From Flavobacteriia bacterium (GTDB lineage Bacteria; Bacteroidota; Bacteroidia; Flavobacteriales; Flavobacteriaceae), in assembly GCA_030617765.1 (NCBI GenBank), contig JAUWUU010000001.1:1-46443 (forward strand): a stretch of DNA of 46,443 nucleotides, given 5' to 3'. Positions 1 through 46,443 of the stretch are shown here, piece after piece. The notes under the pieces were generated by a model. That model was not told the DNA's origin. It made no database searches and saw only the letters and a program-made list of their open reading frames with translations. The position numbers were made by a program, and so were the translations under genes. How positions within the stretch are numbered: position 1 is the first letter of the stretch; each line of letters starts with the position of its first letter.

Positions 1-225
1 GATACAGGAAACGAAGTAGGTCAAGGAAATACTACGAAGATTTTTATAGGTGATATTCAAGCTGGATGGATATTGAATCCTGCCACAAATTTACAGTTAT
101 TTGGTGGTTTTACTTATAGAAGTTTCTCTCCATATCAAACCAGTAGTAATTTTAATGAAGATAATACAACCTGGTTTACAATTGGATTAAGGTCAAGTTT
201 ATTTAACTGGTATTTTGACAATTAA
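1..225 (+). CDS. 3' end of a RemB-like outer-membrane protein (gliding motility protein RemB family), truncated by window start
   Basis: Not in ORF track. Frame 1 reads DTGNEVGQGNTTKIFIGDIQAGWILNPATNLQLFGGFTYRSF...TTWFTIGLRSSLFNWYFDN then TAA at 223-225; amphipathic beta-strands and a C-terminus resembling flavobacterial RemB (from memory). Confidence 0.65.
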   Translation, partial: DTGNEVGQGNTTKIFIGDIQAGWILNPATNLQLFGGFTYRSFSPYQTSSNFNEDNTTWFTIGLRSSLFNWYFDN

Positions 226-2708
226 AAATAAAATCCTATACCACCTTTAATTGCAAAATTAGTTGCATTTGGAACATCCCTATAATTTCCTCTAAAAGAA
301 AAATCAATTCTTAATAGTTTAAATATATTGCCTACTCCTACGTGGTATTCCCAATACAATCTATCAGGTGCAACATAATTAATACTGGAAGCATTAATAG
401 CTTTATTTTCATCTGAGATTGAACCTGCTACTCCTCTAATCCCTATAATCTCGCGTAGTTGAAATTTTCTCAAAAAAGGAATTTTTGAGAAAAATCTTCC
501 ATTAAAATTATGCTCTAAATGTAGAGATGTATATTGATTGGTTACAAATTCATAATAATCTAACAAATCAAAAATTCTTCGAGCTGTAGCATACGTTTGA
601 TTTCCCGGAACTACATTTAATAATTGTAAAGGAACTGTATTAAAGGTTTTACCCATTTCAAAATACATTTTAGATTTTCCAATAAGTCCCAATTGAAAAG
701 GTTGCTCATAGTAAAATTGTAACTTATGATAATCAAAATTACTATCAAAAACACCTTTTAATCCTTTGGTATAACTTAAATAAAATGTAGGAAACCTTCC
801 TTGCCTATTACCTCCTTGGTCAACTCCTAATCCCCAGGGCTTACGACCAGGTGTATATTTAAAAGCAATACTTAATTCGGTTTGTTTTACCTCTGATTGA
901 ATATTGCCATCCTCATCATAATAATCAACACTAAACACTTCTGTATTAGCAGATTTTAATGTTTTAAAAGTTGATCCTACCCTTATCTCAAGGTTTTTTA
1001 TAGGTTCAATTGATAATTTTGCATTTGTTATATGAACATTAGAAAGTTTTTCATTATCTCCCCTTGTAAATATTGAAGTCGTATTAAAATTTCTTTCCAA
1101 GACATCATTTGATGTCGTCATACTTACCCCTAATTGCTCAATATCACGCCGGTTTCCTAACGAAACTATTAACCTATTCCTTTTTGTTAGCAACCATTTT
1201 CCTTCTACACCGTATTTAAATTTATTATCTTTAAAACCATAAGCCACAAATCCACTTATACGCCATGGATCTGATTTTGTAAAATAAGTTCTTCCACCTA
1301 ATCTCAATCTCAATCCTTCAATATCATTATAACCAATCGTTGAAAAAATCGGACCCCAATCAAAGCCATTCATAAAATTCCAATACCCAGAAGTTAAAAT
1401 TTCTGAAATATCTGTCAATTCTTTAAAACGTTTAACTGTTTCTAATGTATCTAACATTTCATAAATACCAACCTCATCTTTATTCAAACTTTCTTGTCGA
1501 TTTTGATTCCAATAATCATCTGGTTTATTATAAATTTCTTCACTTTGGCTTACATCTGGTTTGTAAAATTCATTTGGTCTTTTAACATTAAACACATGAT
1601 TGTCATAAAGCGTAGTTCTTTTTCCGTAAACACCTTTAGATAAATCTTTATTATTCAGTGAAAAATCACTCATAAAATGATCTCTTTTTAATAAAAAGGC
1701 ACTATCATTTACTACCTCAAATTCTTGTTCTATATAAATATCTTTTACCCAATTAATATTAGCACTTTTACTAGCATCCATTTGAATTTCCTTTATAGCA
1801 AAAGTTGTGTCATTTACCCAAAAATCTCCTTTAAAAGTTAATTCATTTTTACGTCGAGGGTAGAAAACAATATTAAAACACCATTTATTGTCAATAAAAG
1901 CACTATCAGCTAGAGCATAATTATAATTTTGCGGACCTAATTTAGAAAGTGGACTTGTAAAACTTTTATTAAAAAATTTAATATAATTATCATAGATATC
2001 ATACTCTACATATAATTGTTTTACAAATGCTATAAGACCTTGATTATCCTGAAAACCTGAATTTTTATTGGCAATTAGCTTTTCATTTATTCTTTTTGGC
2101 ACTGTATTTTTACTATAAATTTTATAAACAGATTCATTTATAAAAATAGGTAAATAAGCCTTTCCCGTAACTGTTGAAGTATCAACATGGTCAAAAACAA
2201 ACTCCATTCCGTTAAAAACTTTGTTATTCATTAATTTATCATCAACATTATTTAAATCAAATTCTATCTTTTCATATTTATCTAACTCGTATTGATTGTA
2301 TAAATAAAGTCCATTTTTTCTTTTCTTGCTCCAAATCTTTTTTAAGATGGCTATAGCCGGATTACCTTTGTTTTTAATCCTACCCGAATAAACAGTTACT
2401 TCTTTTAACGTTCCAAAATCTTCTTTTAGAGTAATTGTTAAATTATAATTTTGCCTTTTTAATGAGATCACCTCATTCTTATAACCCAAAAAAGAAACTA
2501 CTAAATTCGGATAAAATACATCTGATTGTATATAAAATTTACCATTCTCATCAGATACTACACCAATAGTTGAGCCCTGAAAAATTACATTTGAAAAAGG
2601 TATAGGTTGCTTATCTTCACCAATAACAACACCGCTTACCTTAACTTGTGCACTTAAGTTAAAGAGTGTAAAAAATACTAATAATGAAAGTATCAGTTTA
2701 TTGAGCAT
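222..2708 (-). CDS. DUF5686 family outer-membrane protein with N-terminal carboxypeptidase-like regulatory domain
   Basis: Signal peptide; VSGVV...PIPFSNV...GVVSDENGKF...VSFLGY (CarboxypepD_reg-like); YEKIEFD and FKGDFW motifs; ends in F like a beta-barrel. Confidence 0.85.
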   Translation of the reverse strand: MLNKLILSLLVFFTLFNLSAQVKVSGVVIGEDKQPIPFSNVIFQGSTIGVVSDENGKFYIQSDVFYPNLVVSFLGYKNEVISLKRQNYNLTITLKEDFGTLKEVTVYSGRIKNKGNPAIAILKKIWSKKRKNGLYLYNQYELDKYEKIEFDLNNVDDKLMNNKVFNGMEFVFDHVDTSTVTGKAYLPIFINESVYKIYSKNTVPKRINEKLIANKNSGFQDNQGLIAFVKQLYVEYDIYDNYIKFFNKSFTSPLSKLGPQNYNYALADSAFIDNKWCFNIVFYPRRKNELTFKGDFWVNDTTFAIKEIQMDASKSANINWVKDIYIEQEFEVVNDSAFLLKRDHFMSDFSLNNKDLSKGVYGKRTTLYDNHVFNVKRPNEFYKPDVSQSEEIYNKPDDYWNQNRQESLNKDEVGIYEMLDTLETVKRFKELTDISEILTSGYWNFMNGFDWGPIFSTIGYNDIEGLRLRLGGRTYFTKSDPWRISGFVAYGFKDNKFKYGVEGKWLLTKRNRLIVSLGNRRDIEQLGVSMTTSNDVLERNFNTTSIFTRGDNEKLSNVHITNAKLSIEPIKNLEIRVGSTFKTLKSANTEVFSVDYYDEDGNIQSEVKQTELSIAFKYTPGRKPWGLGVDQGGNRQGRFPTFYLSYTKGLKGVFDSNFDYHKLQFYYEQPFQLGLIGKSKMYFEMGKTFNTVPLQLLNVVPGNQTYATARRIFDLLDYYEFVTNQYTSLHLEHNFNGRFFSKIPFLRKFQLREIIGIRGVAGSISDENKAINASSINYVAPDRLYWEYHVGVGNIFKLLRIDFSFRGNYRDVPNATNFAIKGGIGFYF

Positions 2709-2721
2709 AAGTTAATCTAAC

Positions 2722-2748
2722 AAAAAAATCCTTTCTTTAATGAAAGGA
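2722..2748 (-). terminator. Probable intrinsic terminator after pdhB
   Basis: TCCTTTC / GAAAGGA stem, with an A-rich run at 2722-2727 that reads as a U-tract on the minus strand. Confidence 0.5.
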
Positions 2749-2802
2749 AAAATAAGAGTTGCAAATTAATTATTTTTGATTTAATTGCACTTTATATTTT
2801 AA

Positions 2803-3786
2803 TTATTCTAGTTTATACATTACTTTTTTAACAGCCTTCACAACATCATCGGCATTTGGTAACCATTCTTTTAATAAGACAGGTGAAAAAGGAGCAGGTG
2901 TATCAGCAGTTGTAATTCTCTGAATTGGCGCATCTAAATAATCAAATACATTTTCTTGTACTTGATAGGTAATTTCGCTTGAAACACTTGCAAAAGGCCA
3001 GGCTTCTTCAAGAATTACCAAACGGTTTGTTTTTTTAACCGAATTAAAAATTGCTTCAAAATCCATAGGTCTCACAGTGCGAAGATCAATTATTTCAACA
3101 GAAATACCTTCTTCTTTTAAAGTATCAGCCGCTTTAAAAGCTTCTTTTATTATTTTACCAAATGATACGATTGTAACATCAGTTCCTTCTCTTTTAATAT
3201 CTGCAACACCAATAGGTAAAATATATTCACCTTCAGGAACTTCACCTTTATCTCCATACATTTGTTCAGATTCCATAAAAATTACAGGATCATCATCACG
3301 AATTGCCGCTTTTAACAATCCTTTTGCGTCATAAGGTGTAGAAGGTACAACAACTTTTAAACCGGGAGTATTGGCATACCAATTTTCAAATGCCTGAGAA
3401 TGTGTTGCTGCCAATTGACCAGCAGAACCGGTAGGTCCTCTAAAAACAATTGGACAATTAAACTGTCCGCCAGACATTTGACGAATTTTTGCAGCATTAT
3501 TGATTATTTGATCGATCCCAACCAATGAAAAATTAAAGGTCATGTATTCAACTATAGGCCTATTGCCATTCATAGCTGACCCTACAGCAATTCCAGAAAA
3601 CCCTAACTCAGCAATAGGTGTATCAATAACTCTTTTTTTTCCAAATTCATCTAACATCCCTTTCGATGCTTTATAAGCACCATTATATTCTGCAACTTCT
3701 TCACCTAGCAAATAAACTGATTCATCCCTGCGCATTTCTTCACTCATCGCTTCTGCGATTGCTTCTCTAAATTGTAATACTTTCAT
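2803..3786 (-). CDS. pdhB: Pyruvate dehydrogenase E1 component beta subunit
   Basis: GEEVAEYNGAYKASKG, DTPIAE, QLAATHSQ, DAKGLLKAAIRDDDPVIFMESE, IDLRTVRP. Confidence 0.95.
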   Translation of the reverse strand: MKVLQFREAIAEAMSEEMRRDESVYLLGEEVAEYNGAYKASKGMLDEFGKKRVIDTPIAELGFSGIAVGSAMNGNRPIVEYMTFNFSLVGIDQIINNAAKIRQMSGGQFNCPIVFRGPTGSAGQLAATHSQAFENWYANTPGLKVVVPSTPYDAKGLLKAAIRDDDPVIFMESEQMYGDKGEVPEGEYILPIGVADIKREGTDVTIVSFGKIIKEAFKAADTLKEEGISVEIIDLRTVRPMDFEAIFNSVKKTNRLVILEEAWPFASVSSEITYQVQENVFDYLDAPIQRITTADTPAPFSPVLLKEWLPNADDVVKAVKKVMYKLE

Positions 3787-3835
3787 TTGTTTAAATATAT
3801 ATCTGTTCGTTTAATTTAAATGTTTTGAAGGTTTG

Positions 3836-3843
3836 CAAAATTA
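3836..3843 (-). promoter_or_regulatory. Bacteroidota sigma-A -7 element for pdhB
   Basis: TAATTTTG on the minus strand matches TAnnTTTG, about 50 bp upstream of the start. Confidence 0.55.
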
Positions 3844-3900
3844 AGGAAATTTTATAAAACATTTATCTGCTAAAATAAATTTCAATTAAAAATGAAATAT

Positions 3901-3918
3901 TATTATGCATGCATAGTA
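3901..3918. promoter_or_regulatory. Palindromic operator in the pdhB/etfB divergent region
   Basis: TATTATGCATGCATAGTA: 18-bp dyad with one mismatch and a perfect 12-bp core, just upstream of a -7-like TACCTTCG at 3937-3944. Confidence 0.6.
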
Positions 3919-3971
3919 TTTATCGAAAAAAAATATTACCTTCGTAACTTATAATATTTAATAAAGTAAAA

Positions 3972-4718
3972 ATGAAAATATTAGTATGTATTAGTCATGT
4001 TCCTGACACGACTTCTAAGATTAATTTTACTGAAAATAACACTAAATTTGACATCAATGGTGTCCAATTTGTTATAAATCCTCATGATGAATTTGTGTTA
4101 ACTCGCGCTATGTGGTTTAAAGAAAAACAAGGTGCTTCTATAACTGTTATAAACGTTGGTAATGTTTCTACGGAACCTACACTGCGCAAGGCTTTAGCAA
4201 TTGGTGCAGATGATGCAATTAGAGTCAATGCCGAAGCTACTGATGGTTTCTACGTTGCAAAACAATTGGCAGAAGTTATCAAAAATGGTGGTTATGATCT
4301 GATTATGGCCGGAAAAGAATCAATGGATTATAACGGAGGTATGGTTCCTGGAATGACCGCTTCAATTTTAGATTTTAATTTTGTTAATGCTTGTATAGGA
4401 ATTGAAGTTGAAGGTAATAAAGCTACAGTGACTCGTGATATTGATGGTGGAAAAGAAATTTTAAATACTGAGCTACCTTTAGTAATCGGTGGTCAAAAAG
4501 GTCTGGTTGAAGACAAAGATCTAAGAATTCCAAATATGAGAGGAATTATGATGGCTCGAAAAAAACCTTTAAATGTTGTTGAACCTATAGATTTTGATCC
4601 AACTACAGTTATTACTGATTTTGAAAAACCTACTCCAAAATCAAATTGTAAAATAATTGATGCCGATAAAGTTGAAGAATTAGTTGATTTATTACACAAT
4701 GAAGCTAAAGTGATTTAA
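3972..4718 (+). CDS. etfB: Electron transfer flavoprotein beta subunit
   Basis: MKILVCISHVPDT, INPHDE, LRKALAIGAD, AGKESMDYNGG, LRIPNMRGIM. Confidence 0.95.
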   Translation: MKILVCISHVPDTTSKINFTENNTKFDINGVQFVINPHDEFVLTRAMWFKEKQGASITVINVGNVSTEPTLRKALAIGADDAIRVNAEATDGFYVAKQLAEVIKNGGYDLIMAGKESMDYNGGMVPGMTASILDFNFVNACIGIEVEGNKATVTRDIDGGKEILNTELPLVIGGQKGLVEDKDLRIPNMRGIMMARKKPLNVVEPIDFDPTTVITDFEKPTPKSNCKIIDADKVEELVDLLHNEAKVI

Positions 4719-4735
4719 TTAATAAAAAATAAAAT

Positions 4736-5701
4736 ATGTCTGTTTTAGTATTTGCCGATAATTCGGATGGAAAATTTAAAAAAAATGCATTTGAAGTTAC
4801 TTCTTACGGAAAAAAAGTAGCCGAAATAGCTCAAAGTAACTTGGTTGTTTTAACAATTAATGCAAATGATGTTTCGGAATTATCTAATTTCGGTGCAGAA
4901 AGAATAATAAAGGTTAATGATGATAAATTAAAAAACTTTAATGCTAAAGCTTACGCTGATGTTATCAAGCAAGTAGCTTTAAAAGAAGGTTCTGATATTG
5001 TTATTATCGACTCCAGCACTGATGGAATATATCTCGCTCCTTTAGTTGCTGTAAATTTAGAAGCGGGTTATGCTTCAAATACTGTTGGTGTTCCAAATTC
5101 AATTGCTCCTTTTGTAGTTAAACGTAAAGTTTTTTCATCAAAAGCATTTGATCACACTGAAATTAAAACATCCAATAAAGTTATTGGACTATCAAAAAAT
5201 TCATTTGGTTTAGTTGATAATAAGGTAAATGCAGTTGAAGAAGATTTTAGTCCTTCATTATCTGATGAAGGGTTTAAAGTAACTGTTACTTCCGTTGAAA
5301 AAACTACAGGTAAGGTAACTATTGCTGATGCAGATATTGTTGTTTCTGCAGGAAGAGGATTAAAAGGTCCTGAAAACTGGGGAATGATAGAAGAATTGGC
5401 CGAAGTTCTAGGAGCAGCAGTTGCTTGTTCTAAACCTGTTGCCGATTTAGGCTGGAGACCGCATAGCGAACATGTTGGACAAACAGGTAAACCGGTTGCA
5501 TCAAATTTATATATAGCAGTTGGTATCTCTGGTGCCATTCAACATCTAGCCGGAGTAAATTCTTCAAAAGTTAAAGTTGTCATTAATACTGATCCTGAAG
5601 CACCTTTTTTTAAAGCTGCCGATTATGGTATTGTTGGTGATGCATTTGAAGTTGTTCCTGCATTAATTGAAAAATTAAAAGAATTTAAAGGAAATCAATA
5701 A
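4736..5701 (+). CDS. etfA: Electron transfer flavoprotein alpha subunit
   Basis: ADIVVSAGRGL, VGQTGK, LYIAVGISGAIQHLAG, INTDPEAPFF, ADYGIVGD. Confidence 0.95.
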   Translation: MSVLVFADNSDGKFKKNAFEVTSYGKKVAEIAQSNLVVLTINANDVSELSNFGAERIIKVNDDKLKNFNAKAYADVIKQVALKEGSDIVIIDSSTDGIYLAPLVAVNLEAGYASNTVGVPNSIAPFVVKRKVFSSKAFDHTEIKTSNKVIGLSKNSFGLVDNKVNAVEEDFSPSLSDEGFKVTVTSVEKTTGKVTIADADIVVSAGRGLKGPENWGMIEELAEVLGAAVACSKPVADLGWRPHSEHVGQTGKPVASNLYIAVGISGAIQHLAGVNSSKVKVVINTDPEAPFFKAADYGIVGDAFEVVPALIEKLKEFKGNQ

Positions 5702-5733
5702 GTAAATCATATTTTTTAGTAAATTGTGCCTTT

Positions 5734-5789
5734 AAAAGGCTGTTTGAATTTTTGGACCAAATATGTCCTTAATTTTAACAGCTTTTTTT
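5734..5789 (+). terminator. Long hairpin with U-tract after etfA (terminator or attenuator)
   Basis: AAAAGGCTGTT...AACAGCTTTTTTT outer stem with inner GGAC/GTCC pairing. Confidence 0.6.
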
Positions 5790-5831
5790 AATTTATATTA
5801 ATAATTTTATAATAAATCTTCTATTAAACAA

Positions 5832-6449
5832 GTGAGTTTAGTTCGATTAAATATTAAAGGAATCTCCTACAGTCAAACACAAAGTGGTGCTTACGCCCTA
5901 GTCTTAAGTGAAATGGAAGGAGAGCGAACATTACCAATTATTATTGGTGCTTTTGAGGCCCAGTCAATTGCTATCGCTTTGGAAAAAGAAATTAAACCCC
6001 CAAGACCTCTTACGCATGACCTATTTAAGACCTTTGCTGACAGGTTCAATATTGTCGTTAAGCAAGTTATCATTCATAAATTGGTAGATGGTGTGTTCTA
6101 TTCTAGTTTGATTTGCGAATTTGATAAAACGGAAGAAATAATTGATGCCAGAACTTCAGACGCTATAGCTCTTGCCATAAGGTTTAATGCACCTATTTTT
6201 ACATTTGAAAATATTTTAGACAAAGCAGGTATTATTCTAAAACTTAAGGATCAGACCAAATTAGAACAATCAAAATTTAAGATGGAAGATCTGGTTGCTG
6301 ACATTGAAGATGTAGAAGATGCAGAAGAATTAACATTTGAAAAAGAAAACTTAGAAGATCTAAACAAACAGTTAGAACAAGCTGTTTCAAATGAAAATTA
6401 TGAATTGGCTGCTAAAATTAGAGATGAGATCTCAAAACGCGAAAAATAA
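5832..6449 (+). CDS. Bifunctional nuclease (DUF151) with C-terminal UVR domain
   Basis: LPIIIGAFEAQSIA, PRPLTHDL, IDARTSDAIALA; C-terminal AVSNENYELAAKIRDEI; GTG start. Confidence 0.9.
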   Translation: MSLVRLNIKGISYSQTQSGAYALVLSEMEGERTLPIIIGAFEAQSIAIALEKEIKPPRPLTHDLFKTFADRFNIVVKQVIIHKLVDGVFYSSLICEFDKTEEIIDARTSDAIALAIRFNAPIFTFENILDKAGIILKLKDQTKLEQSKFKMEDLVADIEDVEDAEELTFEKENLEDLNKQLEQAVSNENYELAAKIRDEISKREK

Positions 6450-6467
6450 AAACTACACTCTACCATT

Positions 6468-7712
6468 ATGAATATTAAATTTCGTTTAACAGTCTTAAAC
6501 TTTTTTGAATTTTTTGTTTTTGGATCCTGGTTAATTTCTTTGGGTGGTTATTTGGGCGGACAGCTTCATTTTTCAGGAGCTCAAATAGGAAAAATATTTA
6601 TGACTTTAGGTCTGGCATCAATAATAATGCCCGCCATTGTTGGTATTATTGCTGATAAATATCTTAATGCTCAAAAGCTTCTGGGTATTATTCATATTTT
6701 GGGAGCTGGTTTTCTATTTTACTTATCCCTTATAAATGACTATGACACTTTCTTTTGGGTAATGTTGGCTTATCTAATGCTATACATGCCTACTATTGGA
6801 TTAGCTAACGCTGTATCATATAGTGTTCTAGAAGATAATAATTATGATATTGTTAAAGTTTTTCCGCCCATACGTGTTTGGGGTACCATAGGCTTTATTA
6901 TTGCCATGTGGGTTGTTGATTTTCTAGACTGGACTCAGAGTCCAAATCAATTTTATTTTGCAGCTGTATTTTCTTTACTATTGGGTATCTACTCATTTAC
7001 ATTACCCAATGTACCTTGTTCCACATCAAAAAGCAAATCACTAACTGAAAGATTAGGTTTAGATGCATTTGTTTTATTTAAAGAATATAAAATGGCTGTA
7101 TTCTTTATTTTCTCAATGCTTTTAGGAGTTGTATTACAAATTTCTAATGCCTGGGCTTCAGAATTTTTAAGAAGCTTTACAGCAGATTTTCCTGATTCTT
7201 TTGCTGTAAAACATTCTAATATACTAATTTCCTTATCTCAAATATCCGAAACAATCTTTATCTTAACCATTCCTTTCTTTTTAAAAAAATTCGGTATTAA
7301 AGCCGTAATGCTAATGAGTATGTTTGCTTGGTTTTTACGATTCTTTCTATTTGGAATTGGAAATCCTGAAGGAATAGGTTTGGCTTACTTAACAGTATCT
7401 ATGATCGTTTACGGTATGGCATTCGATTTCTTTAATATTTCAGGATCCCTATTTGTTGAGAATGAAACAGATCCAAAATTTAGAAGTAGCGCTCAGGGAT
7501 TATTTATTTTACTAACCAATGGTTTAGGTGCATTAATAGGTGGTTATACAAGTGGTCTTATTGTTGATCATTTTACAAATAATAATGGAGACAGAGACTG
7601 GAATAGTATTTGGTTTATTTTTGCTGGTTATGCTCTAATATTAACCATTGTTTTTGCTTTAGTTTTTAAATACAAGCACAAACCGGAAGAAATTAAAGAC
7701 ATAAATCACTAA
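6468..7712 (+). CDS. nupG: Nucleoside:H+ symporter, MFS NupG/XapB family
   Basis: About 12 TM segments; [49 protein letters not shown]. Confidence 0.85.
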
Positions 7713-7747
7713 TTCACACAACACTAGAAAAAGAAGAAAAGCATAAA

Positions 7748-8572
7748 ATGAAGCAATATTTAGATTTAATTCAACACGTAATAGATAATGGTACTGTAAA
7801 AGAGGATAGAACGGGAACAGGAACTAAAAGTGTTTTTGGATATCAAATGCGTTTTGACTTAAACAAAGGTTTTCCAATGGTAACCACTAAAAAATTACAT
7901 CTAAAATCAATTATTTATGAATTGTTATGGTTTTTAAAGGGTGATACAAACATTGGATATTTGCAAGAAAACGGTGTAAAAATATGGAATGCTTGGGCAA
8001 ATGAAAATGGTGATTTAGGTCCTATTTACGGATATCAGTGGCGAAATTGGAATGGTGATGGAATCGACCAAATTGCTGATGTCATTAAAACCATTAAAAG
8101 TAACCCTGATAGTCGTCGTATGTTAGTATCTGCATGGAATCCGAGTGTTTTACCCGATACTTCAAAATCTTTTTCTGAAAATATTGCAAACAATAAAGCA
8201 GCACTTCCTCCATGCCATGCATTTTTTCAATTCTATGTAACAGATGGGAAATTATCCTGCCAGCTCTATCAAAGAAGTGCTGATATATTTTTAGGAGTAC
8301 CTTTTAATATTGCTTCATACGCCTTATTAACAATGATGATTGCGCATGTTACAGGTCTTAAATACGGTGATTTTGTTCATACTTTTGGTGATGCCCATAT
8401 TTATAGTAATCACAAAGAGCAAATAAAATTACAATTATCTCGTGAACCAAAAAATCTTCCTACAATGGAATTAAATTCAAATATTAAAAATATTTTTGAT
8501 TTTTCATTTAAAGATTTTAACTTAGTAAATTATTTTCCGCACTCGCATATAAAAGGAGCTGTATCAGTTTAA
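7748..8572 (+). CDS. thyA: Thymidylate synthase
   Basis: [47 protein letters not shown]. Confidence 0.98.
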
Positions 8573-8585
8573 AATTAAAAACCCT

Positions 8586-8783
8586 ATGAAAGCACTACAA
8601 CTAAAAAACAGTATCATTAAAGAGATTTCTCAAATAGATGATGTAAAGTATTTACAAAAAATTCAAAATTTGATCAATTCTTTCTATCAAAATTCAGATG
8701 GGTCTTCATTTTTAAGCAATAACAAAACTGATGTTAAAGCAAATTTTACTGATTACATCAAAGAATGGGTAAAAGATATGTAA
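8586..8783 (+). CDS. Small hypothetical protein (65 aa)
   Basis: ATG start; fills the gap between thyA and the 2TM gene with 13-bp and 10-bp spacers. Confidence 0.65.
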   Translation: MKALQLKNSIIKEISQIDDVKYLQKIQNLINSFYQNSDGSSFLSNNKTDVKANFTDYIKEWVKDM

Positions 8784-8793
8784 ATAAAATTAA

Positions 8794-9165
8794 TTGAAAA
8801 CAAACGATCAACATCAAATATACGAAGCTGCCCGTAAGCGAACCAAAAAGAAAAAAAATCTTTATTTTCATTTTGTTTTGTTTTTAGTTGGTTCTGTTTT
8901 TTTTATTTTTTTAAATAAATTCTTACATATTTATGATCAATATGACTGGTTCTTATGGGCTATTATGTTGTGGTTATTCTTCTTGGTAATACATTTTTTT
9001 AACTTCTTTGTATTCAACCGATTCTTTGATAAAGAATGGGAACGTATTCAGACTGAAAAATTAATTGAAAAACACAATTCAAAGGTCGGAAAGTTGGAAA
9101 AAACTTTAGAAAAAAAAGATTTTTTCTCTAAAATTGGAACTGAAAACGATCAAATTACAAATTAA
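8794..9165 (+). CDS. 2TM domain-containing membrane protein
   Basis: YEAARKR..KKK.LYFHF, two TM helices, W-(E/D) tail typical of the 2TM family; TTG start. Confidence 0.8.
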   Translation: MKTNDQHQIYEAARKRTKKKKNLYFHFVLFLVGSVFFIFLNKFLHIYDQYDWFLWAIMLWLFFLVIHFFNFFVFNRFFDKEWERIQTEKLIEKHNSKVGKLEKTLEKKDFFSKIGTENDQITN

Positions 9166-9180
9166 AAATTCCTCTATTTA

Positions 9181-9663
9181 ATGAATACAATTATAGCTGC
9201 TGTAGCAAAAAACAATGCGCTAGGCAAAGACAATAAATTAATCTGGCATTTGCCTGCTGACCTGATACGCTTTAAAAAAATTACTAGTGGACATCATATA
9301 ATTATGGGTAGAAAGACATTTGAATCGTTAGGAAAACCACTGCCTAATAGAACTACTATCATAATTACCCGAAATAAAAACTATAAAGCAGAAGGATCTA
9401 TTGTTGTAAATTCATTAGATGAAGCATTACAAATTGCAAAAATTGATGAAAATCCTTTTATTTTAGGTGGTGCTGAAATTTATAAACAAGCTATAAAAAT
9501 TGCTGATGTTTTAGATCTAACTATAGTCCACCAAGATTTTGAAGCTGATGTTTTCTTTCCTGAGATCGATAAAAATATTTGGAAAGAAACCTCAAGACAG
9601 GATTTCAAAGCCAGTGAAAAAAATAAATATGATTATAGTTTTGTTACTTATAACAGAAAATAA
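9181..9663 (+). CDS. folA: Dihydrofolate reductase
   Basis: IIAAVAKNNALG, WHLPADL, IMGRKTFES, PLPNR, ILGGAEIY, ADVFFP. Confidence 0.97.
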   Translation: MNTIIAAVAKNNALGKDNKLIWHLPADLIRFKKITSGHHIIMGRKTFESLGKPLPNRTTIIITRNKNYKAEGSIVVNSLDEALQIAKIDENPFILGGAEIYKQAIKIADVLDLTIVHQDFEADVFFPEIDKNIWKETSRQDFKASEKNKYDYSFVTYNRK

Positions 9664-9678
9664 TCCTTGAATTAAAGT

Positions 9679-11439
9679 CTATTTTATTTCAATAAGAAAT
9701 GGCATTCGTGCCTGAATTCCTTTGAGTTGAGAAATATTTTTAATTTGTTTATAGACCCTGTAATATTCAACACCCAATTCTTCTTCAAGTAATTTATCCT
9801 TATTTACACTTAGAAAAGGCACTTGTGATTTAAAATCTTTAAAATCTCTTTTATAATTTGGATAGTTTCTAACTCTGTAATTATCCAAATTAGCCAATCC
9901 TGCAGCAGCATTGATTGCTTCTTCTAAACTACCTAATTCATCAACTAAACCGTTTTCTTTAGCCTCTTTACCTGTCCAAACTCTTCCTTGAGCAATGCTA
10001 TCAACTTGCGCAAAGGTCATATTTCTTCCTTCTGCAACTTTATTGACAAATGTTTTATAAAAATCTTCAATACTCTCTTTGGTAACATTATAGAATTCAG
10101 GTGTAATGGGCTCAAAAACACTATAACCTGTTGATTGTTTATTAGTACCTACCTGCTCAGCATTAATACCGATATTATCAGATAATTTACTAATATTTGG
10201 AACTGCTCCAAAAACACCAATTGAACCTGTAATCGTAGTTGGTTCAGCGTAGATCTTATCTGCATTACAGGCAATATAATAACCTCCGGATGCAGCCAAA
10301 TCACCCATAGAAACAACTAATGGTTTTTCTTTTTTTGTCAATTCCAATTCTCTCCAAATAATATCAGATGCTAAACCACTACCTCCAGGAGAGTTCACTC
10401 TTAAAACTATGGCTTTAACATCTTTGTTTTCTCTTGCTTTACGAAGAGCTTTGATCATTATTTCCTGACCAATATACTTTTCACTACCCTCACCATATTT
10501 AATTTCTCCCTGGGCATAAATTACAGCAATTCTATCTTTTGCAGTTGATTTTATTTTTCCTTTACCTGAATCAATATAATCTTTTAAAGAAATTAGTTTT
10601 AATTTATCATCTTTATCAATATCTACCAATCCTTTCAGAATATCTCGATACTCATCTTTGTAGATCTCACCTGTAATCATATTATTTTCAATCGCTAAAT
10701 CTGAATTTCTTGTTAATAATTCATCAGCAATAAGGTTTAATTCATCATTTGTTTTCTTACGAGAATAACCAATATCCTCTATAACTTCGCTCCAAATTGA
10801 ATTTAAAAATGACTGCGTTTGTTCTCTATTTTCTAAACTCATCTCATTAGTCAAAAACGGCTCAACAGCACTTTTATATTTTCCGTGCCTTATTACTTCC
10901 ATTTTTACTCCATACTTATCTTGAAAGTCTTTGAAATAAATAATTTCTCCACCTAAACCTTTAAAATCAACAGCACCAACAGGATTCACAAAAATAGAAT
11001 CAGCTGAAGAACTTAAATAATAATTTTTTTGGTCATAAAAATCAGCAAAAGCTGTGATAAATTTTCCGGTTTCTTTAAATTCTAACAACTTATTTCTAAG
11101 TGACTGTAACTGGGAAAAACCTGCATCTATTTGCAAAGCTTCAATACTAATACCCTTTATATTATCATCGGATTTCGCATTTTCAATAGCATTGATAATA
11201 TCATTCAATCCCATTTTATCATCTCCCATATCAAAAATCATTTCAAAAGGATCATCACTTTTTGGAGCATAATCTTTAATAGTTTTATCGAGTTTTAAAG
11301 TTAAAATTGAGTTGTTTTTGACTTTGATCTCATCATCTTGGCTAAAAGCTGCTCCTATTGCAGCAAATGCTAAAAACATGATAAAAACTGAAATAAATAT
11401 GCCAATAATTACTGCCAATAATTCTCTTAAAAATGTCAT
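9679..11439 (-). CDS. sppA: Signal peptide peptidase SppA (protease IV, 67K type)
   Basis: N-terminal TM; RHGKYKSAVEP, RVNSPGGS, SMGDLAASGGY, TITGSIGV, AQGRVWTG; ATG at 11439 preferred as start. Confidence 0.95.
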   Translation of the reverse strand: MTFLRELLAVIIGIFISVFIMFLAFAAIGAAFSQDDEIKVKNNSILTLKLDKTIKDYAPKSDDPFEMIFDMGDDKMGLNDIINAIENAKSDDNIKGISIEALQIDAGFSQLQSLRNKLLEFKETGKFITAFADFYDQKNYYLSSSADSIFVNPVGAVDFKGLGGEIIYFKDFQDKYGVKMEVIRHGKYKSAVEPFLTNEMSLENREQTQSFLNSIWSEVIEDIGYSRKKTNDELNLIADELLTRNSDLAIENNMITGEIYKDEYRDILKGLVDIDKDDKLKLISLKDYIDSGKGKIKSTAKDRIAVIYAQGEIKYGEGSEKYIGQEIMIKALRKARENKDVKAIVLRVNSPGGSGLASDIIWRELELTKKEKPLVVSMGDLAASGGYYIACNADKIYAEPTTITGSIGVFGAVPNISKLSDNIGINAEQVGTNKQSTGYSVFEPITPEFYNVTKESIEDFYKTFVNKVAEGRNMTFAQVDSIAQGRVWTGKEAKENGLVDELGSLEEAINAAAGLANLDNYRVRNYPNYKRDFKDFKSQVPFLSVNKDKLLEEELGVEYYRVYKQIKNISQLKGIQARMPFLIEIK

Positions 11440-11503
11440 CTGTAAAAAATTAAAATTTATCAATTATTAATTCTGAAAAATACAAAATTAAAGTTATTAA
11501 TTT

Positions 11504-11529
11504 GACGTTCGTAACATCAATATGTTACA
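11504..11529 (-). promoter_or_regulatory. Candidate ECF-sigma promoter for sppA
   Basis: Minus strand TGTAAC-N16-CGTC; a sigma-A-type TAATTTTG also lies at 11483-11490. Confidence 0.5.
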
Positions 11530-11594
11530 TGTTCAAAAATAAAAGCACAAATATAAACTTTTATCCTTTTGTTTTATTTTCTTTGTAATTAATC

Positions 11595-12722
11595 ATGAAA
11601 ATTGTCAAAACTACTTATTTATCATTAGGAACAAATCAAGGCGATAAATTGCAAAATTTACAAGATGCCGTTGATGCTATTGGTAAGAATATAGGCCATA
11701 TTATTAAAATATCATCAGTATATAGTACAAAATCATGGGGGTTTTCAGGTAATGATTTTTTTAATATATGCATTAGAATTACTACGAATATGGTCCCTGA
11801 GGATTTGATAAATGCCATACTTGAAATTGAAAAAATACTCGGTAGAGAACGATCTAATACTAATACTTATCAGTCACGAAAAATTGATATTGATATTTTA
11901 TTATATGAAGAAGAGATTATTCTTTTAAAAAATCTGATCGTTCCTCATCCCCGAATGCTAGATCGTAAATTTGTATTGATTCCGCTTTCTGAAATAGCCC
12001 CAAACATAATTCATCCTGTAAAAAAAATCTCAATTTTACAATGCTTACATAACTGTACTGATGCTACTGAAGTAACCAAGACTGCATTGAATGTCAGGCG
12101 CCCTATTTCGTTAATTGAAAAATATAACTATATCGCTATTGAAGGTAATATTGGTTCAGGAAAGACATCTCTTGCAAAAAAAATGGGAGATGATTTTAAT
12201 TCAAAATTAGTTTTGGAAAGATTTGCAGATAATCCTTTTTTACCTAAATTCTATACAGATAAAGATCGATATGCTTTTCCTTTAGAGATGAGTTTTTTGG
12301 CAGATAGATACCATCAACTTACAGATGATCTAGCTCAATTCGACCTTTTTAAAAATTTTATCGTATCAGATTATTTTATCTTTAAATCGCTCATTTTTGC
12401 ACAAATTACTTTACCAAAAGAAGAATACAATCTTTATAGAAAAATGTTTGATATTATGTACAAAGAGATCACTAAACCGGATATTTATGTCTATTTATAT
12501 CAAAATACTGACAGACTTATTAATAATATTAAGAAAAGAGGTCGGTCTTATGAACAGAATATCAAACCTGATTATTTAGAAAGCATTCATAAAGGTTATT
12601 TAAATTTCATAAAAACCCGCGATAATTTAAATACACTGATCATTGATATTACTGAAATAGATTTTGTTAGTAATAATTCTGATTATCAAATAATTATTGA
12701 TAAGATCTTGGAAAATAACTGA
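11595..12722 (+). CDS. folK: Fusion of HPPK (FolK) and a deoxynucleoside kinase domain
   Basis: N-terminal YLSLGTNQG, SRKIDIDIL, PHPRMLDRKFVL; C-terminal IAIEGNIGSGKTS P-loop, NPFLPKFY, IKKRGRSYE. Confidence 0.9.
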   Translation: MKIVKTTYLSLGTNQGDKLQNLQDAVDAIGKNIGHIIKISSVYSTKSWGFSGNDFFNICIRITTNMVPEDLINAILEIEKILGRERSNTNTYQSRKIDIDILLYEEEIILLKNLIVPHPRMLDRKFVLIPLSEIAPNIIHPVKKISILQCLHNCTDATEVTKTALNVRRPISLIEKYNYIAIEGNIGSGKTSLAKKMGDDFNSKLVLERFADNPFLPKFYTDKDRYAFPLEMSFLADRYHQLTDDLAQFDLFKNFIVSDYFIFKSLIFAQITLPKEEYNLYRKMFDIMYKEITKPDIYVYLYQNTDRLINNIKKRGRSYEQNIKPDYLESIHKGYLNFIKTRDNLNTLIIDITEIDFVSNNSDYQIIIDKILENN

Positions 12723-12732
12723 TCCATTTCAA

Positions 12733-13068
12733 TTACTGACCGATACCCATCTTTTCAGCAAAATAATCGCAAAAATCTTTCATGGTTGCACTCATTTTCT
12801 CATCACCGGTAGCAGTTTTAAATGATTCAGACATAGATAAAAGTATCTGATGGTAGAATTGCTTCATTTCATCAATGGGCATATCTTTAGTCCAAAGATT
12901 TATTTTATAGGTGTCTTTATTATTACTATCCCAAAGTGATAAAAATGCAGCTCTTGCTTCCATATTTTCAACATCTCCATCATCTGCACTCCAAAATATT
13001 TCTTCGGGCACTTTATTTTCATCTAAACCAACGTTTATTTTTATTTCTGATTTTTGTTTTATCGCCAT
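12733..13068 (-). CDS. gldC: Gliding motility protein GldC
   Basis: LDENKVPEEI.WSA.D, LWTKDMPIDEMKQF, MKDFCDYF; directly downstream of gldB. Confidence 0.92.
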   Translation of the reverse strand: MAIKQKSEIKINVGLDENKVPEEIFWSADDGDVENMEARAAFLSLWDSNNKDTYKINLWTKDMPIDEMKQFYHQILLSMSESFKTATGDEKMSATMKDFCDYFAEKMGIGQ

Positions 13069-13095
13069 AATTAAATAATTTTATTTTTAAATTTT

Positions 13096-14055
13096 TTAAT
13101 TCTTTCTTGGTTTATATTTAGATTTTTTAAAAATTAGTTCGTTTTGTGTGGCCAACATTTCTTGAATTGTAACATCATTATTTTTAATATATGATTGAAC
13201 CATTTGCCAACCAAACCACACTCCTATTCTACCAGGAGAATCTTTATCATTTGCAATATAAAACTTTGAAAATGGTGCTTCATTGATAAATCTTTCTGAT
13301 AATTCAGTATCAGTGTCAAATAACAATGATTTATCAATAAAATATTTCCAGACTTCCAATTCATTATCAACTGCCCATTGAAACTGTTGCTTTTCATAAC
13401 CCATAATCTCAACTTGACTTTTATTCGGTAAAAAATGATTCATCAATTCCATTTTTTTTCCTTCCTGAATCATCCTTGCAACAAATCTATTGTCATTAGA
13501 AGGAGGTACGATCTGCTCTGCAAACTTTTCTGCAACAGCTATAGTAATATATTCTTCGGTATATGACTGTTTAACATATTTCGGAAAATCACTGTAAAAT
13601 TTATGATCTTTTCCAAGAAATACATCCAAAGAAATAAGTAATAAGCTATCTGCCAAGATTACTCTGTTATCAGAATCTATATTAGTAAGAAGAGTAATTA
13701 TCACCGGTTCTTTAAAATTCGGGTAGTAATATTTGATATATTTGAACAACGAACTTAGTTGTTTTTTTTCTATCGAAAAATCTTTATATAATTTCTGAGT
13801 TTCTTCAAAAAGTTCTAATTCATCTTTGTTGGACATCTTATTTACCCAAACAGAATCATGATTTTGTTGTGGAAAAAGATATGGAAATTCAGCTTTTAAT
13901 TCTGATATATCTTGAGGTGATGTTGAATAAAATTTTTGGTCAAATCGTTTTATCTCAGTTTTTACTTCAATATCTGAAACATCTACTTTTTGCTTTTCAT
14001 TTTTTGAACAGCTAAAAAAACTCACTAAAAAAAGAATAATAATAAAGTATCGCAT
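13096..14055 (-). CDS. gldB: Gliding motility lipoprotein GldB
   Basis: Lipobox FFSC; ISLDVFLG, APFSKFY, SPGRIGVWFGWQMV, KSKYKP. Confidence 0.9.
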   Translation of the reverse strand: MRYFIIILFLVSFFSCSKNEKQKVDVSDIEVKTEIKRFDQKFYSTSPQDISELKAEFPYLFPQQNHDSVWVNKMSNKDELELFEETQKLYKDFSIEKKQLSSLFKYIKYYYPNFKEPVIITLLTNIDSDNRVILADSLLLISLDVFLGKDHKFYSDFPKYVKQSYTEEYITIAVAEKFAEQIVPPSNDNRFVARMIQEGKKMELMNHFLPNKSQVEIMGYEKQQFQWAVDNELEVWKYFIDKSLLFDTDTELSERFINEAPFSKFYIANDKDSPGRIGVWFGWQMVQSYIKNNDVTIQEMLATQNELIFKKSKYKPRKN

Positions 14056-14063
14056 TAATTATT

Positions 14064-14086
14064 TATTTTTGTTGCTGGCAAAATTA
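14064..14086. promoter_or_regulatory. Opposed -7 elements for nadE (+) and gldB (-)
   Basis: TATTTTTG on + at 14064-14071 and TAATTTTG on - at 14079-14086, within a 46-bp intergenic region. Confidence 0.5.
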
Positions 14087-14101
14087 ATAAATACTTTCAA
14101 G

Positions 14102-14893
14102 ATGAACGCAGAAAAGGTTATAAATCATATCGTAAATTGGTTAAAAACTTATGCAGAAAATGCAAATGTCAACGGATTTGTTATTGGGATATCTGGCGGA
14201 ATAGATTCGGCTGTTACTTCAACACTCTGTGCTAAAACAGGATTTCCAACCCTTTGTGTTGAAATGCCGATTCACCAAGGTGAAAATCAGGTGAGCAGAG
14301 GAAAAGAACATATTAATCAATTAAAAAAAAGATTTAAAAATATTACTTCTGAAAAAGTTGAATTGACTTCGGTTTTTGAAAGTTTTAAAATTGCCGTTCC
14401 AAAAGTTGAAAGTTCTCAAAAAGTTGATCTGTCATTGGCCAATACCCGTGCTAGACTGAGAATGACAACTCTTTATTATTTTGCCGGATTAAACGGGTTA
14501 TTAGTTGCCGGAACTGGTAATAAAGTTGAGGATTTTGGTGTTGGATTTTATACAAAATATGGTGATGGAGGTGTTGATTTAAGTCCGATAGCCGATTTGA
14601 TGAAGTCTGAGATCTTTGAATTGGCTGCTTTTTTAAAAGTGCCAGATTCTATACAAAATGCCCAACCTACCGATGGTTTATTTGGTGATTCACGTACAGA
14701 TGAAGATCAGCTAGGTGCAAGCTATGATGAATTAGAATGGGCGATGGATGTAATTGATGAAGGAAAAACAACAGATGATTTTACTGGAAGACAAAAAGAA
14801 GTTTTTGATATTTATACCAAACTTCATCGAGCCAATAAACATAAAATGACACCTATTCCTATTTGTAAAATTAATAAAAATCTAAAAGAATAA
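14102..14893 (+). CDS. nadE: NH3-dependent NAD+ synthetase
   Basis: GISGGIDSA, NTRARLRM, GTGNKVE, GFYTKYGDG, PTDGL...TDEDQLG; ATG at 14102. Confidence 0.95.
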   Translation: MNAEKVINHIVNWLKTYAENANVNGFVIGISGGIDSAVTSTLCAKTGFPTLCVEMPIHQGENQVSRGKEHINQLKKRFKNITSEKVELTSVFESFKIAVPKVESSQKVDLSLANTRARLRMTTLYYFAGLNGLLVAGTGNKVEDFGVGFYTKYGDGGVDLSPIADLMKSEIFELAAFLKVPDSIQNAQPTDGLFGDSRTDEDQLGASYDELEWAMDVIDEGKTTDDFTGRQKEVFDIYTKLHRANKHKMTPIPICKINKNLKE

Positions 14894-14902
14894 ATCATAG
14901 AT

Positions 14903-16885
14903 CTACCCTACAACAATATTTAATTTTTCAGAGATCAATTTTTTTAGATTATTATAATCTTGTACTAAGGTCAAATTTTCAATGCTTTTAGTTTCAAAAT
15001 CTTCATCCTCTTCTTTAAATTGAGGGATTTCATTCTTTAACGAATCTATCTTTTCATCAATTAAGATCTTACGTAATCTATAAATTACATCGGAAACCAG
15101 TTTCTGGAGCGGTTTACTTTTTTGTTTAACATAGATTTCTTTTCTCTCCCAATCACTCAAAACATATTTTTCTTCATCCATAATTAAATTACTAACAGCC
15201 TTTCCCATTTCAAGATCTAAATGTTGGGTAAAAGTTTCACTAGTAATTTCATTATTTTGGTTTAATTGATAAATGATCTCGTAATATATATTTTTAAAAA
15301 TTTCATTAGTAAATTCAATTTCATCATCGTGTAAGTGAGTATATATCTCATTTGATACTTTATTCTTATATTCTTCTTTCTTTATACTTCTATTTCCTTC
15401 ATCATCAATTACAGAAACATAATCGATAAAATTAACCTCTTCATTGCCATATAGCAATAATATCTCAATGATTTTTTTCTCTAAGATATACAGCTTATCA
15501 ATCTTAGATGCTTGCTGTGTTTCTTTTTTAACTCCTGTAATTCTAGGCTGCATTTGCCTAATCTTATCTGAAGCAATTTTTTGTTCCTTTTTTATGATCT
15601 GAGCCAATTCATCAAACAAAACTTTTTCTGAAATATCCATTATCCTTGAACATTCCTGAATATAGATCTCCCGCTGAATATTATTTGGAATTTTAGAGAT
15701 ACTAAAAACAATATCTCTGATCAATGATGCTCTTTTAATCGGGTCATTTTGAGAATCCTCAAGTAATAGTGAAGCTTTGAACTGAATAAAATCTTTAGAA
15801 TTCTTTTCGAGGTAATCTTTTAATTGATCAGGAGAAGTTTTTCTGGCAAAACTATCGGGATCTTCTCCATCTAAAAAAGCAACAACTTTTACATTCATTC
15901 CCTGTTCAAGTATCAGGTCAATTCCTCTTAAAGAAGCACGAACACCTGCAGCGTCTCCATCAAATAATACAGTAATATTTGGTGTAAGCCTATTGATCAA
16001 TCTAATTTGGTCTGAAGTAAGCGCAGTACCCGATGATGCTACGACATTCACAATACCTGACTGGTGTAAAGAGATTACGTCTGTATATCCTTCAACAAGA
16101 TAACAATTGTCATTTTGCGCTATACTTTGTTTTGCTTGATAGATGCCATATAAAACTTTGCTCTTATGGTAAATTTCACTTTCAGGTGAATTGAGATATT
16201 TGGCAACTTTTTTATCTTTTAACAATGTCCTACCACCAAAACCCAATACCCTGCCACTCATTGAGTGAATTGGAAACAAAATTCTGCCTTTAAAACGATC
16301 AAATTTTCGATTGTCATTAACTATAGTCAGACCTGTTTTTTCTAAAAATTCAAGTGAATATTTTTTCTCTAATGCAGTATCAGTAAAAACGGTCCATTCA
16401 TCAAGCGCATATCCTAATTCAAACTTTTCTATAGTCTCAGTTGTAAAACCTCTTTCTTTAAAATACGACAAACCTATCGCAATACCTTTTTGGTTGTTCA
16501 ATAAAGTATCATGAAAGTAATTTTTAGCAAACTCTGATACCAGATACATACTTTCACGTTCGCTAGCCTGAATTTTTTGCTCGTCAGTTTGCTCGGTTTC
16601 TTCAATCTCAATATTATATTTTTTGGCCAGATACCGAAGTGCTTCAGGGTAAGAATAATGTTCGTGTTCCATTAAAAATGTAACCACATTCCCTCCTTTA
16701 CCTGAACTAAAATCTTTCCAAATCTGTTTCACAGGTGAAACCATAAAGGATGGCGTCTTCTCATCGGCGAAGGGACTCAAACCTTTAAAGTTACTTCCCG
16801 CTTTTTTTAAATAAACAAAATCACCAATTACCTCCTCTACACGAGCAGTTTCAAAAACTTTATCAATGGTGTTTTTGGTAATCAT
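14903..16885 (-). CDS. dnaG: DNA primase
   Basis: GLSPFADEKTPSF (cysteine-less CHC2 variant), KYLNSPE, LVEGYTDV, TOPRIM FDGDAAG, DPD. Confidence 0.97.
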   Translation of the reverse strand: MITKNTIDKVFETARVEEVIGDFVYLKKAGSNFKGLSPFADEKTPSFMVSPVKQIWKDFSSGKGGNVVTFLMEHEHYSYPEALRYLAKKYNIEIEETEQTDEQKIQASERESMYLVSEFAKNYFHDTLLNNQKGIAIGLSYFKERGFTTETIEKFELGYALDEWTVFTDTALEKKYSLEFLEKTGLTIVNDNRKFDRFKGRILFPIHSMSGRVLGFGGRTLLKDKKVAKYLNSPESEIYHKSKVLYGIYQAKQSIAQNDNCYLVEGYTDVISLHQSGIVNVVASSGTALTSDQIRLINRLTPNITVLFDGDAAGVRASLRGIDLILEQGMNVKVVAFLDGEDPDSFARKTSPDQLKDYLEKNSKDFIQFKASLLLEDSQNDPIKRASLIRDIVFSISKIPNNIQREIYIQECSRIMDISEKVLFDELAQIIKKEQKIASDKIRQMQPRITGVKKETQQASKIDKLYILEKKIIEILLLYGNEEVNFIDYVSVIDDEGNRSIKKEEYKNKVSNEIYTHLHDDEIEFTNEIFKNIYYEIIYQLNQNNEITSETFTQHLDLEMGKAVSNLIMDEEKYVLSDWERKEIYVKQKSKPLQKLVSDVIYRLRKILIDEKIDSLKNEIPQFKEEDEDFETKSIENLTLVQDYNNLKKLISEKLNIVVG

Positions 16886-17074
16886 AATAAAAATAAAATT
16901 TAGGTAAAGATAAAAAAAGCATAAAGAATTTATTGTACTAAGGTAAGTTTTGTTTAAAAACTAAAAAAGATGACCAATCCTAAATGAATGAAAAGTCATA
17001 TCCTATATTTAAAGATGGTCTTTATAAATAATGATCCGTAATTAATGTAGAAAAAATACCATCCTAAATTCACA

Positions 17075-17476
17075 TTATTTTACAATTAATGTATATGACT
17101 TTTTAGTTGTTTCGTTACAAGTATAGTTCTCACCACCAAAAGTAACAGACACAGTTACTTCAAAGGTAAAGTTTCCAGTTTCAGTTGCTATTCCTTTTAG
17201 TATTAATATATTACGGTCATAGCTGAATTGTATGCCATCAGCTACTATCCCATTAATAGAAAAAATATATTCATAATCTTCATCATTCGGATCGTTTTTA
17301 ACACCTGCAACTATTGTTTCATAATAATTATTTCCTTTGGTTGCTTGTCTTAATACTTTACTTTCAAGCTCAACATCTTTAATACCACATTCTAAGGCCA
17401 TATTCAATAAATCATCACAACTAAATAAAGTTAATGCCATAAAAAATATTATTGGAAAATATAACTTTTTATACAT
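17075..17476 (-). CDS. Hypothetical lipoprotein with probable Ig-like domain
   Basis: From ATG at 17476: MYKKLYFPIIFFMALTLFS-C lipobox; LKGIATETGNFTFEVTV resembles He_PIG/Ig-like repeats. Confidence 0.7.
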   Translation of the reverse strand: MYKKLYFPIIFFMALTLFSCDDLLNMALECGIKDVELESKVLRQATKGNNYYETIVAGVKNDPNDEDYEYIFSINGIVADGIQFSYDRNILILKGIATETGNFTFEVTVSVTFGGENYTCNETTKKSYTLIVK

Positions 17477-17555
17477 GGTAAATACAATTATAATACAACC
17501 AAAAGAGCCGTTAATATAATTCAATAATTATGCCAAAATAAATGAAAAAAGTAAA

Positions 17556-18797
17556 TCAAGAAACAGCTTTTAGCTTTTTAATTGTAGATTTTGTGAGTTT
17601 TTCCTGAGCATATTTTTTAGTAACCCTTAGTTTGGTTTCTCCGGAACCCGGTAATTCAAACATTGCATCAGTAAGTATTTCCTCACAAAGAGAACGAAGA
17701 CCTCTTGCTCCTAATTTATATTCAACTGCTTTTTCAACAATAAAATCAAGCGCTTTTTCATCTATGCTAAAATCAATTCCATCAATTTCAAACAGTTTAG
17801 AGTATTGTTTGATAATAGCATTTTTAGGTTCCGTTAAAATTAATCGGAGTACTTCTTTGTCTAAAGGTTTCAAATACGATAAGACTGGTAGTCTTCCAAT
17901 AATTTCAGGAATTAAACCAAACGATTTTAGATCTGTAGGTAAAACATATTGCAATAAATTTTCTTCATCAACTTTATCATCAGATATTGAAGCACTATAT
18001 CCAACTGCTTGCATATTCAAGCGTTTTCCAATAACCTTATCAATTCCACTAAAAGCACCTCCGGCAATAAATAATATATTTTTAGTATTTACTTCAACAA
18101 ATTTCTGATCGGGGTGTTTTCTACCTCCTTTAGGCGGAACATTAACTACAGTTCCTTCTAATAACTTAAGTAGCGCCTGCTGAACACCCTCTCCTGACAC
18201 ATCACGAGTAATAGAAGGATTATCACCTTTACGGGCAATTTTATCTATTTCATCAATAAAAACAATACCCTTTTCAGCTTTTTCTACATTATAGTCAGCA
18301 GCTTGTAATAAACGAGTTAAAATAGTTTCAACATCTTCGCCAACATAACCCGCCTCCGTTAAAACAGTAGCATCAACTATTGCAAACGGCACATCTAGCA
18401 TTCGGGCAATAGTTTTAGCAATTAGTGTTTTTCCTGTTCCGGTCTCACCAACCAAAATGATATTGCTTTTTTCAATTTCAATATCATTCTTAGAATCTAC
18501 CTGTTTTTGTGTCAGTCTTTTATAATGATTATACACTGCAACCGACATTACTTTTTTTGCATGATTCTGACCAATAATATATTGATCTAAAAAGCTTTTT
18601 ATATCGATAGGCTTTCCAACCGTAAAATCGGAATCTGATTGATTTTCATTCGATTCTGCCAGTTCTTCTAAAACAATACCGTGCGCCTGTTCAATACATC
18701 TGTCACAAATATGCGCATCAACTCCTGCAATTAACAGATTTGTCTCATCCTTTTTCCGCTTACAAAACGAACATTCTAATTCTTCTTTTTTCGCCAT
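17556..18797 (-). CDS. clpX: ATP-dependent Clp protease ATP-binding subunit ClpX
   Basis: CSFC..ICDRC zinc domain, [30 protein letters not shown]. Confidence 0.98.
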
Positions 18798-18834
18798 CTT
18801 AAAAAGTTAAAATCTTAATCTCAATTTCTTTATA

Positions 18835-19497
18835 TTATTTATTTCGAGTTAAAATCTCGTCTATCATTCCGTATTTTTTAGCTTCCTCAGCTTTCATCCA
18901 ATAATCTCTATCAGAATCTTCCTGTACTTTTTCAATTTTTTGACCTGAATGTTTTGCAATAATTTGATATAATTCTTCTTTGAGTTTTAATATCTCTCGA
19001 GCCGTGATCTCAATATCCGAAGCTTGCCCTTGTACACCTCCCATTGGTTGATGGATCATTATTCTTGAATGAGGTAAAGCTGAACGTTTACCTTTTTGAC
19101 CAGCACACATTAAAACTGCTCCCATTGAAGCCGCCATACCTGTACAAATTGTGGCTATTTCAGGTTTTATGAATTGCATAGTATCATATATGCCCAATCC
19201 GGCATAAACACCACCACCCGGTGAATTGATATAAATCGAAATATCTTTAGAAGCATCAACACTTTCTAAAAATAACAATTGAGCCTGAATAATATTAGCT
19301 ACATGATCATCAATTGCAGTGCCTAAAAAAATAATTCTGTCCATCATCAAACGTGAAAACACATCCATTTGTGCTACATTTAACTGACGTTCTTCAATAA
19401 TATAAGGTGTTACACTACTAACGATCTTATCAATATGCATACTATTAAAACCCTGATCTTTAACAGCAAATTTTTTAAATTCTTTTCCGTAATTCAT
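18835..19497 (-). CDS. clpP: ATP-dependent Clp protease proteolytic subunit
   Basis: YINSPGG, GMAASMGA, RIMIHQP, DRDYWM. Confidence 0.98.
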   Translation of the reverse strand: MNYGKEFKKFAVKDQGFNSMHIDKIVSSVTPYIIEERQLNVAQMDVFSRLMMDRIIFLGTAIDDHVANIIQAQLLFLESVDASKDISIYINSPGGGVYAGLGIYDTMQFIKPEIATICTGMAASMGAVLMCAGQKGKRSALPHSRIMIHQPMGGVQGQASDIEITAREILKLKEELYQIIAKHSGQKIEKVQEDSDRDYWMKAEEAKKYGMIDEILTRNK

Positions 19498-19588
19498 AAA
19501 TGTATTTTTATGGTAATTTGAGGGTAAATATACTCAAAATTAGTAAACTATATTAAAAATAATGAATTTGAATAAATCGTACTCTCAC

Positions 19589-19626
19589 AAAAAATACCTC
19601 ACAGAATATTTCGTCTGAAAGGTATT
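19589..19626 (-). terminator. Probable terminator after tig
   Basis: AATACCT..CAGA / TCTG..AGGTATT stem with an adjacent A-run (U-tract on the minus strand). Confidence 0.5.
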
Positions 19627-19668
19627 GTTTATCATCTTAAAAAAAAGTTTAACATTTAAAAGTATCTT

Positions 19669-20991
19669 TTATTTATAAACTTCTTTGATAAAGTTCTCGT
19701 AAGTGATCTCTTTAGATTTTAGATTTACGTTTTCTTTAAAGAAATTTAATAACTTCTCACTCATTAATTGATCCGATAAGCGCTTTGCTTCTTCCTGATT
19801 AGCCAGAACTCTGTTTGCAACTTCATCTAATTCTTTTTCTTCAGGATTAGAATTTCCAAATTGAGCCATTTGTTCTCTAATAAATTTCTTGGAGAATTCT
19901 TTTAGATCTTCATAAGAAACATTAAGATCATTGTCTTTACTCAATTTATTCTCAATCAATTGATAACGCAATCCCTTTTCTGAATTCTTATATTCTTCAA
20001 CTGCTTGTTCAGGAGTTAAAGGCTTTTCTCCGGCAACAGCTAACCATTTTTGCAGAAACTCTGCTGGCAGATCGAACTTTGTGTTTTCAATTAAACTTTC
20101 TGTTACAGCATTTAATAAATGTTGATCAGATTGTTGTTTAAATTGTTTTTCGGCATCTTCCTTTAGTTTTGATCTAAATTCATCTTCATTCTTTACAATA
20201 CCTTCACCAAAAATTTTATCAAATAATTCTTGATTAATTTCAGTTAATTCTGTTTCGGTAATTTCCTCAATCGTAAAAGTTAATGGAATATCCAATCCGT
20301 GAATATCATCATGTGAAACTCCCAATACATTCATTAACATGTGATCATCAGTAAATAATCCTTTAGATTTTAAAGAAATCACATCACCTACTTTTTTACC
20401 AATTAATTGTTTTTTATTGACCTTACCTTTGATCTTATCTAATTTGAAAGTTGATTTTTTATCAATTTCTTTTTCTTCATTAACAAAGGTTCCGGTAATA
20501 TTTGAATTTTCAACAATTGCTTCTTGTGTAATTAATTTACCGTACTGTTCCTGAATATTTACAATTTGATCATCGATCATTTTATCATCAGCAATAATTT
20601 TATATGCTTTAATCGATTTTTTAGGTTTTAGATCTATTTCAAAATTTGGAGCAATCCCTAATTCAAATTCAAAAGAAAAATCATCTGAATCCCATGTAAA
20701 ATTATCTTGTTGTTTTGGTAAAGGATTACCTAAAACATCCAACTTCTCATCAACCAAATATTTACTTAATGTGTCTTGTAACAGTTTGTTCACTTCATCA
20801 ATGATCGCAGATTTACCGTATTGTTTTTTAACCAGGCTCATAGGTACATGCCCTTTTCTAAATCCTGGTATATTGGCCTTTTTACGATAATCGCTTAAAA
20901 CACTATCAACTTTCTTTTGGTAATCTTCGTTTACGATATCAATTCTTATAATTGAATTCAGTTCGTCAATTTTTTCTTTCGTTATGTTCAT
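19669..20991 (-). CDS. tig: Trigger factor
   Basis: IPGFRKGHVP ribosome-binding signature; upstream of clpP-clpX; TAATTTTG promoter element at 21029-21036. Confidence 0.95.
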   Translation of the reverse strand: MNITKEKIDELNSIIRIDIVNEDYQKKVDSVLSDYRKKANIPGFRKGHVPMSLVKKQYGKSAIIDEVNKLLQDTLSKYLVDEKLDVLGNPLPKQQDNFTWDSDDFSFEFELGIAPNFEIDLKPKKSIKAYKIIADDKMIDDQIVNIQEQYGKLITQEAIVENSNITGTFVNEEKEIDKKSTFKLDKIKGKVNKKQLIGKKVGDVISLKSKGLFTDDHMLMNVLGVSHDDIHGLDIPLTFTIEEITETELTEINQELFDKIFGEGIVKNEDEFRSKLKEDAEKQFKQQSDQHLLNAVTESLIENTKFDLPAEFLQKWLAVAGEKPLTPEQAVEEYKNSEKGLRYQLIENKLSKDNDLNVSYEDLKEFSKKFIREQMAQFGNSNPEEKELDEVANRVLANQEEAKRLSDQLMSEKLLNFFKENVNLKSKEITYENFIKEVYK

Positions 20992-21124
20992 TTTACTGAT
21001 TTATTTAACTTTTCGAATTTTGAAGCTGCAAAATTAATAAATTTAAAACACATATCAACAATGTTTATTTCAAAACACTTCAAACAAAGCTTAATGATGT
21101 GTTAAATTTTAATATAATTGGGAT

Positions 21125-21169
21125 AAAAAACAAAAATGACTTTTCTTATTTCTTAAGAAAAGCCATTTT
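21125..21169 (-). terminator. Intrinsic terminator of the pdxJ-hydrolase-membrane protein operon
   Basis: AAAATGACTTTTCTTA / TAAGAAAAGCCATTTT 16-bp stem (one G-U pair on the minus strand) followed by U-tracts. Confidence 0.75.
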
Positions 21170-21194
21170 ATCATTAAAATATAAATGTAAAAAC

Positions 21195-21536
21195 TTAATC
21201 TTTATCGATGACTTTGTACAAAATTGATTGTACTATTGATAATAAAATACTAAAAAGAAGTGCAACCCAAAAACCAGATACTTCAAATCCATCAATTAAT
21301 TTGCTTGCCATAAGTACGATTAATGCATTTATGACGAATAAAAATAACCCTAATGTTAAAATAGTAACGGGCAGTGTTAAAACAACCAAAATTGGTTTTA
21401 GAATTGCATAGAGAAGGCCAAGTATAACTGCAACCCATATCGCTGTAATATAAGTATCTACAGTTACTCCGGGTAGAATATACTCAATAGCAAGAACAGC
21501 AATCGCTGTCAATAAAATTTTTAAAATAAATTGCAT
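21195..21536 (-). CDS. YvlD/DUF360 4-TM membrane protein (Phage_holin_4_2 family)
   Basis: LKPILVVLTLPVTILTLGLFLFVINA and GFEVSGFW signature. Confidence 0.88.
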   Translation of the reverse strand: MQFILKILLTAIAVLAIEYILPGVTVDTYITAIWVAVILGLLYAILKPILVVLTLPVTILTLGLFLFVINALIVLMASKLIDGFEVSGFWVALLFSILLSIVQSILYKVIDKD

Positions 21537-21574
21537 ACAGTTTAGTTTTTAATATTAATAATGAGCCAAATTAA

Positions 21575-22342
21575 TCATTTTTTTAAAAATCTAATAATTA
21601 TATTAAAAAAATCGTTTGGATTCTCTGCGTGTAACCAATGCCCAGCACGCGTAATTGTTTCAATATAAGAGTTTGGAAAATGATCCTTTATCAACACTTC
21701 ATCTTCACGTAAAATATAATCTGAATTCTCCCCTCTTAAGAATAATGTCTCTCCTTCAAATTGCGTGAATAGTGGCAGAGCTTCTCCAACTTCTTCAACA
21801 TTATCAGTTAAACTTTGTAAGTTTATACGAAATGCAAAACTATCTTTTGTTTTACGATAAACATTTTTAAGTAAAAATTGTCTGATCCTGGATTCAGAAA
21901 TATGATTTTTTAGAATTTCATCTATCTCATTTCTTGACTTAATAACAGAAAAATCTACTGAATGTAGTGCTTTAAAAATAAATTGATGATGAAGAGGATA
22001 ATATTTTGGTGCAATATCAGCAACTATTAATTTATTAACTTTTTCAGAAAATTCCACAGCAAATAACATTCCAACTTTACCTCCCATTGAATGACCCAAA
22101 ATATTTACCTTAGATAGCTTATAATATGAAATATAATAAAGTAGATCTTCAACCATCAGCTCATAAGAAAAATCTTCGCTATGAAAACTTCTTCCGTGAT
22201 TTCTATGATCAATTATATGCACTTGAAAGTCGCTGGAAAACTTATTGGCTAAAGTTTTCCAATTATCACCCATACCAAAAAATCCATGTAAGATTAGTAG
22301 CGGTTCTCCAGAGCCTAATATAATTGAGTGCAACAATTGCAT
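21575..22342 (-). CDS. Alpha/beta hydrolase, YbfF-like esterase
   Basis: LHGFFGMGDNW, RNHGRS, GHSMGG nucleophile elbow, AGHWLHAENP. Confidence 0.9.
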   Translation of the reverse strand: MQLLHSIILGSGEPLLILHGFFGMGDNWKTLANKFSSDFQVHIIDHRNHGRSFHSEDFSYELMVEDLLYYISYYKLSKVNILGHSMGGKVGMLFAVEFSEKVNKLIVADIAPKYYPLHHQFIFKALHSVDFSVIKSRNEIDEILKNHISESRIRQFLLKNVYRKTKDSFAFRINLQSLTDNVEEVGEALPLFTQFEGETLFLRGENSDYILREDEVLIKDHFPNSYIETITRAGHWLHAENPNDFFNIIIRFLKK

Positions 22343-23055
22343 TATTTTAACTTTTGCAAATACATACTAACAACGTTTTGCAAGCCAAAATATAAAGCCT
22401 CAGCAATTAATGCATGACCTATGGAAACCTCTAACAAATTAGGTATTTTACTAGAAAAATATTGAATATTCTCTAAATTTAAATCATGACCAGCATTTAA
22501 TCCCATTCCTAGATTATTAGCTTTAATTGCAGCTTCAATAAATGGTTTGATACCTTCTTTGTTTCCATTAGTAAAATCAACAGCAAAAGATTCGGTATAT
22601 AATTCTATTCTATCCGTTCCTGTTTTTGCAGCTGCTTCAATTAATTTCAGATCAGTTCCCATAAAAATGGAAGTTCTTATATTATTTCTTTTAAACTCAG
22701 CAACAACCTCTTTTAAAAAACCTTGATTTGTAACAGTATCCCATCCTGCATTAGATGTAATTGCATCAACAGCGTCCGGAACCAAAGTAACTTGTGTCGG
22801 TTTGATTTTTAATACCAGATCAATAAATTTAGGAATTGGATTTCCTTCAATATTGAATTCGGTAGTGATAACCGGTAATAGATCATAAACATCCTGATAC
22901 CGGATATGACGTTCATCAGGTCGCGGATGCACCGTTATTCCTTGTGCTCCAAATTCTTGCAAATCAATTGCTGCTTGAACTACATTTGGGTAATCACCTC
23001 CTCTGGCATTCCGTAAAGTTGCAATTTTATTAATATTAACACTTAATTTTGTCAT
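22342..23055 (-). CDS. pdxJ: Pyridoxine 5'-phosphate synthase
   Basis: LSVNINKIATLRNAR, GITVHPRPDERHI, NAGHDL, EVSIGHALI. Confidence 0.97.
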   Translation of the reverse strand: MTKLSVNINKIATLRNARGGDYPNVVQAAIDLQEFGAQGITVHPRPDERHIRYQDVYDLLPVITTEFNIEGNPIPKFIDLVLKIKPTQVTLVPDAVDAITSNAGWDTVTNQGFLKEVVAEFKRNNIRTSIFMGTDLKLIEAAAKTGTDRIELYTESFAVDFTNGNKEGIKPFIEAAIKANNLGMGLNAGHDLNLENIQYFSSKIPNLLEVSIGHALIAEALYFGLQNVVSMYLQKLK

Positions 23056-23147
23056 AGTTATATAAATAAGGAAAAATCATTTCAATTAATTGTTTACAAA
23101 ACTAACCTATTTCAATATTATTTTAGTTATTTTGTATCTAGTTTATA

Positions 23148-23807
23148 ATGCAAGCAATAGATTACATATCAAAAGATATTAAACCTATTCGTTTAACCGA
23201 CGATGTTAAAAAAGTTCAATTGCTTTTTGAACATGTTACCTTTACACATTTACCTGTAATTAATAAAAATACATTTTGCGGCAGTTTGGCCAAAAATGAT
23301 ATAGATTTTGTTAAAAAATCCAATCAAAAAATTGAAGGATTTAAAAATTATTTTAAACCGTTATATGTTTTAGAAAATGCCAGCTGGTTTGAAGTGCTTC
23401 AAACATTTGCAAATAATAATTGCAATTTTTTACCGGTTTTGGAAATAAAAAAAAAGTATATTGGTTATTATGAGCTAAATGACTTTATAACCATTTTTAA
23501 TGGCACTCCTTTTTTATATGAAGAAGGTGTAATTTTAACCATATCAAAAGGAATCAATGATTATTCATTTAGCGAGATTTCACAAATTGTTGAAACTAAT
23601 AATGCCACTCTATTTGGAGCTTTTGTTTCAAAAATTGATGACGAAACTGCAACAATAACGCTAAAATTAAGTCCACATGACATTAACAATACCATGCTTT
23701 CTTTTAGACGATATGGTTATTTGATCTTGTCAGAAACACACGAGGATAAATATTTAGACAATTTAAAAGATCGGTCAGATTACTTAGAAAAATACTTGAA
23801 TATTTAA
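23148..23807 (+). CDS. CBS domain protein (AcuB-like, C-terminal ACT-like region)
   Basis: Two CBS-like repeats (HLPV, FLPV); DYSFSEISQIVE; usual position before NAD kinase in Bacteroidota. Confidence 0.8.
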   Translation: MQAIDYISKDIKPIRLTDDVKKVQLLFEHVTFTHLPVINKNTFCGSLAKNDIDFVKKSNQKIEGFKNYFKPLYVLENASWFEVLQTFANNNCNFLPVLEIKKKYIGYYELNDFITIFNGTPFLYEEGVILTISKGINDYSFSEISQIVETNNATLFGAFVSKIDDETATITLKLSPHDINNTMLSFRRYGYLILSETHEDKYLDNLKDRSDYLEKYLNI

Positions 23808-23819
23808 TTGGTTTTAATC

Positions 23820-24701
23820 ATGAAAGTTGGAATTTACGGACAAACAAACATTGAGACCACTATTAATTATATCAAAATATTGGTGGATACTTTAAGCAGA
23901 TACGAAACAACCATTGTATTTGAAAAGAATATTTATAACTACTACAAAGACCAATTTAAAACAAAAACCTTTGAAACATTCTCAAATTATGATGATTTAA
24001 ACGCTTCATTTGATCTGTTTTTTAGTGTTGGTGGTGATGGAACTTTTTTACGATCAGTTACTTTTGTAAGGGATCTAAATATCCCAATTATAGGTATAAA
24101 TACTGGGCGACTTGGTTTTTTAGCAACTATTCAAAAAGAAAAAATTGAGGAATCTATTGCCCAAATAATGCTAAAGAACTACACCATAAGCAAACGTACT
24201 TTATTATGTGTGTGTTCTGACAACAATAATAAAGCATTAAACGAAGTTAATTTTGCATTAAACGAAGTTGCAATAAGCAGGAAAAACACAGCTTCAATGA
24301 TAACAGTTGAAACTTATTTGGATGATGAATATTTAAGCACTTATTGGAGTGATGGCCTGATCATTTCAACACCTACGGGATCTACAGGTTATTCATTGAG
24401 TTGTGGTGGACCAATAATATCACCTTCTTCAAAAAATATTGTTTTAACTCCTATTGCTCCCCATAGTTTAAGTGTGCGTCCTTTGGTTATACCCGAAGAA
24501 ACTAAAATTGAACTAAAAGTAGGTAGCCGCACTAATGAAGTTTTTATTTCATTAGATTCACGCATTATAACAATAAGTGATACAACTAATATCATTATCA
24601 ACAAATGTAATTTTACAATTAAAACAATACTTTTAAACAAACAATCTTTTATCAAAACCCTTCGTGAAAAACTCCTTTGGGGTGAAGATAAACGCAATTA
24701 A
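23820..24701 (+). CDS. nadK: NAD kinase
   Basis: GGDGTFL, GINTGRLGFL, NE motif, DGLIISTPTGSTGYSLSCGGP; ATG at 23820. Confidence 0.97.
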   Translation: MKVGIYGQTNIETTINYIKILVDTLSRYETTIVFEKNIYNYYKDQFKTKTFETFSNYDDLNASFDLFFSVGGDGTFLRSVTFVRDLNIPIIGINTGRLGFLATIQKEKIEESIAQIMLKNYTISKRTLLCVCSDNNNKALNEVNFALNEVAISRKNTASMITVETYLDDEYLSTYWSDGLIISTPTGSTGYSLSCGGPIISPSSKNIVLTPIAPHSLSVRPLVIPEETKIELKVGSRTNEVFISLDSRIITISDTTNIIINKCNFTIKTILLNKQSFIKTLREKLLWGEDKRN

Positions 24702-24809
24702 ATTTACTGTCTATACAACAATTTTACGCTTAAAATACTGTTATTCAAAAAAGACCATTCAAATCATTTAAAAGCAAATGTATTTTTATATATTTGCAAA
24801 CTGTTTTTT

Positions 24810-25502
24810 ATGAAGAAATTATATATAATTATATTGACGATCTTTATGTTTAGTTATACAACTATTTCATCTCAAATCAATGAGTTAGGTGTGTTTTTAG
24901 GCGGAAGTAATTATATTGGAGATATAGGAAGCACAAACTATATTTTCCCAAATAATTATGCTGTTGGAGGAATTTATAAGTGGAATTTGCATCCCAGGTT
25001 TAGTTTAAGGGCTACATATACCTATGCTAAAATCTCTGGAGATGATGCTAAATCAGGAAATTCTTATAGAGAATACCGGGGAAGAAGTTTTTCAAACTCC
25101 GTTCATGAACTTGCTGCAGGTATAGAATTTAATTTCTTTAAATATAATTTATCAAAAATTGGTTATACCAACACACCTTATATTATAGTTGAAGCTGCAG
25201 TTTCAAATTATGATACAAGAGAAAAAGGTAGAACTTTTAACTATACAATGCCCTTTGGTTTGGGTTATAAAATGCGCTTGGCTCATAATGTAGGTATTGC
25301 CATTGAAACATCATTTAGATATACTTTTAAAGATGATATTGATGGATATTACAATGGATTAACATATGAATCTGTAGATGGTTCTGGTTATCCGGTAATA
25401 AAAACAATTGATGATTCAAATGGAAATGACTGGTATGTTTTTACCGGAATAACAATAGTTTATGCCTTTGGTAGAGAAGGTTGCTATACCGGAAATTTTT
25501 AA
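24810..25502 (+). CDS. porG: Type IX secretion system PorG-like (DUF6089) outer-membrane beta-barrel
   Basis: Signal peptide; ELGVFLGGSNYIGD, RYTFKDDID, NDWYVFTG; upstream of uppS-bamA; TATATTTG element at 24789-24796. Confidence 0.75.
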   Translation: MKKLYIIILTIFMFSYTTISSQINELGVFLGGSNYIGDIGSTNYIFPNNYAVGGIYKWNLHPRFSLRATYTYAKISGDDAKSGNSYREYRGRSFSNSVHELAAGIEFNFFKYNLSKIGYTNTPYIIVEAAVSNYDTREKGRTFNYTMPFGLGYKMRLAHNVGIAIETSFRYTFKDDIDGYYNGLTYESVDGSGYPVIKTIDDSNGNDWYVFTGITIVYAFGREGCYTGNF

Positions 25503-25510
25503 ATTTAAGC

Positions 25511-26263
25511 ATGAGTTTAAGATCAAAAATAAAAAATGAATTTTTACCCAAACACGTTGCTGTTATTATGGATGGCAATGGAAGGTGGGCAAAAAAACGT
25601 GGATTAACTCGTGTTTTAGGTCATAGAAGAGGCGTAAATGCAGTTAGAGAAACTGTTGAAGCTGCATCCGAATTAAATATTAAAGCGCTAACCTTATATA
25701 CCTTTTCAACTGAGAATTGGAATCGTCCAAAAGCTGAAGTAAATACTTTAATGAGTATTTTAGTTAGCTCTCTTAAAAAAGAACTTCCTACTTTTCAAAA
25801 GAACAATGTCAAATTACAAACTATTGGAAACATTGAAAAGCTTCCTGTAAAAGCGAAAAAGGAATTAATAGAAACTATAGACAAAACTAAAAATAATACA
25901 CATTTAACATTAACCTTGGCACTTAATTACGGCTCGAGAGAAGAAATTGTTAATGCTACCAAACTTATTTCTAAAAAAATTGTTAATAATGAGCTAAAAG
26001 TCGAAGAAATTGATGAAAACACTATAAATAATCATTTATATACATTTACTTTGCCCGACGTTGATTTTTTGATAAGAACCAGCGGAGAATTGCGTATTAG
26101 CAATTTTTTACTTTGGCAAATTGCCTATGCCGAATTATATTTTACCGAGGTATTATGGCCAGATTTTAATAAAGAAGATTTTTATAAAGCAATCATCAAT
26201 TATCAAAGTAGAGAAAGACGATTTGGAAAAACTAGTGATCAAATTGAAAACATTAATGAATAA
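25511..26263 (+). CDS. uppS: Undecaprenyl diphosphate synthase
   Basis: HVAVIMDGNGRWA, FSTENWNRP, IRTSGELRISNFLLWQ, RERRFG; ATG at 25511. Confidence 0.97.
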   Translation: MSLRSKIKNEFLPKHVAVIMDGNGRWAKKRGLTRVLGHRRGVNAVRETVEAASELNIKALTLYTFSTENWNRPKAEVNTLMSILVSSLKKELPTFQKNNVKLQTIGNIEKLPVKAKKELIETIDKTKNNTHLTLTLALNYGSREEIVNATKLISKKIVNNELKVEEIDENTINNHLYTFTLPDVDFLIRTSGELRISNFLLWQIAYAELYFTEVLWPDFNKEDFYKAIINYQSRERRFGKTSDQIENINE

Positions 26264-28913
26264 GATAAAAGCCGGCATTTTTCTACTATTTTTGGTTTTG
26301 ACATTGATATCTGCATCAGCACAAAATCAGGATATTGTTAAAAAAATTGATACAATTACTCCAGTTTCTTCTGTTTTAGATACAATTACTCCTGTTTCTT
26401 CTGCTTTGGATACAATTACTCCAGTTTCTTCTGTTTTAGATTCAATTAATCCAGTTTCTTCTGCTTTGGATACTATTCCTGTAAAAGAAGAAATTAAAAC
26501 TCCATTAAACATAGATCTAAGTAAACCAAATAATTATACGATTGGTGGAGTTACAGTTACCGGAAATCAAACCATCTCAGAACAATCAATTTTGATTTTT
26601 TCCGGACTTGTTGCAGGTCAGGAAATAAAGATACCTGGAGATAAACTAACAGGTTCAATCAAAAAATTATGGAATTCAAAATTATTTAGCAACGTTGATA
26701 TTTATGCAACCAAAATGGATGGAAATGACATTTATTTAGAAATAAATGTATCTGAACTGGATAAAGTAGGAAATGTGACCATAAAAGGTATCAAAAAATC
26801 AAAAATTGAAGAGTTAAGTAAAGAAATTGAATTTCAAAAAGGTTCAATGCTTACTGAAAATCTGGTCACTACAACTAAAAATCAAATTCAGGATAAATAT
26901 AAAGAAAAAGGATTTTTAAATACTAAAGTAACCATAAGTACCAAACTCGATACTTCCAATATAAATATACAGGATGCCTTAATCTTAGTTGACCAAGGAG
27001 AAAAAATTAAAATTAAGAATATCACTTTCCATGGTAACAGCAGATTAGATGATAAAAAGTTAAAAAGACAACTAAAAAAAACTAAGGAAAATACATTAAT
27101 AAACATTTTTAAATCATCAAAATATATTGAAGATCTCTATACTGAAGATCTAGATAAAGTAATTGAAAAGTATCAGGAAGTAGGATTTAGAGACGCTGTA
27201 ATTATAAAAGATTCAATTTCTTTTAATGATGATAACACCATAAACCTTGATATTACCGTTAATGAAGGTGATAGGTACAAATTTGGGGAAATTGCATTTT
27301 TAGGAAATACTGTTTTTACAGATCAACAATTACAAAGTTTGATTCAGATTGAAGATGGGGTTACTTATAATGGAAAACTACTTAATGAACGTGTTAAAGG
27401 TGATGGCACTCCAGATTCAAAAGATATTACAAATACTTATTTGGATAATGGTTATTTATTTTCAAGAGTTAATTTGGTTGAAACCAGCGCTGAAAATAAC
27501 ACTATTGATATAGAAGTAAGGATTGTTGAAGATGAGGCTGCAACTATTAATAAAGTTACAGTAACAGGAAATGATGTAACTAACGATCATGTTTTATATC
27601 GTGAAATATGGACTCGTCCCGGTGATCTGTTCAGTAAATCTAACATCATTCGTTCTATTCGTGAATTAGGGCAATTAGGATTTATAGATGCTGAAAATAT
27701 TGTACCTGATGTACAGCCAAACTACGCTGAAAAAACAACTGATATTGAATATAGTTTATCTGAAAAAGGTTCCAGTCAAATTGAATTACAAGGTGGTTAT
27801 GGGGGAGGTGCCTTTGTTGGTACACTAGCTCTATCATTTAATAATTTTTCAATTAAAAATATTTTTAATTGGGATAAATACAAACCTGTACCAAGAGGTG
27901 ATGGTCAAAGTATTTCTTTGAGGTTACAGGCAAGTAAATTCTCAAGAGTTTACAGTTTATCATTTTCTGAACCCTGGTGGGGAGGTAAACGTCCAAAAGG
28001 ATTTAATTTTTCAATCTATAATTCACGTCAATACTCTTACAATCCGTATGAACAAGATGTTGATAAAGATCAACGATTAGATATTACCGGTGCATCTATT
28101 GGATTGAGCCAAAGATTAAAATGGCCTGATGACTATTTTACGCTATCTACATCTTTGAATTATCAAAGATTTGACCTTCAAGATTTCTTTTTATCAACTT
28201 TTGGCTATAATAATGGTATCTCAAATAATGTAAACTTTTCAATAAATTTTGGTAGAAATTCTGCAGGTCCTAGCCCAATCTATCCCAGACATGGTTCTCA
28301 ATTTAATGTCATTGCTGAAATTACGCCACCATACTCTTCTTTCAATAACAAGGATTATTCAGTTATGACCGATGAAGAAAAATTTGAGTGGTTAGAATAT
28401 TACAAAATTAATTTTAACGGTAAATGGTATACCCAAATATGGAAAGATCTGATTTTAATGTCAAATGCCGAATTTGGATTCTTAGGTGCTTATAATGATG
28501 ATATTGGTGTTTCACCTTTCGAGCGTTTTTATGTTGGTGGTGACGGTATGGCTACTGGCCAGTTTGACGGAAGACAAGTTGTTGCCTTAAGGGGTTATCC
28601 CAATTCCAGTTTAACATCTGTTACTGGCGGTACTGTCTATAATAAAATTGCTTTTGAGTTAAGATATGCGATTACCTTAAAACCTTCGGCATCAATTTAT
28701 GCCCTAACATTTTTAGAAGGAGGTAATTCATTTGATAGTTTTGAAAATTTTAAACCTTTTGTGTTAAAAAGATCCGCAGGAGCTGGTATCAGAGTATTTA
28801 TGCCTGCCTTTGGTTTATTAGGTATTGACTTTGGATATGGGTTTGACAATATACCCGGAACATTTGAAAAATCTGGATGGCAAACACATTTCATAATCGG
28901 TCAACAATTTTGA
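26256..28913 (+). CDS. bamA: Outer membrane protein assembly factor BamA
   Basis: Signal peptide from ATG at 26256; POTRA repeats; SSQIELQGGYG, ERFYVGG, LRGY, DFGYG, C-terminal GQQF. Confidence 0.95.
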   Translation: MNKIKAGIFLLFLVLTLISASAQNQDIVKKIDTITPVSSVLDTITPVSSALDTITPVSSVLDSINPVSSALDTIPVKEEIKTPLNIDLSKPNNYTIGGVTVTGNQTISEQSILIFSGLVAGQEIKIPGDKLTGSIKKLWNSKLFSNVDIYATKMDGNDIYLEINVSELDKVGNVTIKGIKKSKIEELSKEIEFQKGSMLTENLVTTTKNQIQDKYKEKGFLNTKVTISTKLDTSNINIQDALILVDQGEKIKIKNITFHGNSRLDDKKLKRQLKKTKENTLINIFKSSKYIEDLYTEDLDKVIEKYQEVGFRDAVIIKDSISFNDDNTINLDITVNEGDRYKFGEIAFLGNTVFTDQQLQSLIQIEDGVTYNGKLLNERVKGDGTPDSKDITNTYLDNGYLFSRVNLVETSAENNTIDIEVRIVEDEAATINKVTVTGNDVTNDHVLYREIWTRPGDLFSKSNIIRSIRELGQLGFIDAENIVPDVQPNYAEKTTDIEYSLSEKGSSQIELQGGYGGGAFVGTLALSFNNFSIKNIFNWDKYKPVPRGDGQSISLRLQASKFSRVYSLSFSEPWWGGKRPKGFNFSIYNSRQYSYNPYEQDVDKDQRLDITGASIGLSQRLKWPDDYFTLSTSLNYQRFDLQDFFLSTFGYNNGISNNVNFSINFGRNSAGPSPIYPRHGSQFNVIAEITPPYSSFNNKDYSVMTDEEKFEWLEYYKINFNGKWYTQIWKDLILMSNAEFGFLGAYNDDIGVSPFERFYVGGDGMATGQFDGRQVVALRGYPNSSLTSVTGGTVYNKIAFELRYAITLKPSASIYALTFLEGGNSFDSFENFKPFVLKRSAGAGIRVFMPAFGLLGIDFGYGFDNIPGTFEKSGWQTHFIIGQQF
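26349..26483 (+). repeat. 30-bp in-frame tandem repeat (about 4.5 copies) in bamA
   Basis: Unit GATACAATTACTCC(A/T)GTTTCTTCTG(T/C)TTT(A/G) at 26349, 26379, 26409, 26439 and partial at 26469; encodes DTITPVSS(V/A)L. Confidence 0.97.
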
Positions 28914-28922
28914 GTAATTTAG

Positions 28923-28962
28923 TATCTTTGCCAGGAAATATAAATTTGGCACGATATTTTCA
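28923..28962 (+). promoter_or_regulatory. Sigma-A -7 element plus sigma-54-like element upstream of skp
   Basis: TATCTTTG at 28923-28930; TGGCACG-ATAT-TTTC at 28947-28961 versus RpoN consensus TGGCACG-N4-TTGC. Confidence 0.45.
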
Positions 28963-28977
28963 AAGATTAATTAAATT

Positions 28978-29853
28978 ATGATAAAAAAAATATTTTTTAT
29001 CGCAACGCTTATTATAAGTTCATTGACTTTTGGTCAAAAAGCCCAAAGGATTGCCTATATTGATATGGATTATATTTTAGAGAATGTTCCTGAATATACT
29101 CAAGCACAATCCCGTTTAAATGAAAAAGTTAAACTCTGGCAACAGAAATTAGATGGATATTCAACTGAGATAGAAGATCTAAATACAAGCTTGAATAATG
29201 AAAAAACATTATTGACCAAAGAAATGATTGTTGAACGTGAAGAAGATATTCTTATTAAACAACAAGAATTAAAAAGGTTACAGACTGCCTATTTTGGCGC
29301 TGAAGGTGATTTGTTTAGAATGCGTAAACAGTTTGTAAAACCTGTTCAAGATCAAGTATTTAATGCAATTCAAGAGATTGCTGCAAGAAAAAAATTCGAT
29401 TTTGTTTTTGATAGATCAAGTGATCTGATCATGCTTTACAGTAATAATAAATTTGATATCAGCGAATTGGTTTTGAATTCTATTGTAAAAGACAGAAAAA
29501 GAAAAACTATTGAAGATCAAAAAAATGAAAGAATTTCAGGAGCTAAAAATGTTGAAGTAATTGATAATATTGCAGAAGATGGTGAAATCTTAACTGATGA
29601 TGAGTTTGCAACTGATGAAGGAGTTGAATCAATTGATCCTGAAATTATTAAACAACAAGAGGCTCAAAAACAATTAGATGAAAAAGAAGCCAAAAGAGCT
29701 GCTTTAAAATTAAGAATTAAAGAACAACAAGAAGCTCGTGAAAAACTAAGAGATTCTCTTAAAAGAGTATCTGAAGAAAGGAGAGCAGCAAAACTTAAAG
29801 AAATTGAAGAACGTAATAAACAACGTGATGATATTATAAATGACGACAATTAA
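28978..29853 (+). CDS. skp: OmpH/Skp periplasmic chaperone with long charged C-terminal extension
   Basis: Signal peptide; RIAYIDMDYIL, KPVQDQVFNAI, FDFVFD; about 120-aa acidic and coiled-coil tail. Confidence 0.9.
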   Translation: MIKKIFFIATLIISSLTFGQKAQRIAYIDMDYILENVPEYTQAQSRLNEKVKLWQQKLDGYSTEIEDLNTSLNNEKTLLTKEMIVEREEDILIKQQELKRLQTAYFGAEGDLFRMRKQFVKPVQDQVFNAIQEIAARKKFDFVFDRSSDLIMLYSNNKFDISELVLNSIVKDRKRKTIEDQKNERISGAKNVEVIDNIAEDGEILTDDEFATDEGVESIDPEIIKQQEAQKQLDEKEAKRAALKLRIKEQQEAREKLRDSLKRVSEERRAAKLKEIEERNKQRDDIINDDN

Positions 29854-29894
29854 ATTAAAACAACAAATATTATTATTAACAAATTATTTTAAAA

Positions 29895-30398
29895 ATGAAA
29901 CTAGTTAGAAATTTATTATTAGTATTAATTCTGTTTACTGGAGTTAACTTTGCTCAAGCTCAAAAAGTAGCCCATATTGACAGTGAAAAATTATTAATGG
30001 CAATGCCAGAGGCAAAAACCATGGAAAATGAGCTTAAAAAATTATCTGAAACTTATGCTGCTGAATACAAAACTCAGGTTACTGCCGCACAAGCAAAGCT
30101 AAAAAAATATAGTGAAGAAGCAGCAACTCAAACTGACGTTGAAAATGCAAAACGTCAAAAAGAAGTTGAAGATCTGCAATTAAGAATTCAAAAATATGGT
30201 CAAACAGCCGATCAAGAAATTCAAAAAAAACGTTTTGATCTGTTAAAACCTATTCTTGAAAAAGCTCAAAATGCAGTAAATGCTGTAGCTAAAGAAAAAG
30301 GTGTCTTATATGTATTAGATTCATCTCCAGGCAAAGGTCTTTTAGTTTTTGATGGTGAGGATTTATTAGTACCTGTAAAAACAAAATTGGGACTTTAA
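29895..30398 (+). CDS. skp: OmpH/Skp periplasmic chaperone (second paralog)
   Basis: AQA signal; KVAHIDSEKLLMAMPE, LLKPILEKAQNAV..VAK, YVLD. Confidence 0.92.
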   Translation: MKLVRNLLLVLILFTGVNFAQAQKVAHIDSEKLLMAMPEAKTMENELKKLSETYAAEYKTQVTAAQAKLKKYSEEAATQTDVENAKRQKEVEDLQLRIQKYGQTADQEIQKKRFDLLKPILEKAQNAVNAVAKEKGVLYVLDSSPGKGLLVFDGEDLLVPVKTKLGL

Positions 30399-30426
30399 TC
30401 CTATTATTTTTTTAGAAAATATATTT

Positions 30427-30456
30427 AAAAGACTGCTTTAAAAGCAGTCTTTTTTA
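30427..30456 (+). terminator. Intrinsic (bidirectional-type) terminator after the skp pair
   Basis: AAAAGACTGCTTT-A-AAAGCAGTCTTTT perfect inverted repeat running into a T-tract. Confidence 0.9.
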
Positions 30457-30469
30457 TTAACCTGATTTA

Positions 30470-30790
30470 GATTATTAACCGATGGTTATTAATACCAACT
30501 TGCATATCTTATATAATTTTCTTCAATTCTTTCAATCTCACTTGAGATTAATTGTAAGCATGAAGCAAAGTACACCATTTAGTTTACGCTAAACTTCCTG
30601 TTACCAATTATTAGGAAGTAGCTTTCTCTGAGCCAAAACCATACGAGTATTTAGCTTGTCATATGCTCAATCAAGTTGAGTACAAGCTTTAACATAAATG
30701 TCAAAAACCGAAATTTATTATTTAGATCCCTTACGGGGATGATATTTCATAGAAAAGACCGAACATCAATAAATAAAACTGTTCGCTTTC
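30470..30790. other. Hairpin-rich non-coding stretch (possible structured RNA or MITE/REP-like remnant)
   Basis: At least six short inverted repeats in about 320 bp; no convincing ORF. Confidence 0.4.
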
Positions 30791-30996
30791 CAATATTATT
30801 GATCATCAGCAAACAAAATTCGGCTTTAGAGCACCAAACACTTATTGATCAAACTAAAAATACAACTGTATTAATACATTTATAAGTAATCTTTCTACTT
30901 AATTCTATCTATAGAATAATTGTTTTTTGATTGTTAAATTTCTTTTTACTAATTTTAGTGAAGATTAATACACTAATAATCAAAATTAAATTGCTT

Positions 30997-32607
30997 ATGA
31001 AATTCAAAATTACCTTATTTTTAATTCTTTTTTCTATATTTTTTTGCAGATCTCAAGATTGGAAAACGTATCCTCATACTCCAACCGGAAGTTTAATTTC
31101 ATTTTCGATTGACGAGGGCAGACATCCGGCAGAAGAAACAGAATGGTGGTATACAGTTGGTCATGTCACTGGTAGCACAACAGGCAATAAATACAGCTAT
31201 ATGCTTACCTATTTTTACAATCCTGCGCTTGGATATGATGGATTTAGAATTTTTAATCTAACGAATGATGATACAGGAGAAAATTTATTTGACACCCAAG
31301 CTATAAAATATGACATATTAAGTCAAATTTCTTTGGATATAAAGGTGTCAAATCATCCTCTCAAAAAACCAGAATCCTGGAAAAACAAACTAGATACCGA
31401 TAACAAAGCTATTCCTTTTGAATATACCTTATATGCATCTTCCGATAATACAGAAATCAATTTAGAATATATAACTGTAAAACGCCCCTTAATATTAGGT
31501 GATGATGGAAAATTTGATCTGGGCTCATCAAGCTATACTTATTATTATTCTCAAACAAAAAATCTTGTTATTGGTACGATTACTTTTAAAGACATCACAG
31601 AAGACGTCACAGGCATTTCTTGGATTGATCATCAATATGGGTCTTATAACGGAAAAGATGACGAAAAATATGAATGGTTTAGTGTGCAACTTTCCAATGG
31701 AATGGATTTAAACCTTTGGAATTTATTTACAGATGATAATACGATTCCTGACATTCTTAATTATAAAATTTTATCAGCTTATGTTGATGAAAACACTCAA
31801 TATACAACCAAAGATTTCAATTTAGAACGATTAGAATTTAAGTTTACATCTGATAATGAAAAGTGTTATTCTCAAAAATGGCGACTAACTTCAAAAACAA
31901 ATAATATTGACCTGATTATTTCTGTCTTACATGGTGATTCAGAAGTTCAATTACCTTTCAGGTTTTATGAAGGCGCTACTTCAATAACTGGAAGTGTTAA
32001 TGGCATTGCTGTTACAGGAAAAGGATTTGCTGAACTCTTGCATAGTTATGAAATCCCTAAACTCAATATTACGCATCCAAATAATGGAACATTCTATTCC
32101 ACTGAAAATATTACATGGGATGTGAGCAATTCTGATGATGGCAACCCTCTTTTATATGATGTTTTTTATAGTGTAGATAATAAACAAACTTTTAAAAATA
32201 TTACTGAAGGACATGGAGAAACATCATTTTACTGGGAAAATCCTGATATTCAAAGCGGTGAAGAGATCTGGTTTAAAATTACTGCATATTCAAAAGATAA
32301 AACATTGACTAATGAGGTTATTAGCACAAATTCTTCTTCATTTGTATTACCCGTTGAGGAATTTAATAGTAATAATATTATTTTGTATCCAAACCCTAGT
32401 GAAAATAGTTTAAAAATAAATTTTGATAATTACATTCCTTTATTAGTCTATAAAATATATGATATTAATGGAAAAATTCTATTGGAAAAAGAAATTAGAA
32501 ATAAGAAAATATTACAAATCGACATTAAAAAACTTAAAAAAGGTATATATTTTTTAAATATCAATCATAGCAATAAAAGTATGTATACAAAATTTATTGT
32601 AGAGTAG
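30997..32607 (+). CDS. Secreted CrtC/AttH-like (lipocalin-fold) protein with T9SS type A sorting domain
   Basis: Signal peptide from ATG at 30997; H...EWWY..GH, TYYYS, G.SWIDHQYG, YEWFSVQL, FYEG, GKGFAEL; CTD ILYPNP...LKKGIYFL...KFIVE. Confidence 0.85.
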   Translation: MKFKITLFLILFSIFFCRSQDWKTYPHTPTGSLISFSIDEGRHPAEETEWWYTVGHVTGSTTGNKYSYMLTYFYNPALGYDGFRIFNLTNDDTGENLFDTQAIKYDILSQISLDIKVSNHPLKKPESWKNKLDTDNKAIPFEYTLYASSDNTEINLEYITVKRPLILGDDGKFDLGSSSYTYYYSQTKNLVIGTITFKDITEDVTGISWIDHQYGSYNGKDDEKYEWFSVQLSNGMDLNLWNLFTDDNTIPDILNYKILSAYVDENTQYTTKDFNLERLEFKFTSDNEKCYSQKWRLTSKTNNIDLIISVLHGDSEVQLPFRFYEGATSITGSVNGIAVTGKGFAELLHSYEIPKLNITHPNNGTFYSTENITWDVSNSDDGNPLLYDVFYSVDNKQTFKNITEGHGETSFYWENPDIQSGEEIWFKITAYSKDKTLTNEVISTNSSSFVLPVEEFNSNNIILYPNPSENSLKINFDNYIPLLVYKIYDINGKILLEKEIRNKKILQIDIKKLKKGIYFLNINHSNKSMYTKFIVE

Positions 32608-32642
32608 ACCATTAATTTTATAGCTCACAGGAAATATTAGAG

Positions 32643-33272
32643 ATGACCCAGAAATGCCCTTTATGTTCAAAAACAAGTGCTACTTTTTATAAGACAGATA
32701 AGCAACATTTTTATTATTGTGAAAACTGTAAAGGAATATTTTTAGACAAAAATCAACTTTTAGATTTACATGAAGAAAAAGATCGATATTATTTACATAA
32801 AAACCATATCAATGATCATGGTTATATAAAGTTTGCAGATCCAATTATAAAGACTGTAAAAGATAATTTTAACACTACTCATCAAGGTCTGGATTTTGGA
32901 GCCGGGCATACGCCTGTTATTTCTGAAGTTTTAAAAAAACATAGTTATCAGGTAGAAATTTACGATCCTCTTTTTTTTATTAATTCTGAAGTTCTAGATA
33001 AAAAATACGATTTTATCACTTCTTGTGAAGTAATTGAACACTTTTACAATCCTAAAAAAGAATTTGAGCTTTTGTATAAAATGCTGAAACAAAATGGTAA
33101 ACTGATATGTATGACTCATATTTTTAATGGTATAGATTTTGCCACCTGGTACTATAAAAAAGACCCAACACATGTATTTTTGTATCAGAAAGACACTTTA
33201 AAATGGATTAAAAATAATTTTAATTTTAGGGATATTTACATCAATAACAGACTTATAATTTTTACAAAATAA
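32643..33272 (+). CDS. Class I SAM-dependent methyltransferase with N-terminal Zn ribbon
   Basis: CPLC...CENC, GLDFGAG, YDFITSCEVIEH, WYYKKDPTH. Confidence 0.88.
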   Translation: MTQKCPLCSKTSATFYKTDKQHFYYCENCKGIFLDKNQLLDLHEEKDRYYLHKNHINDHGYIKFADPIIKTVKDNFNTTHQGLDFGAGHTPVISEVLKKHSYQVEIYDPLFFINSEVLDKKYDFITSCEVIEHFYNPKKEFELLYKMLKQNGKLICMTHIFNGIDFATWYYKKDPTHVFLYQKDTLKWIKNNFNFRDIYINNRLIIFTK

Positions 33273-33290
33273 ACTCAAAGATATCAAATC

Positions 33291-33803
33291 ATGAAAAAAC
33301 TAGTTTTAGCAATACTATTTGTTGCATTTATCGTTCCGATTCAAGCACAAAGTAAAAAAGAGTTAAAAATGGAAAAAGAAGCACAAGAATATGCTGAAAT
33401 CAAAATCTTAATAAACTCAGGTATCTATATTTTTGAATCTGATTGGGCAACCACCCAAAAAGGGAATAGAATTAATTTAATAAGTAATCCCAATTTTTTA
33501 AAAATGGATCATAAAAATGCCATTGTTGACATGCCTTATTTTGGTATATCTCAGTCACCCAGTGTTAGTTTTAGTGGAAGTGGTGGTATTGAATTTGACA
33601 GTGTTATTAAAGATCTTAAAGTTGATTTTAATGACAAAAAACAAAAGGTAATTATAAAATTCAGTGCCCAAAACAAGACAGAAAATTTTAATGTTACTCT
33701 AGCTGTTTTTAGAAGTGGGAATGCCAATTTAAACATTATAAGCAACAGCAGAAATAGTATAAGTTACGACGGAAAAGTCAGTGAAATAAAAGATGAAAAA
33801 TAA
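33291..33803 (+). CDS. DUF4251 domain exported protein
   Basis: Signal peptide IQA-Q; MPYFG, GGIEF, RNSISYDG. Confidence 0.85.
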   Translation: MKKLVLAILFVAFIVPIQAQSKKELKMEKEAQEYAEIKILINSGIYIFESDWATTQKGNRINLISNPNFLKMDHKNAIVDMPYFGISQSPSVSFSGSGGIEFDSVIKDLKVDFNDKKQKVIIKFSAQNKTENFNVTLAVFRSGNANLNIISNSRNSISYDGKVSEIKDEK

Positions 33804-33804
33804 T

Positions 33805-34854
33805 CTATCCTTTATTCAATGCATTCCAACCCTGTGCTGTCAATTCAATTTTTTGATTGGCTCTGGTAATTAAATTTTTACCTTCATTCTCTTCCGTTAT
33901 GTGTCCGATTACAGTAAAATTTGGATTTCCTTTTATTTTTGGATAATCTTCCTGAGCAATGGTAAACAGCAACTCATATTCTTCGCCACCACTTAACGCA
34001 ATTGTTGTACTGTTAAGATTAAATTCTTCGCAAGTTGAAATTACTTGTTGATCAAGTGGAATCTTATCTTCATATAAATTACAACCTGTTTTTGACTGCT
34101 TACAAATATGTAATATTTCAGAAGATAGACCATCCGAAATATCGATCATCGCTGTTGGTTTTACTTCCAGATCTTTAAATAGTTTAATTATATCTTTTCG
34201 AGCTTCGGGTTTTAATTGCCTTTCAACCAAATACGTATAATTTTCCAGATCGGGTTGAGAGTTTGGGTTTACCTGAAAAACCTGCTTTTCACGTTCTAAC
34301 ACTTGCAATCCTAAATAAGCAGCCCCAAGATCTCCCGTAACCACTAAAAGATCATTAGGTTTTGCACCACTTCTATATACAATATCTTCAGCTTTAGCTT
34401 CACCAACAGCAGTAATGCTAATCAACAAACCTTTGGTTGATGAGGTAGTATCTCCACCAATTAGATCAACCTGATAAGTGTCACAGGCCAAATGTATACC
34501 GGCATATAATTCTTCAAGAGCTTCTAATGGAAATCGATTAGAAACCGCAATTGATACAGTAATTTGTTTGGCCATACCATTCATAGCATAAACATCTGAT
34601 AAATTAACCATCACGGCTTTATAACCCAAATGTTTTAAAGGCATATAACTCATGTCAAAATGTACACCTTCAACCAAAAGATCAGTTGTAACCAAAGTTT
34701 GATGATCGCTGTTTTCTAAAACTGCACAATCATCACCCACTCCTTTTACCGTTGATTTGTGGTGAATTTTAATATTTTTTGTTAGGTATTCAATTAATCC
34801 AAATTCTCCCAATTCAGCTATTGAAGTACGCGATTGTTCTTTATTATCAAACAT
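33805..34854 (-). CDS. thiL: Thiamine-monophosphate kinase
   Basis: GEFGLI, GVGDDCA, TTDLLVEGVHF, NLSDVYAM, IGGDT, MIDISDGL, GGEEYEL. Confidence 0.96.
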   Translation of the reverse strand: MFDNKEQSRTSIAELGEFGLIEYLTKNIKIHHKSTVKGVGDDCAVLENSDHQTLVTTDLLVEGVHFDMSYMPLKHLGYKAVMVNLSDVYAMNGMAKQITVSIAVSNRFPLEALEELYAGIHLACDTYQVDLIGGDTTSSTKGLLISITAVGEAKAEDIVYRSGAKPNDLLVVTGDLGAAYLGLQVLEREKQVFQVNPNSQPDLENYTYLVERQLKPEARKDIIKLFKDLEVKPTAMIDISDGLSSEILHICKQSKTGCNLYEDKIPLDQQVISTCEEFNLNSTTIALSGGEEYELLFTIAQEDYPKIKGNPNFTVIGHITEENEGKNLITRANQKIELTAQGWNALNKG

Positions 34855-34891
34855 AATGTTAAGATATTATCTTTTAAATTCTTACTTCTTC

Positions 34892-37800
34892 TTAGTTGTT
34901 GCTCTTTTTTGATGTTTTAATATTGTCTAAAATTTCAAGTGCAGCATATTTAGCAGCTGCAATCGTTTCACGATTAACTTTTTCAATAATACTACCACGT
35001 GTGAGATCAATAATTAAAATATAACCATTCATCAATAAAAGTTGAAGGATCATATTGTTAACCACAGTTTCTTCATTATAACCCTCAGCTATGTATAATT
35101 TATCAGCTACTTTATTAAATTCAAGTGCAAACTCAGTTATATCAGGCAAATTCATCAATTGTAAGTAAGTCTCACTAAAACTTGACAATTCGATATTCAT
35201 ATTTGGTGTAAGCAATAAAGGACTGAATGATTGATCTTTATCTTTATAATTATTTAATTTTGAAAGATCAACCTCCTTTTTTGGATTATCAATTCTTACA
35301 AATTTTGCATTTCGCATTTTCTCCATCTGCCATAACCAGAAATTATAACGATATATCTCTGAATTACTCTTATGATCATTAAAAATATATTGATATCTCT
35401 CATGAATCAATTTTTTAACTTTATTCTTGTTTTGATTAATCTCAGGGCGTGAAATTCTTACCTCACGAATTAGTTTGCGCATATCTTCGGCGGCAATCTG
35501 TGGGCCTGTAATTTCTTTACCTTTTCGTCCAATATCAGTACTTAAAATACCCAGTTGAATTTTTTTACCTTCACCCGTTTTAAGCACTTCAATCAAATGT
35601 TTACTCGCATTTAACTCACCATCCTCATTAATAAATGGTTGACCGGCAGGTGTACTCGCTAAAGCATTAAAAATCTGATTGAATAAACCTCGATCAATAA
35701 TAACATTTACATCTTTATTACCTAAAGCAATGAACCTGTTTTTAATAATATCAAAGTTTACTTTTTTAATTAAAACTTCACTATTGTCTTTTACAAATTT
35801 TTTACCTACAAAAATTTTATTGATAATCTCTTCAATATCAATTTTATCAATCATTTTAAAGGAAGAACACAAATAATATTTACCTGTAAATTCTTCTAAC
35901 TCCCAATCAAGTACATCATCTATATAACTACCGTGAACATCTAAAATATCTACAATATGCTTATCACCTGTATACCTCATTAGAGTTCGTTGAAAATGTG
36001 GATTATCGCCACTTGTAGCTTTCTCTTTACGTTCACCATGAGAGTTTCTATACAATATGAAATTCTCAGGATTTTCATAACGTACAATACCAGCTTCTTC
36101 TCTGGAGTAATTACTTGCCGTTAACATAATATCAATTTTATATGGCATACGCACATCACACAAACCACTTATTGTAGAACGAGAGTTTAGATCTTCAACA
36201 TTGCTATCAGCACTACTTTGAAATAATGAATAATAATATTTAATATATTCAGGATCAAAATCGGTTACACGGCTAAAATCACCTACCTCTGTACCAATTC
36301 CGTAAAGGTTACCATTTACATCAGGGAAAATATGGAACATGTCTCCGGCTATCATTTTAAGGGAATGTACGCCGGTTAAGTTTTTCTTCATCCATTTTAA
36401 CATCATAGCTGCCAGCATTTCCGATTTACCAACGCCACTATCACCGGCAATATGGATCACAAAAACAGCGCCATCTTCCTCCTCTACAGCAAACATAGAT
36501 CCGTGAATTGGAATCCCACCCATTTCTTTTACTTTTTCATTTAAAACCGTTAAGCGAGGTTTTTTAATATTACCGTAATAATCTCCTTTTTGATTATGAG
36601 GAATGACAATAGTTTTAATATTACCTCCAGGACCTTTTATATCAAAATAGCCAACACGTGGAAAGGAAATAACTTTTTCAGGTGCACCGTATATACAGAT
36701 CGTATCAGGAACAAAATTTACAACATCATCAATACCAGCATCTTGCAGATCAAGTAATCTGTAATTATCAGCCATATATTTCATAAAACTCTTATGAAAT
36801 ATAAACAGTTCATTTAATAAACCACCGTTAAATATCTTACAACGATAATCTCCCATATCCATATTTGATACAAATTTTCGCAAACGATTTACAAAGAAAT
36901 CACCTAAAGGACGTGTATTTAAAAATTTGATATATTCCTGAGAGTTTTCATCAGAAATAGCCAAAGCTACTTCTTTTAATTTCTTTTTATCAGCATGCTC
37001 TACACGATCGATCTTATGAAAAGCATATTCGCGTTTTTTGGCATCAGTAGCAATACGTGTATGAGTTTGCACATCTTTTTCAGTACCAATTACACCACTT
37101 TCCCACATAAGATCAACTATCCATTTTAAACTACCTTTATCATATTTCTCTAAGGGATGATCTTTTCTTTCAAAATTCTTATGTACAGTAATTCCATGCT
37201 GAACCATTTCATTAATGGAAGAATTTTGTTGTACAAATTCTGCTTCTGTCAAACTTATAACAGAATGTGTATATCTGTCATAATGCTCATTATTCTTAGT
37301 TTGATTCATCAAATTAATGATAAATAGTGTAAACAATCTTATCTCGCTATGCAGCGATTCTTCTTCAATATTTTGTTTTCCTGAATCAATCACCTGATTC
37401 CATATCTCTTCTATTTCAGAAGGTAACACTTTTTGTAAAAATTCTCCAATAATTGATTCAATTTCTAAGTCACCCAAATCTTTCAATTGATGATTAAATC
37501 TTTCGACCAGTGCTTCAATTTTGTTCTTGAAAAAGTTTTTACGATTCAGTAAATACAATCTTGTTATTCTATCATTTGCTTCTATTCTGCTGTCAAGCAC
37601 TTTTTCATTGATCAATTTTTCAATCAATCCAAAAAGTTTTTGTCCAACTTTTATTTCTTTATCCGATAATGAATTATATATACTTTCTGTAATTTGTTTT
37701 AATGAATAGGATAAGTTGATATTCGTAGCTTTGATACCTACTACTTTTTCAAACGTATCCATACTTTTTTCTACCAACTCAACCAATGATGGCTCAACGG

Positions 37801-40800
37801 GATCATTTTCAAATGGAAGATTAAAATGAAGCATTAACTCTTGTATATGCTTGCGTAACAGTATGTTAATACCTTCTAACCTTTCAATATCATCACTGTG
37901 CTTGCCTGTACTGTTGATCGTTAAAATTTTAGTCTTTCTTGGAGAAAATAGAATATTTTCCATTTGAAGTAAAATCTCTGACATAATGATATCATCTTCA
38001 GGAGCATCTAAAACATAATTTGTTGGTTGATATTCTAACTTATTGGTAATATACTTTAAAAGGGTAGATTTACCGTAACGCGCCAGTATTGTTCCAAAAT
38101 CAAGATGCTTGATCATTGGAATATTCTTGTAGATCTGGGGTAATAAATTCTCATAAACTGAAGTAAACGCAATACTGCGAATAAAACTGACAAGGTCATT
38201 ACATTTACCAATATCTTCAGAAAACTCAATCACAGAATTTTTAGAATCACCTATAGAATTAATACTAACACCACTCATACTTGGAGATGCATGATAAAGT
38301 GTCCAAACGTTGTTGATCCTAAGTGAATTGCTCAATGATTTTTTTAACTTTTTAATACTATGAAAATCTTCAAGTACTTTTTTAATGAACTGTCTGTCAG
38401 ATCCTGTTTTAAACAAATCATCTAAAATTTCATCCGAACTTAACTCTTTATTATTTTCTGAATTTTTAGCATTAAAGAATTTAATCCAGTATTTGAGAAC
38501 AATTTCCAAGGCATTTTTAAATTCATTTCGGAATATTTCATATCCTTTGGCTGTTCCGTCTAGATAATCACCCATAGAAAAACGTAAAAATCCGGTTTGA
38601 TAAGGTATTACTGCAATACCTCTTGATTCAGCAAGTTTTTTTGTGAATTTTTCAAGATCCTGGTAAGAAAAGAAATTATTTAACTGGATATTAAATAAAA
38701 ATGATCCGTCGGAAGCAATGATCTTAGCGTGTTCTCCTGCCTCTCCTTCTAATAATTCAGCAGCCGTTTCTTTTGCTATTTTTAACCTTAGTAAAGCTTC
38801 ATTCCTAAAGTTCTTATTTACTCTAAATGTATTGATATCTTTTACCAATTGTTTTTGGTAATAAGTAAAGAATACTTCATCTTTATATTTAAAATCATCC
38901 GGTAATTCTAAAACATCTAACTTATCAAGTGCCACCAACTCATTTAATAAAAATAAGTGTAACGGACTTCCTTCAAAAGGTGAAAATCTCAATAATTCTT
39001 TTGAATTTTTAGTTTTTTGCTTGCGATGATAACTTTCAATTTCTGAAATAATATACTGTTCAATACGCAATTTGATCTTATTTCGAGATGCATTCTTAGG
39101 TAATCTTTCTTCCAGATTATCTTTAATAGATTTTGCCAATTGGGCATTTTCCAAAACATTGACCAACATAAACAATGAATTGGTATTTCCTTTTTCAACA
39201 CTGTTTTGTCTACGGGCAAATTTAATCACATCTCTTTTGGCCGGAGTTGCAATAATTGAACCCAATCTATCTCCGGTAGCACCAAAATTTTTGGTTGTTG
39301 AAATAGAAGAAACCAGATTGATACGCGCATATTGCTGATTGAGATTATTCATAACATACCTTGAAATAGTACGCCATTTTGGTTCATTTTCATCATCGAT
39401 CTTAACGGAATCATTATAAGCCTCATCTAAAAATAAAGTGATCTTACTGGAGCTTATAAACTTTAAAAACCGCAATAACGACTGGTTATTAAAATCCGAA
39501 TAGCCTGATGGGTTTGCAGGATCATTGATTACTATAGTTAGATTTTCACAAAAACTATCCCAAAGATTCCCTGATTCATCAAAAACCTGAAATGTTTTCT
39601 TCATCCGTTCCAGTCGGGTGGTCAATCGGTCATAATCAATTCTACCTTCCTCATTGATTCCTATTTCAAGATCAAAAGGATTGATATCAAAACGATCGGT
39701 TGGAAATAGATCCATATACTCCCATGAGGAGTATTTATTAAATAAAATATAAGGTTTTAATACTTTATCTTCTTTGCCAAAAAGTACATCACGTATGATC
39801 ATCTGAACATCATCAGAAATCGACGTTTTGTTAAGATTTGATAAATTACTGATAAATTCTTTGATGATATCCTGTCCTTTTGTGTTTAAGGAATTGTACT
39901 TTTCATAAACACCAAGATCAATTAAAAAATTATTAAAACGACCCGTATTATCAGCCTCATTTTCCGCTTTGATCAAATATTGTTTGTATTTCTCTAAAAA
40001 CAAATTCAATCCGAAATTTTTATGAAAATGATTTTTAAGCGTTCGCTGATAAGTATCAGGAATAACGTTTAAAATAACACGACATCTATCAATAATTTCC
40101 TGATCAACAGGTTTTAATTTGCGTTGCAACAAATATTCACCGTATGTTTTTATTTGATTTCTACCTCCTCCTTCAACAATTGTTGCTATTTCAACATGAT
40201 CATTTTCAGAATAAAAATATTTTTTTGTGCGTTCCTCAAACTCTTGAATTAATTGTTTATTTTGCTTTTTAATACTATCAATTGAAGTGCAATTTAGGAT
40301 CATGTCCATATAATCACGCAATTTTTCAAGCGTATATTTATCTTTTAAGATCTGACGAGAAAATTCATCAAATTTAAATAATACAATATCTTTTTCAAGA
40401 TTATCAATAAGACCTAATTGTTCTTGTTTAAGCTGATCGATCTCATTACTGTAATCATCGATCTTTGTCTGAATAAGTGATTTAAAATGCTCTAAATTCT
40501 TAGTACTTACCTTTTCAAGGATCAACCTCAAATTTAGTTGACTATTGGCAAGAGCACCTAGCTTTTTTGTATGTACTTTATTTAAAGTTTGAATAATCTT
40601 ATTATGCAAACAAAAAACAAGAGTTGTATTGGTGCTTTTTGAGATGTCAGATGTATCAATAAAGATCATCCGTGTCAACAACGGAAACCACCTGCTATGA
40701 TTGAACAGATTTTTGCGTAAAAAAGGAATACGAATAGCAAAAATTGAAGTTTTGTCTTCATTAATAACTTTAAAAAGACGCTCTTCATCTGTAAAATCAA

Positions 40801-41539
40801 TATCCTTAACAATTACCGGATTAAACAATTCTTCTTTTAAAAGTTTAATGGCTGTATTTGAACTTCCACTAACTACTGTTTTTAGAAATCCATTCAATCC
40901 TTTAAAGTTGATTGTTTGTTCAGAACGGGTAAGAAAATCTTTTTTCTCGGCAGCAGTAGTATAATGTGAACTCTGGATTACCATTTGATCAAAAACATCT
41001 AACAGAAAATTCCATTGCGCTTCTTCAACTTTATCTTTAACACCAATAACTTCGCGAAATTTACGAAGTTCCGAAACCTGATCTCCCAATAAGATCTGAT
41101 ACCTGAAATTTAAATTGGGTTGCGTTACAGGTGGGGTGCCAACAGAATAATCATGACAACTCAAAATATTTCTAGCTTGCTCCTGTTCTTCTTCATTAAT
41201 AGCTTCAGTATCGATCAATGAGATTAACCTTTGATGAAAAAGATTCTTCTTAGTACGGTATTCAAAAGCCTTAGATTCATCATGAGGAAACAACATCAAT
41301 GATACATCAACATAACCCGGAATTGACTCTTTAAGTTCAAGTAATTGTCTGTCAATTTCTTTATGCTGAAGTATAGGATCATCTGGCTCTTCATAACACA
41401 AATGTGTAAACGACTTCAAATTATCTATAATGTGCCTTGGTAAAAAGTTTTCAGCACGTTGCCCCAATGACAGATATAAATCTATAAAATCACGAATATC
41501 TTCTCTTAAACTTAACTTTGGTTTACCTACAATTCTCAT
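34892..41539 (-). CDS. 2215-aa multidomain protein: class I/II PLP aminotransferase-fold domain fused to a C-terminal PEP carboxykinase-like P-loop domain
   Basis: PANPSG (N676), LDEAY (D705), STTKNFGATGDRLG (K750), GFLRFS (R986); YYGNIKK, PIHG (H1679), GDSGVGKS (1699-1706), IAGDM (D1733), TEVG, NSR. Confidence 0.85.
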   Translation of the reverse strand: MRIVGKPKLSLREDIRDFIDLYLSLGQRAENFLPRHIIDNLKSFTHLCYEEPDDPILQHKEIDRQLLELKESIPGYVDVSLMLFPHDESKAFEYRTKKNLFHQRLISLIDTEAINEEEQEQARNILSCHDYSVGTPPVTQPNLNFRYQILLGDQVSELRKFREVIGVKDKVEEAQWNFLLDVFDQMVIQSSHYTTAAEKKDFLTRSEQTINFKGLNGFLKTVVSGSSNTAIKLLKEELFNPVIVKDIDFTDEERLFKVINEDKTSIFAIRIPFLRKNLFNHSRWFPLLTRMIFIDTSDISKSTNTTLVFCLHNKIIQTLNKVHTKKLGALANSQLNLRLILEKVSTKNLEHFKSLIQTKIDDYSNEIDQLKQEQLGLIDNLEKDIVLFKFDEFSRQILKDKYTLEKLRDYMDMILNCTSIDSIKKQNKQLIQEFEERTKKYFYSENDHVEIATIVEGGGRNQIKTYGEYLLQRKLKPVDQEIIDRCRVILNVIPDTYQRTLKNHFHKNFGLNLFLEKYKQYLIKAENEADNTGRFNNFLIDLGVYEKYNSLNTKGQDIIKEFISNLSNLNKTSISDDVQMIIRDVLFGKEDKVLKPYILFNKYSSWEYMDLFPTDRFDINPFDLEIGINEEGRIDYDRLTTRLERMKKTFQVFDESGNLWDSFCENLTIVINDPANPSGYSDFNNQSLLRFLKFISSSKITLFLDEAYNDSVKIDDENEPKWRTISRYVMNNLNQQYARINLVSSISTTKNFGATGDRLGSIIATPAKRDVIKFARRQNSVEKGNTNSLFMLVNVLENAQLAKSIKDNLEERLPKNASRNKIKLRIEQYIISEIESYHRKQKTKNSKELLRFSPFEGSPLHLFLLNELVALDKLDVLELPDDFKYKDEVFFTYYQKQLVKDINTFRVNKNFRNEALLRLKIAKETAAELLEGEAGEHAKIIASDGSFLFNIQLNNFFSYQDLEKFTKKLAESRGIAVIPYQTGFLRFSMGDYLDGTAKGYEIFRNEFKNALEIVLKYWIKFFNAKNSENNKELSSDEILDDLFKTGSDRQFIKKVLEDFHSIKKLKKSLSNSLRINNVWTLYHASPSMSGVSINSIGDSKNSVIEFSEDIGKCNDLVSFIRSIAFTSVYENLLPQIYKNIPMIKHLDFGTILARYGKSTLLKYITNKLEYQPTNYVLDAPEDDIIMSEILLQMENILFSPRKTKILTINSTGKHSDDIERLEGINILLRKHIQELMLHFNLPFENDPVEPSLVELVEKSMDTFEKVVGIKATNINLSYSLKQITESIYNSLSDKEIKVGQKLFGLIEKLINEKVLDSRIEANDRITRLYLLNRKNFFKNKIEALVERFNHQLKDLGDLEIESIIGEFLQKVLPSEIEEIWNQVIDSGKQNIEEESLHSEIRLFTLFIINLMNQTKNNEHYDRYTHSVISLTEAEFVQQNSSINEMVQHGITVHKNFERKDHPLEKYDKGSLKWIVDLMWESGVIGTEKDVQTHTRIATDAKKREYAFHKIDRVEHADKKKLKEVALAISDENSQEYIKFLNTRPLGDFFVNRLRKFVSNMDMGDYRCKIFNGGLLNELFIFHKSFMKYMADNYRLLDLQDAGIDDVVNFVPDTICIYGAPEKVISFPRVGYFDIKGPGGNIKTIVIPHNQKGDYYGNIKKPRLTVLNEKVKEMGGIPIHGSMFAVEEEDGAVFVIHIAGDSGVGKSEMLAAMMLKWMKKNLTGVHSLKMIAGDMFHIFPDVNGNLYGIGTEVGDFSRVTDFDPEYIKYYYSLFQSSADSNVEDLNSRSTISGLCDVRMPYKIDIMLTASNYSREEAGIVRYENPENFILYRNSHGERKEKATSGDNPHFQRTLMRYTGDKHIVDILDVHGSYIDDVLDWELEEFTGKYYLCSSFKMIDKIDIEEIINKIFVGKKFVKDNSEVLIKKVNFDIIKNRFIALGNKDVNVIIDRGLFNQIFNALASTPAGQPFINEDGELNASKHLIEVLKTGEGKKIQLGILSTDIGRKGKEITGPQIAAEDMRKLIREVRISRPEINQNKNKVKKLIHERYQYIFNDHKSNSEIYRYNFWLWQMEKMRNAKFVRIDNPKKEVDLSKLNNYKDKDQSFSPLLLTPNMNIELSSFSETYLQLMNLPDITEFALEFNKVADKLYIAEGYNEETVVNNMILQLLLMNGYILIIDLTRGSIIEKVNRETIAAAKYAALEILDNIKTSKKSNN

Positions 41540-41587
41540 TTTTAAAATATTAAATTAACAAAGGAGTTTATTCCTTTATCCAACCTA

Positions 41588-41595
41588 CAAAAATA
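41588..41595 (-). promoter_or_regulatory. Sigma-A -7 element for the 2215-aa gene
   Basis: TATTTTTG on the minus strand, about 50 bp upstream of the ATG. Confidence 0.55.
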
Positions 41596-41879
41596 AAGGT
41601 TTTTTCTAGCACACCCAACATAAAAAATCTAAAAAAAATGCTAATCTTTTTGATTTATTCAAAATATCTGTACAAAATTTATTAATAAGATAATTCTTAA
41701 TAAAAAAGACCGAAATGACACTTCTTAATTGTCAAAAATCGGTTTAGTTATATGATAGGTTGTAAGATAGTTGGATGAATGATATTATTAATAATTTGTT
41801 AAAATAATCTGATGATATTCACTATTTGGCTGAATAATGTTAACTTGGTCTTTCAATTCTACAAAAAACATTCTGCTTT

Positions 41880-43406
41880 ATGAACCTTAACAGACGTAAT
41901 TTTATTAAAACAAGTACAGCTGCTGCTGCCGGCACCATGATATTGCCACCTTTTTTACAATCATACCAAAACATTCAAAATTCTACAGATGTGAATAATT
42001 ATATGGATCATTTTGAGGTAACAACCGAACTAATGCAAAAAGTAATTTCAGAAGCAATGTCAAAGGGTGGTAATTATGCCGATCTTTTCTTTGAACATAA
42101 AATCTCCAATTCCCTTGGGCTTGAAGATGGAAAAGTAAACAAAGCCTATTCTAATGTTGATTATGGTGTTGGTATAAGGGTATTGAAAGGTGACCAGACC
42201 GGTTACGCCTATTCTGAAACTATTGATGCTACATCTATGCTAAATGCGGCTCGCATGGCAGCCAATATAGCAAACAACCCTAAACAATTTAGTTTAAATA
42301 CGGTTAATGTAAAAGCCCCTGCCGATTACTACAAAATCTCACAAAAATGGGAAAATGTATCTGTAAAAGACAAGGTCCCTTTTGTACAAAAAATTAATGA
42401 TAAGGTTTTTGAGCTTGACAAAAAGGTAATCAAAGCCAAAGCTTTTTTATGGGATGAAACAAGCTATGTGCTCTTTTATAATTCTGAAGGTACACTTTCT
42501 TATGATTATCGGCCACTTGTGAGTTTTGGGGCTGTATGCACCATGCAACGCGGTGATCAAATTGAAAACACTTTTAGTGGCCGTTCTTACAGAAAAGGCT
42601 TTGAATGGCTTTCAAATGATCTTGTTAATACTCTGGCAAAAGACGTTGTGGATAAAACTAATATTCTTTTTGATGCCACCAAACCAAAAGCAGGTGAAAT
42701 GCCTGTAGTACTCGGTGCTGGTAGCTCAGGAATTTTACTGCACGAAGCTATCGGCCATACTTTTGAAGCTGATTTTAACCGAAAAAAAACTTCCATTTTT
42801 AGTGATAAGATGGGTAAAAAAGTTGCTGAGAACTTTATTAATATTATAGATGATGGTACCCTTGAAAACAATCGCGGTGCAATCAATATTGACGATGAAG
42901 GAAATGAAGTTAAAAAAACCTATCTAGTAAAAGATGGCGTACTGAATAGTTATATACACGACCGTATCAGTGCGCAACACTATAATGTTGAACCAACAGG
43001 CAGTGGAAGAAGGGAATCTTTCAGGTATATACCACTTCCAAGAATGCGATCAACTTATATGGAAGCTGGACCACATACCCGTGAAGAAATTTTTGAAAAT
43101 GTAGATTACGGTATATATGTAGATAATTTTACAAATGGACAGGTGAAAATTGGTGCAGGAGATTTTACTTTTTTTGTAAAATCAGGTTATCTAATAGAAA
43201 AAGGGAAACTTACACAACCGATAAAAGACATAAATATTATTGGAAACGGCCCACGGGCACTTGCCGATATTTCAATGGCTGCCGATGATTATCTCGCCGA
43301 TAATGGATTGTGGACATGTGGTAAAGACGGACAGTCGATTCCTGTAACAATGGGATTACCTACAGTGCTTATTAAAAAATTAACCGTTGGCGGAACCAAT
43401 GTTTAA
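41880..43406 (+). CDS. tldD: TldD metalloprotease with twin-arginine signal peptide
   Basis: LLHEAIGHTFEAD (HExxxH), IDDEG, PRMRSTY, CGKDGQ metal cysteine; N-terminal NRRNFIK plus hydrophobic stretch. Confidence 0.92.
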   Translation: MNLNRRNFIKTSTAAAAGTMILPPFLQSYQNIQNSTDVNNYMDHFEVTTELMQKVISEAMSKGGNYADLFFEHKISNSLGLEDGKVNKAYSNVDYGVGIRVLKGDQTGYAYSETIDATSMLNAARMAANIANNPKQFSLNTVNVKAPADYYKISQKWENVSVKDKVPFVQKINDKVFELDKKVIKAKAFLWDETSYVLFYNSEGTLSYDYRPLVSFGAVCTMQRGDQIENTFSGRSYRKGFEWLSNDLVNTLAKDVVDKTNILFDATKPKAGEMPVVLGAGSSGILLHEAIGHTFEADFNRKKTSIFSDKMGKKVAENFINIIDDGTLENNRGAINIDDEGNEVKKTYLVKDGVLNSYIHDRISAQHYNVEPTGSGRRESFRYIPLPRMRSTYMEAGPHTREEIFENVDYGIYVDNFTNGQVKIGAGDFTFFVKSGYLIEKGKLTQPIKDINIIGNGPRALADISMAADDYLADNGLWTCGKDGQSIPVTMGLPTVLIKKLTVGGTNV

Positions 43407-43454
43407 TTTTTATACAAACTAATTATTGATAATAACATTTGAAAAATAATTATA

Positions 43455-44774
43455 ATGACCAAAGAGGAGAAGTATTCACTAGCTAAATGGGCTGTAAACC
43501 ATGCTCTCAAAAATGGTGCACAAAACGCAAAAGTAAATATTTACGATAGCCAGAACAGCAGCGTTAAAGTAAGAGCTGAAAAAATTGATAAGCTTGAACA
43601 ATCAACACAAAGCGGTTTAAGTATTTCATTGTATGTTGACAAGAAATATTCAGCTCACTCAACCAATAGACTGAACAACAAAAATGAGTTAAAAAGATTT
43701 ATTGAAAATGCAATTGAAGGCACAAAATTTCTTGCAGAAGATGAGTTTCGCACATTACCAGAACCCCATCTGTATTTCAAAGGAAATGAAAAGGATCTCA
43801 GCACCTTTGACAATGGATTTTTATCGCTTAACCCCCAGGAAAAGGTAAATGCAGTATTCAATATTGAAAAAGAAGTGTTAGGGAAAGATGATCGGATAAT
43901 CTCTGTAACGGCAAGTTACTACGATGGAATGAGCAGTAGTGTTATGGTTACAAGCAATGGTTTTGAAGGTGATAGAGCAAACACTTATTACAGTCTGAAT
44001 GCTTCTGTATCAGTAAAAGGTGATGATGCACGTCCGGAATCTTATTGGACTGAAAGTGCCATTTTTAATGATCAATTAAAAAAAGAAGGCATTGGAGAAA
44101 TCGCCCTTAAAAGAGCTTTGAAAAAAATCGGACAAACTAAGATCGAATCCGATAAAATGACCATGATCGTTGAAAATAGATTGGCCAGCAGAAGTCTTAG
44201 TCCATTAATTTCTGCTTTAAATGGTTCGGCAATACAACAAAAAAATTCATTCCTTGTCGATGAACTTGGAAACAAAATTGGATCAGATAAATTAACCCTT
44301 ATTGATGATCCTTTTATAATCTCAGGCAGGGGTTCAAGGTTATTTGATGGCGAAGGTCTTGCATTAAAAAAACGAACCATCTTTGAAAAAGGGGTTTTAA
44401 AAAGCTATTATATCGATACCTATTATGGTAAAAAACTTAAGATGGATCCAACTTCCGGTAGTACAACAAATCTTGTAATGACCCCCGGAAAAAGAACTAT
44501 GGAAGAAATGATCGCTACTCTAGACAGAGGAATTCTTATTACCGGTTTCAATGGAGGTAATACGAACGGCACAACAGGTGATTATTCTTATGGTATTGAC
44601 GGTTTTCTTATTGAAAAAGGAAAGATCGTAAAACCTGTTTCGGAAATGAATATTACAGGCAATATGAAGCAACTTTGGATGAACTTAACTGAAGTTGGAA
44701 ATGATGTTTATAAGAATTCTTCCTGGAGAATGCCATCACTAATGTTTAAGGATATTGATTTTAGTGGAATTTAA
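43455..44774 (+). CDS. pmbA: PmbA/TldE non-catalytic partner subunit
   Basis: SFL..LG.KI.S, FDGEG, NGTTGDYS, PVSEMNITGN; no HExxxH and no signal peptide. Confidence 0.9.
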   Translation: MTKEEKYSLAKWAVNHALKNGAQNAKVNIYDSQNSSVKVRAEKIDKLEQSTQSGLSISLYVDKKYSAHSTNRLNNKNELKRFIENAIEGTKFLAEDEFRTLPEPHLYFKGNEKDLSTFDNGFLSLNPQEKVNAVFNIEKEVLGKDDRIISVTASYYDGMSSSVMVTSNGFEGDRANTYYSLNASVSVKGDDARPESYWTESAIFNDQLKKEGIGEIALKRALKKIGQTKIESDKMTMIVENRLASRSLSPLISALNGSAIQQKNSFLVDELGNKIGSDKLTLIDDPFIISGRGSRLFDGEGLALKKRTIFEKGVLKSYYIDTYYGKKLKMDPTSGSTTNLVMTPGKRTMEEMIATLDRGILITGFNGGNTNGTTGDYSYGIDGFLIEKGKIVKPVSEMNITGNMKQLWMNLTEVGNDVYKNSSWRMPSLMFKDIDFSGI

Positions 44775-44823
44775 TATTTTAATCCTACTTGTTTCATAAA
44801 TTCCATTATAAAAAAATAGTGAA

Positions 44824-45720
44824 TTGGGAATTGTAAATAAAATAATTGACAGGGCGTATAAAAAAGCTAAAACTGTATCCATAAACAAAGATTCTAAGAT
44901 CATCTTTTTTAGTGATCTGCACAAAGGAGATAATAGTTATGCCGATGATTTTACCCATAATTACAAGATCTACAATCAAGCTTTAAAAGAATATTTTAAA
45001 AATGATTTCACTTATATTGAAGTAGGTGATGGTATTGAACTATGGGAAAACAGTTCTTTTGAGCCCATTTTTTTAGCACATGAAAACACTTTTAATTTAT
45101 TAAAATTATTTAATAAAAAAGGAAAATTACACATGATTTGGGGTAATCATGATATGGAATTTAGAAATCCTTTAAAAGTTGAGAAAGTGTTGCGTAGTTT
45201 TTTCATACCTAAGAATATTGTCGCTAAAGACCAGTACTTTGATCTTGAATATTATGAGAGTTTGTTATTAGAAATTGAAAATACTAAAAAGAACATCTTT
45301 GTTTTACATGGCCATCAGGCCGATTATATGAATTATATTCACTGGAAATTTAGTCGCTTTTTTGTACGCTATTTTTGGAAATACATGCAAAAATGGTTTG
45401 GTATTAGTGATCCTACCAGCCCTGCCAAGAATTATACTTCTTTGATCCGTGTTGAGAAAAAGATCAATAAATGGATTGTTAAAAATAAAAATCAAATGGT
45501 GATATGCGGACATACACACCGGCCTCGTTTTCCAGATCCCGGGGATCTGCCTCATTTTAATACTGGAAGTTGTGTTCATCCTGAATCGATCATTGGTATT
45601 GAAATTAATAACCTAAAGATCTCTTTAGTAAAATGGTATCAAATTACCAATAATGACAAAACCGTAAAAATTGTTAAAACGATACTAGAAGGGCCAACTG
45701 ATTTAGAAAAATTTTTGTAA
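44824..45720 (+). CDS. Calcineurin-like metallophosphoesterase (LpxH-like superfamily)
   Basis: SDLH, GD, GNHD, HGH, GHTH motifs; TTG start. Confidence 0.88.
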   Translation: MGIVNKIIDRAYKKAKTVSINKDSKIIFFSDLHKGDNSYADDFTHNYKIYNQALKEYFKNDFTYIEVGDGIELWENSSFEPIFLAHENTFNLLKLFNKKGKLHMIWGNHDMEFRNPLKVEKVLRSFFIPKNIVAKDQYFDLEYYESLLLEIENTKKNIFVLHGHQADYMNYIHWKFSRFFVRYFWKYMQKWFGISDPTSPAKNYTSLIRVEKKINKWIVKNKNQMVICGHTHRPRFPDPGDLPHFNTGSCVHPESIIGIEINNLKISLVKWYQITNNDKTVKIVKTILEGPTDLEKFL

Positions 45721-45825
45721 CTTTATAACATACTATACCAATTTATATTTCTTTTTAAAAGCGTTGATTAAGAGCATAATGATGAATGTGAAATAGCATT
45801 CTGATAATTATATTTATTTTAATCT

Positions 45826-46443
45826 ATGGATCTTAAAAAGTTCTTCTCGGAACTAAAAAGGCGTGAAGTCTATAAGATTGCTATTGCCTATGGAATAACG
45901 GCATGGCTTATTGCGCAAATATCAGGTCTTGTATCCACCAGTTTTGAGTTTCCATCCTGGGTCATGCAAATGATTATTACAATTTTAATTATCGGATTTC
46001 CAATTGCAATGATCCTTTCATGGGTATTTGAAGTTAGCTCAAAAGGAATTAGAAAAACAGCACCTTTAGCATCTGATGGTTCAGATGAGCATAAACCTAT
46101 GGAAACAAGATTGGTAATCGGTATTCTTGTTTTGATCAGTTTATTGATGGTTGGAGGCTGGTGGACATGGCAAAAATTTGGCTTTGATAAAAGTCCGCCA
46201 ATCAGAAATTTGGTGGTACTTCCTTTTGACAATTATACCGGTAATGATGAATATGAATATTTTGTTGCCGGAATGCATTCTTCCTTAATTCAGGATATCG
46301 GAAAGGTTGGTGAACTTACGGTAAAATCAAAAATTACCGCTAACTCGTTTAAAGAAACTGATCTGTCCCTTCCGGAAATTGCATCTGAACTGGGTATAGA
46401 TGCAGCAGTTGAAGGTTCTATCACATGTATGGGTGAAGATTCT
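45826..46443 (+). CDS. 5' part of a membrane-anchored TolB-like / adenylate-cyclase-associated protein (probably TPR-containing), truncated by window end
   Basis: Not in ORF track. Open from ATG at 45826 to the end: MDLKKFFSELKRREVYKIAIAYGITAW..GFP...SWVFE, a third TM, then LVVLPFDN...EYFVAGM...IASELGIDAAVEGS. Confidence 0.85.
   Translation, partial: MDLKKFFSELKRREVYKIAIAYGITAWLIAQISGLVSTSFEFPSWVMQMIITILIIGFPIAMILSWVFEVSSKGIRKTAPLASDGSDEHKPMETRLVIGILVLISLLMVGGWWTWQKFGFDKSPPIRNLVVLPFDNYTGNDEYEYFVAGMHSSLIQDIGKVGELTVKSKITANSFKETDLSLPEIASELGIDAAVEGSITCMGEDS

What the first reader, a model, noticed from the sequence alone, without database searches (positions are those of the whole stretch)
34892..41539. 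Giant aminotransferase-PEP carboxykinase-like fusion: candidate Asp-oxaloacetate-PEP channelling enzyme
Seen: one uninterrupted 2215-codon ORF with its own promoter element. Residues about 660-1000 hold the fold-type I PLP set (N676-P, D705-x-x-Y, Schiff-base K750 with downstream R, carboxylate-binding R986). Residues about 1650-1800 follow the order of ATP-PEPCK motifs: YYGNIKK, then H1679 19 residues after the second Lys (as K213 to H232 in E. coli PckA), P-loop GDSGVGKS, acidic D1733 and NSR. Known: aspartate aminotransferase makes oxaloacetate, the labile substrate of PEPCK. Inference: one polypeptide couples the reactions for gluconeogenesis from amino acids or for anaplerotic carboxylation into aspartate. 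I know of no characterised enzyme with this architecture.
Basis: partly seen in the sequence, partly recalled or inferred. Interest (0 to 1): 0.9.

Follow-up and report, generated by a model that had tools for sequence, protein, structure and literature searches.

The report
Giant aminotransferase–PEPCK-like fusion enzyme
This is a real, strongly conserved 2,215-residue protein that joins a vitamin-B6 aminotransferase fold to a divergent PEP-carboxykinase fold; it likely converts PEP and CO2 into aspartate (or the reverse) in one polypeptide, but neither activity has been tested.

Summary
The ORF (34892-41539, minus strand, 2215 aa) and all cited residues are real. It belongs to a rare, patchy, almost always fused family in Bacteroidota, Ignavibacteria, Calditrichota and others, with a distant clade at 20-27% identity. 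PLP-site and PEPCK-site residues are invariant in 22 of 22 deep members. Predicted structures show a complete class I aminotransferase fold spread over residues ~75-1025 and a two-lobed PEPCK fold, not only the HPr-kinase lobe. Residues 1100-2020 match a whole stand-alone family that databases label PEPCK. That stand-alone gene has an aminotransferase gene directly beside it in 10 of 80 loci, of three different kinds. Best reading: a PEP-oxaloacetate-aspartate coupling enzyme. Against: 42 of 50 carriers also have canonical pckA, D268 and the ATP-base motif are not kept, the amino-acid substrate is not resolved, and channelling is untested. The scan met this family four times before on other DNA; my paper searches found no description of it.

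The parts
34892..41539 (-). 2215-aa fusion ORF
   Evidence: full-length homologs
38465..41317 (-). Class I (fold-type I) PLP aminotransferase fold, residues ~75-1025, about 315-385 core residues interrupted by helical insertions; G457-R460, W606, N676-P677, D705, Y708, K750, R758, R986
   Evidence: model pLDDT 82.5, pTM 0.82; VIA Z 15-17, rmsd 3.2-4.3; Pfam; invariance
40505..40903 (-). Inserted alpha/beta subdomain, residues ~213-345, conserved in the deep clade, function unknown
   Evidence: secondary structure; alignment; no informative Atlas match for residues 1-445
35465..38242 (-). PEPCK-like module, residues ~1100-2025, equal to a whole stand-alone 500-635-aa family; R1503 (inferred R-loop Arg), Y1654, K1659, K1660, H1679, P-loop 1699-1707, D1733, E1751, R1757, R1787, lid motif 1837-1845
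   Evidence: hhalign P 100, E 5e-55; fold searches; residue mapping
37229..37789 (-). Poorly conserved insertion, residues 1251-1437, present in the Bacteroidota/Ignavibacteria clade, absent from the 16 distant fusions and the stand-alone family
35675..35992 (-). Insertion of about 105 residues (1850-1955) just after the lid motif of the PEPCK-like module
34895..35464 (-). Helical C-terminal extension, residues 2026-2215, function unknown
41588..41595 (-). Candidate Bacteroidota -7 promoter element TATTTTTG, 49 bp upstream of the ATG; weak alone

Best explanation
The protein holds a complete aminotransferase fold and a divergent PEP-carboxykinase fold, and it likely works as a two-step enzyme that carboxylates PEP to oxaloacetate and then transaminates oxaloacetate to aspartate. 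Shown: one chain, both folds predicted, both active-site residue sets invariant. Inferred: the C-terminal module binds Mn/Mg and a phosphate carrier (ADP/ATP, GDP/GTP or Pi/PPi, not resolved) and interconverts PEP + CO2 and oxaloacetate. Inferred: the N-terminal module, with PLP on K750, moves an amino group to oxaloacetate, R986 holding the alpha-carboxylate and R460 the distal one. Tethering would remove the unstable oxaloacetate quickly and pull the near-equilibrium carboxylation forward. Both steps are reversible; I put the aspartate-making direction at about 55:45 over amino-acid gluconeogenesis.
For: Both folds recovered from predicted models (89, 96, 117). PEPCK-equivalent residues Y207, K212, K213, H232, K254, D269, E282, R333 and the lid motif map in order and are invariant in 22 of 22 deep fusions. 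The fusion core forms one branch (SH-aLRT 100, quick tree) against stand-alone relatives. The stand-alone family is labelled PEPCK by databases. It has a same-strand aminotransferase directly adjacent in 10 of 80 metagenome loci (7 of 42 clusters at 90% identity, 6 of 19 at 70%): an AspC/TyrB-like class Ia enzyme upstream (5 loci), a class Ib aspartate-transaminase-like enzyme downstream (1), a class V enzyme with best hit aspartate-glyoxylate aminotransferase upstream (4). All 10 class I/V aminotransferases found among 554 neighbour ORFs sit in the 136 adjacent slots. Other neighbours point to the same node: ppc directly downstream in G176, argG-argH in 2 loci, AsnC in 11 loci of one lineage, asnB directly upstream of the fusion in 15 of 80 loci of one clade. 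The deep profile's best PDB hit is T. maritima aspartate aminotransferase, E 9e-11.
Against: 42 of 50 carriers also encode canonical PckA, 26 of 46 PEP carboxylase, 8 of 46 a pyruvate-carboxylase/OAD subunit, and the own genome has a pckA fragment and six other full class I/II aminotransferases; the function would be redundant in most hosts. E. coli D268 is Gly (G1732) and the R449/T455 base motif is absent. The R65 equivalent rests on alignment to the stand-alone family, and that loop has pLDDT under 50. PEPCK fold scores are modest (Z 13.7, rmsd 4.9; TM 0.2-0.35). All class I subfamilies tie in the fold search, including decarboxylases and lyases. The class Ia R292 position is not invariant in deep members. 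70 of 80 stand-alone loci show no adjacent aminotransferase (some are cut short). In the asnB clade a terminator-like run and a separate promoter motif lie between asnB and the fusion. About 1,100 inserted residues are unexplained.
Confidence: 0.55

Rival explanations
1. Both modules are active and coupled, but on other substrates: for example the PEPCK-like module decarboxylates oxaloacetate to pyruvate or phosphorylates another enolate, and the PLP module acts on alanine, an aromatic amino acid, or as a decarboxylase or lyase.
For: Fold matches do not single out a subfamily; best NCBIfam hits of the PLP part are non-transaminases, all far below cut-off; D268 and the base motif are changed; canonical PckA co-occurs in 42 of 50 carriers.
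Against: Substrate-side PEPCK residues are kept; neighbours of the stand-alone family are aspartate- and PEP-related; the aspartate 4-decarboxylase model TIGR03801 did not match the gene.
Confidence: 0.25
2. Only one module turns over; the other senses a ligand (amino acid or PEP/nucleotide) and controls it, as the PTA-like domain does in hybrid malic enzymes.
For: Precedent in the PEP-pyruvate-oxaloacetate node (PMC8100219, passage on malic enzyme-PTA); large conserved insertions could relay allosteric signals.
Against: The full catalytic sets of both modules are invariant to 21% identity, which a binding-only domain would usually relax.
Confidence: 0.12
3. The C-terminal module is an HPr-kinase-like protein kinase or a generic P-loop ATPase.
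For: HPr kinases score Z 9.3-9.8; G-x-S-G-x-G-K-S-E resembles their P-loop (recalled).
Against: HPr kinases align over 135-152 residues of the P-loop lobe only, PEPCKs over 342-379 residues of both lobes; all listed Foldseek rows are PEPCKs; the Y-x5-KK metal motif of the N-lobe is kept; no PTS neighbour recurs.
Confidence: 0.05
4. The long ORF is an assembly chimera or a decaying accidental fusion.
For: 4 of 80 loci carry frameshifts or stops.
Against: 65 of 80 loci are intact and collinear; 118 of 120 listed proteins carry both motif sets; a second clade at 20-27% identity keeps the order; four DNA runs hold most of the stretch.
Confidence: 0.01

Closest known systems
ATP-dependent PEP carboxykinase (PckA, PF01293; E. 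coli Pck, T. thermophilus 1j3b)
   Same: Two-lobed fold, order and spacing of Y207, K212-K213, H232, P-loop Lys, D269, E282, R333 and lid motif.
   Different: No Pfam match; GKSE instead of GKTT; D268 is Gly; R449/T455 base motif absent; extra N-terminal helices, two insertions, C-terminal tail; fused.
GTP-dependent PEP carboxykinase (PF00821; 9e32, rat cytosolic)
   Same: Best structural match (Z 13.7, 379 aligned).
   Different: 13% identity; no family match by sequence; guanine pocket not tested residue by residue.
PPi-dependent PEPCK (8e1u)
   Same: Same core fold (Z 6.0, 369 aligned); large size with appendages; a GKSE P-loop (recalled).
   Different: Weak structural score; no sequence match; no aminotransferase.
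Stand-alone ~575-aa proteins labelled 'phosphoenolpyruvate carboxykinase' in Fusobacterium, Turicibacter, Clostridium
   Same: Full-length homology to residues 1100-2020 (E 5e-55); the same GDSGxGKSE, DY(F/Y)GxxKK, GTExG, NxR and KxTT/S motifs.
   Different: Single-domain; keeps the DD pair; the label is a database name and I found no biochemical study.
Class I aminotransferases (PF00155), subgroup Ib aspartate aminotransferases (T. maritima 1o4s)
   Same: Whole fold and PLP residue set; a basic residue (R460) at the place of the Ib lysine after the GG motif.
   Different: Core stretched over 950 residues by insertions; 10-17% structural identity; no subfamily cut-off reached.

Membership tests
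Class I/II aminotransferase (PF00155) | Profile match above the gathering score | tested here: met
   43.5 bits against 19.7
Class I/II aminotransferase (PF00155) | Complete fold-type I large and small domains | tested here: met
   315-384 residues aligned, Z 15-17, model range ~75-1025
Class I/II aminotransferase (PF00155) | Schiff-base Lys, pyridine-N Asp, NP motif, phosphate Arg, carboxylate Arg | tested here: met
   K750, D705, N676-P677, R758, R986 in 65 of 65 and 22 of 22
Aspartate aminotransferase | Basic residue for the distal carboxylate (Ia R292 or Ib K109; roles recalled) | tested here: inconclusive
   R460 invariant at the Ib position by motif comparison with L166; R292 position variable; passages of PMC4927141 did not confirm the K109 role
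Aspartate aminotransferase | Measured Asp/2-oxoglutarate transamination | not testable with these tools
   needs an assay
Aspartate 4-decarboxylase (TIGR03801) | Family profile match | tested here: not met
   no match at this gene
PEPCK superfamily | Two-lobed PEPCK fold | tested here: met
   Z 13.7 rmsd 4.9 379 aligned; Z 9.9 rmsd 5.1 342 aligned; Foldseek E 5e-7
PEPCK superfamily | Mn ligands Lys-His-Asp and P-loop Lys | tested here: met
   K1660, H1679, D1733, K1705 invariant
PEPCK superfamily | Substrate residues R65, Y207, K212, R333 (roles recalled) | tested here: inconclusive
   Y1654, K1659, R1787 map clearly; R1503 for R65 only through the stand-alone family
ATP-PEPCK (PF01293) | Profile match above cut-off; DD pair; R449/T455 base motif | tested here: not met
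   no Pfam hit, NCBIfam 12 bits against 806, G1732 for D268, base motif absent
GTP-PEPCK (PF00821) | Profile match | tested here: not met
   no hit at E up to 1
PPi-PEPCK | Sequence and fold relationship; blocked nucleoside pocket | tested here: inconclusive
   Z 6.0 rmsd 6.2; no family model found in the library
HPr kinase/phosphorylase | P-loop lobe without the PEPCK N-lobe | tested here: not met
   model carries the N-lobe; HPrK aligns to model 244-623 only
Channelling bifunctional enzyme | Intermediate passes between sites without release | not testable with these tools
   the two halves were folded separately; needs trapping or isotope-dilution assays

The most novel reading that the evidence does not exclude
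The fusion and its stand-alone relatives are a fourth class of PEP carboxykinase with their own phosphate-donor pocket, and the fused form is a single-chain, CO2-fixing 'PEP-to-aspartate synthase' that channels oxaloacetate through a scaffold built from its 1,100 inserted residues.
Probability: 0.25. Interest if true: 0.85.

Novelty: new variant of a known kind. Interest (0 to 1): 0.62.

Why it matters
The PEP-pyruvate-oxaloacetate node is among the best-studied parts of metabolism, with three PEPCK types described (PMC8100219, passages). An unassigned PEPCK-like clade, widespread as a stand-alone gene in gut anaerobes and fused to an aminotransferase in sediment bacteria, would add an enzyme class to that node. 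If it couples carboxylation to transamination it is a one-gene route from PEP and CO2 to aspartate, useful for aspartate-family production strains, and a direct test case for oxaloacetate channelling.

Tried and rejected
Single-sequence PDB search found nothing. Aspartate 4-decarboxylase, suggested by recalled motifs, was not matched. A link to PPi-PEPCK could not be tested by profile: one recalled Pfam accession was another family, the other is not in the library. DUF4914, an Atlas neighbour, was absent from 5 carrier genomes and has no paper in the library. Replacement of pckA, ppc or pyruvate carboxylase is not general. Within the genus a second PEP carboxylase type occurs in 4 of 9 non-carriers and 0 of 6 carriers, but two of the carriers without ppc have pyruvate carboxylase, so I give this little weight. 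No universal neighbour gene for the fusion. The 116 shorter hits were not examined one by one for real splits. Residues 1-445 gave no informative Atlas match; Foldseek on the N-half did not run. No RNA holder listed. No complex prediction was sent. The careful tree did not finish; the quick tree is quoted. Paper searches that found no description of the fusion or the stand-alone clade: (listings only; subscription journals are not covered). The JBC PEPCK-comparison paper was not held.
Full report
Observation. The window holds one open frame from 41539 to 34892 on the minus strand, 2215 residues. Pfam finds Aminotran_1_2 at 631-809 (E 3e-11). The PEPCK signal is faint by sequence: NCBIfam E 0.044, hhalign to E. 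coli Pck E 7.7e-5 over its residues 156-259. A TAnnTTTG site lies 49 bp upstream, but the pattern is at chance level in the window; it is enriched upstream of homologs, 32 of 63 against 6.6 expected. DNA runs that hold the stretch are listed mostly as cold-seep metagenomes.

Family. A protein search gave 351 relatives of 1218-3877 residues; 120 were listed, at 57-91% identity, and 118 of these carry both motif sets. In species-representative genomes 271 stretches encode a relative; of the best 80, 65 are intact full-length genes, 11 are cut by contig ends and 4 have breaks. Titles name Bacteroidales, Flavobacteriia, Ignavibacteria, Calditrichaceae and one Acidobacteriota genome. The gene is rare and patchy: 3 of 300 sampled phylum genomes, 0 of 22 in the own family sample, 6 of 15 in the own genus. 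An exhaustive profile search added a distant clade of 2000-2200-residue fusions at 20-27% identity and a stand-alone family of 500-635 residues.

Aminotransferase module. The model of residues 1-1070 is confident (pLDDT 82.5, pTM 0.82). It aligns to class I aminotransferases over 315-384 residues spread from about 75 to 1025, Z 15-17. So the N-terminal 'unknown' part is the start of the aminotransferase fold with helical and alpha/beta insertions. G457-R460, W606, N676, P677, D705, Y708, K750, R758 and R986 are invariant in 22 of 22 deep members. The fold search does not pick a subfamily. The deep profile ranks T. maritima aspartate aminotransferase first (E 9e-11). R460 sits where subgroup Ib enzymes carry a lysine that, from recall, binds the distal carboxylate; the passages I read in PMC4927141 did not confirm that role. 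Aspartate specificity is therefore inferred.

PEPCK-like module. The model of residues 1430-2200 is moderate (pLDDT 70.9, pTM 0.66). Its best matches are GTP-PEPCK (Z 13.7, rmsd 4.9, 379 aligned) and ATP-PEPCK (Z 9.9, 342 aligned); HPr kinases match only the P-loop lobe (135-152 aligned) and PPi-PEPCK scores Z 6.0. All rows listed by Foldseek are PEPCKs, with low TM-scores. E. coli Y207, K212, K213, H232, K254, D269, E282, K288 and R333 map to Y1654, K1659, K1660, H1679, K1705, D1733, E1751, R1757 and R1787 (roles recalled). D268 is replaced by glycine, the P-loop ends GKSE, and the R449/T455 base motif is missing, so the phosphate donor is open. PEPCK uses an R-loop, P-loop and lid (PMC12529880, passages); the lid motif is kept at 1837-1845 and followed by a 105-residue insertion, and R1503 is the likely R-loop arginine. 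The stand-alone family aligns over its whole length to residues 1100-2020 (E 5e-55), and databases name its members phosphoenolpyruvate carboxykinase. In a quick tree of 50 rows (21 fusions, 28 stand-alone, E. coli Pck) the fusions form one branch.

Context. The fusion has no universal neighbour. asnB is directly upstream in 15 of 80 loci of one clade, though with a terminator-like run between them; RidA is convergent downstream in 15. The stand-alone gene is more telling. In 10 of 80 metagenome loci an aminotransferase gene is directly adjacent on the same strand: class Ia-like in 5, class Ib aspartate-transaminase-like in 1, class V in 4. After dereplication this is 7 of 42 clusters at 90% identity and 6 of 19 at 70%. 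No class I or V aminotransferase was found elsewhere among the 554 neighbour ORFs; classes III and IV were not searched. ppc, argG-argH and AsnC also occur beside it. Repeated pairing with unrelated aminotransferases is independent support for functional coupling.

Results against. 42 of 50 carriers (50 of 79 genomes tried) keep canonical pckA, 26 of 46 keep PEP carboxylase, 8 of 46 a pyruvate-carboxylase/OAD subunit. The own genome has a pckA fragment and six other full aminotransferases, and no ppc or pyruvate carboxylase match at 90% completeness. So the fusion is not a simple substitute. Most stand-alone loci have no adjacent aminotransferase. Nothing here tests activity, direction or channelling.

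Mechanism. Most likely (0.55): PEP + CO2 to oxaloacetate in the C-terminal module, oxaloacetate to aspartate in the N-terminal module, reversible, with a slight lean to aspartate synthesis because pckA is usually present for gluconeogenesis and the neighbours consume aspartate. Rivals: coupled but other substrates (0.25), one module regulatory (0.12), HPr-kinase-like (0.05), artefact (0.01).

Novelty. Both folds are known; the architecture and the PEPCK-like clade are not described in the searches I ran (listings only), and the passages I read of the node review PMC8100219 name only ATP, GTP and PPi types and no such fusion. Four earlier scan notes report the same family on other genomes with the same reading; they are not independent evidence. 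Verdict: new variant of a known kind, interest 0.62.

Noticed in passing
L086:7493-11887 and L087:5665-9283 (G176): A Bacteroidota genome holds two stand-alone PEPCK-like paralogs, one 25 bp upstream of PEP carboxylase, one divergent from class I fructose-bisphosphate aldolase.
   Followed up: partly
L088-L167: The stand-alone ~575-aa family is abundant (about 2,600 stored metagenome stretches estimated) yet no member reaches a Pfam PEPCK cut-off; it deserves its own family model.
   Followed up: partly
L017-L037, L047, L055, L057, L067, L081: A RidA-family gene lies convergent downstream of the fusion in 15 of 80 loci from two clades; RidA removes enamine by-products of PLP enzymes (recalled).
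   Followed up: no
G015, G017, G019: Three asnB-clade carriers show no ATP-PEPCK, GTP-PEPCK, PEP carboxylase or pyruvate-carboxylase/OAD match; completeness is not given.
   Followed up: partly
L074:16879 onward, L078: An ArgR-headed gene run follows the fusion in two loci; only ArgR was annotated.
   Followed up: no
window 33805-34854 and 41880-44774: thiL follows 37 bp downstream on the same strand (kept only in 3 close loci); a tldD-pmbA pair is divergent upstream and is missing at this place in L002 and L004.
   Followed up: partly
P0377: A 646-aa protein joins a piece of the stand-alone PEPCK-like domain to a SAICAR synthetase domain (an aspartate-using enzyme); single record, not checked.
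   Followed up: no
L035, L045, L064, L072: Four homologs are broken by one or two frameshifts or stops, possibly assembly errors.
   Followed up: partly
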